Shown: one piece after another, positions 1-33,339 of the stretch | Layout: every line of letters starts with the position of its first letter | Numbering within the stretch: position 1 is the first letter of the stretch | IMG/VR virus record: IMGVR_UViG_2531839180_000001 | Length of the DNA stretch: 33,339 nt | Reading direction: 5' to 3' (one strand) | Origin: a virus | Lineage: Duplodnaviria > Heunggongvirae > Uroviricota > Caudoviricetes | Program-made: the position numbers and the translations under genes | The notes under the pieces: generated by a model | The model's input: only the letters and a program-made list of their open reading frames with translations | The model's database searches: none | Told to the model about the DNA's origin: nothing

Positions 1-178
1 GTGACATCACCCCCCCCCGGATCATGGACGACTGGGGGCAGTAATCATGCCGGGTCTGGCTGGCTAACACCCCATTATAAGGGGTACGAATAAAGTAACG
101 GGGCCATGCTTACCTTAATAATCGATCTGTTAAACAGATAGATATTGATTTATCTATCGATTAAAACGATCAATACCA

Positions 179-207
179 TTGACAACTGTGTGGGATTTTG
201 TAGGATC
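179..207 (+). promoter_or_regulatory. candidate sigma70 promoter (TTGACA, 16-bp spacer, TAGGAT) with a GATC overlapping the -10
   Basis: TTGACA at 179-184 and TAGGAT at 201-206 read directly; GATC at 204-207; upstream of the 385..663 ORF. Confidence 0.3.
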
Positions 208-384
208 GGTCACGATATGACCACTTTGTTTGTGTGTCATGCATAGGAAAACGCCCCAATAGCGGTAACTATTGGGGCGCCAAAGAAAACGAGGTGTCAT
301 CTACCTCTTGAGCTCGCCAGAATCGTATTTTCTGTGTGTGCCCATGTAAAGATGAACACCTCATTTTATTGAGGTAAATCAAAT

Positions 385-663
385 ATGGGTATAAAGATTT
401 GTAAAAATTCCCACCGATACAACCCCCAATACTCACACCTTCCCGATAACCAGGGGCAAACAGGCCGCCACCGCTGCGCAGCATGCGCATACGAGCTTGG
501 TGTACTTCACGCAATGATCGGTATTCCTAAAGCTAAAGATGATTCCTTCCTGGCAAATATTCCATATAGCCAGGCTGGCACAGTCAGACATAAAGACGCT
601 TTTGAGGCATACATGCTTGGGTACGACTATGCAATGAGCAGTGCTCTGCTCAAAGTTGCGTAA
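385..663 (+). CDS. hypothetical small protein (92 aa), prophage accessory gene at cos-proximal end
   Basis: ORF track 385..663; GAGGT about 9 nt upstream of ATG; Cys/His-containing N-terminal half (CKNSHRY...HRCAACAYELG); no family recognised. Confidence 0.4.
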   Translation: MGIKICKNSHRYNPQYSHLPDNQGQTGRHRCAACAYELGVLHAMIGIPKAKDDSFLANIPYSQAGTVRHKDAFEAYMLGYDYAMSSALLKVA

Positions 664-729
664 CGATTTTTGCTTTTTCACCACCTCAACAATGGTTGGC
701 GAGGTGGTTCTTCTGAAAAGGATAATCAA

Positions 730-1017
730 ATGACTGATATCAAAAGAAGCGACTTATTTTATGACGATTACAGTTGGACTGTTTTGCCAGGAGACGATCC
801 CACGAAAACCGCTACAGACCGCACTCGTTTCAGCCGTAAAGAAGGTTACGAGGTGTTAAGCATGCTTAACTCATTAAAAGAATTATCCCATAGAGAAAAA
901 CTCATTGCGGAGTGGATGATTCACGAGCATTTGCCGTCAAACATCCAAGGAAGGGAACAGGTAAAAAAATGGTTAAAGGATAACTTCTCTGAACTTAAGT
1001 CCCGTTACCCGCGATAA
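730..1017 (+). CDS. hypothetical small protein (95 aa)
   Basis: In frame with track ORF 670..1017; ATG at 730 chosen because AAGGA lies 7 nt upstream; no family recognised. Confidence 0.4.
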   Translation: MTDIKRSDLFYDDYSWTVLPGDDPTKTATDRTRFSRKEGYEVLSMLNSLKELSHREKLIAEWMIHEHLPSNIQGREQVKKWLKDNFSELKSRYPR

Positions 1018-1046
1018 CACAAATCTATAAGGCGCTCAACAACTAA

Positions 1047-1091
1047 AACCCGGAACGGGTGCGCAAATTCTTTGTGCGCCCGTTCCGGGTT
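1047..1091. terminator. long hairpin (21-bp stem, 3-nt loop), probable bidirectional terminator between convergent units
   Basis: AACCCGGAACGGGTGCGCAAA / TTTGTGCGCCCGTTCCGGGTT; the two mismatches are G-U compatible; T-rich run on the minus-strand side. Confidence 0.5.
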
Positions 1092-1329
1092 GGACAAGCG
1101 AAGCGCGTCAGTCGCGCCAGGGTGAGCCCACATCGCAAATACGTTTATCGTTGAATTTAAGTGCATCAAACGTTATTTTTCGCTCGTAGACTGTATTTAA
1201 GATTTTGGGGATTCAGAGGCGGCTTCCCAAAAAAGTTGATACCGCCTAGTTGGTCACTTCGTCGTCAGACTGGGACTCCAACCACGCCAGCTGAGAGGTT
1301 GGCGCTACCTTACCCCCAAAAAAAGTCCA

Positions 1330-1656
1330 CTAACCCGCCTGCAACAACTCCAGCGCCATCTGTTTTTCTTCCGGACGCATTCGTTCAATCAGCAGCTTTA
1401 ACACGCCATTCTCCAGCCCACTGGGCACCAGTGTGTGCGAGTAGGTCAGGTTCATCACCCAGGTGTGCCCGCACTCGAGACGGGTGCAACGGTAATAAAC
1501 ATCAGCAAACTGATCGGTTTTCCAGGCTGTTTTCTCAATGACTGCATGTGCACCACAGCAGTGACACCGCGCTTTCTGTCTGCGCATTTTCCACCTCCCG
1601 GAACAGCGTTTTACTGCTGCTGATTTTACCTGCTCCTTATCCATGTCGCACATCAC
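1330..1656 (-). CDS. Ogr/Delta-family zinc-finger late transcription activator (GTG start)
   Basis: C-x2-C, 22 residues, C-x4-C spacing (CHCC...YYRCTRLEC) matches the P2 Ogr / P4 Delta zinc finger; overlaps the portal gene stop by 4 nt. Confidence 0.55.
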   Translation of the reverse strand: MMCDMDKEQVKSAAVKRCSGRWKMRRQKARCHCCGAHAVIEKTAWKTDQFADVYYRCTRLECGHTWVMNLTYSHTLVPSGLENGVLKLLIERMRPEEKQMALELLQAG

Positions 1657-2687
1657 TCCGTGGATTCGTTAAATTCAAGAACAAATTCCACCTCCCCCAG
1701 TCGCCGGATATCCGGGTCGCTGTTGATCCCCTCCATAATCAGGCGGCGCATCGGGATAACCTCATCGCGGTAATAGGCCTCACGGGATTTCAGCGGATCA
1801 CCAAGACCAGCAGTGTTAGCAGGAATGATGCCGGCAAGCCCGGGTGGAAAACGGTGTGCCACGAGCTGATCCTGGGCACTGATGGTTTTTATATTCAGGA
1901 ACTCATCTTTTGTACCTGAATCCCCGATAGGGATCACCTTAACGCCTTCTTTGTCTCCGCCCGGTATATTGATAAACATGGATTTAAAATTGCCCGCCCC
2001 TTTTGACGCCTCTATCTTTTTACGGAATTCCGCCTCGAGCTCGGGATCCATGTCCGGGTCAGTGGAATACAGGATATAACCAAGATGTGCGCCGTTCTTG
2101 TAATACTTGCGGCGAAAGCGGGTGGCATCCACATTCAGCATGGCGGATTCCATCCCGTGAATATAATCCGGGACACCGTAAACCTGCTGTTGCGGGTCAT
2201 AAATGGCCACGAACACCGCTTCGCCTGGCGGGTAAACGAGATCTTCCAGTGCCGCCTGCACAATCACCGTGCCACCCTCGTTGTTACGCCGCAGGTACAG
2301 AGAAGGTAACGTATGCAGGCGCACCACCCGACCGAAGCCATTGCGCACTTTAAGCAACCCCATATCCCCGAATATCAGCAGATTGGTTACTGCTGCCGCC
2401 ATGGCGGCGTGTGTCATACCACCACCACCCCGAAAACCCTGCATGATCATATTGACGCGCGCACGCAATACCGCGCCGTGATACGGTGCGATATTGGCCA
2501 ACATGGCGAGATCCATGCGCTCAATGGGCGGCGTGTACCAGCCGTTATAGCCATCCCAGAGCGAGCCGTAATAACAGCCCCATGCAGCGACCGGTTCCGG
2601 GTCACCAAATTCAATAAACGTCATTTTGCTGGCTGTTTTTTTTGCCACGCCATCGTGTAGCACGGGGGATTTTTTCTTTTTACTCAT
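1653..2687 (-). CDS. portal protein (P2 gpQ-like, 344 aa)
   Basis: Length and position immediately downstream of the terminase ATPase gene, as in P2 Q-P; overlapping coupled genes. Confidence 0.85.
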   Translation of the reverse strand: MSKKKKSPVLHDGVAKKTASKMTFIEFGDPEPVAAWGCYYGSLWDGYNGWYTPPIERMDLAMLANIAPYHGAVLRARVNMIMQGFRGGGGMTHAAMAAAVTNLLIFGDMGLLKVRNGFGRVVRLHTLPSLYLRRNNEGGTVIVQAALEDLVYPPGEAVFVAIYDPQQQVYGVPDYIHGMESAMLNVDATRFRRKYYKNGAHLGYILYSTDPDMDPELEAEFRKKIEASKGAGNFKSMFINIPGGDKEGVKVIPIGDSGTKDEFLNIKTISAQDQLVAHRFPPGLAGIIPANTAGLGDPLKSREAYYRDEVIPMRRLIMEGINSDPDIRRLGEVEFVLEFNESTE

Positions 2688-4467
2688 CTGACAGGATCCA
2701 TGTTGATTTGCGCTTGTGCTTATAGTTCAGGGGTTCATTACTTGCGGCATGAGCTATGGCAAAGAAGATGTCAGCGTGCCCGGTTTCTTCGCTACGTTCA
2801 GCGGTAAAAGTAACTTTATTGCCACTGTTGGTGGATTCCTGACGAATGGCCAGAAATGATGCCGGAATATCCGTGGCTTCCTCATCCCACTCAATACGGT
2901 TGGCGTAAATCAGATCCAGCATCTTCATCACCAGACGGTTTTTGGATTCAACGCTGTAATGAATGGCCACTGTTTCACGGCGGGCAAATCCCTGAACCAG
3001 CTCAAAGACACCATAGCCAAGCCCGGTGACGTCAATGCCGATAAACGTCATGTTATAGCGCGCCTTAATGCTGCGGATACGCTCTGCCATAAACTGGAAT
3101 GACATGCTGCGCCAGTGGTGTTTTTCCAGCACGCGGAATCGTTCTGCCGCAACCAGCGGCGGTGACAGCACCACAAACGTGGCGTTATCGCCGGAGCGTG
3201 CAGGGTCAAAGCCCCCCCACACTTCACGGTTTCCAAATGGCATGGCATCTTCCGGGTGAAAATCCTCCCACGTACTGACATCAACGCCACAGCGCACGAG
3301 GTCATCGAATTTAAAGACGCTCTCTTTGTCATCCACAAACACGCACATGAACAGCATATTGAACGCTGTTTCGTTGTACCGCTCGCGCAGCTCGTTGATG
3401 TCAGCAAGGTTAAAGCCGCCGGCAATGGCATCTTCCAGCGTAACCACATAGCGCCACTGACCATCAGGGCATTCGCGCCCGCCATCGCGCAGTTCATCAA
3501 AGGACGGGAACTCAACCCCTTTTCGTTTCGGGTCACCTTTGCGCCATTCATCGCCAGACCAGAACGGGTAACCCTGGTGTGTTTTGGATGACGGCGTGGA
3601 GAAATAGGTAATGCGCCAGTGCGAGTGGGTAGCCATACCGGATGCCACTTCATTGAGACGACGAAAACCGGGGATCCACAGATATTCGTCAATATACAGG
3701 TGGCCGCTGTTTGACTGTGCCGTATTGCTGTTGGTCGCCAGAAAATACAGTTCAGCCAGATTGCTTAACTTAACCGGATTGCCTTTAATGGGGATGCCAA
3801 ATTCCGTTTGTGCAATTTTTACAATATAAGTACGGAACACTTCGGCCTGACGTTTTGATGCCGATAAAAATATCTGTGTGTCGCCGGTTAATACCGCATC
3901 TTCAAACGCCTCAAACGCGAAGTAATACGTCGCCCCAATCTGGCGGGATTTAAGCAGGTTCCGTACACGGCGGAATTTGTTTTCACGCAGGCGCAACTGA
4001 TAAGCAAACAGTTTCTTCGTAAACGGCTCAAAACTTTCAGCAGTCAGTCCGGAAACGTCATTAGTTTTGCGGGGACGCTCTTTCTTACCTGCACCTTTTT
4101 CTCCGCGTTCTTCTTTTCCATAACGGCCAGGCTGGGGGATGTCCACTCCCATTCGCGCAATCTCAGCCATTCGTTCCGTGTGCTTGTTTCTGACCGACAT
4201 TAGTTTGACGTGATGACCAATCAGGCGGTCGAGTTCATCGTGTTCTTCCGGCGTTTTATGGTCACGCTCCGCCAGTACAGCGAGACGCCGGGCGATAACA
4301 TCCTCCACACCTTCCGTATTGAGCTGCGTGTACCACTCAAACTTTGTCGCCCAGTAATAAACAATTCGCGGGCTGTTCAGTCCGAGTTTCTTTTGTATTT
4401 CTTTTGGTGTGTGCCTTTTCAGATAGAGCGATTTTGCAGCAGCAATCACCTCATCAGAATACGCCAT
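2680..4467 (-). CDS. terminase ATPase / large subunit (P2 gpP-like, 595 aa)
   Basis: 595 aa; Walker-A-like segment; divergent from the scaffold-capsid operon exactly as P2 P versus O-N-M-L. Confidence 0.9.
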   Translation of the reverse strand: MAYSDEVIAAAKSLYLKRHTPKEIQKKLGLNSPRIVYYWATKFEWYTQLNTEGVEDVIARRLAVLAERDHKTPEEHDELDRLIGHHVKLMSVRNKHTERMAEIARMGVDIPQPGRYGKEERGEKGAGKKERPRKTNDVSGLTAESFEPFTKKLFAYQLRLRENKFRRVRNLLKSRQIGATYYFAFEAFEDAVLTGDTQIFLSASKRQAEVFRTYIVKIAQTEFGIPIKGNPVKLSNLAELYFLATNSNTAQSNSGHLYIDEYLWIPGFRRLNEVASGMATHSHWRITYFSTPSSKTHQGYPFWSGDEWRKGDPKRKGVEFPSFDELRDGGRECPDGQWRYVVTLEDAIAGGFNLADINELRERYNETAFNMLFMCVFVDDKESVFKFDDLVRCGVDVSTWEDFHPEDAMPFGNREVWGGFDPARSGDNATFVVLSPPLVAAERFRVLEKHHWRSMSFQFMAERIRSIKARYNMTFIGIDVTGLGYGVFELVQGFARRETVAIHYSVESKNRLVMKMLDLIYANRIEWDEEATDIPASFLAIRQESTNSGNKVTFTAERSEETGHADIFFAIAHAASNEPLNYKHKRKSTWILSDE

Positions 4468-4661
4468 AAATAAACCTCACCTGCTGATGCAATTTTAATT
4501 TGTGCATTTTCAGCAAAGGCTTTTTTAAAAACGAATATCGCTTTTCGGTATTTTTCGGATATATGCGCATATCCGAAAGTACCGGAAATTAATCAGATGA
4601 CGACGTTTTCATTTCTCCGTTAAATAACGCCAGTTTAATTTTTATCAGCGGATTAATTCAG
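4468..4661. promoter_or_regulatory. divergent late promoter region between terminase and scaffold operons; 10-bp inverted repeat with 6-bp spacer at 4553-4578
   Basis: AT-rich 194-bp intergenic region; TTTCGGATAT-ATGCGC-ATATCCGAAA dyad; duplicated TTAATNCAGATGACGA motif at about 4589 and 4653. Confidence 0.5.
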
Positions 4662-5558
4662 ATGACGAAGCAGAAAACAGACTGGGTTGTGGTTGCCACA
4701 TCAGGCCCCACCATCGACGGTCGGGAAATTGATCCGAAGTGGCTGACGGATGCCGCCGAGGTTTACAACCCGGACGAGCGAGCCGCCATGCTCTGGCCAT
4801 ATCACGCCGATTCCGGATGGCGTGCCTTCACCAATAACTACGGCATTGTTGATGCCCTGAAAGTCGAAAAATTTGGTGAAAAGGTGCAGCTTAAAGCACG
4901 CCTGATCCCAAATCGCTTCCTGATTGAAGCCAATAAGGCCGGGCAGAAACTTTTTACCTCCATTGAAGTGCGGGAAAACTATCTGGGCACAGGCAAATTC
5001 TTTGTGTCCGGTATCGCCGTGACGGATACCCCAGCCAGCATTAACACTACACGCCTGCAGTTTTCCATGGGGGAAGCCATCCATATGGGCAACGCAGAGG
5101 CGCTGAATTTTACGCTGCAGCCTGATGATGAGCAGGCCAAGCGCAACTTCTTCTCCCGCTTCTTCTCATCTGACAATCACCAACAGGGAATTTACCAAGC
5201 CATGAACGAAGAACAGTTCAGCCAGTTAATGGGTGCCATTAATAAAACCAGTGAACGCCTGGACGAGCTGGAAAAAAACGTCGCGCAGTTCAGCGCGAAG
5301 GATGCCCCGAAAGATACCGGTGATAACAAGCCGGAAGGCAGCACCGGCGATCAGGGGCAGGACAACGCAGAACAGAACAACAAGGACGACAAAACCTTCA
5401 CGCTGACCACCGAGCAGGGCGAAAAGCTGTTCTCCACAGTGAACGCCATCGCGGAGAAGGTTACCAGTATGGAAACCGCATTTGCTGAACTCAGCAAGGA
5501 CGCCACGAAGCTGCCGGGCAACAATCCGGCCGGTGGCGAAACTTTTAACCTGGTGTAA
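4662..5558 (+). CDS. capsid scaffolding protein (P2 gpO-like)
   Basis: 298 aa; first gene of the head operon upstream of the major capsid gene; acidic low-complexity C-terminal half. Confidence 0.8.
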   Translation: MTKQKTDWVVVATSGPTIDGREIDPKWLTDAAEVYNPDERAAMLWPYHADSGWRAFTNNYGIVDALKVEKFGEKVQLKARLIPNRFLIEANKAGQKLFTSIEVRENYLGTGKFFVSGIAVTDTPASINTTRLQFSMGEAIHMGNAEALNFTLQPDDEQAKRNFFSRFFSSDNHQQGIYQAMNEEQFSQLMGAINKTSERLDELEKNVAQFSAKDAPKDTGDNKPEGSTGDQGQDNAEQNNKDDKTFTLTTEQGEKLFSTVNAIAEKVTSMETAFAELSKDATKLPGNNPAGGETFNLV

Positions 5559-5572
5559 CCGGAGAGAATGCA

Positions 5573-6586
5573 ATGAACATGACACCAGAAGCACAAAAGC
5601 TGGTTAATCAGTACATCAGCGAACTGCAAAAAACATTCAGTGACTGCGGAAAATCAAGCGATCGTTTCTTTTCGCTGACCGAGCCACGCAGTATTGCTCT
5701 GCGTAAAGCCCTGCTGGAAAGCACGGAGTTTCTGAGTTTCATCACCTGCATGGACGTTCCGCACCCGCAGGGGCAGGTCGTCACCGTGGGAGAATCCACG
5801 CTGCGCACCGGTCGCGTGAAAAGCGGTCGTTTTGCTAAAGGTTCGGGCATCAAAGGCAACGAATTTAAACTCGTTGAAACTGATTCCTGCTGCGTGATCA
5901 CCTGGGAACAACTCGCCATCTGGGCGAATGCCGGCAGCCCGCAGGAATTTTTCAACCTGATGAACTCCGCCGCCGTCACCAACTTTGCGCTGGATATGCT
6001 GCGCATTGGCTTTAACGGTAAAACAGCAGCGGAAAACTCTGACCCGGAAAGTCACCCGAACGGCGAAGACGTCAACATCGGCTGGCATGAAATCGCCAAA
6101 AAATGGGGAGAACAGCCCGGCAACACCTCCCGTATTCTGACAGACGCCGTTACCCTGGGCGAAGGCGGCGATTATGTCGGTCTTGATGCCATGGCCTCAG
6201 ATCTGATCCGCACTTATATCCCGGCGCAATATCACAACGATCCTCGCCTTACTGTGCTGGTTGGCGCAGACCTTGTGGCTGCTGAAGAACTACGCCTCTA
6301 CAACAAAGAGGACAAGCCCACCGAAAAAGTGGCCGCACAGTTGCTGACGAAGAACATTGCGGGCCGCAAGGCCATCATTCCGCCGTTTATGCCGGGCAAA
6401 CGTATGGTGGTGACCATGCTGCCAAACCTGCAGATCCTGACGCTGAAAGGCTCCCGCCGCCGCAAGGCAGAAGATGTGGGCGATCGCAAACAGTTCGAAA
6501 ACTCATACTGGCGTTATGAGGGGTACGCCCTGGGCGATCCGGATTTATATGCTGCCGTGGATGAGTCTGCGGTCACCATCGCCTGA
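5573..6586 (+). CDS. major capsid protein (P2 gpN-like)
   Basis: 337 aa; shares motif blocks with P2 gpN as I recall it (AGFNGK, GGDYVGLDA, DPRLTVLVG). Confidence 0.85.
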   Translation: MNMTPEAQKLVNQYISELQKTFSDCGKSSDRFFSLTEPRSIALRKALLESTEFLSFITCMDVPHPQGQVVTVGESTLRTGRVKSGRFAKGSGIKGNEFKLVETDSCCVITWEQLAIWANAGSPQEFFNLMNSAAVTNFALDMLRIGFNGKTAAENSDPESHPNGEDVNIGWHEIAKKWGEQPGNTSRILTDAVTLGEGGDYVGLDAMASDLIRTYIPAQYHNDPRLTVLVGADLVAAEELRLYNKEDKPTEKVAAQLLTKNIAGRKAIIPPFMPGKRMVVTMLPNLQILTLKGSRRRKAEDVGDRKQFENSYWRYEGYALGDPDLYAAVDESAVTIA

Positions 6587-6603
6587 TAAACGGAGCGCAC
6601 GGT

Positions 6604-7314
6604 ATGCCAACGCCAATGCAGCGACAACGTGCCCGACAGATGGATGAGCGCCGTGCGGCGCTCATGACCAGAACGGACGGGCGCGCCGTCAGCACAGAGA
6701 GTCAGCACATTAAGCTGCTGGCACTGGATAACGATGTCAGACAACTGCACAACATGGAGCTGCTGTCTGACAAGCTGGAATTCAAGCGGAACACGCTGCT
6801 GCCCCGCTGGCTGCCACACGCACAGGCTTATCTGGAGGGGGAACGCGTCTATCAGAATCCCATTCTGGTGTACTGCATCATCTGGCTGTTCGATACCGGG
6901 CAGTTTGAGATGGCGCTGCGGTGGGCTGACATTGCCATTGAGCAGGGACAAAAGACGCCGGAGAACTTCAAAAGCGAGCTGCCAACGTTTGTGGCCCATT
7001 TCATTCTTGAATGGGCAGAAACCGAAGCTGAACGCGGGAGCAGTATCGCGCCATATTTTCAGCAGGTGTTTGAAAAAATCCGCGACAAATGGCGCGTGAA
7101 TGAACGCCTTGCTGCCCGCTACTGGCGCTTTGCAGGCATCCTGCTGCTGCGCGGCGATGACGGCAAGCCACAGGCCAGCGCAATTAACGATCCGGAGAGA
7201 CTGCAACAGGCCGACCAGTGTCTGGAACGGGCTGCCTGGCTGCATCCAAAAATTCAGGTGAAAACCCTGCGCCAGCGCATTGCCGCAAGACTGCGCGCGT
7301 TGCAGGGCACGTAA
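6604..7314 (+). CDS. terminase endonuclease / small subunit (P2 gpM-like)
   Basis: 236 aa; position after the capsid gene as in P2 O-N-M-L. Confidence 0.75.
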   Translation: MPTPMQRQRARQMDERRAALMTRTDGRAVSTESQHIKLLALDNDVRQLHNMELLSDKLEFKRNTLLPRWLPHAQAYLEGERVYQNPILVYCIIWLFDTGQFEMALRWADIAIEQGQKTPENFKSELPTFVAHFILEWAETEAERGSSIAPYFQQVFEKIRDKWRVNERLAARYWRFAGILLLRGDDGKPQASAINDPERLQQADQCLERAAWLHPKIQVKTLRQRIAARLRALQGT

Positions 7315-7412
7315 ACGACTCCCAACAACCGGGCGGGCGCGGTGGAGGTGTGCCGGCAAAAGCCATCAGCACACTGCGGAAACCGGTCAGCCCGCCTTTC
7401 CCCGGAGTGAGC

Positions 7413-7907
7413 ATGTTTGACGGGAAAAGCATTCACTATCAGCAGGCCATTATTCAGAACGATGGATTCTGGCCGGATATTGATGCCGGCGATTTTGAAA
7501 AGAGCCGCAGCATCCCCGCCGTCACGTCACACGAAACGGTGCTGACGGCGCTGCTTTGCGCGGTAACAGAGATTAACACTGAACTGGCTGCACGCCGTGA
7601 ATACTGGCAGGAACAGGGCCACATCCGGGCCGCTGATATTCCGGGGTACACCGTGTTGCAACCAGAGCCGCGCAATACGGATGCACAACCTGAACGGATG
7701 CAGAACCACATTACAGCACTGTACACCAAGGCTGTGTATGCCCGCGCAAAGGCCGATCTTTTGCCGGAATCTGCCAGCGTGGGGCGGCGCGAGGCGCAGC
7801 CATCATCAGAGGCCAGCGAAAGCCGCCGGACGTTGCTGGCTGAAGCGGCCATGGCGGTGCGGGCGCTGCTGGGCCGACCGCGTGCATCCATCGCGCTGAT
7901 TGATTAA
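7413..7907 (+). CDS. head completion / stabilisation protein (P2 gpL-like)
   Basis: In frame with track ORF 7218..7907; ATG at 7413 preceded by GGAG; about 164 aa, close to P2 gpL size and position. Confidence 0.65.
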   Translation: MFDGKSIHYQQAIIQNDGFWPDIDAGDFEKSRSIPAVTSHETVLTALLCAVTEINTELAARREYWQEQGHIRAADIPGYTVLQPEPRNTDAQPERMQNHITALYTKAVYARAKADLLPESASVGRREAQPSSEASESRRTLLAEAAMAVRALLGRPRASIALID

Positions 7908-7916
7908 GGAAATGGT

Positions 7917-8390
7917 ATGACGCAACTCGCCAGCCTGACGGCATTCATTGAAAACAATCTGCCGGCACGCGCACGCATTCCGTTCACCAGTGACATGGAT
8001 GACATCACGCTCGTTCCGTTTACGAAGTCGCTGGGGCACGGGCAGTTATGTACGCAGGTCCGAAAATATACGGCTTTTCTGCGATGGGACGCATGGCCCT
8101 ATCGTCAGCTCAATCCGGATTTGGTGTTTTCTCTGGTTGAAGCCTGGCTGGCAGACAACGGCGGCGACCTGCGCCAGCGCCTGGCACCGGATGCACCAGC
8201 CGTTGACGTCGAAGTGGATGATGAAAATGAAGTGGCATGGCTGGAAATCAGTCTGCCGCTGGTTGATCCCATCACCCTGGTTGAGGACGAAAACGGCCCC
8301 ATCCCCAGAGGCGGGAAACGTTACCAGCTGGAAAAGCCTGAAATCTGGGTGGCTCAGGCGCATCAGCTTCACTGCCAGGTGATGCCATGA
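7917..8390 (+). CDS. tail completion protein (gpR-like by size and position)
   Basis: 157 aa; follows the head completion gene and overlaps the next gene; assignment positional. Confidence 0.4.
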   Translation: MTQLASLTAFIENNLPARARIPFTSDMDDITLVPFTKSLGHGQLCTQVRKYTAFLRWDAWPYRQLNPDLVFSLVEAWLADNGGDLRQRLAPDAPAVDVEVDDENEVAWLEISLPLVDPITLVEDENGPIPRGGKRYQLEKPEIWVAQAHQLHCQVMP

Positions 8391-18117: not shown

Positions 18118-18672
18118 ATGATGCATTTAAAAAATATTACCGTTCAGAATCCTAAAACGATTGAGCAATACCAGCTGGCGCGACAGCATAAATTTTTATT
18201 GTGGCTGTTCTCAGATGATGGTCAGGAATGGCACGAAGCCCAGGAAAAATTTCAGCCAGATACTCTGAAAGTTATTTATACCGAAACTGGCGAGGTTGTC
18301 TGGGTCGGAAAAGATATCACCTCAATCTGTCCGGAAAATAAAAGTGTAATTGAGCTGCCGGATATTACTGCTAATCGCCGTATTACCGTGTCCGGTTACT
18401 GGTTTTACCGCAATGATGAATTTGTTTTCGACTACAAACTTAAGGCGGAAGATGAACGCGACGCCCTGTTAAAACAGGTCAGTATCATGACCAGCGAATG
18501 GGAAAAAGACCTGCTACTGGGGCTAATCAGCGACGAAGACAAGGAAAAACTGAAAGCATGCCGTATTTATGCGAAAGCACTACAGCAGATGACATTCTGC
18601 CAGGTTACAGATAAAGCATCGTATGCCGCAATTGCGTGGCCAGAATTACCGCAGAACATTGACGAGAATTAA
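18118..18672 (+). CDS. tail fibre assembly chaperone (gpG/Tfa-like)
   Basis: 184 aa directly downstream of the fibre gene; C-terminal AAIAWPELP-type motif; AT-rich. Confidence 0.7.
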   Translation: MMHLKNITVQNPKTIEQYQLARQHKFLLWLFSDDGQEWHEAQEKFQPDTLKVIYTETGEVVWVGKDITSICPENKSVIELPDITANRRITVSGYWFYRNDEFVFDYKLKAEDERDALLKQVSIMTSEWEKDLLLGLISDEDKEKLKACRIYAKALQQMTFCQVTDKASYAAIAWPELPQNIDEN

Positions 18673-18678
18673 GAAGTT

Positions 18679-20538
18679 ATGAGCGCACTGTTAACAAAAG
18701 CATTTGAAAAGTGGGTTACTGGGTGTACAGCAAGTAATTTACCTGCACGCCCCGACGCCATTATATTCGCCCTGATGGAGCGGGAACCGACGCGCGATGA
18801 CTACACTATCCCGCCAGAAAAAATTGTGCACACAGAAAGCAATCTGACGTATGGTCAACTCAACCAGAACACTATCGTGTGCAGTGCTACAGTTGCGGAA
18901 GAAACTGAGTTCAGTTATGACTGGATTTGCCTGGTACATCAGGATAGCGGCACGCTATGCGGCGTGATAAAAACCCCGATCCGCCACAAGCAACCAGGAG
19001 AAACTCTCCTGCGAAACTTTGTTATTATCCACAGCGGACTTGCACAGGCTGCGCAAATCATCACTCCACCACAGAGCTGGCAGGTGGATATCAACCCATG
19101 GATTAATGAAATAAAAAATAAAATTGAAACGATACCATCAGACAGAATAGAAGATTTTAATTCACTACAAACAACCTGTACCAATGCAATGCTTCAACTT
19201 GAGCAACCAGAGGTTATTGATAAAACAATAACCATTAGCATCAAACAAAACATTAACTTCGATTATACTGGAGAAATTAAAGGTCACTGCAATATTCCAG
19301 ACCCCGAAAAATATGCAGTATCAATGTATACTCATACAACCGGTGAATACTTTAACGGCAACAGTCCTTTAAATGCGGATGGCTCTTTTTATTTCAAGCG
19401 AAGTTGGACTGGAGCAAAGCAGTTTCGACTTATTCGTCTTGAAGACAATAAGTGGATCACAACACTGGAATATCCCCTGTGCATCCGCAGCTACTGGATG
19501 CCAGAAAACGCAGATCCAGAAGTTGCCGGAGTTATGAAAGACCGGTGTTACACCTATGATCAAGCACTGGCAACGCTGGCATTAATAGTACAGCGTCACG
19601 AGGCTGTAGAAAGATACGTTATCGGCTTGTGTGCGCTTGTAGGTGAAAACGGCGGGGTAAAATTTTTCGTTAACAGACTGTCAGCTATGTCTCCACGTGC
19701 CTATTACCGCCTTGGGAGCGCGGCGTGGGTATACTATGCCCTGGCATTTTATCTTGAGAAATACCCGGACAGCCCACTGGCAGAGCAGGTCAGAGAAAAG
19801 CTATTGGCAGGCATTGCATGGCTTGATACTTTCCTGGTGACTACACCAGATGACCTGCGCGAAGGTCTGTATAAAGGCGGCCTGGGACGTTATGTGAACG
19901 GTAATTTTGATGCTGACTTTGTTGTTGAGTGGTGTGCGCTTGAGCACAATGTCGATATCTGGTTCCTGTTTGAGTTGATGGGACGACTGGGATTCAGTGG
20001 GTTTAGCGAGCGCGCAAAAAAACTGGCAGAAAGCATTATCAGGGGGATGTGGGTAGATGAGGAAGGGAGATTTCGCCAGGGCGTTCACCCAAACCACTAC
20101 GACAATGCTGCAGCACTGGACCAGTCATCCTGGGGAGGTCTGTTTGTCGCTAATATTGATGCAGAGAAAGCCACCAAATGCCATCGCTATATGGGGCGGT
20201 TTCTCTTTGGTACAAGGGAAAGTACAGGGTACACCCCTTATCACCCTGATTACGGTTACAGCGGGCATAGTCGCGGTGTGTGGGTGGAGGGGACTGCAGG
20301 CGTGGCGTTGTTTGAGCGCAAGCTGGGCAATGAACTAAGCGCGGCTAATCTCATCGCCGCTATGGCACCTCTTCGCGATAAATATGGATATCGTGATTCG
20401 TGTGATGACCCTACATACGATGTACTCCCCCCGTGGCCATCCACAGCTAATACAGCCTGGATTATTCTGGCATGCAATCCAGATGGATTCTGGCTGGTAA
20501 ACACACCAGCGATGGAAATAGGATTTGTCAGATACTGA
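18679..20538 (+). CDS. second tail fibre / tailspike-like protein with enzyme-like C-terminal domain
   Basis: N-terminal ~150 aa align with the main fibre N-terminus (PARPD, F-Y-WI-L...SG-LC...TP, WQ-D blocks); AT-rich linker; helical C-terminal ~330 aa. Confidence 0.55.
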   Translation: MSALLTKAFEKWVTGCTASNLPARPDAIIFALMEREPTRDDYTIPPEKIVHTESNLTYGQLNQNTIVCSATVAEETEFSYDWICLVHQDSGTLCGVIKTPIRHKQPGETLLRNFVIIHSGLAQAAQIITPPQSWQVDINPWINEIKNKIETIPSDRIEDFNSLQTTCTNAMLQLEQPEVIDKTITISIKQNINFDYTGEIKGHCNIPDPEKYAVSMYTHTTGEYFNGNSPLNADGSFYFKRSWTGAKQFRLIRLEDNKWITTLEYPLCIRSYWMPENADPEVAGVMKDRCYTYDQALATLALIVQRHEAVERYVIGLCALVGENGGVKFFVNRLSAMSPRAYYRLGSAAWVYYALAFYLEKYPDSPLAEQVREKLLAGIAWLDTFLVTTPDDLREGLYKGGLGRYVNGNFDADFVVEWCALEHNVDIWFLFELMGRLGFSGFSERAKKLAESIIRGMWVDEEGRFRQGVHPNHYDNAAALDQSSWGGLFVANIDAEKATKCHRYMGRFLFGTRESTGYTPYHPDYGYSGHSRGVWVEGTAGVALFERKLGNELSAANLIAAMAPLRDKYGYRDSCDDPTYDVLPPWPSTANTAWIILACNPDGFWLVNTPAMEIGFVRY

Positions 20539-20565
20539 AACTATAAATAATAAGTCAGCGAACTA

Positions 20566-21315
20566 ATGAACAATTTCCCATCCATATTACAATCAACCAC
20601 CTCCCAATGGAGAGAGGTAATCCTGCGCCCAGCAGCTATAAATACATCCTGCTCTCAACTCTGCTTTCATCCATGGTCAGGCAATACAGGAAATGCCACA
20701 CCATCAGGCCGTTACCTTAGCCCAATCAATGCCGTTGCAGCTCTTTTACCATATCTTTCTGAAAACACAGAAAAAGATATCGTAGCGCTGTTATTTTGCG
20801 CCCCTTCTGCTGGCGAGTTTTTATCACTCGCCGGGCAATTTTCAGGCGCATTTCCGTTGCCAGAGGTGGGACGAATGTCCCGCATGATCTCCAGCCAGCT
20901 TTCACTGGGCATCAGCAGAATGCAAATCCCCGCCAGACCGGTAACATCACTTCCGGAACCGATAATGCTGTCGACACAGACCACTCGCAGCATGTCGCTG
21001 GCGGAAACCATTGCACAGGCAGCCACTCCTGCCGCCACATCACCGGATACATTGTCATCATCACTGCATCAGTTCATGAATGCGAGAGATAAAGCCTTAC
21101 AGGAAATCGCTGATCAGCAGGCCGCACTCCGGCAAAAATTTTGCCCGGTGTGGCGCTTTTGCTACAAGGGAGCCCTTAGCCAGGCTGCAGTGCTGATACA
21201 AAAAAACATCCCACACCCCGAGTGGGTTTTTACAGCTGTGATGCTGTTCGTCGGCGATAATCTCTCATCACTAAGGGAAGCACTACATGACCCAGATGAT
21301 TGTCCTTGCGCTTGA
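20566..21315 (+). CDS. hypothetical protein (249-aa frame; alternative start at 20875 with GAGGTGG RBS gives about 146 aa)
   Basis: Long open frame without SD at 20566; Ser/Thr/Ala/Pro-rich; no family recognised. Confidence 0.3.
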   Translation: MNNFPSILQSTTSQWREVILRPAAINTSCSQLCFHPWSGNTGNATPSGRYLSPINAVAALLPYLSENTEKDIVALLFCAPSAGEFLSLAGQFSGAFPLPEVGRMSRMISSQLSLGISRMQIPARPVTSLPEPIMLSTQTTRSMSLAETIAQAATPAATSPDTLSSSLHQFMNARDKALQEIADQQAALRQKFCPVWRFCYKGALSQAAVLIQKNIPHPEWVFTAVMLFVGDNLSSLREALHDPDDCPCA

Positions 21316-21862
21316 CGGGGAAGCCATTCTGCTGCGCAACATCACCGTCAGCGCCACCATGCAACTACCGGACAAAGATATGTCCGGACAGTCAACCAGC
21401 ACCACGAGCGCCCAGCAGGGAAACAAGGCTAAAGAGCTGCGCGTGTCGGGGGTTATTGATTTTAACGATGAAGCTATTCTGACCCGTATTTTTCAGCTTG
21501 CGGAGGCAACAGAAAGCAACGGTGCTAAAAAAACATATCGCATTGCTAACGCTACCGCGAAGGCAATCAATATGCGACAGGGGGTATTTTCTGGTGGCAT
21601 TGATGCCACGGAACAACAGGGAAAAATGCACTGGCAGGTCACCTTTACTCTCAGGGAAAAATTAAGCGTGCCAGAGAAAGCATCCGCACGCAGCGGTTCG
21701 CAGAAAACCATCGCCAGACAGCAGACTCAGAACGGTAGCGAACAGGCACCAGACAAAGGCATGAATACGCAAAGTTCGTTCTGGAAAAAAATCAATGATG
21801 CCGTTGGCTCTGGTCTGGATGCTGTTGGCATCGGGAGCGTGAAAGAGGAAGGGAAAACATGA
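21287..21862 (+). CDS. hypothetical tail-associated protein (occupies the P2 gpU position ahead of the hub gene)
   Basis: 191 aa; overlaps both neighbours; positional inference only. Confidence 0.3.
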   Translation: MTQMIVLALDGEAILLRNITVSATMQLPDKDMSGQSTSTTSAQQGNKAKELRVSGVIDFNDEAILTRIFQLAEATESNGAKKTYRIANATAKAINMRQGVFSGGIDATEQQGKMHWQVTFTLREKLSVPEKASARSGSQKTIARQQTQNGSEQAPDKGMNTQSSFWKKINDAVGSGLDAVGIGSVKEEGKT

Positions 21863-23556
21863 AATTGATACAACGCTGTATGATTAATGGCGAACGGGTG
21901 GAAATTGCCGATATAAACCTTGTTCTTACCCTGAATGCTGCCGGTCGTGGCTTCATTTCTGTTAACAATCTGTCACCCGAACACACACTTGCCGGCGCAA
22001 TGGTACAAATTGATCTCGGCCGTGACGGTGAAGCATGGCGCTATTTCTCCGGCTACATTGAGCGCGATCAACCTGCTGAAAATGGCTCACGTCGCCTTTT
22101 TATCCGTGAAGCAGCTGCTGTGCTGGATTTTGATTTCCCTTGCTCCATGCAACACCCGACGCTGCGGGGGGTACTCGATAATCTGGGGCGACAAAGCGGT
22201 ATCGTTTTTATCACTCCGGATGCGGATTATGCCAGTATACCAACTCCCTACATCACCCACAGCGGCAGCGGAGCACAACTGCTCAGCCAACTGGGGCGAG
22301 CATTCAGTATCAGCGATTACGTCTGGCACCCTATGCCGGACGGTTCTGTATTTGTGGGGAGCGCAGCTGATTCACGGTTTGCCAGTATTACTATGCCGGA
22401 TATTCCGCAACAGTACACACTCGGGCAAAGCGGCGGAAACAGCATCGACATCATGTTTATGGAAACTGTGCGACCGGGCGTGAATCTTCCCGCCGGGCGC
22501 ATTACCCGTGTAGCCCTCAACAACGAGAAAATGACCCTGACATGGGAGCGCCTTACCGCCACGGGTAGCCCTGTTTCCAAATCACCATTACGCAGACAAA
22601 TGGAAACACAGTTCCCGGAACTGGCCAGCGGTATTCTTCATACCCGGCTGGCGCGCGTCATTGCCCCAACGGAATCCGTCACCCTGGGCGATGTAGCCGA
22701 CAGCTTCCGCCCACGCTACGCCGTCGATGTGCAGTTGCTTGATGAGAACGGCAACGATAAAAACGATACACCTGTTTACCCGGCAGTACCCCTCCCCGTC
22801 CCCATGGCTGGCAGTGAGGCGGGATGTTTTGCCTACCCGCCAGCAGGCACCATCGTGGAAATATCCAACATTGAAGGACGACCGGATAAACCTGTCATCA
22901 GGCAAATCTTACCCGCGGGCCATAACCTGCCTGATGTAAAGCCCGGCGAACAGCTGCAGCAACAGCGCGCAGAAGTGTTTCAGCGTGTCACGACTGATGG
23001 AAGCTGGCACAGAGAAACCGATCAGCAAATCAGGGAGCATTCAGCCAGGCGAACCATTAACAGCGATCAGGAAGAACGCACAACAACAACCAGAACAACA
23101 ACAGTACAGGCAAACGACATAACCAGCGTTCTGGGAACCAGCAAGCTGATGACAGGTCAGACAGAACACATTACTACTGGCCATTATGCGATCGCAGCCG
23201 GTGAGCATATCCAGATGGTAGCGCAGGATTTGCTGACTAAACTCAAAGGGGCGACATCCACCATCGAGCATAACCTCACCGAAAACGTGGGAGGCCGCAG
23301 AACATGCCGGGCGGACGGTGGCCTGGAATTTACCGCCCCGACTGTATTTATTGGGCGCGGTGGCTCACGGGAAAAATCCGGACTTAATCTGCTGACGTTG
23401 TTGATTGATATTCTGGATCTGGTTCAGTTGCTGGCCACACACACTGCAAACCACACCCACAGCAACACTGGCACACCAACAAACAGCAGCGAACTTGCCG
23501 CAGACGCCCAACAGGCTACGAGCCTGCGCGAAAAATACGGCGACCTTATCGCCTAA
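21859..23556 (+). CDS. baseplate hub / central spike protein (gpD-like, possibly fused to a gpV-like spike tip)
   Basis: 565 aa, last gene of the late operon; C-terminus carries HTANHTHS (HxH), reminiscent of iron-binding spike apex motifs. Confidence 0.5.
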   Translation: MKLIQRCMINGERVEIADINLVLTLNAAGRGFISVNNLSPEHTLAGAMVQIDLGRDGEAWRYFSGYIERDQPAENGSRRLFIREAAAVLDFDFPCSMQHPTLRGVLDNLGRQSGIVFITPDADYASIPTPYITHSGSGAQLLSQLGRAFSISDYVWHPMPDGSVFVGSAADSRFASITMPDIPQQYTLGQSGGNSIDIMFMETVRPGVNLPAGRITRVALNNEKMTLTWERLTATGSPVSKSPLRRQMETQFPELASGILHTRLARVIAPTESVTLGDVADSFRPRYAVDVQLLDENGNDKNDTPVYPAVPLPVPMAGSEAGCFAYPPAGTIVEISNIEGRPDKPVIRQILPAGHNLPDVKPGEQLQQQRAEVFQRVTTDGSWHRETDQQIREHSARRTINSDQEERTTTTRTTTVQANDITSVLGTSKLMTGQTEHITTGHYAIAAGEHIQMVAQDLLTKLKGATSTIEHNLTENVGGRRTCRADGGLEFTAPTVFIGRGGSREKSGLNLLTLLIDILDLVQLLATHTANHTHSNTGTPTNSSELAADAQQATSLREKYGDLIA

Positions 23557-23595
23557 TCACCGGGCATAAAATCCACATAAACGCCCCATCACGCA

Positions 23596-23620
23596 ACGCA
23601 CGGTTCAGGCCGTGCGTTTT
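23596..23620 (+). terminator. rho-independent terminator of the late (tail) operon
   Basis: ACGCACGG / CCGTGCGT stem, TTCAGG loop, then TTTT; 40 nt after the hub gene stop. Confidence 0.65.
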
Positions 23621-24387
23621 CATATCTGCCACCTGATTAATGCGTTCTGCGTGCCATTCCGGCGCTGTATGCGCACACCACGTAAACGGTGTGACGTAAA
23701 GCGTGAGGTGACGTAAACCGCGCTACCCCCTCCAACCCGCGGGTTTTGTGTCGAAACAGTTTTTCAGTTTTCTGCCGTGCAAAAATGACCGCCAGCCCGC
23801 GCAGCAACTGAGGGAAAAGCGGAGATCTGAAATTTCACGCTTTGAAATTTTTTTCAGTTTTCAGAGAGGTTTTTACGATCACGCAAATGGCAGGAGCAAT
23901 AAAACAGCATGATATTAAAAGAGTTTTCATACTTTACGCGAGACGAAAAACGATCACGAAAGGATCACATTAAACAACCATCAAACAACGAAGCCAGACG
24001 CGGCGCAGCCTGCGTAAAATTAAGAGTCAAAATTAAACTGAAAAAAGGATCAATACCGCACCTCGATCGCACATGACGATCTACGCAGCAACAGGACGAA
24101 AAAACCGGCGCGAACGCCGGCGGAAGCATGTATCAAATGCGTGATTGAATAATGTCTGCGTTCAGGATATGCACAACAGAGTGTTGAAATTAGTCAACGT
24201 ATTGAAGCAAGAAAAAAAAGCAGGCTAGAATTCACGCGGACACCTTTCGACTGATGGCTGGACAGCAAACACGAAGGCCAGATGTAAAAAGGCCCAACTA
24301 AACCTTATGTTCAACTCTGGGCGTTTCACAACGTAATCAATAAGCGGGCAAGAGCTTAGCGCCTTTGCAAAAAAAGGAGCAAGTGCT

Positions 24388-24528
24388 ATGTCGCAAAAAT
24401 CGCTTATAGCCATCACGTTCTGCGTGACGGCAATCCTCATCATCTGGATGCTGCACGGTTCGCTGTGCGAGATACGGATGAGATTCTGGGGAGCGGAGTT
24501 TGCGGCGTTCTTACAGTGTAAGCAGTAA
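24388..24528 (+). CDS. Hok/Gef-family type I toxin (46 aa)
   Basis: AAGGAG 9 nt upstream of ATG; MSQKSLIAITFCVTAILIIWMLHGSLCEIRMRFWGAEFAAFLQCKQ has an N-terminal TM helix and the SLCE(I/L) core of Hok proteins; below the ORF-track size cutoff. Confidence 0.7.
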   Translation: MSQKSLIAITFCVTAILIIWMLHGSLCEIRMRFWGAEFAAFLQCKQ

Positions 24529-24616
24529 GGAAACCGCGACGGGGGAGTAATCCCCCGTCAATCGGTTGCTAAGGTTGGCTGAAGTGGCACCCTATCTCAC
24601 AGACATGAACAACAAA

Positions 24617-24648
24617 CCCGCAGCGTAAAAACTGCGGGTTTTCTTTTT
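24617..24648 (+). terminator. rho-independent terminator downstream of the hok-like gene
   Basis: CCCGCAG / CTGCGGG stem followed by TTTTCTTTTT. Confidence 0.7.
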
Positions 24649-24694
24649 GTTGCCCTCACAAATGAGGGTGACACTATTCGTAAGCAATAGGCAT

Positions 24695-24740
24695 GACAGA
24701 TCGATGCAATAAATCCGATCGATAAAAACGATCGATTTGT
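24695..24740 (+). promoter_or_regulatory. cluster of three GATC (Dam) sites upstream of the com-methyltransferase operon
   Basis: GATC at 24699, 24717 and 24730 within about 35 bp, 50-80 bp upstream of the com start. Confidence 0.5.
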
Positions 24741-24780
24741 TATCATATCGGCAGCAGTAACCACACAAGAGGTGCCGCAA

Positions 24781-24978
24781 ATGACGCAAAATGTACGATG
24801 CAAAAATTGCAACAAACTACTTGCCCGCGCCTCATTTCACTACATTGAAATAAAATGTCCGCGCTGCAAAACACTTAACCAGATAACGAGAGCCATTGAG
24901 CACCCCACACACATGAGGAGTTATGACCGTGGGGATCGCAATCCAGCACCAACCAGCACATACACCGGAACACACTAA
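24781..24978 (+). CDS. com: Com-like zinc-finger translational activator
   Basis: VRCKNCNKLL...HYIEIKCPRCK closely matches phage Mu Com as I recall it; AAGAGG SD; ORF overlaps the methyltransferase start by 56 nt. Confidence 0.75.
   Translation: MTQNVRCKNCNKLLARASFHYIEIKCPRCKTLNQITRAIEHPTHMRSYDRGDRNPAPTSTYTGTH
24903..24934 (+). promoter_or_regulatory. hairpin sequestering the methyltransferase SD and start codon
   Basis: CCCCAC (24903-24908) pairs with GTGGGG (24929-24934); the loop holds GAGGAG and ATG 24923. Confidence 0.5.
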
Positions 24979-25729
24979 GGTTTATCAGACTGACAATGCC
25001 ACGCTCTGTCGTGGGAATGCGCTGGAAATATTGCCGCTGATTGAGCCAGAAAGCATTGATGCCTTAATCACTGACCCACCTTACAGTTCGGGTGCGACAC
25101 ACAAGGCCGGACGCACCAACCAGGGCAGCCATGCAAAATATCTGAACGGCGAGAACCTTCACCGCTTTGATGGGTTCGCGGGTGAAAACATGGACGCCCG
25201 TTCGTGGGCTTACTGGACACAATTATGGATGGCACAGGCACACCGCGCAGTCAGGCCGGGCGGTTATGCCCTGGTATTTACTGACTGGCGACAACTACCA
25301 GCTTTAACCGATGCGTTTCAGGCCAGTGGCTTTACATGGCGCGGCATCATTGCGTGGAACAAGGGGAGGGGGTCACGAACACCCCATACCGGGTATTTCC
25401 GGCATCAGTGCGAATACATTGTCTGGGGCAGCAAAGGCCATTTAGATAAATCGCCTTCGGGGCCGTTCGACGGCTGCATGACGTTCCCGGTTATCCCGTC
25501 AAAGAAAATGCACCCGACCGGAAAACCAGAAGAACTAATGGCAGAGCTGGTCAGAACTGCGAATAGTGGCGGAACAGTCCTTGATCCCTTTATGGGGTCA
25601 GGAACAACGGGTGTGGCTGCACTGAAAGCAGGGCGAAAATTTATTGGTATAGAAACCAGTGATCATTATTTTGAGGTAGCAGCGCAGCGGCTTCGGGGGA
25701 CTATTACCACAACCATTTCGGCTACATAA
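24923..25729 (+). CDS. DNA N6-adenine methyltransferase, beta-class (DPPY before FxGxG), orphan
   Basis: DPPY motif IV near the N-terminus and DPFMGSGTTG motif I near the C-terminus; no adjacent restriction endonuclease gene. Confidence 0.85.
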   Translation: MTVGIAIQHQPAHTPEHTKVYQTDNATLCRGNALEILPLIEPESIDALITDPPYSSGATHKAGRTNQGSHAKYLNGENLHRFDGFAGENMDARSWAYWTQLWMAQAHRAVRPGGYALVFTDWRQLPALTDAFQASGFTWRGIIAWNKGRGSRTPHTGYFRHQCEYIVWGSKGHLDKSPSGPFDGCMTFPVIPSKKMHPTGKPEELMAELVRTANSGGTVLDPFMGSGTTGVAALKAGRKFIGIETSDHYFEVAAQRLRGTITTTISAT

Positions 25730-25733
25730 GACA

Positions 25734-25757
25734 AAGCCCGCATTTTTTTGCGGGCTT
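25734..25757 (+). terminator. hairpin after the methyltransferase gene, near the prophage edge
   Basis: AAGCCCGCA / TGCGGGCTT 9-bp stem with a T6 loop. Confidence 0.35.
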
Positions 25758-25830
25758 GTATATCATTACTGATGTGGACAGTTTGTGGATGTTTATAAGA
25801 AATAAGCTAATAGAAACAATTTGTTAGCTT

Positions 25831-25858
25831 TACAAAAAACGCGCCCGAAGGCGCGTTG
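25831..25858 (-). terminator. raiA rho-independent terminator
   Basis: On the minus strand: ACGCGCC-TTCG-GGCGCGT then TTTTTTG, just downstream of the raiA stop. Confidence 0.75.
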
Positions 25859-25880
25859 GCGATACACTCAATATAAAGGA

Positions 25881-26276
<396 letters not shown>

Positions 26277-26455
26277 TCAAAATGTGTGATGGAAATCTCA
26301 TAATTTTGTCACTTTTTGTCAACGAATCTTTTTTGTGAGAAATCGCAGGAAGAGGTGTTTTTTTACTTGAGGAATATCTCAAAGCGAGCCATATTTGATG
26401 AGATCGATAGTGACTAAATCGCTTCAGTTTCACAACTAACAGAATAAAAAAACGG

Positions 26456-26468
26456 CAGCTCAAGGCTG
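26456..26468. repeat. 13-bp target-site duplication, left copy (CAGCTCAAGGCTG)
   Basis: Identical 13-mer flanks both ends of the IS4-derived element. Confidence 0.8.
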
Positions 26469-27277
26469 TAATGCCAGTCAGTTAAGCAACTGACTGGCTC
26501 TTTTTCGGGGCTGTGGGGTATTTCCAGGGCCTCTCCTTTACCACTCTCGGGAAGGCCCTTTCCCTTCTTGTCGGTAATTTCACTGGTTGTCCCATACTTG
26601 CAAGATCGCGCATCAGCTCCGGTATACGTCCCGGTGAAGCGCATGGCGTCCGTCATCGACGTCAGCAGATGGCTGGTCAGTTCCATCTGGCAGACCATTT
26701 TGACCTGCGGGTAGAGCGCCGGGTTCTCGGCATGTGTCTGGCGGGGGAAGGCTGCATCGTTCTCTGGTGTATCCGGTGTGCGCCAGAACACACCATCGAT
26801 GGCCAGCAGGGTCAGGCCGCACCAGTGCGGATGCAGCGTGGCGTTATGCCAGAGCTGCGCTGTTTTCGTGAACACGCGTCGGACAGCCTCACTTCCCAGG
26901 CGCTGGCGGGCCTGAATAACGGCACTGGGGGCAACGAAGGGGCGATTGCCCGGCAGCATGATGTCCAGGCGATTCACAATCTGGTGAAGAGGTTCTTTAC
27001 GCTCAAGCGCCATGCCAACAATACACCAGACCATCATTTCGAGGGGAAGACGGCGCTTGCGTAGCGTTACAGTACCTGATTCGGCAAGGCAACGAGAGAT
27101 GAGTTCGGGGTCGAGGTAATCCCCCAGAGAAGTCAGTGGGTTACGCAGAGAATCGTAACGGGATACCAAATCAAGGGCCTGTCCAATGAGCATAAAAAAA
27201 TCCGGAAACGAGTGAGCGTTTCCGGATTCTTACACAGGCACTGGATCGGTCAACTGATCCTTAACTGATCGGCATTA
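26469..27277 (-). mobile_element. IS4 derivative with internal deletions (about 0.8 kb, non-autonomous)
   Basis: Imperfect terminal inverted repeats beginning TAATGCC at both ends; transposase N-terminal ~180 aa and last ~45 aa colinear with IS4 transposase as I recall it; middle missing. Confidence 0.8.
26482..27193 (-). pseudogene. IS4 transposase remnant (internally deleted, frame disrupted)
   Basis: Track ORF 26414..27193 is IS4-like to about residue 180 then out of frame; authentic C-terminus ...RVVKERPWKYPTAPKKSQSVA readable in another frame, ending at 26482. Confidence 0.75.
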
Positions 27278-27290
27278 CAGCTCAAGGCTG
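27278..27290. repeat. 13-bp target-site duplication, right copy (CAGCTCAAGGCTG)
   Basis: Identical to 26456-26468; with the flanks it reconstitutes the hairpin AAAAACGGCAGC-TCAAGG-CTGCCGTTTT. Confidence 0.8.
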
Positions 27291-27313
27291 CCGTTTTGTG
27301 TTTCAGGTTTCTG

Positions 27314-28051
27314 TTATGTATTGCTGCTGTTTGCGGCGATGATTTTCGCTACTTTTTCAGCTTGCGCATTCATCTGCATCTGACGGTATGCATTTTCCAT
27401 CAGCGGCAGCGCATCACGCGTAGCCTGGGTATCCGGGTAGTCGCGCAACATGCCTTCTACGCGGTTAACGACGGCAACCCATGCGCCACGTTCTGTATAG
27501 TACTCGGCAACGGAGTATTCATATTTCGCCAGACGATCTTTCAGGAATACCAGACGTTTGGTGGCATCGGTGGTGTACTGACTGTTCGGATAGCCGCGCA
27601 CCAGTTTGGAAAAGTCACTAAACGCAGCTCGTGCATGTTGAGGATCGCGATCGCTACGATCGACGCCAAAGAACCCTTGCAGTGCACTGTCATCGAGCGC
27701 CATATTGGTCAGGCCACGCATGTACATGACATAATCGATATTCGGATGGGTCGGGTTAAGGCGAATAAAACGATCGATGGCAGCCTGTGCTAACGGCAAA
27801 TCGGCGTTTTTATAGTAGGCGTAGATGAGATCCAGCTGCACCTGCTGCGAATACGGACCAAACGGATAGCGATTATCTAACGCTTCCAGTTGCGTTATTG
27901 CCTGTCTCCAGTTACCGTCCTGCAGCTTTTGTTGTGCAGTCGCGTAAATTTCATTTGGCGGATTATCAGGTACTTCTTCCTTTGACCCCGAGCAACCCGC
28001 CAAAAACAGGCTTAGTGTGGCGGCTGCCACCAGATATTTCATGCGCGTCAT
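27314..28051 (-). CDS. bamD: outer membrane protein assembly factor BamD (lipoprotein)
   Basis: 245 aa; lipobox LAGC near the N-terminus; conserved divergent arrangement with rluD. Confidence 0.95.
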
Positions 28052-28185
28052 GACGTTTTGACTTTCCTCAAAATGTAATACGGGAGATTCTCTGTTCCTG
28101 CTCCCGGTTAAGACCAGCTACAATAGCACACTATATTAAACGGCAAAGCCGTAAAACCCCAACGATAAACGAAGAAGCAGTATAT

Positions 28186-29166
28186 ATGGCACAACGAGTA
28201 CAGCTCACTGCAACGGTGTCCGAAAACCAACTCGGTCAACGCTTAGATCAGGCTTTGGCCGAAATGTTCCCGGATTATTCACGTTCGCGAATAAAAGAAT
28301 GGATCCTCGACCAGCGCGTGCTGGTTAACGGCAAAGTTTGCGATAAGCCGAAAGAAAAAGTATTGGGTGGCGAGCAGGTGGCCATCAACGCTGAGATTGA
28401 AGAAGAAGCGCGTTTTGAACCGCAGGATATCCCGCTGGATATCGTCTATGAAGATGAAGATATCATCGTCATTAATAAACCACGCGACCTGGTGGTACAT
28501 CCTGGCGCGGGTAACCCGGATGGCACGGTACTGAATGCGTTGCTTCATTATTATCCGCCCATTGCCGATGTACCGCGTGCGGGCATCGTCCATCGTCTGG
28601 ATAAAGACACCACCGGCCTGATGGTTGTGGCAAAAACCGTTCCGGCTCAGACGCGTTTAGTCGAATCTTTGCAACGGCGTGAAATTACTCGTGAGTATGA
28701 AGCGGTGGCAATTGGTCATATGACCGCTGGCGGTACAGTAGATGAACCAATCAGCCGCCACCCGACCAAACGTACTCACATGGCGGTGCATCCGATGGGT
28801 AAACCGGCGGTCACTCACTATCGCATCATGGAACACTTCCGTGTGCACACGCGTCTGCGGTTGCGTCTGGAAACCGGACGTACGCACCAGATCCGCGTGC
28901 ATATGGCCCATATCACTCATCCGCTGGTGGGCGATCCGGTTTATGGCGGCCGTCCGCGTCCGCCAAAAGGTGCTTCGGAAGCGTTTATCTCCACGCTGCG
29001 TAAGTTTGACCGCCAGGCGCTTCATGCAACCATGCTGCGTCTTTATCACCCGATCTCCGGCATCGAAATGGAATGGCATGCGCCTATTCCACAAGATATG
29101 GTGGAGCTGATTGAGGTGATGCGCGCCGATTTCGAAGAGCATAAGGATGAAGTGGACTGGTTATGA
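28186..29166 (+). CDS. rluD: 23S rRNA pseudouridine synthase RluD
   Basis: 326 aa; N-terminal S4-like region and HRLDKDTTG catalytic-aspartate motif. Confidence 0.95.
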   Translation: MAQRVQLTATVSENQLGQRLDQALAEMFPDYSRSRIKEWILDQRVLVNGKVCDKPKEKVLGGEQVAINAEIEEEARFEPQDIPLDIVYEDEDIIVINKPRDLVVHPGAGNPDGTVLNALLHYYPPIADVPRAGIVHRLDKDTTGLMVVAKTVPAQTRLVESLQRREITREYEAVAIGHMTAGGTVDEPISRHPTKRTHMAVHPMGKPAVTHYRIMEHFRVHTRLRLRLETGRTHQIRVHMAHITHPLVGDPVYGGRPRPPKGASEAFISTLRKFDRQALHATMLRLYHPISGIEMEWHAPIPQDMVELIEVMRADFEEHKDEVDWL

Positions 29167-29894
29167 GTAAGCTGATTGTCCCGCAGTGGCCGCTGCCAAA
29201 AGGTGTTGCGGCCTGTAGCTCTACCCGTATCGGCGGCGTGAGCTTGCCGCCGTATGACTCGCTCAACCTCGGTGCCCATTGTGGCGATAACCCGGATCAC
29301 GTCGAGGAAAATCGTAAGCGACTTTTTGCTGCGGGCAATTTGCCTTCAAAACCGGTCTGGCTTGAGCAGGTACACGGCAAAGATGTGCTTAAGCTTACTG
29401 GCGAACCTTATGCCTCAAAACGAGCGGATGCCTCTTATAGCAATACGCCCGGCACGGTTTGCGCCGTGATGACGGCTGACTGCCTCCCTGTGCTGTTTTG
29501 CAATCGAGCGGGAACGGAAGTCGCCGCCGCTCATGCTGGCTGGCGTGGACTGTGCGCAGGCGTGCTGGAAGAGACGGTTTCCTGTTTTGCTGATAATCCC
29601 GAAAACATTCTCGCCTGGTTAGGGCCGGCAATTGGTCCACGCGCGTTTGAAGTGGGAGCGGAGGTTCGCGAGGCGTTTATGGCAGTAGACGCCAAAGCGA
29701 GTGCAGCTTTCATTCAGCATGGAGATAAATATCTGGCGGATATTTATCAGCTTGCCCGGCAGCGTCTGGCGAACGTTGGTGTTGAGCAAATTTTCGGCGG
29801 CGACCGTTGTACATATACGGAAAATGAGACATTCTTCTCTTATCGTCGCGACAAGACCACCGGTCGTATGGCAAGTTTCATTTGGCTGATATAA
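29163..29894 (+). CDS. pgeF: YfiH/PgeF family protein
   Basis: 243 aa; overlaps the rluD stop by 4 nt as in the conserved rluD-yfiH pair. Confidence 0.9.
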   Translation: MSKLIVPQWPLPKGVAACSSTRIGGVSLPPYDSLNLGAHCGDNPDHVEENRKRLFAAGNLPSKPVWLEQVHGKDVLKLTGEPYASKRADASYSNTPGTVCAVMTADCLPVLFCNRAGTEVAAAHAGWRGLCAGVLEETVSCFADNPENILAWLGPAIGPRAFEVGAEVREAFMAVDAKASAAFIQHGDKYLADIYQLARQRLANVGVEQIFGGDRCTYTENETFFSYRRDKTTGRMASFIWLI

Positions 29895-29956
29895 CCTAAA
29901 GAATCAAGACGATCCGGTACGCGTGATTTTCTTTTCACATTAATCTGGTCAATAAC

Positions 29957-29985
29957 CTTGAATAATTGAGGGATGACCTCATTTA
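29957..29985 (+). promoter_or_regulatory. sigma32 heat-shock promoter of clpB
   Basis: CTTGAATA, 13-bp spacer, CCTCATTTA fits the sigma32 consensus CTTGAAA / CCCCATNT. Confidence 0.55.
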
Positions 29986-30023
29986 ATCTCCAGTAGCAAC
30001 TTTGATCCGTTATGGGAGGAGTT

Positions 30024-32597
30024 ATGCGTCTGGATCGTCTTACTAATAAATTCCAGCTTGCTCTTGCCGATGCCCAATCACTTGCACTCGGGCACGACAA
30101 CCAATTCATCGAACCACTTCATTTAATGAGCGCCCTGCTGAATCAGGAAGGGGGTTCGGTTAGTCCTTTATTAACATCCGCCGGCATCAATGCTGGTCAG
30201 TTGCGCACAGATATCAATCAGGCATTAAATCGTTTACCGCAGGTTGAAGGCACTGGTGGCGATGTCCAGCCCTCACAGGATCTGGTGCGCGTTCTTAATC
30301 TTTGCGACAAGCTGGCGCAAAAACGTGGTGATAATTTTATCTCGTCAGAACTGTTCGTTCTGGCGGCACTTGAGTCTCGCGGCACGCTGGCCGACATCCT
30401 GAAAGCAGCAGGGGCGACCACCGCCAACATTACTCAAGCGATTGAACAAATGCGTGGAGGTGAAAGCGTGAACGATCAAGGAGCTGAAGACCAACGTCAG
30501 GCTTTGAAAAAATACACTATCGACCTCACCGAACGAGCCGAACAAGGCAAACTCGATCCGGTGATTGGCCGTGATGAAGAAATTCGCCGTACCATTCAGG
30601 TACTGCAACGTCGTACTAAAAATAACCCGGTGCTGATTGGTGAACCAGGCGTTGGTAAAACAGCCATCGTTGAAGGTCTGGCTCAGCGTATTATCAATGG
30701 CGAAGTGCCGGAAGGGTTGAAAGGCCGCCGCGTACTGGCGCTGGATATGGGCGCGCTGGTGGCTGGGGCGAAATATCGCGGTGAGTTTGAAGAGCGTTTA
30801 AAAGGCGTACTTAACGATCTTGCCAAACAGGAAGGCAACGTCATCCTGTTTATCGACGAATTACATACCATGGTCGGCGCGGGTAAAGCCGATGGCGCAA
30901 TGGATGCCGGCAACATGCTGAAACCGGCGCTGGCGCGTGGTGAATTGCACTGCGTAGGTGCCACGACACTGGACGAATATCGCCAGTACATCGAAAAAGA
31001 TGCTGCGCTGGAACGTCGTTTCCAGAAAGTGTTTGTTGCCGAGCCAACCGTGGAAGACACCATTGCTATTCTGCGTGGCCTGAAAGAACGTTATGAACTG
31101 CACCACCATGTGCAAATTACTGACCCGGCAATTGTTGCAGCGGCGACGTTGTCTCATCGCTACATTGCTGACCGTCAGCTGCCGGATAAAGCCATCGACC
31201 TAATCGATGAAGCAGCATCCAGCATTCGTATGCAGATTGACTCAAAACCAGAGGAACTCGACCGACTCGATCGTCGTATCATCCAGCTCAAACTGGAACA
31301 ACAGGCGCTAATGAAAGAGTCTGATGAAGCCAGTAAAAAACGCCTGGATATGCTCAACGAAGAACTGAGCGACAAAGAACGTCAGTATTCCGAGTTAGAA
31401 GAAGAGTGGAAAGCTGAGAAAGCATCGCTCTCTGGTACGCAGACCATTAAAGCGGAACTGGAGCAGGCGAAAATCGCCATTGAACAGGCTCGCCGTGTTG
31501 GGGATCTGGCGCGGATGTCTGAACTGCAATACGGCAAAATTCCAGAACTGGAAAAGCAACTGGAAGCCGCTACGCAGCTCGAAGGCAAAACTATGCGTCT
31601 CTTGCGTAATAAAGTGACCGACGCCGAAATTGCTGAAGTGCTGGCGCGTTGGACGGGGATTCCGGTTTCTCGCATGATGGAAAGCGAGCGCGAAAAACTG
31701 CTGCGTATGGAGCAAGAACTGCACCATCGCGTTATTGGTCAGAACGAAGCGGTTGATGCGGTATCTAACGCTATTCGTCGTAGCCGTGCGGGGCTTGCGG
31801 ATCCAAATCGCCCGATTGGTTCATTTCTGTTCCTTGGGCCAACTGGTGTGGGTAAAACTGAACTTTGTAAGGCGCTGGCGAACTTTATGTTCGATAGCGA
31901 CGAGGCGATGGTTCGTATCGATATGTCCGAATTTATGGAGAAACACTCGGTGTCTCGTCTGGTTGGTGCGCCTCCGGGATATGTCGGTTATGAAGAAGGT
32001 GGCTACCTGACCGAAGCGGTGCGTCGTCGTCCGTATTCCGTCATCCTGCTGGATGAAGTGGAAAAAGCGCATCCGGATGTCTTCAACATTCTGTTGCAGG
32101 TACTGGATGATGGGCGTCTGACTGACGGGCAGGGGAGAACGGTCGACTTCCGTAATACGGTTGTCATTATGACCTCTAACCTCGGTTCCGATTTGATTCA
32201 GGAACGCTTCGGTGAACTGGATTATGCGCACATGAAAGAGCTGGTACTCGGTGTGGTAAGCCATAACTTCCGTCCGGAATTCATTAACCGTATCGATGAA
32301 GTGGTGGTCTTCCATCCGCTGGGTGAACAGCACATTACGTCGATTGCGCAGATTCAGTTGAAACGTCTGTACAAACGTCTGGAAGAACGTGGTTATGAAA
32401 TCCACATTTCTGACGAGGCGCTGAAACTGCTGAGCGAGAACGGTTACGATCCGGTCTATGGTGCACGTCCTCTGAAACGTGCTATCCAGCAGCAGATCGA
32501 AAACCCGCTGGCACAGCAAATACTGTCTGGTGAATTGGTTCCGGGTAAAGTTATTCGCCTGGAAGTTAATGAAGACAGGATTGTCGCCGTCCAGTAA
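30024..32597 (+). CDS. clpB: chaperone disaggregase ClpB
   Basis: 857 aa from ATG 30024 (GGAGG RBS; track ORF starts 12 nt earlier); two AAA+ modules with GEPGVGKT and GPTGVGKT Walker A motifs. Confidence 0.97.
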
Positions 32598-32604
32598 TGA
32601 TAAA

Positions 32605-32630
32605 ACGAGCCCTTTGGGGCTCGTTTTTGT
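32605..32630 (+). terminator. clpB rho-independent terminator
   Basis: ACGAGCCC / GGGCTCGT stem followed by TTTTTGT. Confidence 0.75.
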
Positions 32631-32711
32631 CTATAAATTAGACGGAAAAGACTATATTCAAGATGTTTTGCCTGAAAAATGAGCGAACGATAAAGTTTTT
32701 ATATTTTTCGC

Positions 32712-32739
32712 TTGTCAGGCCGGAATAACTCCCTATAAT
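32712..32739 (+). promoter_or_regulatory. rRNA operon promoter P1 (TTGTCA, 16 bp, TATAAT) with A/T-rich UP element upstream
   Basis: Hexamers read directly; AT-rich tract 32680-32710. Confidence 0.8.
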
Positions 32740-32830
32740 GCGCCACCACTGACACGGAACAACGGCAAACACGCCGCCGGGTCAGCGGGGTTCTCCTGAG
32801 AATCTCAACAGAGAAAAGCAAAAAAAACGC

Positions 32831-32858
32831 TTGACTCTGTAGCGGGAAAGCGTATTAT
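32831..32858 (+). promoter_or_regulatory. rRNA operon promoter P2 (TTGACT, 16 bp, TATTAT)
   Basis: Hexamers read directly, about 120 bp downstream of P1. Confidence 0.75.
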
Positions 32859-32895
32859 GCACACCCCGCGCCGCTGAGAAAAAGCGAAGCGGCAC

Positions 32896-32908
32896 TGCTC
32901 TTTAACAA
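32896..32908 (+). promoter_or_regulatory. boxA antitermination element of the rRNA leader
   Basis: TGCTCTTTAACAA matches the rrn boxA consensus. Confidence 0.75.
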
Positions 32909-33039
32909 TTTATCAGACAATCTGTGTGGGCACTCGAAGATACGGATTCTTAACGTCGCAAGACGAAAAATGAATACCAAGTCTCAAGAGTGAACACGTA
33001 ATTCATTACGAAGTTTAATTCTTTGAGCATCAAACTTTT

Positions 33040-33339
33040 AAATTGAAGAGTTTGATCATGGCTCAGATTGAACGCTGGCGGCAGGCCTAACACATGCAAG
33101 TCGAACGGTAACAGGAATCAGCTTGCTGATTCGCTGACGAGTGGCGGACGGGTGAGTAATGTCTGGGAAACTGCCTGATGGAGGGGGATAACTACTGGAA
33201 ACGGTAGCTAATACCGCATAACGTCGCAAGACCAAAGAGGGGGACCTTCGGGCCTCTTGCCATCGGATGTGCCCAGATGGGATTAGCTAGTAGGTGGGGT
33301 AACGGCTCACCTAGGCGACGATCCCTAGCTGGTCTGAGA
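33040..33339 (+). rRNA. rrs: 16S ribosomal RNA, 5' partial (first 300 nt)
   Basis: Starts AAATTGAAGAGTTTGATCATGGCTCAG; Escherichia-type sequence with a variant V1 helix (GGAATCAGCTTGCTGATTC). Confidence 0.97.

Follow-up and report, generated by a model that had tools for sequence, protein, structure and literature searches.

Switches governed jointly by Dam methylation and OxyR are the textbook case of heritable DNA-methylation bistability in enterobacteria. To our knowledge, only a handful of such loci have been documented, namely agn43, mom, gtr and opvAB. The agn43 (flu) gene has a single OxyR site that acts as a repressor site and whose methylation blocks binding, and the control of mom by Dam and OxyR is cited in the same source (PMC2909390). 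In the gtr operon of phage P22, the half-site that overlaps the -35 hexamer is the repressing one (PMC2909390). The half-sites of Salmonella opvAB lie upstream of the promoter, the last of them just upstream of the -35, and expression of the operon needs OxyR (PMC4856963). In both gtr and opvAB the GATC-bearing half-sites are of a kind in which a perfect OxyR consensus would destroy the GATC (PMC2909390; PMC4856963).

The two loci described here, both in one P2-like prophage, carry a similar 19-bp motif ahead of unrelated accessory genes. Judged from the sequence, each of these motifs is probably the strong half of a bipartite OxyR site that carries Dam GATCs and belongs to the agn43/mom/gtr type. 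The regulator is most likely the OxyR protein of the host and not a late activator of the phage.

Genomic setting of the two cassettes

The window, i.e. the whole stretch of 33,339 nucleotides that was analysed, is a segment of an Escherichia coli chromosome with most of a P2-like prophage (Peduoviridae; P88/Chuche-like), integrated between pheL and raiA. The parM-parR genes of the prophage end just before the first base of the window. They are followed, in this order, by the orf92-orf95 cassette, ogr, the portal and terminase genes, the head and tail genes, hok/gef, com and a DNA methyltransferase gene, behind which lie the host genes raiA, bamD, rluD, yfiH and clpB and a 16S rRNA gene. It follows from this gene order that each 19-mer precedes an accessory (“moron”) cassette in one of the two variable end regions of the prophage. 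The genes referred to below are as follows:

385-663, + strand: orf92, encoding a Cys-rich 92-aa protein (phrog_3941), the first gene of the cassette downstream of parMR
730-1017, + strand: orf95, encoding a 95-aa protein (phrog_33929), the second gene of the orf92 cassette
1330-1587, - strand: Ogr/Delta zinc-finger gene
24781-24978, + strand: com-like zinc-ribbon gene, 65 aa (Pfam PF10122, E=9.5e-12; phrog 'gpCom'; RefSeq annotation)
24923-25729, + strand: gene of a beta-class N6/N4 DNA methyltransferase, 268 aa (Pfam PF01555, E=2.5e-33)

Neither orf92 nor orf95 has a match in Pfam or NCBIfam, and orf95 gave one marginal PADLOC match (PDC-S02, E=0.0046). The orf92 cassette exists in two diverged forms: that of the window is referred to as class B, and the other, class C, is carried for example by ETEC H10407. 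The methyltransferase gene starts at 24923 within com, so that the two genes overlap by 56 nt, and the best PDB relatives of the enzyme are DpnA and CcrM-type enzymes. Its identification as M.EcoGII was considered and rejected, as that enzyme has 349 aa against 268 aa here (PMC5778455). One member of the methyltransferase cluster bears the automatic label 'DpnIIB'. Each of the two modules, the orf92 cassette and the com-methyltransferase pair, has been found in 173 of 5,426 complete E. coli genomes (about 3%). Carrier strains include ETEC H10407, with the module at NC_017633.1 2141264-2141358, O111 95NR1, with the module at CP021339.1 2053610-2053704, and ECL27977. Published text and supplements on 95NR1 were searched for non-methylated GATCs, and neither these nor a methylome listing was found.

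Architecture of the two sites

The earlier note on this DNA had paired ATCGATTAAAACGATCAAT at 156-174 with ATCGATAAAAACGATCGAT at 24718-24736 as a match at 17 of 19 positions, the former upstream of the 385-663 gene and the latter in the com promoter region. It had also described a 15-bp palindrome, ATCTGTTAAACAGAT, at 125-139 and a GATC over the candidate -10 of the first region. Re-reading of the sequence bears out each of these observations, the palindrome being built as 7+1+7 and the GATC at 204-207 overlapping TAGGAT at 201-206.

Bases 1-15 of the motif, ATCGAT[T/A]AAAACGAT, agree with the half-site of the OxyR dimer, ATAGnTnnnAnCTAT, in the variant that contains GATC, ATCG-N7-CGAT. Over the 10 positions of ATAGnTnnnAnCTAT, both window sites score 8/10 with T6 and A10 kept; validated GATC-bearing OxyR half-sites score 7-8/10 on the same scale. 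The two mismatches to the consensus, A3 to C and T13 to G, are the changes that create the GATC, and they are also present in the validated half-sites gtr A and C, agn43 and opvAB OBSB. For the searches described below, the half-site with a GATC-compatible relaxation was written as the pattern ATMGnTnnnAnCKAT, which was built from validated sites and not from the window. The elements of site 1, ahead of the orf92 cassette, are listed with relaxed and strict scores where these apply:

124-127, no strand: GATC-1, one base before the distal half-site (position -1, as in P22 gtr), invariant in classes B and C
125-139, no strand: distal OxyR-like half-site, ATCTGTTAAACAGAT, 8/10 relaxed and 6/10 strict
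156-170, no strand: proximal OxyR half-site, ATCGATTAAAACGAT, 10/10 relaxed and 8/10 strict
156-174, no strand: 19-mer of site 1, 17/19 to agn43 half-site 1, invariant in classes B and C
168-171, no strand: GATC-2, at +12 of the proximal half-site, as in agn43 half-site 1
179-206, + strand: predicted sigma-70 promoter of the orf92 cassette, TTGACA at 179-184, 16-nt spacer, TAGGAT at 201-206, 10/12 matches
204-207, no strand: GATC-3, overlapping the -10, conserved in class C as TAAGATCG

The palindrome had been taken for a separate feature; it is rather the distal half-site of the same operator as 156-174. The region 121-174 shows an overall two-fold symmetry with 24-nt arms, as expected for a site bound by a tetramer; one arm base differs in class C. 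The predicted operator (125-170) extends from about -88 to -43, given a predicted transcription start near 213, and stops 8 bp short of the predicted -35 (consensus scan). Its GATCs are located at 124 (-1 of the distal half-site), at 168 (+12 of the proximal half-site) and at 204 in the -10, and just one GATC lies inside a half-site.

Site 2, ahead of the com-methyltransferase pair, comprises the following elements:

24687-24701, no strand: distal OxyR-like half-site, ATAGGCATGACAGAT, 8/10 relaxed and 7/10 strict
24699-24702, no strand: GATC-1, at +12 of the distal half-site, invariant in diverged com promoters
24717-24720, no strand: GATC-2, at -1 of the proximal half-site, invariant in diverged com promoters
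24718-24732, no strand: proximal OxyR half-site, ATCGATAAAAACGAT, 10/10 relaxed and 8/10 strict, 13/15 to gtr OxyR(B)
24718-24736, no strand: 19-mer of site 2, 18/19 to the reverse complement of agn43 half-site 2
24719-24746, + strand: predicted com promoter, TCGATA, 16-nt spacer, TATCAT, with an extended -10 TG at 24738-24739
24730-24733, no strand: GATC-3, at +12 of the proximal half-site

The GATC pair of site 2 (24717 and 24730) is spaced 13 bp apart, as in gtr (spacing rule in PMC2909390). According to the consensus scan, the -35 and the spacer of the predicted com promoter lie inside the proximal half-site. At both loci the distal half-site starts exactly 31 bp upstream of the main one (16-bp gap, about three helical turns) and is weak, with 6-7/10 of the strict consensus; validated agn43 and gtr sites have a spacing of 32 bp.

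Since arrays found in IMG/VR resembled the agn43 regulatory region, the characterised Dam/OxyR regions were compared with the two sites. The agn43 region of E. coli K-12 reads ATAGAATAAAACGATCAAT...gATCGTTTATATCGATCgat; its half-site 1, ATAGAATAAAACGATCAAT, agrees with site 1 at 17 of 19 positions, and the reverse complement of its half-site 2, ATCGATATAAACGATCGAT, agrees with site 2 at 18 of 19. The mom region of phage Mu reads ...GATCGAATCAATTAAATCGATCGGTAATACAGATCGATTATG..., and its half-site ATCAATTAAATCGAT is identical to site 1 at 13 of 15 positions. The three half-sites of P22 gtr are ATCGGTAACAACGAT (A), ATAGATAAAAACTAT (B) and ATCGCTTGTATCGAT (C), of which ATAGATAAAAACTAT matches site 2 at 13 of 15. 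The placement of the GATCs agrees as well: relative to the proximal half-site, they are found at -1 and +12 at site 2, which corresponds to gtr A and C and to agn43 half-site 2, and at +12 alone at site 1, which corresponds to agn43 half-site 1. The proposal of OxyR as a candidate regulator thus gains support from the near identity of both sites to validated agn43, Mu mom and P22 gtr sites. A common operator, answering to one regulator and/or to Dam, is likewise supported in silico by GATC-bearing OxyR half-sites in the same bipartite layout at both loci.

Occurrence of the motif in the window

The bare 17/19 match does not exceed chance. In direct orientation, 8 pairs of 19-mers in the window agree at 17 or more positions, and the seven besides the present pair, all located in coding or rRNA sequence, seem to be accidental. 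Because the raw pair count is not significant, the argument is based on the OxyR model and comparative data. A motif search over the whole prophage, which had been suggested as a check, placed the motif at these two positions and not at many random sites. The degenerate 19-mer has two exact matches and one match with 3 mismatches in the window, against 0.01 expected, and no further match in the remaining 11 kb of the prophage. The third match (27760-27778, 3 mismatches) lies inside the coding sequence of the host gene bamD and is taken as chance. ATCGAT hexamers are concentrated in the same places, with five of the seven in the phage part falling in the two site regions.

Perfect matches to the independently built pattern ATMGnTnnnAnCKAT were found at exactly two places of the 33-kb window, 156-170 and 24718-24732, and nowhere in the part of the prophage outside it. 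In simulations, a mean of 0.08 perfect half-site matches per window was obtained, and two or more were present in 0.3%. OxyR is a LysR-type regulator that occupies its sites as a dimer of dimers. Paired half-sites were scanned by scoring all 15-mer pairs 31 or 32 bp apart at a threshold of 17/20, with 300 Markov simulations for comparison. Only 125+156 and 24687+24718 were returned from the window, each with 18/20, against a simulated mean of 0.01, the 31-bp option of the scan having been introduced after the data had been seen.

Conservation and distribution of the module

Comparison of the two forms of the orf92 cassette delimits the conserved elements. ETEC H10407 carries a diverged 89-aa homologue of orf92 behind the same promoter module. 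The proteins of classes B and C are clearly homologous yet diverged, and the 5' leader is barely alignable; no RNA family was found with Rfam in the long leader of the H10407 cassette. The following segments are invariant or nearly so between the classes: (i) 117-143, with the GATC, the distal half-site and ATAGAT; (ii) 151-174, with the proximal half-site and its GATC; (iii) the -35 hexamer and TTTTGTA[G/A]GATCG, i.e. the -10 with its GATC, which in class C reads TAAGAT. Variation is seen in the flanks and in the 7 bp separating the half-sites.

The com promoter also occurs in two diverged variants, with unrelated upstream sequence where a different gene has been inserted. Homology between them resumes at the ATAG of the distal half-site, with only 1-2 nt (AA) in common 5' of it. 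None of the three GATCs varies, and the only difference within the main half-site is at a non-consensus position. In both comparisons, orf92 classes B/C and the com variants, the boundaries of conservation coincide with the predicted OxyR sites.

A pattern scan of IMG/VR revealed 93 loci that fall into a few contexts: 33 belong to the diverged orf92 cassette and 4 to that of the window type, 28 to the com-methyltransferase promoter, 8 lie in lambdoid phages ahead of cor-like lipoprotein genes, and 6 and 5 make up two further array-like contexts, in addition to singletons. The 31-bp pairing of strong half-sites recurs in unrelated contexts among these loci, i.e. in the cor group and in classes D, F and I. 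The motif is also located ahead of a different com gene paired with a C5-methyltransferase gene (locus L011). Its presence at L011 and in the cor phages, which have no regulator in common with the P2-like phages, points to a host factor. When a 17-base pattern was searched in 596 Gb of genomes, the matches listed were mostly chance ones.

Predicted regulation

Both loci combine a half-site fit with a second half-site about three turns away and with at least two GATCs in or at the half-sites. By analogy with the described switches, we infer OxyR binding, methylation sensitivity and on/off switching at both loci. As in agn43, mom, gtr and opvAB, methylation of the site GATCs by Dam is predicted to block OxyR, and bound OxyR to block Dam. 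This mutual block would lead to a heritable, methylation-dependent choice between two expression states.

For com, an OxyR tetramer seated on 24687-24732 would occlude the promoter, and the unmethylated state would be the repressed one. OxyR should act as a repressor here because site 2 covers the predicted -35 and the spacer, as in agn43 and at the gtr half-site overlapping the -35. With all three GATCs methylated, OxyR would be excluded and the promoter would be ON, as in agn43 and mom. Com may then gate translation of the overlapping methyltransferase gene, in the manner of Mu com-mom. For the orf92 cassette, OxyR may activate or modulate transcription from upstream of the -35. The position of the site 1 operator resembles the OxyR-activated arrangements of opvAB and gtr AB, whereas the consensus -35 argues against dependence on an activator. 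Since the position of the operator with respect to the promoter is not the same at the two loci, the polarity of the response may differ as well.

Alternative explanations

The motifs might instead be operators for a regulator of the phage itself (Ogr, the C repressor, Cox or another), by which the cassettes would be tied into its lysogenic or late programme. The prophage has an Ogr/Delta gene (1330-1587, - strand) and several small DNA-binding proteins encoded in its early region, and the two modules co-occur in one prophage type, as exemplified by loci L050 and L071 on the same IMG/VR contig. The late promoters of P2, 186 and P4 are characterised by an Ogr box, a TGT-N12-ACA dyad centred near -55. 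No TGT-N12-ACA is present upstream of either predicted promoter, and the late activator, which the earlier note had also named as a candidate, finds no such Ogr-type box at either site. Moreover, no further copy of the motif is present in the prophage, not even in the promoters of the structural genes, and the paired motif is found in lambdoid cor phages, CP4-44 agn43, Mu and P22, which have no such phage regulator in common. A phage regulator is consequently very unlikely. The chance likeness of two AT-rich, ATCGAT-rich promoter regions without a common function is rated slightly lower still. It is favoured by the seven other 17/19 pairs of the window, by the internal repetition of the motif (ATCGAT...ATCGAT), which lowers its information content, and by the many unrelated phyla among the matches listed for the 17-base pattern in 596 Gb of genomes. 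Chance would have to account for just two perfect matches to an independently defined consensus, both in promoters and both with a partner at -31, for conservation boundaries that coincide with the predicted sites and for near identity to three validated sites.

The neighbourhood of parMR raises the question of whether site 1 is the centromere (parC) of the prophage ParM-ParR system and site 2 a second ParR site. The parMR genes end 100-130 bp upstream, the module always follows within about 100 bp of parR in classes B and C, and short repeats and dyads abound in the region. Upstream of parM, however, where parC is canonically located, there are two iteron-like repeats (GGGA...AATCCCGTAAA), the motif recurs at many loci free of parMR (agn43, Mu, P22, the cor loci and L011), and the module possesses its own strong, conserved, outward-facing promoter. 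The centromere reading, the least probable of all, was rejected on account of the iterons upstream of parM and of the wide occurrence of the motif without parMR. Finally, the regions might mainly serve as H-NS nucleation sites (TCGATAAATT-like) or as SeqA targets with phased GATCs, so that the acquired cassettes would be silenced without OxyR. Both regions are AT-rich, and TCGATAAAAA and TCGATTAAAA presumably resemble the H-NS high-affinity motif. Silencing of this kind, which we regard as improbable to the same degree as a phage regulator, does not account for the 4-N7-4 dyad, the conservation of T6 and A10, the pairing at 31 bp or the near identity to validated OxyR sites. H-NS or SeqA may coexist with OxyR control; at opvAB, SeqA and HU have been reported as ancillary factors (PMC4856963).

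Possible significance

Beyond the identity of the sites, a broader reading can be offered only tentatively and with more doubt than confidence: P2-like prophages of E. coli may carry two independent Dam/OxyR switches, one of them controlling a phase-variable, Com-gated methyltransferase, and a portable OxyR/GATC module may be attached to many morons. If so, the phase-variable methyltransferase would constitute a prophage-borne 'phasevarion' that gives rise to methylome heterogeneity. Should the enzyme methylate GATC, as the 'DpnIIB' label hints, it would lock its own operator ON. The portable module would drive bet-hedging expression of orf92/95, of cor-dependent superinfection exclusion and of other lipoprotein or membrane cassettes, thereby forming a host-wired regulon of switches over prophage accessory genes.

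Comparison with known Dam/OxyR systems

The kind of switch is already well known, and the two cassettes are predicted additions to it. No paper on Dam/OxyR control of a P2-like com-methyltransferase pair, the orf92 cassette or cor was found in the searchable literature, which is incomplete. If the predictions hold, two more prophage cassettes would join the list of Dam/OxyR loci, as would the lambdoid cor genes. As one of the two cassettes includes a DNA methyltransferase gene, an epigenetic switch would then control an epigenetic writer. Temperate phages would be seen to have repeatedly wired defence or modification accessory genes to one host sensor, and further loci could be sought by a simple signature, two ATCG-N7-CGAT half-sites spaced 31-32 bp apart that carry GATCs at -1 and +12.

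Salmonella opvAB, with its half-sites upstream of the -35, is a possible model for site 1. It differs in having four half-sites and four GATCs with alternating methylation patterns, and its last half-site is centred near -43, in contrast to a position near -50 at site 1, which has a consensus -35. The gtrABC operon of P22 is likewise a prophage moron under ATCG-N7-CGAT half-sites, with GATC pairs 13 bp apart at -1/+12. In contrast to the two half-sites of each window locus, gtr has three (A, B and C), so that OxyR can take either an activating or a repressing position there. A search at both loci for a third half-site at the offsets +31/32 or -62/64, which would correspond to such gtr-like alternative sites, found none.

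The com-mom operon of Mu resembles the second locus in its gene organization, a com zinc-ribbon gene overlapping a downstream DNA-modification gene (by 50 nt in Mu), and in the three GATCs of an upstream OxyR-type (MomR) region; the element ACAGATCGAT is common to both. There are also clear differences. The enzyme encoded here is an N6/N4 methyltransferase and not of the Mom type, the phage is P2-like instead of Mu-like, and the com promoter of the window is a reasonable extended -10 promoter without a recognisable C-activator site. In Mu, the OxyR site lies further upstream of the promoter, whereas site 2 of the window overlaps the predicted -35.

The agn43 (flu) gene of the cryptic prophage CP4-44 in E. 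coli K-12 has two half-sites about three helical turns apart, like the window sites, and three GATCs at +12, -1 and +12. It differs from the window loci in three respects: (i) both strong half-sites belong to one operator, whereas each window locus has one strong and one weak half-site; (ii) the spacing is 32 bp and not 31 bp; (iii) an autotransporter gene lies downstream in place of com-methyltransferase and orf92/95. With only two half-sites detectable per locus, both predicted switches look like one-site switches of the agn43 type rather than like gtr or opvAB.

Surroundings of the com operator

The predicted OxyR/Dam site in front of com and the DNA methyltransferase gene contains a 13-bp repeat in tandem (ATAAATCCGATCG and ATAAAAACGATCG, 24709-24734), and it is this repeat that sets the 13-bp phasing of the GATC sites at the operator. 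ATCGAT hexamers are located at 24700 and 24731; as they are 31 bp apart, OxyR could conceivably also bind in a second register that overlaps the -10 element. Two elements have been identified directly upstream of the operator:

24388-24528, toxin gene of the Hok/Gef family
24614-24641, strong bidirectional terminator hairpin

The Hok/Gef gene is a type I toxin-antitoxin module adjoining the methyltransferase cassette. In the IMG/VR locus L011, the same 19-mer (ATCGATAAAAACGATCGAT) is present in reversed orientation about 50 bp upstream of a different com-like gene, which is followed by a methyltransferase of the C5-cytosine type. The motif is thus associated with com genes regardless of the enzyme encoded behind them.

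The orf92 leader and the prophage parMR region

The leader of orf92, the first gene of the accessory cassette downstream of parM-parR, is about 170 nt long and carries the following element:

253-278, perfect hairpin/palindrome with a 10-bp stem, GCCCCAATAG-CGGTAA-CTATTGGGGC

This hairpin is kept in the diverged orf92 cassette (class C), where the loop alone differs. It includes ATAG-N6-CTAT, which is an OxyR dyad minus one base, and could act either as RNA or as a binding site for a protein.

In locus L005 (15700-15790, upstream of the prophage parM), the 76 bp that separate the replication gene A from parM contain two iteron-like repeats of the form GGGA(N8-9)AATCCCGTAAA. This segment is likely parC together with the promoter region of the ParMR system. 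It is unusual for a P2-like prophage, an integrated element, to carry such a system.

Insertion sequence fragments and host features

Positions 1-103 of the window match the outermost 100 bp of ISEc20 (IS110 family), on its 5' non-coding side, at 97% identity; the element is annotated in PPompW and in Stx phages. In locus L002 the ISEc20-like stretch extends about 26 bp further upstream (5975-6000). No transposase follows the stretch in the window, and homology to the window-type orf92 cassette (class B) begins directly after it, near base 105. The stretch is an isolated fragment of an IS end that separates parR from the orf92 module. Further features are located in the host part of the window:

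26414-27193, minus strand, ORF of 259 aa whose product has the N-terminal domain of IS4 transposases (PF13006, E=1.8e-33)
29905-30043, plus strand, RyfD sRNA (Rfam RF02768, 125 bits)

The ORF sits between raiA and bamD, an interval longer by about 820 bp in the window than in strain ECL27977. Apart from this, the strain and the window share 99.9% identity over bases 1-1700. The additional DNA looks like an IS4-family remnant. The RyfD match is an ordinary host feature of the yfiH-clpB intergenic region.

Related motifs in other phage loci

Among the IMG/VR loci, the strong half-site (the GATC-bearing predicted OxyR half-site of the 19-mer) is also located about 80-110 bp upstream of genes encoding Cor superinfection-exclusion lipoproteins (phrog_1119, E=7.8e-27) in L028, L060, L023, L040 and L043 (also L022, L068 and L070). 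A second half-site lies exactly 31 bp away, accompanied by two to four GATCs, and these cor genes are found where lambdoid tail operons end. The paired half-sites and GATCs lead to the prediction that cor is under Dam/OxyR control, on which no paper was found in a search of an incomplete literature library. In class F (L074, L081, L041, L057 and L080) and class D (L019, L021, L035, L038, L085 and L088), uncharacterised lipoprotein and membrane-protein cassettes are preceded by three to five OxyR-like half-sites, arrayed in a 31-bp register and with multiple GATCs. In their multi-site architecture, these arrays are more like the known Dam/OxyR switches gtr or opvAB.

Follow-up and report, generated by a model that had tools for sequence, protein, structure and literature searches.

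Close to the left end of the window, by which is meant the whole 33,339-nucleotide stretch of Caudoviricetes DNA analyzed here, two small genes follow each other on the plus strand. ORF1 (385..663) starts with ATG and encodes a 92-residue protein of pI 8.8 that belongs to phrog_3941, and ORF2 (730..1017, with its ATG at 730) encodes a 95-residue protein of pI 8.0 that belongs to phrog_33929 and phrog_32103. The ribosome-binding site of ORF1 is a GAGG sequence at 371-374, 10 nt ahead of the ATG, and that of ORF2 is an AAGGA sequence at 718-722, 7 nt ahead of the ATG. A longer version of ORF2 starting from a TTG at 670 was rejected, the alignment of homologues giving no support to it and favoring the ATG at 730. 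When compared with the sister prophages, ORF1 showed a dN/dS of 0.06-0.09, and codons 31-95 of ORF2 showed a pN of about 0.18 and a pS of 0.78-0.98, with synonymous sites near saturation. Because both sequences are under purifying selection, ORF1 and ORF2 are genuine genes and not chance ORFs, and each of them has a large family of homologues. The ORF calls, the Shine-Dalgarno matches, and this selection confirmed the two co-oriented genes of 92 and 95 codons with credible ribosome-binding sites that a first-pass annotation of the sequence had described. A sliding-identity profile revealed that the identity to the sister prophages drops sharply inside ORF2, near nt 820 (codon ~30), and there is, as judged from this profile, a recombination junction at that point. 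A mosaic joint between ORF1 and ORF2, with a synonymous divergence of 0.11 versus 1.2, was accordingly discarded, because the joint actually lies inside ORF2, and the drop in identity has therefore no bearing on the independence of the two genes.

The window is 99.9-100% identical to the prophage located beside pheA in E. coli ECL27977 and in four further complete assemblies. The gene order in ECL27977 is int, C, and cox, and then, farther along, the replication endonuclease (gpA), ParM, ParR, ORF1, ORF2, Ogr/Delta, portal, and terminase genes; in the annotation of this genome, ORF1 was left uncalled by PGAP, and ORF2 is the hypothetical protein WP_000129682.1. Position 1 of the window falls between ParR and ORF1, with the ParR stop codon 26 nt to its left. 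At the other side, and already outside the ORF1/ORF2 module, there is a minus-strand gene for an Ogr/Delta-like zinc-finger late activator (PF04606; 1330..1656) that overlaps the stop of the portal gene. The gpA-gpQ hotspot is bordered on the right by the gpQ-like portal protein gene (1653..2687, minus strand). The terminase gene (2680-4467) belongs with Ogr/Delta and portal to a leftward transcript. The combination of ORF1 and ORF2 is rare, being present in 7 of 5426 complete E. coli genomes. A com-mom-like anti-restriction module is also carried by the prophage.

The ECL27977 annotation confirmed that ORF1 and ORF2 are placed between the replication endonuclease and the portal genes, i.e. 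within the gpA-gpQ interval that constitutes the P2 tin/old defense hotspot (Rousset et al. 2022, PMC9122126) and whose other cargo besides P2 old/tin has been treated elsewhere (NAR 2026, PMC13586616). The gpA to portal gene order and the published hotspot thus bore out the position in the P2 tin/old variable region that had been proposed from the sequence. The gene content after ParR differs among P88, Chuche, 520873, and the window, showing that the content of the hotspot is variable between close phages. About one-quarter of the P2-like phages contain a partition system in this hotspot, and the ORF1/ORF2 arrangement is already entered in Table S5A of the same work (Rousset et al. 2022, PMC9122126); no published report of an anti-phage assay of that arrangement was found. 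The further description of the genes as cos-proximal could be maintained in part, since the gpA-gpQ synteny agrees with it, but the P2 cos 19-mer was not found in positions 1-2000 of the window with up to 5 mismatches allowed, and the label rests therefore on synteny. It had also been suggested that the module may continue to the left of position 1. In agreement with this suggestion, ParM and ParR adjoin the left end of the window in ECL27977, and therefore the cargo region extends beyond position 1 with the ParMR cassette. Like the P2 old and tin genes, ORF1 and ORF2 are small cassettes that occupy the same gpA-gpQ slot and vary between similar phages. However, P2 old-tin are transcribed leftward from near cos, whereas ORF1 and ORF2 are transcribed rightward with the early genes, and no similarity was observed between ORF1/ORF2 and P2 Tin, Old, or Orf91 (BLASTP E of at least 0.68 for all pairs).

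The left end of the window (1..112) consists of an IS-end insertion of about 115 nt located between the ParR stop codon and the ORF1 promoter block. The insertion corresponds exactly to the terminal ~91-100 nt of ISEc20 (IS110 family), positions 13-103 of the window showing 100% identity to an IS end annotated in LC567822, and it is missing from the sister prophages L002, L013, and L022. This insertion is outside the ORF1/ORF2 gene module.

An operator-like block (115..178, plus strand) lies ahead of ORF1 and contains the imperfect palindrome ATCGATCTGTTAAACAGATAGAT at 121-143, a second palindrome, ATCTATCGAT, at 152-161 (plus strand), and GATC sites at 124 and 168. The block is followed by a sigma-70-like sequence (179..206, plus strand; TTGACA-16 nt-TAGGAT) that matches the consensus at 10 of 12 positions and represents a candidate promoter for ORF1 and ORF2. 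A third conserved GATC site (204-207) overlaps the -10 element of this candidate. The 115-280 region is almost invariant between the clade of the window and the diverged 520873 clade, whereas its flanks diverge, and the 115-178 block is absent from P88 and Chuche, ParMR phages that are also devoid of ORF1. At the level of consensus matches, ORF1 is accompanied by the 10/12 candidate promoter wherever the block was found, and ORF2 has a conserved hairpin behind it.

Within the ORF1 leader, a GC-rich hairpin with an 11-bp stem was found at 252..279; its stem is kept in both clades, its loop differs between them, and a TTTT run comes after it on the minus strand only. A promoter-like sequence (TTTACA-17-TACGAT at 350..322) is also present on the minus strand and, together with the hairpin (acting as a terminator at 279..252) and the TTTT run, could yield an antisense RNA of about 65 nt (from about 315 to 245; candidate region 245..350, minus strand). 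In the diverged clade, the -35 box and a usable -10 box (TAAAAT) of this candidate are retained. An Rfam scan of positions 1-1700 retrieved no family, the matches to NsiR1, sar, and Spot 42 being all under threshold. The 66-nt spacer between ORF1 and ORF2 (664..729, plus strand) can form a stem (680-687/701-708) that is extended by 674-678/715-720, with a folding energy of -20.9 kcal/mol and a z-score of -2.0 that represents a weak signal; such an extended stem would pair with part of the AAGGA Shine-Dalgarno sequence of ORF2.

A much more stable hairpin of 21 bp (1047..1091; 21-nt arms, -48.3 kcal/mol, z = -6.9) is located 3' of ORF2 and is kept at the equivalent position in Salmonella prophages. 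Because its T-run is confined to the minus-strand side, this hairpin is mainly leftward terminator-like. It likely terminates the leftward transcript of Ogr, portal, and terminase and likely also serves as a 3' stabilizer or stop for ORF1-ORF2. Hence, the large hairpin that had been reported to separate the two genes from the late genes does exist, but its bidirectional character was only partly supported.

The ORF1 protein, which is basic, is made up of a tandem repeat of about 33 residues (14-46 and 54-86; hhalign probability 98.8%, E = 1e-16) with the pattern LPxxQxGxxRH[KR]...AYxxGY, and each repeat contains a Q-x-G-x-x-R-H-[KR] loop and then a helix. The structure of ORF1 was modeled with a pLDDT of 92.6, and no match to the model was found among solved structures. 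An alignment of 63 family members showed four residues, C6, H10, C31, and C34, to be kept in at least 90% of the sequences, and in the predicted structure C31 and C34 are at the start of the helix 32-44. We propose that these residues form a zinc site, which would resemble the treble-clef zinc fingers, in which two of the four metal ligands are contributed by a knuckle and two by the N terminus of a helix. ORF1 gave no match in Pfam, NCBIfam, or PADLOC, its PHROGs family being of "unknown function" only, and neither ORF1 nor ORF2 matched the sequences of solved structures.

An exhaustive profile search retrieved 502 cluster representatives of the ORF1 family, some of which contain the ORF1 domain fused to DndB/DpdB-like proteins, to a WYL regulator, to HNH_2 nucleases, or to NOV_C proteins. 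The NOV_C fusions often carry two N-terminal ORF1 half-repeats and score as the PADLOC candidate PDC-S36 (2.9e-42 to 8.7e-47). The relationship of ORF1 to the PDC-S36/PD-T4-1/Tiamat TmtA proteins (NOV_C/DUF3883) consists in fusions of about 270-290 residues in which one or two copies of the N-terminal repeat of ORF1 are joined to NOV_C; however, the PADLOC match is confined to the NOV_C half of the fusions, and ORF1 itself lacks a nuclease domain or a PADLOC match.

When metagenomes were scanned, 488 relatives of ORF1 came out. Restriction-modification (R-M)-type genes were present within three genes of the ORF1 relative at 30 of the 65 metagenome loci with neighboring genes, and at 25 of these 30 loci they included a D12-class (Dam-like) methyltransferase; about half of the relatives at the 65 loci are without an R-M neighbor. 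The nuclease partners in the cassettes belong to four families, i.e. DpnII, MutH-like, PDDEXK_11, and a DUF6996/6997/7226 protein. Specificity for GATC is an established property of the DpnII and MutH/Sau3AI-type enzymes. The existence of four nuclease families beside the ORF1 relatives indicates, therefore, that the link is to GATC-type modification and not to one nuclease. At the L006 locus, the ORF1 relative overlaps the start of the methyltransferase gene, and a separate HTH gene is also present. Judged from these gene neighborhoods, the ORF1 protein would be, outside the enterobacterial phages, an accessory gene product of Dam/DpnII-type (GATC) R-M cassettes. These cassette links, together with the nuclease, DpdB/DndB-like, and WYL fusions, form the pattern that a module for DNA reading or regulation would be expected to show. 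Because the R-M association and the domain fusions coincide with the chemistry of the conserved residues, we infer that ORF1 may be a zinc-dependent DNA-reading or regulatory protein, zinc and DNA binding being deduced from residue conservation and domain partners.

In phages, the ORF1 relatives were observed in a variety of places. Phage 520873 carries one at the same P2-like site, a P22-like phage has another downstream of cI (the rex position), and a Providencia phage has a third between Q and its lysis genes, all of them without ORF2. Four contexts were distinguished among 80 IMG/VR loci, i.e. P2-like after ParMR, after cI, beside umuDC-like genes and gtrAB, and near Q/lysis genes. Plasmid copies of ORF1 sit among toxin-antitoxin and partition genes. 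The ORF1 relatives are thus scattered over unrelated phages and over different sites within them, as is characteristic of morons. In P22-like and other lambdoid phages, they occupy the same slots as the lambdoid morons and lysogenic-conversion genes (the rexAB position after cI, the site after Q/lysis genes, and gtrABC), and ORF1 likewise has its own promoter-like block, with a hairpin after it, but it does not show homology to RexA/B, SieB, Bor, Lom, or other named morons.

The most conserved motif of the ORF2 protein, GDDPxK...D..RFSRKEGYEV, lies partly in a low-confidence loop of the structure model (pLDDT 83.6), with a three-helix bundle C-terminal to it; a second motif is EWMIHExLP. No structural neighbor of the ORF2 model was detected among solved structures or viral models, and ORF2 matched no Pfam or NCBIfam family and only PHROGs families of "unknown function". 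The only hit in PADLOC-DB 2.0 was PDC-S02 (E = 0.0046, over 58 residues of a 390-position model), which is at chance level, and a tblastn search of the phage collection with ORF2 gave no match. The ORF2 family comprises 485 proteins according to a profile search, and the best 120 of these 485 relatives are stand-alone, unnamed proteins of 86-130 residues, most of them of about 100. The E. coli protein shares 55-62% identity with its Cupriavidus and Pseudomonas relatives, and the range of this highly conserved family extends to Desulfovibrio, Acetobacter, and Bacteroidetes.

No conserved neighbor gene accompanies the ORF2 family. In a Pectobacterium P2-like prophage, the ORF2 relative is the last gene before portal; in Cupriavidus pHG1, it comes after GajA/GajB (Gabija); in Pseudomonas, it adjoins a patatin gene; in Aeromonas, it belongs to Tn7-like cargo; and other relatives are located beside AbiH, KwaB (Kiwa), RteC, or a P4-type integrase, in all cases without ORF1. 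This adjacency to defense genes is anecdotal, covering about a dozen loci. A 55%-identical ORF2 relative, again without ORF1, also precedes a HindIII-family (EcoVIII-like) restriction enzyme gene at a distance of 86 nt and in the same orientation. The plasmids carrying both genes are ColE1-type replicons of 3.9-9.3 kb (pEC886-type) in which the methyltransferase gene is convergent, and by analogy the ORF2 relative occupies there the slot of a C protein.

The profile and structure searches carried out with both proteins thus revealed large families that are all nameless and that lack a solved-structure counterpart. Neither ORF1 nor ORF2 matched conserved replication or regulatory proteins, although such matches would have refuted the first-pass proposal, and the absence of Pfam, NCBIfam, and PADLOC matches agrees with the earlier statement that neither protein belongs to a recognized family.

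To what extent the two genes belong together can be judged from their distribution. An ORF2 relative is present at 5 of 86 ORF1-family loci and an ORF1 relative at 5 of 31 ORF2-family loci, and the five co-occurrences all come from one enterobacterial P2-like lineage. A conserved partner gene was not found for either ORF1 or ORF2 among the loci fetched. In the close clade, whose ORF1 sequences show an identity of 92% or more, the two genes always accompany each other (7 E. coli genomes, Salmonella, and 5 IMG/VR contigs) and have one candidate promoter and one candidate terminator in common. Because of this constant pairing and these common signals, a lineage-specific functional coupling is possible.

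Taken together, these results suggest that ORF1 and ORF2 are probably two separately mobile, single-gene accessory ("moron") genes that became stacked in the gpA-gpQ hotspot and that have a role in DNA-level conflict, an interpretation that we favor with moderate confidence. The two genes would have been placed as cargo, one after the other, to the right of the ParM/ParR partition cassette, ORF1 traveling with its own conserved promoter and operator block. In the lysogen, both genes would probably be transcribed from the 179-206 candidate promoter, and transcription would be stopped at the 1047-1091 hairpin. Each gene might then act alone in the conflict of the prophage with other phages and with restriction systems. 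The relatives of ORF2 are solitary helical proteins of ~100 residues that hitchhike beside many unrelated defense systems and on mobile elements. As far as can be predicted from sequence, the role may be any of three, i.e. defense of the lysogen, countering of restriction, or regulation.

The second of these roles could apply to both genes, which would then be counter-defense (anti-restriction) genes derived from stand-alone accessory proteins of restriction systems captured by phages. According to this explanation, which we consider unlikely, ORF1 would cover the sites recognized by nucleases having the same domain, or would compete for these sites, and ORF2 would dampen a restriction or defense effector. 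The ORF1 domain is indeed the non-catalytic part of HNH and NOV_C nucleases, its relatives are accessory in GATC R-M cassettes, and an ORF2 relative is found immediately upstream of the EcoVIII-like restriction enzyme gene. The strong conservation of ORF2 across phyla would be expected if it targeted a conserved partner, and the same prophage harbors the com-mom-like module. However, ORF1 relatives occupy slots typical of lysogen-expressed genes (downstream of cI and beside gtrAB), ORF2 relatives are present in chromosomal islands beside intact defense systems, where an inhibitor would be counter-productive, and no similarity to any known anti-restriction protein was detected.

With a probability that we regard as distinctly low, ORF1 might be the phage-borne form of an undescribed two-repeat Cys/His zinc-finger "reader" of the methylation state of GATC-like sites that is common to R-M systems, nucleases, and phages. 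DpnII/Dam-type R-M cassettes would use the ORF1-type protein as a non-HTH controller or safety factor, and single-protein nucleases (PDC-S36-like NOV_C, HNH_2) would use the ORF1 domain as a targeting module. In temperate phages, ORF1 would stand by itself, preceded by a promoter that contains three conserved GATC sites, and the phage protein could tell resident from incoming DNA or shield the phage DNA. ORF2 would be, in that case, a second general accessory of defense loci, e.g. at the C-protein position in EcoVIII-type systems.

Small proteins encoded beside methyltransferase or restriction enzyme genes, as the relatives of ORF1 and ORF2 are, include the C proteins and Mu Com. ORF1 might be a regulator of transcription or translation with ORF2 as its effector, the two forming a lineage-specific pair like Mu com-mom or a C protein and its restriction enzyme. 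ORF1 looks like a DNA-binding protein and has palindromes at its own candidate promoter, the L006 relative overlaps the methyltransferase start, as mentioned above, and the hairpin in the spacer might make the Shine-Dalgarno sequence of ORF2 inaccessible, although the z-score of this hairpin is only -2.0. A Cys/His cluster is present in Mu Com and also in ORF1, but none of the searches revealed a similarity of ORF1 or ORF2 to Com. Unlike the C proteins, which have a helix-turn-helix fold, ORF1 and ORF2 gave no match to an HTH family. The operon placement with R-M genes that is typical of C proteins was observed for the pEC886-type ORF2 relative and many ORF1 relatives, whereas the copies in the window do not show it. 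Moreover, ORF2 occurs without ORF1 at 26 of 31 loci, and ORF1 is normally found without ORF2, which makes a regulator-effector pair quite improbable.

The same distribution bears on the proposal of the first-pass annotation that ORF1 and ORF2 constitute a toxin-antitoxin or two-component phage-exclusion module working only as a pair. They are, like type II toxin-antitoxin genes, two small, adjacent, and co-oriented genes on a mobile element, with a candidate promoter and a terminator in common, and they are inseparable in the close enterobacterial clade. Nevertheless, the two families are phyletically independent, as the low co-occurrence indicates, and each gene is found alone at the very same site, ORF1 in the 520873-type P2-like phages and ORF2 in the Pectobacterium P2-like prophage. 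No match to toxin, antitoxin, or defense models was obtained for either protein in Pfam, NCBIfam, or PADLOC, and the genes do not overlap but are separated by a 66-nt gap. The proposal was therefore not supported, and we regard such a module as very improbable. Extremely improbable is a function of ORF1, with or without ORF2, as an accessory of the ParMR partition cassette with the palindromic block as the centromere: an ORF1 relative does come directly after ParM-ParR in ~40 IMG/VR P2-like loci and the block contains repeated palindromes, but, in contrast to the components of ParMRC, ORF1 is not constantly linked to ParM/ParR, being absent from most phage records whose ParM shows an identity of 94% or more (P88, P884B11, Chuche, PhiR44_2, and others). 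In P88 and Chuche, the two loci examined, the upstream block is lacking as well. ORF1 is, moreover, present in lambdoid phages, R-M cassettes, and plasmids without ParMR, and ORF1 as a part of that cassette was therefore rejected.

If ORF1 and ORF2 are, as we favor, two independent accessory genes, their stacking as cargo in the P2 hotspot is a known phenomenon, and this particular arrangement is already cataloged, whereas the ORF1 and ORF2 families are undescribed. Curated libraries thus lack a description of two sizeable protein families, of which that of ORF1 comprises about 500 cluster representatives and that of ORF2 about 485 proteins. No literature was found on the phrog families of ORF1 and ORF2 or on DUF6996/6997/7226, and the predicted fold, the repeats, and the GATC-type R-M link of the ORF1 family appear to be unreported in the libraries and literature searched. 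The ORF1 family combines a confidently predicted fold that lacks a solved counterpart with a consistent link to Dam/DpnII-type R-M systems and defense nucleases, and if ORF1 is indeed a DNA-reading or regulatory module, it would represent a new regulatory or targeting element for restriction biology. No mention of an ORF2-like gene was found in the pEC156/EcoVIII papers searched. The ORF2 family includes an unremarked gene beside ecoVIIIR on the well-studied pEC156-type plasmids, and the role of ORF2 is therefore open to study in an existing experimental system.

The window and its sister prophages, i.e. the related prophages compared with it around the ORF1-ORF2 cargo pair, revealed a recombination junction inside ORF2 at position 820, in the conserved stretch coding for RFSRKEGYEV. 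Upstream of this junction the window is 90-100% identical to the sister prophages, whereas downstream of it the identity falls to 60-77% and the synonymous sites are saturated. Intact ORF2-family genes were also observed on small ColE1-type plasmids, directly 5' of a gene for an EcoVIII-like restriction enzyme of the HindIII family, at positions 386-664 of pEC886 (NC_019079.1) and ~1144-1431 of pKOr019_4. The ORF2-family gene goes unmentioned in the pEC156/EcoVIII papers searched.

At the other end of the cargo pair, the leader of ORF1 (245-350) carries on its minus strand a candidate antisense RNA of ~65 nt, with a promoter-like TTTACA-17-TACGAT followed by an 11-bp GC hairpin and TTTT. The promoter elements are kept in the 520873 clade of diverged P2-like phages that harbor an ORF1 relative, and a search of Rfam gave only sub-threshold matches (NsiR1 and sar).

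The first 112 nucleotides of the window, located between the ParR stop codon and the ORF1 promoter block, correspond to an insertion of ~115 nt that is missing from the sister prophages. The insertion starts with a G8...C9 inverted run and is identical to the ~91-100 nt at the extreme end of ISEc20 (IS110 family) on the side upstream of the transposase gene. It has the appearance of a solo IS-end remnant. Left of the window, at L001 positions 10696-11974, the integrated prophage carries a ParM/ParR (StbA/Plasmid_stab_B) cassette directly after gpA, and P88-like Xuanwuvirus phages have a cassette of this type in the same position. The analysis identified no centromere-like repeat array. The palindromic block at 115-178 was considered as the ParM/ParR centromere and ruled out because it travels with ORF1.

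Beyond ORF2 lies the 19-mer GACAAGCGAAGCGCGTCAG (1093-1111), which four further P2-like loci share with 100% conservation. In those loci it overlaps the portal gene at its 3' end; in the window it adjoins the big hairpin (1047-1091) and lies ~540 nt from the portal gene. The stretch at 1203-1307 is 94% identical to the sequence just 3' of ParR in phage Chuche, and a further search gave a near-identical match. Both elements are possible packaging or recombination landmarks. The late region (1330-23556) is a hybrid gene set, with portal, terminase, scaffold, capsid and small terminase genes of the P2 type but with DUF2586, tape-measure and baseplate J-type tail genes. The Ogr/Delta gene adjoins the portal gene rather than lying near int.

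The far end of the prophage (~24388-25729) carries a gene for a Hok/Gef toxin as well as a com-mom arrangement resembling that of Mu, in which the Com-family gene (~24781-24978) and a 268-aa gene (24923-25729) annotated as 'DNA-methyltransferase' overlap each other. Just 5' of these com-mom-like genes, three GATC sites fall within 32 nt (24699, 24717 and 24730), a trio that resembles the Dam/OxyR-controlled mom promoter. The window also holds the RyfD sRNA (29905-30043) and, at 33040-33339, the beginning of a 16S rRNA gene. To the right of the prophage are the host genes raiA, bamD, rluD, yfiH and clpB.

Follow-up and report, generated by a model that had tools for sequence, protein, structure and literature searches.

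A portal-adjacent Ogr/Delta-type gene in a P2-like Escherichia coli prophage, with a predicted promoter of its own and a candidate late operator

Background

The Ogr family of late activators includes Ogr of coliphage P2, B of phage 186 and Delta of satellite P4. In the stretch of viral DNA analyzed here (IMG/VR record IMGVR_UViG_2531839180_000001, 33,339 nucleotides, indicated throughout as "the window"), a small gene of this type lies just behind the genes for portal and large terminase, on the same strand. The position raises the question of how such an activator is expressed, whether as the last product of a late operon which it presumably activates or from a promoter of its own, and of which DNA site it may recognize.

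Prophage context

Positions 1000-3000 of the window are 100% identical to the chromosome of E. coli strain ECL27977, and 81 of the 5426 complete genomes of E. coli contain related copies. The prophage is integrated between pheA/pheL and raiA. Its first part features, in this order, integrase, a short HTH repressor, Cox, early genes, a replication endonuclease, ParM with a partner, and cargo genes; activator, portal and terminase, all read leftward, and the rightward genes from scaffold to baseplate follow, with Hok, Com and a DNA methyltransferase at the end. The core of this order (integrase, repressor, Cox, early and replication genes, leftward activator, portal and terminase, rightward scaffold to baseplate) is common to K139 and ESSI-2, while cargo genes differ among the three. 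Prophages of E. coli in which a P2-type switch, here C/Cox, is combined with structural genes of HP1/K139 type are already known from the literature (PMC3448106).

The leftward late operon begins with the large terminase gene (2680..4467, minus strand; the equivalent of P2 P), matched by Pfam Terminase_6N, Terminase_6C and Terminase_5, and continues with the portal gene (1653..2687, minus strand; the equivalent of P2 Q), matched by Pfam Phage_portal with E = 5e-13 and reported in RefSeq as "phage portal protein". The gene coordinates and the Pfam matches bear out a first-pass annotation, which had placed the activator gene directly 3' of a portal-terminase operon, on the same strand. The rightward late array (4662..23556, plus strand) is composed, according to PHROG, of genes for scaffold, capsid, small terminase, head completion, tail, lysis and baseplate; the scaffold is GPO-type and the capsid protein belongs to the P2 family.

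From 23557 onward, after the last baseplate gene, about 0.8 kb are devoid of annotated genes; this non-coding stretch may contain the cos site. At the right end of the prophage, a gene for a Hok/Gef toxin (24388-24528) is followed by one for a Mu-like Com zinc-ribbon protein (24781-24978); the latter gene overlaps that of the DNA methyltransferase (24923-25729). A truncated gene for an IS4-family transposase (26414-27193, minus strand), located between raiA and bamD of the host, encodes the N-terminal domain only: it is absent from the otherwise identical ECL27977, accounting for an 821-bp difference, and is present in other E. coli genomes.

Gene product

The longest open reading frame at the locus, 1330..1656 on the minus strand, is composed of 108 codons, with a GTG start at 1656-1654; the coding sequence is most likely the shorter 1330..1587 (minus strand), encoding 85 amino acids, and is assigned to an Ogr/Delta-type late activator by Pfam and PHROG. 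The first-pass annotation had recognized a C-x2-C...C-x4-C finger in the longest frame and indicated a profile search as the way to check it. Frame and finger are both present, and the search found the Ogr_Delta domain (PF04606; curated cut-off 26.3 bits) in either form: the 108-codon product scores 47.8 bits (E = 1.4e-12, residues 30-76), the 85-aa form 48.3 bits (E = 9.4e-13), the latter over the full-length domain at residues 7-53. The 85-aa protein also matches phrog_603 (E = 3e-29); P2 Ogr and K139 orf13 match the same two profiles. Its zinc-finger cysteines, as read from the translation, are C8-x2-C11-x22-C34-x4-C39, a spacing equal to the family motif quoted as CX2CX22CX4C (PMC3931495).

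Pairwise similarity is confined to closer relatives: identity is 52% to SI7/SW3, 48% to ESSI-2 and 46% to K139, the nearest phages. No BLASTP alignment with P2 Ogr is obtained at E <= 100, so that kinship to it is visible through profiles only, and a sequence search of the PDB returned no related solved structure (best matches with E > 0.2). The gene adjoins P2-type head genes, namely portal, terminase, GPO scaffold, P2-family capsid and small terminase. Judged from profiles and neighbourhood, the protein is a distant but secure member of the Ogr/Delta family, within a portal-adjacent branch. The gene is in itself ordinary, real and already annotated, and its layout was already known.

Late promoter region

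The two late operons diverge from the terminase/scaffold intergenic region (4468-4661). The first-pass annotation had found no P2-type activator site, TGT-N12-ACA, in the divergent head promoter region, and had suggested a binding specificity unlike that of Ogr. The absence holds for 4468-4661, even when one mismatch is allowed; as a test, the strict pattern is weak, given how the three annotated sites of P2 itself behave: two (pP/pO and pF) fit it with one mismatch, and the third (pV) does not.

A different candidate activator-binding array is found at 4542..4588, midway between the ATG of terminase (4467) and that of scaffold (4662): its centre, at 4565/4566, is 98 nt from the former and 96.5 nt from the latter. 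The array is built on the half-site CGGATAT. An inner dyad, TTCGGATAT-N6-ATATCCGAA (4554-4577, with N6 = ATGCGC), contains a TTCGG-N14-CCGAA core, and two outer half-sites, TTTTCGGTA (4542-4550) and TACCGGAAA (4580-4588), are located about 10 bp beyond it. The core occurs once each in the window, K139 and ESSI-2, always between the terminase and scaffold genes; the K139 dyad (TTCGGATATAACCCCATATCCGAA) is nearly identical, while in ESSI-2 the right half differs in the bases adjoining CCGAA. All 23 IMG/VR relatives covering the site, fetched by their scaffold protein, feature the dyad in the same place. A pattern scan of IMG/VR with TTCGGAT-N10-ATCCGAA returned many chance matches; in 30 of the 80 loci, diverged genes for terminase (46-68% identity) and scaffold (30-45%) directly flank the dyad. 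As these 30 were retrieved by the pattern itself, their inner dyad is conserved partly by construction. In these loci an ogr-like gene follows the portal gene wherever the DNA extends far enough. Unbiased cases are fewer, and include K139, ESSI-2 and SMHB1 (the last with an N13 spacer); HP1 and F108 feature only degenerate GGATAT repeats in place of the dyad, and in Pseudomonas phage phi3 no such dyad is found. In the searchable literature, which leaves some key older papers outside, nothing relevant to a TTCGG dyad was found.

When the dyad serves as anchor for aligning the sequences, recurrent half-sites are seen on its flanks, and every lineage compared has a TAnnnT-type hexamer at +55..+60 from the centre. 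This fixed offset marks, in the window, TTAAAT (4620..4625, plus strand) as the predicted -10 of the rightward late promoter, with a start at about 4632; the mirror offset points to GAAAAT (4506..4511, minus strand) as the putative -10 of the leftward one, with a start at about 4499. The array centre would thus be located at about -66 from both predicted divergent starts, compared to -55 for the shared pP/pO site of P2, that is, about one helical turn further upstream. At the corresponding position the P2 record reports an "activator binding site; pO, pP promoters". Neither a sizeable intergenic gap nor a second copy of the dyad is found in 4662-23556: the rightward late region, about 19 kb, may be transcribed from a single promoter, compared to three rightward late promoters in P2.

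From its position, and from its co-occurrence with the gene, the array is most likely the binding site of the window protein. The binding specificity of the activator probably differs from that of P2 Ogr, as indicated by the lack of a P2-type site together with the conservation of another dyad at the equivalent position; the suggestion of the first-pass annotation gains support in this respect.

Alternatively, the array might be bound by some other factor, either a phage regulator or a host protein, the Ogr-like protein acting at a different, unrecognised site. Binding of the dyad by an Ogr-like protein is deduced from sequence, phi3 has a portal-adjacent gene and no dyad, the sites in HP1 and F108 are degenerate, and a satellite encoding an 89% identical activator (see below) lacks a dyad copy: all these observations would fit such an arrangement. 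It is nevertheless unlikely, since the array occupies the exact place of the annotated P2 activator site and stands at a fixed distance from -10-like hexamers devoid of a -35; moreover, its persistence from Vibrio to E. coli, and in some high-GC hosts, argues for a phage-encoded partner, and Ogr-like proteins are the sole known type of late activator in this phage family (P2, 186, P4).

Predicted promoter of the activator gene and possible read-through

An alignment of the 75 nt ahead of the start codon covered 11 lineages, among which E. coli, E. albertii, Edwardsiella, two from IMG/VR, two satellites, ESSI-2 and SI7. Invariant columns are confined to the motif G-N-TAAAAT, located in the window at 1623..1630 on the minus strand (hexamer 1628-1623, G at 1630, corresponding to -14) and predicted to act as a -10 element, with transcription starting at about 1616. 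In the satellite copies the motif stands in a different frame and is read as a stop codon, which indicates conservation as DNA and not as protein; DNA homology between window and satellites stops about 6 nt upstream of it. More distant relatives feature a TAnnnT hexamer at the equivalent place. The P2 record annotates TAAAAT(G) as the -10 of ogr, 34 nt from the ATG; in the window the distance is 35 nt. Since the -35 region, GTGCGA (1651-1646), is poor, with 3 matches out of 6, and a consensus promoter scan left the activator promoter below threshold, promoter activity is to be regarded as inferred; the gene appears to have a weak promoter of its own.

Other control elements were looked for around this promoter. 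No CTGT...ACAG LexA box is present within 1588-1760, no 8-mer is common to the C/Cox operator region (locus L042, 6541-6720) and the region upstream of the activator gene, and an Rfam scan of positions 1-5000 gave nothing above threshold and nothing near the gene. A perfect palindrome with the same half-site as the array, CCGGATATCCGG, is found within the portal gene (1704-1715) and was considered as an autoregulatory site; it was treated as a chance occurrence, because it is placed about 93 bp upstream of the predicted start, out of helical phase, and is broken in relatives (two close ones have CCGGATATCAGA/G).

Between the portal stop codon and the ATG at 1587, neither a terminator scan nor folding revealed a terminator or a significant structure (z = -1.3). 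The first strong intrinsic terminator is located after the activator gene, at 1037..1091 on the minus strand, where a hairpin (1091-1047) is followed by UUUUAGUUGUU: its fold energy is -32.2 kcal/mol (z = -4.8), and it is also called by the terminator scan. In relatives a terminator is found within about 25 nt of the activator stop codon; in the window, a cargo remnant of about 215 nt (1115-1330) is inserted between the two.

The slot behind the activator gene holds variable cargo: here, two open reading frames without Pfam match (385-663 and 730-1017), in relatives an Rrf2-family regulator. Within the inserted stretch, 1195-1307 match a segment of DUF3800 genes, as well as phage Chuche, with 93% identity. 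The interval 1090-1330 was also considered as a cos site, and rejected, since relatives have only about 25 nt there and the extra 215 nt are an insertion with a DUF3800 fragment.

As no terminator separates the portal and activator genes, transcripts of the terminase-portal operon may plausibly extend into the activator gene, which would give positive feedback. This leaves standing one part of the first-pass proposal, which had seen the gene as a member of the late operon in a positive feedback layout; the other part is qualified by the apparent presence of the gene's own promoter. That the gene might be an independent unit, transcribed from that promoter only, with negligible read-through and no meaningful positive feedback, would agree with the conservation of the -10-like element and with satellite copies that function without a portal gene upstream; the lack of a terminator or stable hairpin after the portal stop, together with the P2 record, where one terminator is annotated as common to the F operon and ogr, makes this distinctly unlikely.

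Start codon

In the longest frame, the GTG at 1656-1654 overlaps the portal stop codon TGA (1655-1653), so that the two frames overlap by 4 nt, as the first-pass annotation had reported. Inside this frame, 65 nt past the portal stop, there is an ATG at 1587, and the PF04606 domain begins 6 residues after it. Read from the sequence, this ATG is preceded, 3 nt (AAA) away, by the Shine-Dalgarno sequence GGGAGGTGG (1591..1599, minus strand), while no usable Shine-Dalgarno is found ahead of the GTG. RefSeq, accordingly, reports the coding sequence as 1330..1587, with the 85-aa product WP_001254198.1.

Comparative data point in the same direction. The 85-aa protein is 100% identical in E. albertii and in other E. 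coli copies, despite differences in their DNA; between these sequences, the 23-codon extension (1588..1656, minus strand) undergoes the changes D to G, twice, Q to R and A to V. Variable sites are distributed among the three codon positions as 8:8:44 in the 85-aa coding sequence, versus 3:7:9 in the extension. In Edwardsiella relatives (82% protein identity) an in-frame stop codon is found 7-8 codons upstream of the ATG, and in one E. coli copy (locus L007) a 1-nt insertion breaks the frame of the extension, although, falling in a G-run, it could be a sequencing error. Satellite copies have a GTG start at the equivalent position, preceded by AGGAGG, with no portal gene upstream. Translation most likely starts at ATG 1587 and not at GTG 1656, the extension being most likely non-coding and corresponding to promoter and 5' untranslated region. 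The GTG start and the 4-nt overlap of the first-pass annotation are thus correct for the longest frame, but not for the likely gene, and translational coupling through a GTG at the portal stop is unlikely, with the likely start 65 nt further down.

The upstream frame is nonetheless open, up to a start codon overlapping the portal stop, in the lineages of E. coli, ESSI-2, SI7, L032 and L035, the overlap taking the form TGATG in ESSI-2, ATGA in SI7 and TAATG in L032 and L035; because of this, a minor longer isoform may be translated from read-through mRNA. The frame conservation, along with the long form given by RefSeq for the ESSI-2 gene, could even suggest a 108-aa protein initiated at GTG 1656, coupled to portal by the overlap and made only as the last product of the late operon. 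Such a model is very unlikely: besides the Shine-Dalgarno sequences, the Edwardsiella stop, the frameshift and the non-synonymous changes reported above, the sole conserved stretch of the extension is the DNA motif which reads as a stop codon in the satellite frame, and an activator depending on a promoter that needs that same activator could not start the circuit.

Satellite copies

A copy of the gene without its usual neighbours is found in E. coli 52F4 (NZ_CM147848.1, 2538700-2556000; locus L192), in an island of about 12.5 kb between hpt and gcd. The island carries two integrases, a toprim primase, an Icd-like gene, Hok and a P2-family major capsid gene, whose product is 44% identical to the capsid protein of the window, and is devoid of portal and terminase genes. 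Its ogr-like product is 89% identical to that of the window, and the gene is preceded by the same G-N-TAAAAT. Five related loci were found, and the same ogr-like gene is present on IMG/VR contigs of about 12 kb. From its gene content, the island appears to be a P4-like satellite to helpers of this class, equipped with its own capsid protein. A scan for the dyad, allowing N12-N16 spacers and at most one mismatch, revealed no convincing copy in the island; a one-mismatch N14 match at 8278 is located inside the capsid gene and was treated as chance.

Proposed role of the gene

A reading that accommodates these data, and is held to be fairly probable, is that of an 85-aa Ogr-type late activator, translated from ATG 1587, expressed from its own promoter and, through read-through, under positive feedback, and binding a single array. 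The protein would activate the late genes of a P2-like prophage whose structural genes are of HP1/K139 type, and its own gene would be a small promoter-gene-terminator cassette, placed directly behind the portal gene. Transcription would initially start from the weak promoter with the -10 at 1628-1623; later, once late transcription has begun, read-through from the terminase-portal operon would be added, generating positive feedback in the manner of P2, whose ogr is the last gene of the F operon. The protein would bind the palindromic array about 66 bp upstream of both predicted divergent starts, and both late operons could thereby be switched on from one site. A different role for this zinc-ribbon protein, as a repressor or a DNA-packaging accessory for example, might be suggested by the failure of BLASTP to align it with P2 Ogr and by the lack of a solved family structure (best PDB matches with E > 0.2), but is most improbable for a protein that shares Pfam and PHROG profiles with P2 Ogr, well above threshold, and the exact cysteine spacing, and whose gene parallels ogr in promoter hexamer, spacing and gene-terminator cassette.

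A broader reading is offered more tentatively, as a possibility that may well prove wrong: the portal-adjacent branch of Ogr proteins would have switched its specificity to the four-half-site CGGATAT array, about one turn further upstream, where a single site would fire both promoters, and with them the whole late set of about 22 kb; satellites would have captured the cassette of promoter and gene, presumably to activate the late genes of the helper in trans. For a widespread and unstudied branch of the Ogr family, a start codon, an own promoter and a single bidirectional operator are now predicted. If true, this would define a second specificity class for a minimal zinc-finger activator; it could aid in learning how so small a protein reads DNA, and in predicting which satellites exploit which helper prophages.

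Comparison with known systems

The first-pass annotation had contrasted this layout with P2, where ogr was said to be a separate unit at the far right end. The contrast is overstated: on the P2 map ogr occupies a central place adjacent to attP, 81 nt downstream of the late gene D, and according to the P2 record its own -35 and -10 are contained in this 81-nt gap, with a terminator annotated "for ogr transcript and F operon". In P2 too, then, ogr is found at the 3' end of a late operon, with its own promoter in a short gap and a terminator common to both. The likeness extends to the protein, small and single-domain, with the same PF04606 and PHROG 603 matches and the same CX2CX22CX4C finger, and to the control region, where in P2 one activator site serves the divergent terminase and scaffold promoters. 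Differences concern size (72 aa for Ogr, 85 aa for the window protein, with different C-terminal tails), location (ogr follows the tail gene D in the F operon, the window gene follows portal in the P operon), and target sites: TGT-N12-ACA near -55, annotated at three sites per genome, compared to candidate CGGATAT half-sites (TTCGG-N14-CCGAA) near -66, at one candidate site in the window. Judged by sequence and annotation, the principle of the cassette is the same as in P2, placed behind another late operon.

The position directly downstream of portal, on the same strand, is found in K139, HP1, F108, SMHB1, phi3, ESSI-2 and SI7; in the first six of these, and in the window, the cassette faces the early/replication region. 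It is the standard position for HP1/K139-type P2-like phages, and has already been remarked for K139 and Smhb1 (PMC8537503). In phiCTX and in Burkholderia phi52237, instead, an ogr-type gene is found among the early genes. In HP1 (NC_001697.1; locus L194, 5501-5704) and phi3 (NC_030940.1; locus L195, 5501-5719), the ogr-like frame downstream of portal was revealed by tblastn, at a place where no gene is annotated. These two frames, K139 orf13, F108 Orf17 and SMHB1 gp25 share 34-46% identity with the window protein. K139 differs in having an extra gene, orf14, and a gap of about 260 nt.

A further difference concerns the upstream region. K139, F108 and, with one mismatch, SMHB1 carry a LexA-box-like CTGT-N8-ACAG upstream of the -10, which the window and its E. 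coli relatives, equipped with a P2-type repressor, do not. The motif, located 8-11 nt upstream of the -10, is found in many relatives from Vibrio, Pasteurella and uncultivated phages: upstream of K139 orf13 (locus L069), at about 5400-5470 in F108 (locus L198), at about 5260-5310 in SMHB1 (locus L199), and at nine further loci. This suggests that in such phages the late activator may be wired directly to the SOS response; a search of the literature accessible to it gave nothing relevant on LexA control of ogr homologs.

The nearest sequenced phages are ESSI-2 from Cronobacter and SI7 from Salmonella, whose products gp32 and gp38 are 48-52% identical to the window protein over the full length. 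Both genes are annotated as longer, with 106 and 91 aa respectively. Both phages share with the window the terminase-portal-activator order and the upstream G-N-TAAAAT, and ESSI-2 also features the dyad in its terminase/scaffold intergenic region.

Follow-up and report, generated by a model that had tools for sequence, protein, structure and literature searches.

A rare, diverged leader allele of a prophage-borne hok locus in the 46-amino-acid Hok group

Introduction

The hok/mok/sok (parB) locus of plasmid R1 serves here as the reference for loci of the hok type. In R1, hok transcription starts 7 nt after the −10 hexamer TATGAT (T-7), toxicity is lost when stop codons are placed in mok ahead of hok, and a terminal 3′ stem-loop protects the truncated hok mRNA, which is destabilized when this structure is disrupted (PMC9841398). 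A 2026 preprint catalogued 32,532 hok loci and found hok to be enriched in prophages, while explicitly omitting Mok, Sok and mRNA structure (bioRxiv 10.1101/2025.08.07.668861). Among prophage hok/sok loci, the only one for which we found an experimentally assigned role is hokW–sokW of Sakai prophage 5, where Sok is lost on induction and Hok aids phage release (PMC8621323). The hok loci of the E. coli chromosome are reported, as cited in the preprint, to be inactive or degenerate in their regulatory parts (bioRxiv 10.1101/2025.08.07.668861).

Here we analysed a 33,339-nt stretch of viral DNA (IMG/VR record IMGVR_UViG_2531839180_000001; the window throughout), in which a first-pass annotation, made from the sequence alone, had proposed an unlisted hok-family type I toxin gene with flanking RNA structures. 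The window hok is a known and already annotated kind of gene, and its leader allele is rare. With the group of 46-amino-acid (46-aa) Hok peptides (WP_000078904.1 / WP_000078920.1, PHROG 251, 'cluster 72') the locus shares the promoter layout, coding sequence (CDS), 3′ stem-loop, fold-back inhibition (fbi) homolog and terminator, whereas its leader is only ~60% identical to theirs, its tac is mutated, its mok reads ATG-TAA and its anti-Shine–Dalgarno (anti-SD) sequence is lost. Architecture and element order are shared with R1, down to a GC stem-loop that follows the stop codon, CUGAAG before fbi and a predicted Sok promoter that overlaps the hok Shine–Dalgarno (SD) sequence, and the leaders of sibling loci are colinear with the Rfam sok model, which was built on R1-type loci. 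In contrast to R1, the window Hok is 6 aa shorter and 34% identical, the mok start of the 46-aa family lies ~50 nt further upstream, and the window has neither mok, tac–fbi pairing nor a match to RF01794. The locus resembles hokW–sokW in being prophage-borne and K-12 hokA–E in having a Hok-family open reading frame (ORF); unlike hokA–E, it carries no IS disruption, its divergence is confined to the leader, and it falls far below the cut-offs of the HokA and Hok-subfamily models.

A Hok-family toxin gene

The toxin gene and its ribosome-binding site are the following.

24388–24528, plus strand: hok coding sequence, 46 aa, identical to RefSeq WP_000078904.1, with Pfam and PHROG matches
24374–24379, plus strand: hok SD sequence AAGGAG, ending 8 nt short of the hok ATG

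Both the 46-codon ORF and the AAGGAG motif are present where the first-pass annotation had placed them, and the ORF encodes the peptide MSQKSLIAITFCVTAILIIWMLHGSLCEIRMRFWGAEFAAFLQCKQ. Residues 6–44 matched Pfam HOK_GEF (PF01848) with 33.3 bits (E=3.7e-8), which exceeds the curated gathering score of 22 bits, and residues 1–46 matched positions 2–49/50 of the PHROG 251 profile ('MokW-like host killing'; phage moron) with E=1.8e-23. BLASTP aligned the peptide with R1 Hok at E=7e-8. By these statistics, the Hok resemblance noticed in the first pass exceeds chance by a wide margin. The more specific NCBIfam models gave scores far below their cut-offs, both for the HokA equivalog NF007290 (35.8 versus 89) and for the Hok subfamily NF007279 (25.2 versus 73). 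More than 80% of Hok peptides share seven residues, namely M1, C16, T18, L30, C31, E32 and E41 in R1 numbering (bioRxiv 10.1101/2025.08.07.668861), and the window peptide has all seven (M1, C12, T14, L26, C27, E28 and E37). An uncharged stretch spans residues 6–22 (LIAITFCVTAILIIWML). The window ORF counts with certainty among the type I toxin genes of the Hok family, and the outline of a hok/sok module around it is equally certain.

The gene was unlisted only with respect to the ORF list from which the first-pass annotation worked. RefSeq already holds the exact peptide as WP_000078904.1, named 'Hok/Gef family protein', and the same DNA occurs at 99.9% identity in RefSeq E. coli chromosomes. 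The name 'MokW-like', used in phage records for the 46-aa family, is a name only. We considered whether the gene might be hokW of Sp5 and ruled this out, as HokW has 51 aa and, by primer YO-357, begins MKQQKAM (PMC8621323), while the window peptide begins MSQKSLI.

A close relative of the peptide has been selected for a toxicity assay. Peptide 72_1621, 2 residues from the window Hok, stands in Table S2 of the preprint, which gives the homologs for those assays and includes two members of the 46-aa group; neither member is named non-toxic, 72_1621 is absent from the three sequences named non-toxic on overexpression, and one cluster of the selection was not clonable (bioRxiv 10.1101/2025.08.07.668861). 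The exact window peptide had no match in the accessible supplementary files of the preprint, and at 96% identity it would fall into 'cluster 72' (bioRxiv 10.1101/2025.08.07.668861).

Distribution and setting of the module

Of 5426 complete E. coli genomes, 1756 contain modules related to the window hok, a single genome having as many as 9 copies, and such modules are also carried by P88-like Peduoviridae, by Stx phages, where they lie beside lom, and by IncI1 plasmids. A scan of GTDB species returned 6 loci only, which makes the 46-aa hok group essentially one of Escherichia and Salmonella. Near-identical copies of this E. coli prophage hok also turned up under the labels Planococcaceae, Vagococcus and Xanthomonas pisi (L013, L015 and L017), most likely through contamination of those assemblies.

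The host element is a P2-like prophage, as shown by a baseplate gene and by portal, terminase and major head genes that follow the order of P2. The window hok lies at its right end, between the baseplate gene (which ends at 23556) and a com-like gene overlapping a DNA methyltransferase gene, in agreement with its earlier placement in the prophage accessory end; the host gene raiA is ~1.3 kb from hok and is followed by bamD and rluD. Homology to the copies in phages, prophages and plasmids starts at 24214–24243 and ends at 24592–24650, and comparison of these copies places the conserved module at about 24202 to about 24650.

Promoter, 3′ elements and mRNA structure

Four elements of the module flank the toxin gene and its leader.

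24202–24231, plus strand: hok promoter, −35 TTGAAG, 18-nt spacer, −10 TAGAAT
24538–24559, plus strand: 3′ GC-rich stem-loop GACGGGGGA/GUAA/UCCCCCGUC, 9 bp with a GUAA loop
24586–24592, plus strand: fbi homolog GGCACCC, with CUGAAG before it as in R1
24614–24651, both strands: bidirectional intrinsic terminator

The hok promoter was found by the promoter scan, and every copy of the family has its hexamers at this place. The predicted +1 is 24238, 7 nt past the −10, where position 1 of the Rfam sok model aligns in the sibling L002. At the other end, the terminator scan detected the terminator on both strands; it is common to P88-type copies and absent from Stx-phage copies, and the primary hok transcript (~410 nt) likely ends there.

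With its outer stem, the GC-rich stem-loop folds at −25.3 kcal/mol (z = −5.4; 0 of 200 shuffles equal). All 9 of its pairs form in the window, and in 17 relatives pairing is 100% and includes 4 compensatory pairs. The first-pass annotation had likened this hairpin to the fold-back element of hok mRNAs; by position, however, it corresponds to the terminal protective 3′ stem-loop of R1, and the fbi homolog is the GGCACCC at 24586–24592. We base the latter assignment on the 17 relatives, in which the 5′ GGGUGCCUUUCGGCU pairs with a 3′ end that contains GGCACCC (pairing P 0.66–0.998; duplex −13 to −22 kcal/mol). This closing helix of the 5′ and 3′ ends is 93.5–97.6% paired in the alignment.

The fold extends over the whole mRNA of the family. 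Across the 17 relatives, 91% of its pairs are formed, versus 39–44% in slid controls, and 21 pairs are changed on both sides, versus 5–11 in the controls; the fold tested on the alignment was the minimum-free-energy fold of L002, with the bias that this choice implies. An RNAalifold consensus of the 17 full-length relatives was set aside, as it showed a local 5′ fold in place of the 5′–3′ closure. In the window, all helices inside the CDS and downstream of it are intact.

A sharply diverged leader

Divergence of the window allele is concentrated in the leader, where the following features lie.

24238–24352, plus strand: hok mRNA leader, the Sok/target overlap, a sharply diverged allele
24238–24244, plus strand: tac-equivalent 5′ end, GGACACC
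24282–24287, plus strand: mok remnant, ATG then TAA, preceded by GAAGG at 24273–24277

The window leader is 57–62% identical to every other leader of the family, whereas identity to its closest (P88-type) relatives is 95–97% in the CDS and up to 98.5% in the 3′ untranslated region (UTR). The reverse pattern is seen in two pairs that are among the most divergent relatives, L007–L002 (leader 91%, CDS 62%) and L010–L002 (leader 81%, CDS 73%). The leader allele occurs in 8 of the 5426 genomes, with no intermediates among them, and it is near-clonal (0–3 differences over 561 nt). A sister prophage, L100, has the same backbone and a canonical leader. Among plasmids and phages no closer leader was found except a partial intermediate in the IncI1 plasmid copy L099, and searches of JGI metagenomes for a leader donor or a compensated lineage gave no hits.

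At the very 5′ end, GGACACC of the window stands against GGGTGCC in 16 of the 17 other alleles and GGATGCC in L003. Pairing of tac with fbi is correspondingly poor in the window (P 0.005; duplex −5.1 kcal/mol, versus 0.66–0.998 and −13 to −22 kcal/mol in the 17 relatives), which also has a weaker alternative 5′–3′ duplex of −20.4 kcal/mol. The tac/fbi helix forms 7 of 10 pairs and the mid-leader helix 7 of 15, both under the family minimum. The variant GGACACC was found in 3 IMG/VR contigs only, all near-identical, and an fbi complementary to it was present in no copy searched, so that the tac change is uncompensated.

The first-pass annotation had found no canonical mok start. We confirmed this in a particular form, as the homologous ATG at 24282 is present and is followed directly by TAA, and no other plus-strand ORF in the window covers the hok start. 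The first ATG of the leader, at 24254, opens a frame of 15 aa that was rejected as mok because it is not conserved. Across the family, mok has 1, 8, 10, 17, 19, 24, 29, 61 or 78 codons; only the 61- and 78-codon versions (L006, L007, L029 and L040) cross the hok start, and in most of 61 distinct leader-plus-hok sequences mok ends before the hok SD. Most copies have TGG as the second mok codon, but four separate lineages (the window at 24285–24287, L099, L008 and L010) have a stop there, and the stops are of three kinds, TAA, TAG and TGA.

The hairpin over the hok SD is also altered. At −9.1 kcal/mol it is the weakest of 18 alleles, the others ranging from −10.5 to −15.0 kcal/mol, and the anti-SD, CUCC in the family, is UUGC in the window.

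A predicted Sok-like antisense RNA

Opposite the leader we predict a promoter and a short RNA, the latter deduced from where the promoter lies and from folding.

24353–24382, minus strand: predicted Sok promoter, −35 TTGCTC (24382–24377, overlapping the hok SD), 18-nt spacer, −10 TAAGCT (24358–24353)
24286–24346, minus strand: predicted Sok-like antisense RNA of ~61 nt, with a 24-nt 5′ tail, an imperfect stem-loop (24322–24292) and a U5 tail

Comparison with L012, and with L002 as aligned to the Rfam model, shows the predicted hexamers at the place that corresponds to the Sok promoter of R1. The R1 Sok promoter, read on L012, is TTGCGC-17-TATCCT, and the family counterpart at this position reads TTGCTC-17-TAACCT. 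The window version matches 6 of 12 consensus positions and is too weak for the promoter scan. Predicted Sok RNAs of the window and five relatives are 58–61 nt long, each with a 5′ tail, a stem-loop and a U-tract, while the fold of the window RNA is weak and no better than shuffled sequence (z = −0.37, versus −4.1 for P88 and −4.7 for R1).

Two scans with the Rfam sok model RF01794, one of them of 231 nt, gave no match in the window at E<=10. Positive controls were detected, the R1-type locus with 87.2 bits and the siblings with 35.6–48.3 bits (E=5e-10 to 2e-5), the sibling scores being below the gathering score of 59. These controls rule out that the failure came from a missing model; only the window fails. 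A 72-aa ORF antisense to the hok leader (24225–24443, minus strand) was rejected as spurious, since it exists only in the window allele and shrinks to 28 aa in relatives.

Possible control of the window allele

From these elements we propose, with moderate confidence, that the window locus is an antisense-controlled module of the hok/sok type that works without mok coupling or a 5′–3′ lock. In brief, the sigma-70 promoter at 24202–24231 would give rise to a ~410-nt hok mRNA running from 24238 to about 24650, with the protective GC stem-loop, the fbi homolog and the terminator in its 3′ part, and the leader promoter overlapping the hok SD would produce the ~61-nt Sok-like RNA from the opposite strand (24346 to 24286). 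The short-lived antisense RNA would pair with the stable toxin mRNA, and cleavage of the duplex would keep Hok off, as in R1. When the antisense supply ends, Hok, a single-pass inner-membrane peptide, would be made and would damage the membrane. As mok reads ATG-TAA, the allele has no mok–hok translational coupling, and as its 5′ end is unable to pair with the fbi homolog, it has no 5′–3′ lock. With both safety layers missing, either the antisense RNA and a weak SD hairpin would be left to exert control, or Hok would be poorly made.

The main rival reading is regulatory decay, in which the toxin ORF is intact and the locus is effectively silent, like the chromosomal hok loci reported inactive. 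Because premature mok stops abolish toxicity in R1 (PMC9841398), the window ATG-TAA may simply silence Hok by leaving it untranslatable. The tac/fbi and mid-leader helices below the family minimum and the loss of the match to the Rfam sok model fit this reading, as do the codon-2 stops in four lineages, which are expected if mok loss is tolerated or favoured. However, the divergence is limited to the ~115-nt leader, and both promoters, the CDS (95–97%) and the 3′ UTR (98.5%) are kept, so decay is not uniform; moreover, loss of the anti-SD together with the weakest SD hairpin would favour translation independent of mok. We regard decay as possible but less likely than antisense control.

A further reading takes the diverged leader to be a functional swap of specificity that makes the window Sok/hok pair orthogonal to co-resident copies, the leader having probably been replaced by recombination with an unsampled relative. 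The predicted window Sok would pair with foreign leaders at −36 to −44 kcal/mol, and with that of L099 at −55 to −62 kcal/mol, while canonical alleles cross-pair at −52 to −97 kcal/mol and self-pairing lies at −111 to −124 kcal/mol. Genomes with the window leader allele often carry further copies of the family. Weak cross-pairing, the kept promoters and CDS and the co-resident copies allow such a swap, which we nonetheless hold to be unlikely. If it did occur, the toxin mRNA would escape the resident Sok RNAs, and control would have been rewired without mok or the tac–fbi lock.

A fully canonical locus of the R1 type, with mok coupling, a tac–fbi lock, 3′ processing and a Sok that blocks mok initiation, does exist within the family, as L006, L007 and L040 have all elements, a 61–78-aa mok and tac–fbi pairing at P>0.99. 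For the window, this reading is contradicted by the one-codon mok, the unpaired tac and fbi (P 0.005; −5.1 kcal/mol) and the absence of an RF01794 match, and we consider it highly improbable. That the ORF is a chance open frame among unrelated terminators, a view favoured by its small size and nothing else, can be dismissed given the Pfam, PHROG and BLASTP statistics, the RefSeq annotation of the peptide and the conservation of the whole module in >1700 genomes.

As a gene find the locus adds nothing, the peptide and its family being covered already by a RefSeq accession, Pfam, PHROGs and the hok catalogue. Since that catalogue leaves out Mok, Sok and mRNA structure, the anatomy of the 46-aa group may be modestly useful; its main points are that mok is truncated in most copies of the group and that the window leader allele replaces the Sok/target segment only. 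For antisense control without mok or the lock, as we propose it, L100 offers a natural pair with the window, having the same backbone and a canonical leader, by which to gauge the importance of mok and of the tac–fbi lock.

Sequences around the module

Upstream of the module, the terminator scan found a further hairpin.

24098–24121, minus strand: terminator-like hairpin GCCGGCG/UUCG/CGCCGGU followed by UUUUUU

The hairpin and its T-run are present as the first-pass annotation described them, with a folding energy of −12.9 kcal/mol (z = −1.9; 8 of 200 shuffles equal). The suggestion that it could end an antisense RNA fared less well: it lies outside the module, ~80 nt upstream of the hok −35 (24202) and ~90 nt upstream of the start of conservation at 24214, and ~165 nt past the predicted end of the Sok-like RNA. 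Its conservation is limited to the spacer upstream of the module in this prophage lineage (94–96% in L100 and L101), and it is missing from P2-like and Stx-phage copies of the module, where the module adjoins ogr or lom. At most, it would be a backstop terminator for leftward transcription.

The spacer that separates the baseplate gene from the hok module (23557–24213; ~650 bp) is unannotated and 84–100% conserved in related prophages. It is rich in GATC, with 7 sites versus 2.4 expected, and holds no ORF >56 aa.

On the other side, the com-like gene (24772–24978) encodes a zinc-finger protein and overlaps the DNA methyltransferase gene (24923–25729). Three GATC sites and a hairpin with a CGATCG palindrome (24715–24735) lie 5′ of it, and the whole layout (24699–25729) resembles com/mom of Mu, with the methyltransferase replacing Mom. 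The interval between hok and com carries different cargo in the sister prophages, a TM2-domain protein in one and a minus-strand hypothetical gene in the other (L100 1662–1958; L101 1676–2062), which marks this site as a hot spot for accessory-gene insertion.

Further along the window, a match to the RyfD sRNA (125 bits; 29905–30043) lies just upstream of the 861-aa ORF at 30012, whose start it overlaps, and the 5′ end of a 16S rRNA gene is found at the window edge (33040–33339).

Follow-up and report, generated by a model that had tools for sequence, protein, structure and literature searches.

A com–methyltransferase operon with Mu mom-type control elements at the right end of a P2-like Escherichia coli prophage

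We analysed a 33,339-nucleotide stretch of viral DNA (IMG/VR record IMGVR_UViG_2531839180_000001, hereafter the window), in which the right (attR) end of an E. coli prophage of the P2-like type, inserted between pheL and raiA, carries a two-gene operon. The operon consists of com and an orphan DNA methyltransferase gene whose start region is overlapped by com. The Com protein, its RNA motif, the hairpin at the methyltransferase start and the triplet of GATC sites upstream of com are homologous to the control elements of the mom operon of phage Mu. The best explanation, and one that we consider probable, is that the cassette is a moron whose transcription is gated by Dam and OxyR and whose methyltransferase is translationally licensed by Com.

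The cassette and its two genes

The coordinates of the features are summarized in Table 1. The prophage carries the P2-type markers GPO scaffold protein, P2-family capsid, gpM and an Ogr/Delta zinc finger, and the left side of a sister genome encodes an integrase (int), Cox and a replication endonuclease. These head and packaging genes, the Ogr/Delta activator and the early region of the sister genome place the element among the P2-like phages (Peduoviridae), as the sequence-only reading of this DNA had proposed. Several tail-region proteins have only DUF or generic names in RefSeq. No phage record close in DNA to the prophage was found; bases 24600-24648 matched phage P88 exactly. The cassette is in a moron position and has its own terminators. 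The palindrome near its left end is kept in most close relatives and is missing from three of them (L006, L007 and L013).

Table 1 Features of the cassette and its surroundings (positions in the window).
Feature	Position	Strand	Evidence or remark
Ogr/Delta zinc-finger gene	1330-1653	minus	Ogr_Delta, PF04606
Intrinsic-terminator-like hairpin	24614..24641	+	10-pair stem followed by a T run; closes the hok gene upstream; left boundary of the cassette
Palindrome CCCTCA-CAAA-TGAGGG	24652..24669	.	Read from sequence; optional part of the cassette
OxyR-consensus-like region with three GATC (Dam) sites	24687..24736	.	Homology with the Mu mom upstream region
Predicted sigma-70 extended -10 promoter	24719..24746	+	Consensus match
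com Shine-Dalgarno GAGGTG	24769..24774	+	6 nt 5' of the ATG; read from sequence
com	24781..24978	+	ATG 24781 to TAA 24978; 65-aa zinc ribbon; PF10122 Zn_ribbon_Com, E 9.5e-12
Predicted Com-binding RNA site, GAGAGCCAUUGAGCACCCC	24888..24906	+	Fit to SELEX motif; homology with the Mu 19-mer
Translation inhibition structure (TIS)	24903..24934	+	Folding; pairing in 15 aligned junctions; homology with the Mu TIS
Predicted beta-class N6-adenine-type DNA methyltransferase	24923..25729	+	268 aa; PF01555 N6_N4_Mtase, E 2.5e-33
DPPY motif	25073-25084 (aa 51-54)	+	Methyltransferase catalytic motif
FMGSG motif	25589-25603 (aa 223-227)	+	AdoMet-binding FxGxG motif, near the C-terminus
GC-rich hairpin	25734..25757	.	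Just 3' of the methyltransferase stop; end of operon and prophage, before raiA
raiA	25881-26222	minus	Beyond the prophage end

We aligned the 65-aa product of com with Mu Com. The two proteins shared 46% identity, and the zinc cysteines C7, C10, C26 and C29 were kept; this CxxC...CxxC arrangement was invariant in the 16 Com proteins compared. com overlaps the methyltransferase gene by 56 nt; both genes lie on one strand and are not separated by a terminator. A Com-like zinc-finger gene with this overlap had been proposed from the letters of the DNA, and both the domain match and the alignment agree with that proposal.

In the methyltransferase, DPPY is N-terminal to FMGSG, which is the motif order of the beta class of amino (N6-A/N4-C) DNA methyltransferases. 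Among solved structures, the enzyme is most closely related to a DpnA-type adenine methyltransferase (5hek, 1e-20) and CcrM, and MboIIA and RsrI were also found. The amino acid identity was 97.7% with the enzyme of phage Chuche, 53% with BPP-1 Bpm and 46% with the enzyme of phage Smp131. No restriction gene adjoins the methyltransferase gene. Together with the PF01555 match, these results corroborate the earlier description as an orphan beta-class DPPY methyltransferase, probably specific for adenine. No PF02086 (D12) match was found in the protein, which sets it outside the D12 class of Hia5, Hin1523 and Nme1821. The DpnA-type enzyme, CcrM and BPP-1 Bpm were considered as guides to target specificity and set aside, being too distant or uncharacterised. 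Identity with the non-specific E. coli prophage enzyme M.EcoGII was also rejected, because M.EcoGII is 349 aa long and Com is absent from its paper.

GATC triplet, promoter and timing of expression

The three GATC sites upstream of com are located at 24699, 24717 and 24730, or -82, -64 and -51 from the com ATG, in agreement with the 50 to 80 bp given by the earlier reading. Their 18/13 spacing is the same as in Mu. The exact pattern GATC-N14-GATC-N9-GATC occurred once in the window and in none of 100 shuffled sequences. Loose clusters (3 GATC within 35 bp) numbered 4 in the window, compared with 0.75 expected; as three of these clusters lie elsewhere, plain clustering was rejected as evidence, and the argument is carried by the exact spacing and the homology with Mu. 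In the alignment with Mu, the ATAG and GATCGA blocks were invariant. The best OxyR-consensus scores of the window (15/20) were found at 24687 and 24696. At the level of sequence, the region therefore has the form of a mom-type triplet of Dam sites in an OxyR region. Diverged relatives L018 and L027 retain all three GATC sites. The whole triplet is missing from L024-L026 and one site from L011, indicating that Dam/OxyR control is dispensable in some lineages.

We predicted a promoter consisting of a -35 element TCGATA (24719-24), a 16-nt spacer, TG (24738-39) and a -10 element TATCAT (24741-46). It is the sole promoter-like site in 24500-25850, and shuffled sequence gave a mean of 1.7 such matches per region. 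The element TGnTATCAT was kept in all relatives of the beta-methyltransferase type, including those that lack the GATC sites (L024-L026). The second GATC site overlaps the predicted -35 element and the third is located within the spacer, so that the triplet extends over -54 to -20 of this promoter. The transcript start is predicted near 24753. Compared with Mu, about 30 nt that hold the Mu C-protein binding site and the C-dependent promoter are missing upstream of com, and the extended -10 promoter abuts the third GATC site instead.

The sequence-only reading had also expected the operon to be expressed late, and this part found no support. Besides the missing Mu C site and promoter, the P2 late motif TGT-N12-ACA was not found upstream of com; the window contains 6 copies compared with 8.2 expected, the nearest of which lies inside com. 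The divergent late region between P and O (4468-4661) shared no motif with the region upstream of com. No C or Mor product name was found among the prophage genes of the sister genome outside the window, and the named late-gene activator of that genome is an Ogr/Delta-like protein.

Strictly late expression in the manner of Mu, in which the operon would be silent in the lysogen and switched on by a late phage activator (Ogr/Delta-like here, C in Mu) in addition to Dam and Com control, is a possible but doubtful reading. It would fit the Ogr/Delta zinc-finger protein encoded by the prophage, and the Com–methyltransferase pair of the P2-like Stenotrophomonas phage Smp131, which directly follows the late portal gene and has no promoter of its own. 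It would also fit reports of E. coli prophage methyltransferases that often stay silent in the lysogen (M.EcoGI/II, PMC5778455; PMC4659465). The upstream region argues against it, as both the C-dependent elements of Mu and the TGT-N12-ACA motif are missing, strong terminators stand between the late tail operon and the cassette, and the predicted extended -10 promoter is self-sufficient and conserved.

The same geometry would allow an epigenetic phase-variable switch in the lysogen, in which Dam and OxyR compete and the lysogens divide into heritable ON and OFF subpopulations, the ON cells carrying an additional methylation pattern. Heritable states would be expected from the position of the OxyR/GATC site on a constitutive promoter, an overlap also present at agn43 and gtr. 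The Dam/OxyR switches of agn43 (flu) and phage gtr likewise have three GATC sites in an OxyR-type site, and the agn43 spacing of 19/13 is almost that of the cassette. The coverage of the -35 element and spacer by the site, the OxyR-consensus match, which is the best in the window, and the moron position with its own terminators are in line with such a switch. At agn43, however, the GATC sites begin at the annotated IsrC transcript start, about 220 nt upstream of flu. The switch is derived from geometry alone, the layer formed by Com and the TIS would be superfluous to it, the GATC triplet is deleted in L024-L026, and no report of it was found in the literature. We regard as improbable an agn43-like Dam/OxyR phase-variable methylome ("phasevarion") in E. 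coli in which Com and the hairpin act as a threshold filter. Its premise is that the activator-dependent promoter of Mu has been lost in this P2-family version and that the GATC triplet now lies directly on a self-sufficient extended -10 promoter.

Com RNA site and start hairpin

We compared the predicted Com-binding site with the native Mu 19-mer GAAUGCCUGCGAGCAUCCC. Thirteen of the 19 bases were identical, without gaps and in the same register, and 24888-24906 exactly fitted the SELEX motif NGAGNNCC(N)2-3GAGNNCCNN (PMC6483171). The site forms a small hairpin in the MFE structure, with a GC/GC stem (24892-93 with 24900-01) and a CAUUGA loop, and this hairpin carries CC-N3-GAG. The sequence GCC-N3-GAGC was invariant in 15/15 com junctions. 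The GAGCACC element of the site overlaps the base of the locking stem described below. No Rfam family for the Com site, the start hairpin or a sok-like RNA came near threshold.

The translation inhibition structure has an outer stem formed by CCCCAC (24903-08) and GUGGGG (24929-34), and an inner stem CAUGA/UUAUG (24911-15/24921-25). It encloses the methyltransferase Shine-Dalgarno sequence GAGGAG (24915-20), the AUG at 24923 and an in-frame GUG at 24929. Folding of the junction recovered the hairpin that the sequence-only reading had placed around the Shine-Dalgarno sequence and ATG. Its MFE was -14.8 to -18 kcal/mol (z of roughly -2.1 to -2.2), a stability also reached by 7-8 of 200 shuffled sequences, so that the energy by itself is only modestly unusual (about 2 sd). 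The stem was paired in all 15 aligned com junctions, with one compensatory change from a C-G to a U-A pair; as the outer stem is almost invariant, the covariation rests on this one pair and probably reflects one evolutionary event.

The MFE fold consists of two hairpins, as in Mu, and the stem is positionally homologous to that of the Mu TIS, which holds the mom GUG start (PMC6483171). A 53-nt region folded with -14.8 kcal/mol compared with -10.7 kcal/mol for the equivalent Mu region, and the hairpin is longer and more stable. We consider the GTG at 24929 within the hairpin (266 aa) to be the likely start of the methyltransferase, rather than the annotated ATG at 24923 (268 aa). With the Com zinc ribbon, the overlapping com gene upstream, the RNA site and the hairpin that sequesters the start, the locus has the parts of a Com-type control module.

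Plain translational coupling, in which the methyltransferase would be translated whenever com is, no binding of RNA by Com would be needed, and the hairpin and Com-like motif would simply result from the overlap of coding sequences, appears quite unlikely. Ribosomes translating com must unwind 24903-34, and a coding constraint could contribute, given that the stem specifies the conserved EHPT in Com and VG in the cargo. Apart from the stretch encoded by the stem, though, conservation is lacking in the C-terminal tail of Com, which is reported to be disordered and not needed for RNA binding (PMC6483171). In the stem, the synonymous third bases of the GAG and CCC codons are invariant, whereas the His codon of EHPT can change to Pro, which leaves the stem intact. 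The Com motif and the stem are also kept before three unrelated cargoes, namely Mom, beta-class and C5 enzymes. According to the work cited as references 13 and 14 in PMC3299994, Com is required in Mu and binds this RNA. That Com acts on the promoter as a DNA-binding transcription factor, and not on the mRNA, is scarcely credible: this would fit the RefSeq product name only ("Com family DNA-binding transcriptional regulator"), which is misleading, since the founder of the family is an RNA-binding translational activator (PMC6483171) and the RNA target motif is conserved in place.

For the Dam/OxyR-gated and Com-licensed operon that we favor, we infer the following course by homology with Mu. 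Transcription would start from the operon's own sigma-70 extended -10 promoter at 24738-46. When the GATC sites are unmethylated, OxyR would bind and shut the promoter, and methylation by Dam would keep it open. com would be translated first, while the methyltransferase ribosome-binding site and start (AUG 24923 or GUG 24929) are locked in the 24903-34 hairpin. Com would then bind the small hairpin at 24888-24906, and the locking hairpin would open and allow translation of the methyltransferase; as ribosomes on com traverse the hairpin, some Com-independent coupling may occur. The substrate of the enzyme would be phage DNA as well as any host DNA present, and the modification would most plausibly protect progeny from restriction.

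Related systems and reuse of the module

The cassette resembles com-mom of Mu in its homologous Com, the overlap of com with the start of its target gene, the 19-mer, the CCCAC/GUGGG start hairpin with GUG in the 3' arm, and the GATC triplet. It differs from Mu in its cargo, which belongs to PF01555 and not to Mom (PF25680), and in its P2-like host, Mu being a transposable phage. The earlier suggestion that mom-style control had been put to use for another cargo was thus supported by all three elements: Com, the sequestered start and the GATC triplet. In the strict sense the locus is not a mom operon, as its cargo is not Mom and it has no C-dependent promoter; Mom follows a related com in other loci.

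The arrangement itself is not new and has precedents in other Mu-like and P2-like phages. In Mu-like prophages, a Com homolog precedes an adenine methyltransferase in the place of mom (FluMu HI1522.1/HI1523, Pnm1 NMA1821, Hia5 and B3 ORF47/48), and it has been suggested that these pairs are under similar control by Com and act against restriction (PMC3299994). Hia5 was aligned with EcoDam and DpnII in that study. The FluMu, Pnm1, Hia5 and B3 enzymes are non-specific members of the Dam-like D12 class (aligned with M1.DpnII and EcoDam), in contrast to the beta-class enzyme of the window.

Among P2-like phages, Burkholderia phage KS5 encodes Com and an N4/N6 methylase (gp21/gp20, PMC3091744). Smp131 has the same gene pair (gp05/gp04), with an overlapping upstream Com (PF10122, E 5.9e-20). 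The Smp131 pair differs from the cassette in its position behind the portal gene, in having neither GATC triplet nor own promoter, and in a hairpin that uses different sequences. In Escherichia phage Chuche, the pair is annotated and the cassette is 94% identical in DNA. The regulatory elements are not analysed in the records of KS5, Smp131 and Chuche. Literature searches turned up no earlier account of this cassette in E. coli, nor of a prophage methyltransferase under Dam/OxyR control.

A 1.2-kb query containing the cassette was found over at least 80% of its length in 171 of 5426 complete E. coli genomes. We also surveyed 80 viral contigs for the module. In these contigs, com and the hairpin precede Mom, beta-class, Dam-like (D12) and C5 methyltransferases, and each surveyed cargo gene starts with GTG-GGN, located in the stem's 3' arm. 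The unit of GATC sites, com, hairpin and GTG is a plug-in expression platform; behind it, four unrelated enzymes of DNA modification have replaced one another, with the exchange lying within about 10 nt of the start codon. The GATC triplet was missing from the surveyed non-enteric loci that carry a D12 cargo.

These results overturn nothing, as com–methyltransferase pairs had already been described. They improve the annotation of the Com product name and of the likely GTG start in the hairpin. The favored reading provides a concrete model, open to test, of how an uncharacterised prophage methyltransferase may be regulated. It indicates that the whole mom control region of Mu, comprising the Dam/OxyR site, com, the Com RNA site and the start hairpin, was moved as a unit into P2-like phages. 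A tight lock formed by Com and the hairpin would fit the silence of some E. coli prophage methyltransferases in lysogen methylomes.

Layout of the cassette and its host prophage

We compared the cassette element by element with the right end of the phage Mu genome (NC_000929). The sequence-only reading had described a Com-like zinc-finger ORF running into a beta-class DPPY methyltransferase on a P2-like phage, and all of its coordinates were correct. The two ORFs overlap by 56 nt, and both gave the expected Pfam matches. Com shares 46% identity with its Mu counterpart and retains each of the four zinc cysteines, which are invariant in 16 diverse Com proteins. The methyltransferase has the beta-class motif order (DPPY near the N-terminus, FMGSG near the C-terminus), and among solved structures it comes closest to DpnA- and CcrM-type adenine methyltransferases. 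Its downstream neighbour is host raiA. The enzyme is an orphan, because no restriction gene is adjacent to it.

Features of the cassette region (24600-25800, + strand) and of other parts of the window
Feature	Position	Strand	Details
Ogr/Delta-like zinc finger	1330-1653	-	PF04606
Hok/Gef-family toxin ORF, 46 aa	24388-24528	+	PF01848, E 3.7e-8; adjoins cassette upstream
Strong hok-gene terminator	24614-24641	+	ends upstream hok-family gene
Short non-coding stretch	between hok terminator and 65-codon ORF	+	
GATC1, GATC2, GATC3	24699, 24717, 24730		-82, -64, -51 relative to com ATG
Predicted sigma-70 promoter	24719-24746	+	-35 TCGATA, 16-nt spacer, extended -10
com ORF, 65 codons	24781-24978	+	Zn_ribbon_Com PF10122, E 9.5e-12
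Putative Com site	24888-24906	+	GAGAGCCAUUGAGCACCCC
Predicted start hairpin	24903-24934	+	CCCCAC (24903-08) pairs with GUGGGG (24929-34)
Methyltransferase ORF, 268 codons	24923-25729	+	N6_N4_Mtase PF01555, E 2.5e-33
GC-rich hairpin	directly 3' of methyltransferase stop codon	+	
Truncated IS4-family transposase	26414-27193	-	Nterm_IS4 domain alone, PF13006, E 1.8e-33

In the sister genome NZ_OZ474909, which carries an identical cassette, the prophage is inserted between pheL and raiA. It encodes an integrase, a repressor-like HTH protein, Cox, a replication endonuclease, a portal, a terminase, a GPO scaffold and a P2-family capsid. The head and packaging genes, Cox and the Ogr/Delta-like protein indicate that the host element is P2-like, as had been proposed. 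Several tail-region proteins have DUF or generic names only, and a 565-aa ORF (21859-23556) had no Pfam match. The IS4-family fragment lies between raiA and bamD and is absent from the same position in NZ_OZ474909.

Phage Chuche carries a cassette with 94% identity, annotated as "gpCom control of modification" and "DNA methyltransferase" and flanked by a hok-like gene and the integrase. Its gene order is P2-like (Cox-like excisionase, integrase, portal, terminase). None of 50,697 phage genomes covered more than 5% of the prophage by DNA, whereas the Chuche cassette is nearly the same; from this contrast we infer that the cassette is a mobile moron common to Peduoviridae. At least 80% of a 1.2-kb stretch containing it was present in 171 of 5426 complete E. 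coli genomes. "MokW-like" homologues of the Hok/Gef ORF, which is accompanied by hairpins at 24537-24560 and at its terminator, occur beside the cassette in Chuche and also in Stx phages.

Com site and start hairpin

The Com target of Mu was experimentally defined as the 19-mer GAAUGCCUGCGAGCAUCCC, with the bipartite SELEX motif NGAGNNCC(N)2-3GAGNNCCNN; Com recognises CC(N)2-3GAG within a hairpin loop adjoining the translation inhibition structure (PMC6483171). The putative Com site matches the Mu 19-mer at 13 of 19 positions without gaps, fits the SELEX motif exactly, and is predicted to fold into the same small hairpin, with the 6-nt loop CAUUGA.

Directly 3' of this site, the predicted CCCCAC/GUGGGG stem, the counterpart of CCCAC/GUGGG in Mu, encloses the SD GAGGAG, AUG 24923 and, in frame with it, GUG 24929. 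Folding confirmed this hairpin, which had been noticed from the sequence. Its energy on its own is modest, some 2 sd below that of shuffles, but its six outer pairs form in 15/15 aligned com junctions. The outermost pair switches between C-G and U-A from the P2-type to the Mu-type lineages. Synonymous codon positions among the stem nucleotides never vary, and a His-to-Pro change in the encoded EHPT can leave the stem intact; both points speak for a constraint at the RNA level, not the protein level.

In Mu, mom starts at a GUG located in the stem's 3' arm (PMC6483171). RefSeq annotates the ATG as the methyltransferase start. Because the SD lies 2 nt from the AUG and 8 nt from the GUG, and the relative L027, a surveyed com locus, has no AUG there, GUG 24929 is the likelier start. 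A fourth GATC (24933-24936) lies in the 3' arm (GTGGGGATCG); it is probably incidental, since it is missing from L027 and the Mom/C5 groups.

GATC triplet and predicted promoter upstream of com

Clustering of GATC sites is by itself weak evidence, because the window contains four clusters of three within 35 bp (0.75 expected). The spacing of the com triplet is, however, exactly that of Mu (18/13), as the proposed likeness to Mu would have it; GATC-N14-GATC-N9-GATC matched once in the window and in 0 of 100 shuffles. ATAG and GATCGA blocks are also conserved in the alignment with Mu. The classical OxyR consensus is ATAGnTnnnAnCTAT-N7-ATAGnTnnnAnCTAT; when both strands of the window were scored with it, the top values (15/20) were at 24687 and 24696. 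For comparison, the GATCs at the agn43 OxyR/Dam site (E. coli K-12) are spaced 19/13.

The diverged loci L018 and L027 retained the triplet although the inter-GATC bases changed. L011 lost GATC2 only, and L024-L026 lost all three sites, about 80-50 nt upstream of com, apparently by recombination between GATCGAT repeats, and kept the TGnTATCAT promoter. These four loci are natural controls for Dam/OxyR dependence.

Another triplet (24048, 24065, 24078; spacing 17/13, close to 18/13) lies in a gene-poor stretch of about 830 bp without a RefSeq-annotated gene (23557-24387), and this 24048-24081 cluster may be another Dam-sensitive site. The two remaining clusters, 27244-27270 (27 bp) and 27643-27661 (19 bp), fall within host sequence around bamD. 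Most close relatives, though not L006, L007 and L013, also have the perfect 6-bp palindrome CCCTCA-CAAA-TGAGGG (24652-24669), which lies 3' of the hok terminator and ahead of the OxyR-like region.

The stretch of Mu running from its third GATC to the leader, which holds the C-activator site, a poor -35 and the -10 TAAGAT, is absent from the window. There, TATCAT follows GATC3 by 7 nt and is preceded by TG, forming the only sigma-70-like promoter predicted in 24500-25850; every relative of this type, with or without GATCs, keeps TGnTATCAT. Given a predicted start near 24753, the GATCs lie on the core promoter (about -54, -36 and -23), whereas those of Mu are ~50-90 nt upstream of its transcription start. 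The observations behind the proposed Mu mom-style control (com, hairpin, GATC triplet, methyltransferase) stood, but late expression found no support in the sequence, because the P2 Ogr-type motif TGT-N12-ACA was not found upstream of com and the Mu C-site segment is likewise absent. The operon may conceivably be expressed in the lysogen, perhaps in the bistable manner of agn43.

The divergent terminase/scaffold intergenic region (4530-4600) has, instead of the classical P2 late-promoter element, a long but imperfect palindrome with CGGATAT-ATGCGC-ATATCCG at its centre, which may be the site of the phage's Ogr/Delta-like activator.

Cargo behind com and relation to known systems

We surveyed the best 80 of 398 Com-encoding viral contigs, fetched by Com protein alignment. 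The gene behind com was Mom (PF25680) at 33 loci, a beta-class methyltransferase (PF01555) at 25, a D12 Dam-like methyltransferase (PF02086) at 10, and a C5 cytosine methyltransferase (PF00145) at 6 by motif plus 3 with matching N-termini. Enteric groups share com, the Com site, the CCCCAC/GUGGGG stem and the first cargo codons GTG GGN AAC ("VGN"), and their cargo diverges about 10 nt past the start. In L028 (Mom) and L033 (C5), com, the Com site and the hairpin are almost the same, and L044 and L045 form a second Mom/C5 pair of this sort; in all four loci the junction is near 3155. Within these pairs the sequences part ~10 nt beyond the common GTG-GGG-AAC start, so cargo is exchanged immediately downstream of the regulatory RNA. 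In more distant loci, GCC-N2-3-GAGC persists together with a hairpin that pairs this element with the SD region.

The com-methyltransferase arrangement is already known. FluMu, Pnm1, the Hia5 island and phage B3 have com followed by an adenine methyltransferase where mom would be; Mom-like regulation has been proposed for them, as have possible Com sites at the hin1523 5' end (PMC3299994). In KS5, a P2-like Burkholderia phage, a "Com translational regulator" overlaps an N4/N6 methylase (PMC3091744), and in Pseudomonas tailocin clusters Com homologs are linked to other cargo genes (PMC4684702). A Com (PF10122, E 5.9e-20) is also encoded by Smp131, a P2-like phage of Stenotrophomonas, where its gene overlaps that of a methyltransferase with 46% identity to the window enzyme.

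The present analysis adds three things: an element-by-element demonstration that a P2-like prophage of E. coli contains the complete Mu control region, the rearranged promoter, and the pattern of cargo exchange. Unlocking of the methyltransferase start hairpin by Com, the best-supported step, is very probable from site and fold, and Dam/OxyR control of transcription is fairly likely from homology and geometry. As with Mom and Hia5, the methyltransferase may plausibly serve in anti-restriction.

Follow-up and report, generated by a model that had tools for sequence, protein, structure and literature searches.

The older target consensus for IS4, AAA-N20-TTT, reportedly goes back to Mayaux and to pheS. 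Hairpins at the ends of insertion sequences (IS) are generally thought to block incoming external transcription. As for the two genes that frame the site described here, bamD is essential and raiA controls ribosome hibernation. Members of the IS4 subgroup produce 10-13-bp repeats and show a “spectacular” conservation of the target arms (PMC2266710). raiA forms a single-gene operon (PMC10746276) and is under ppGpp and cAMP-CRP control (PMC8778775). A literature search linking IS4 with raiA or bamD returned only an IS4-flanked inversion that starts at raiA in Shigella sonnei.

Here, we propose that an 809-bp element between bamD and raiA is very probably the outcome of an IS4 insertion followed by decay in place through two repeat-mediated deletions, and that it persists as an inherited fossil with a small effect on transcription. 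Like the 1426-bp IS4 (InsG), the type element of the IS4 family, the relic has the IS4 terminal repeats, ~98.8% identity and the same type of target; unlike it, the relic lacks 617 bp, has a broken reading frame and has no detectable DDE domain. Like MITEs and other non-autonomous IS derivatives, it combines an internal deletion with both terminal repeats and no working transposase, but unlike MITEs it is a single copy at one locus with no sign of amplification. The relic is also already known, having been annotated by RefSeq in other genomes, where the identical element is labelled “IS4 family transposase, frameshifted”. The finding is thus correct but ordinary, and of little importance beyond annotation.

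The window, by which we mean the whole 33,339-nt stretch analysed (IMG/VR virus record IMGVR_UViG_2531839180_000001), is Escherichia coli chromosome with a prophage at its left part. Strain 2013C-4282 is 100% identical to the window over positions 25832-31277, and the prophage occupies everything to the left of 25832. To the right of bamD lie rluD, yfiH and clpB, on the plus strand. The features of the relic, its flanking genes and its relatives elsewhere are collected in Table 1.

Table 1. Features of the IS4 relic, its surroundings in the window and related relics in other genomes (positions are those of the window unless a record is named).
Feature	Position	Strand	Basis or remark
raiA	25881..26222	-	ORF list and RefSeq annotation of identical sequence
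Predicted raiA -10 hexamer, TATGCT	26259..26264	.	~205 nt from the insertion
CRP-like site (one mismatch), ~41 nt upstream of the predicted raiA start	26285..26300	.	~170 nt from the insertion
Residual 259-aa ORF	26414..27193	-	IS4 N-terminal domain and first Asp region, then out-of-frame tail
raiA-side half of the split bamD terminator	26446..26468	-	U7 tract kept, stem of only 4 bp (fold of 26430-26520)
Left (raiA-side) 13-bp target-site duplication, CAGCTCAAGGCTG	26456..26468	.	Exact repeat of 27278-27290
809-bp internally deleted IS4	26469..27277	- (transposase sense, toward raiA)	Three collinear blocks, IS4 identity ~98.8%
IS4 terminal inverted repeat TAATGCCAGTCAGTTAAG, end downstream of the transposase gene	26469..26486	.	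Identical to the full-length IS4 terminus
Junction of the 281-bp frameshifting deletion, GCGCTTC(C/A)CCGG (7 nt exact; 12 nt with one mismatch)	26631..26642	.	Alignment to IS4
Junction of the 336-bp in-frame deletion, 14-nt direct repeat GCCATCTGCTGACG (HLLT codons)	26660..26673	.	Flanks of both full-length IS4 repeat copies match the relic on opposite sides of the junction
IS4 left-end 15-bp hairpin, then U-run; directly upstream of the transposase ATG	27190..27231	-	RNA fold -21.2 kcal/mol, z = -5.7
Sigma-70-like promoter match for the IS4 transposase gene, TTGACC-16-AAGAAT with TG	27226..27253	-	Consensus scan only
IS4 terminal inverted repeat CTTAACTGATCGGCATTA, end upstream of the transposase gene	27260..27277	.	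Identical to the full-length IS4 terminus
Right (bamD-side) 13-bp target-site duplication	27278..27290	.	Exact copy of CAGCTCAAGGCTG
bamD-side half of the split terminator	27278..27297	-	5' arm and loop, no U tract
bamD	27314..28051	-	ORF list and RefSeq annotation of identical sequence
336-bp-deletion-only relics at bamD-raiA	L014:2147-3235, L015:2147-3235, L017:2147-3235		
1145-bp relics at tdk-adhE	L012:2927-4070, L013:2927-4071		

No other exact direct repeat as long as the two flanking copies of CAGCTCAAGGCTG occurs in the region, and the chance of an exact 13-mer abutting both element termini is ~4^-13. At 13 bp, the duplication falls within the 10-13 bp (about one helical turn) that characterise the IS4 subgroup. 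The 18-bp terminal repeats are intact but imperfect, being complementary to each other at 16 of 18 positions and starting with TAATGCC. Against a full-length reference IS4 (1426 bp, from tdk-adhE of strain 2015C-3121), the relic aligns to nt 1-174, 444-486 and 809-1426 with 3, 1 and 6 mismatches. The block identities of 99.0%, 98.3% and 97.7% all exceed the threshold for calling two elements the same IS in the ISfinder sense (at least 95%). The missing segments are IS4 nt 175-455 and 487-822 (plus-strand numbering, give or take the junction repeats), so that 617 bp are absent through two deletions of 281 and 336 bp. The larger deletion lies at GCCATCTGCTGACG, a perfect 14-nt repeat that encodes HLLT twice in the intact transposase. 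The element is IS4 itself, present as a defective copy or pseudogene: it is a defective derivative because it has 809 bp and no intact transposase, as against the 1426 bp and intact 442-aa transposase of a full-length IS4.

The reading frame tells the same story. It tracks IS4 for 178 aa up to ..MELTSHLLT, where the first HLLT(A) jumps to the second HLLT(S), and the authentic in-frame part before the frameshift amounts to 178 aa + 12 aa. The authentic C-terminus, SPGRIPELM..SQSVA, is back in another frame, and the out-of-frame tail of the residual ORF continues past the IS end, through the repeat and on into the flank. The initial annotation had described an 809-bp element with IS4-type ends and identical 13-bp repeats, an IS4-like frame of about 180 aa that jumps between HLLT repeats and regains its C-terminus in another frame, and a loss of roughly 0.6 kb by at least two deletions. 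Each of these points is borne out by the coordinates, the terminal match and the alignment to a full-length IS4, which it had proposed as a check and which gave three collinear blocks at ~98.8%.

What was the target of this insertion? When the element and one repeat are removed, the empty site AAAAAAACGGCAGCTCAAGGCTGCCGTTTT results, and a 78-nt version of it occurs at 100% identity in many genomes, among them Nissle 1917 and the type strain ATCC 11775. Read in the bamD sense, the reconstructed site is predicted to fold, about 20 nt past the bamD stop, into an 11-bp stem with U7 behind it (RNA fold, centroid -17 kcal/mol), and the predicted fold has the GC-rich hairpin and U-run 3' of a gene that define a Rho-independent terminator. 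The claim that removal of the element restores a terminator hairpin downstream of bamD is thereby upheld, also by the proposed comparison with an uninterrupted bamD-raiA region, the exact empty site being found in many E. coli genomes. Many genomes carry an extra G in the terminator loop (GGG as opposed to the GG allele).

The bamD terminator turns out to be a recurrent target. Among 5426 complete E. coli genomes, the bamD-raiA intergenic region is uninterrupted in 5009. A query made of both flanks and the element found IS4 at exactly this site, in the orientation of the window and mostly at full length, in 335 genomes, and a junction query found it in the opposite orientation in 70 (confirmed in SCU-387). 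Empty sites and both orientations account for 5414 of the 5426 genomes, and IS4 thus sits in the bamD terminator, in either orientation, in 405 genomes or ~7.5% of the set. With the same stem positions cut, insertions into the GG loop allele have duplicated 13 bp and those into the GGG allele 14 bp. Because both orientations occur and both loop alleles have been hit, there must have been several independent insertions. Their being tolerated in 405 genomes also argues that an IS4 insertion at bamD-raiA is not costly.

The preference extends to other loci. Among nine distinct IS4 insertion sites sampled, six are terminator palindromes (A-tract, stem, loop, stem, T-tract), cut 2-4 bp inside each arm to give repeats of 12-14 bp, and the site at tdk-adhE has the same outer arms, AAAAAACGG ... 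CCGTTT, as the one at bamD-raiA. Across the nine sites a larger stem-loop goes with a longer duplication (12, 13 or 14 bp), which suggests that the stagger is not fixed and that the palindrome arms set the positions of IS4 cleavage. In the history that we favour, a full-length 1426-bp IS4 would have entered the bamD-raiA intergenic region at its bidirectional Rho-independent terminator, and cuts at the same position in each stem arm would have duplicated the 13-bp inner stem and loop. A preference of IS4 for an A-tract, GC-rich stem-loop and T-tract would explain why this terminator has been hit repeatedly and in both orientations. The bamD terminator as a natural hot spot for IS4, and a duplication length that follows stem-loop size, are both of modest interest to the IS field.

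The 809-bp form itself is rare. A probe across both deletion junctions, run with an E-value limit that shut out pieces of full-length IS4, found it in 19 of the 5426 genomes, in one copy each. Extending the probe with the raiA flank returned the same 19 genomes, which places all copies at bamD-raiA, and no copy of the 809-bp form was found away from this locus among the 5426 genomes. The multiple dispersed copies, each with its own duplication, that characterise a MITE are therefore not seen. Divergence was compared with the help of “virtually deleted” full-length IS4 sequences and by a local-pair alignment. Between lineages, relic copies show 7-13 differences per 809 nt (~1%), and they show 7-10 from active IS4. 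Four full-length IS4 from unrelated genomes and loci are 0-3 nt apart over the 809 shared positions, and at most 6 apart over the 1426. It is the ~1% divergence between lineages by which we regard the relic, on its sequence, as an inherited fossil. The left repeat is mutated in one relic (L008), and in some relics the bamD-side flank is recombinant and carries the repeat in its 14-bp form. In another (L003, 3725-4450, ~ window 27193-27203), an IS200/IS605 element of ~710 bp lies nested in the A-run that separates the transposase ATG from the left-end hairpin of IS4, and a further seven of the 19 genomes match in the same two pieces. One genome with the relic has 31 IS4 matches. Two genomes match the window exactly in relic and flanks, and neither carries a further IS4. 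The relic, along with its single-deletion precursor, could be of use as a lineage marker.

How did the two deletions come about? Copies with only the 336-bp deletion were found by probe in 15 genomes, 13 of them near-identical and two diverged. Three of the 13 were fetched, including that of EPEC E2348/69, and lie at bamD-raiA in the orientation of the window with the same 13-bp repeat. The one fetched of the two diverged hits lies at another locus: in strain MIN10, a prophage tail region adjoining IS66 holds this diverged IS4 (L016:2145-3235; ~96-97.6% identity) with the same 336-bp deletion, and no recognisable target duplication was found around this copy. A probe of the genomes for copies at bamD-raiA with only the 281-bp deletion returned none. 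Because copies with a single deletion at this site are all of the 336-bp kind, the simplest history, resting on parsimony, would be an IS4 insertion that lost first the 336-bp and later the 281-bp segment.

The 1089-bp relic with only the 336-bp deletion (e.g. in EPEC E2348/69) is like the 809-bp relic in its site, orientation, 13-bp repeat and deletion junction, and the two share TG at IS4 positions 116-117. Unlike the 809-bp relic, it retains the 281-bp segment and has a few private SNPs. Its terminal-repeat dinucleotide (AG or GA, positions 8-9) is also swapped between the two ends, with the interior oriented as in the window; inversion of the interior and conversion between the two repeats are both possibilities. 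As the sampled 336-bp-only copies differ from the 809-bp form in the tips of their terminal repeats and in several SNPs, they are not its direct ancestors.

A second relic, of 1145 bp and with only the 281-bp deletion, sits at the tdk-adhE terminator and accounts for ~1026 places in the 5426 genomes (1041 places in all, minus the 15 copies with only the 336-bp deletion). It resembles the 809-bp relic in its identical 281-bp junction and in a terminator palindrome with the same outer arms. It differs in its locus, its 12-bp repeat, its intact 336-bp segment and its own SNPs; both of its tips are of the AGTC type, and its terminal repeats are perfectly complementary. E2348/69 carries both the 1089-bp relic at bamD-raiA and the relic at tdk-adhE. 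The 281-bp deletion at bamD-raiA could hence be due to recurrent slippage in place or to gene conversion from the tdk-adhE relic, and the SNPs near its junction are uninformative on this choice. The occurrence of the same two repeat-mediated deletions in IS4 fossils at different terminators is a further point of modest interest to the IS field.

These relatives bear directly on the first alternative, that the 809-bp element is a MITE-like non-autonomous transposon that arrived already deleted and owes its movement to a full-length IS4 acting in trans. Its 18-bp terminal repeats are both intact, the identical 281-bp junction recurs in the 1145-bp tdk-adhE relic at its ~1026 places, and L016 puts a copy with the 336-bp deletion at a second locus, all of which such mobilisation could explain. 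We nevertheless consider it improbable. All 19 copies are single and at one locus, even in the genome with 31 IS4 matches; the 336-bp-only copies share the site and the repeat, a sign of decay in place; direct repeats bound both deletions, a point in favour of their recurrence; and no SNP unites the bamD-raiA and tdk-adhE relics against full-length IS4, bar one site that may be ancestral. Under the reading of an insertion that decayed where it stood, an IS4 resident in one old lineage would have lost 336 bp at the 14-nt repeat, by slippage or illegitimate recombination, and then 281 bp at the 7-12-nt repeat, and with them the YREK motif and two of the three catalytic residues. What was left, the 809-bp relic, would be immobile on its own, inherited with the chromosome and gathering neutral mutations.

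What might the relic do to its neighbours? The IS4 left-end hairpin and its U-run lie 47-88 nt inside the left end, and the promoter-like match for the transposase gene overlaps the 5' arm of this hairpin. The terminator scanner missed the hairpin, possibly since an A-U extension uses part of the U-run; it is evident on RNA folding. As judged from the folds, this hairpin is probably a substitute terminator for bamD, so that bamD transcripts would now end ~77 nt later, at the IS4 hairpin and U-run, with a 3' UTR longer by that amount. The initial annotation was thus right that the insertion parts bamD from its own terminator, to which a likely replacement supplied by IS4 has to be added. Toward raiA, the 4-bp remnant stem and the original U7 tract come after the IS4 end hairpin. 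The transposase-distal IS4 end contains an 11-bp hairpin (26473..26498) that resembles a terminator when read on the plus strand.

IS4 inserted 246 nt upstream of the raiA ATG, and the earlier placement of the insertion in the raiA promoter region holds only in a loose sense, as the core promoter is untouched. The CRP-like site and TATGCT have class II geometry, and on this putative promoter assignment the raiA core promoter, together with the CRP site, appears intact at ~170-215 bp from the insertion. With an intact core promoter, an effect on raiA would need read-through or a changed upstream context; altered raiA expression through the insertion is possible but a weak prospect. The effect of the relic on transcription is likely small, to judge from the promoter sequences and the predicted folds.

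The residual 259-aa ORF retains little of a transposase. In Pfam, only Nterm_IS4 (PF13006) is found (E = 1.8e-33, residues 18-109), and DDE_Tnp_1 (PF01609), which Pfam detects in the full-length protein, is undetected in this ORF. The match to NCBIfam transpos_IS4_1 covers only profile positions 3-154 of 332. The deleted DNA held the second Asp, the Glu and the YREK motif, with the segments LMDKGY and HRWEIELGYREIK, so that two of three catalytic residues are gone and the relic lacks the DDE triad and Y(2)R(3)E(6)K signature of an IS4 family transposase. The ORF is open in six of six relic copies examined. Its substitutions among relic copies, counted by hand, are ~6 non-synonymous and 2 synonymous, an excess of non-synonymous changes that neutral decay predicts.

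We give little credence to two speculations, that the 259-aa ORF, with its end-binding N-terminal domain of IS4, might be expressed as a trans-dominant IS4 inhibitor and make the site an immunity locus, or that both deletions are programmed, recurring at the internal repeats and remaking the same truncated forms at different terminators. Still more doubtful is the broader idea that the relic has been co-opted, either through a 259-aa protein that inhibits IS4 transposition or because the insert is kept for a useful change in bamD or raiA expression. The open ORF in all six relics with its IS4 N-terminal domain kept, the two genomes that match the relic and flanks of the window and have no other IS4, and a persistence long enough for ~1% divergence would fit such a role. 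They are set against an ORF whose changes are mostly non-synonymous, a nested IS200/IS605 element that separates the promoter region from the ATG in L003 and presumably in the seven similar genomes, one relic-bearing genome with 31 IS4 matches, the presence of the relic in only 19 of 5426 genomes, and the distance of the raiA core promoter (~170-215 bp). As for an assembly artefact, a doubt that the initial annotation had attached to the identity of the repeats, or a different complete IS with IS4-like ends, the chance is next to nil and both are refuted: the 13-bp copies are exact, the same structure recurs in 19 independently assembled complete genomes from different laboratories with lineage-specific SNPs, and the 98.8% IS4 alignment is collinear with two clean junctions at direct repeats.

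The remainder of the window, positions 1-25831, is a P2-like myovirus prophage with genes for a portal, large terminase, scaffold, capsid, sheath, tape measure, two tail fibres and a baseplate protein; deposited phages cover at most 5% of it at the nucleotide level. Its terminal gene encodes a DNA methyltransferase, and in a genome with the same junction hok and com are annotated right before that gene. The prophage sits between raiA and pheL, where it directly follows the raiA terminator within a few bases of the T-run, and two strong terminator hairpins flank the prophage/chromosome junction, one after the methyltransferase gene (25734-25757) and one being the raiA terminator (25838-25857). 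Among E. coli genomes, 23 share the prophage-raiA junction of the window. In the collection searched, junction and relic are nowhere found together as they stand in the window; two diverged genomes, MFDS1022581 and EC42405, combine a raiA-adjacent methyltransferase gene with the 809-bp relic.
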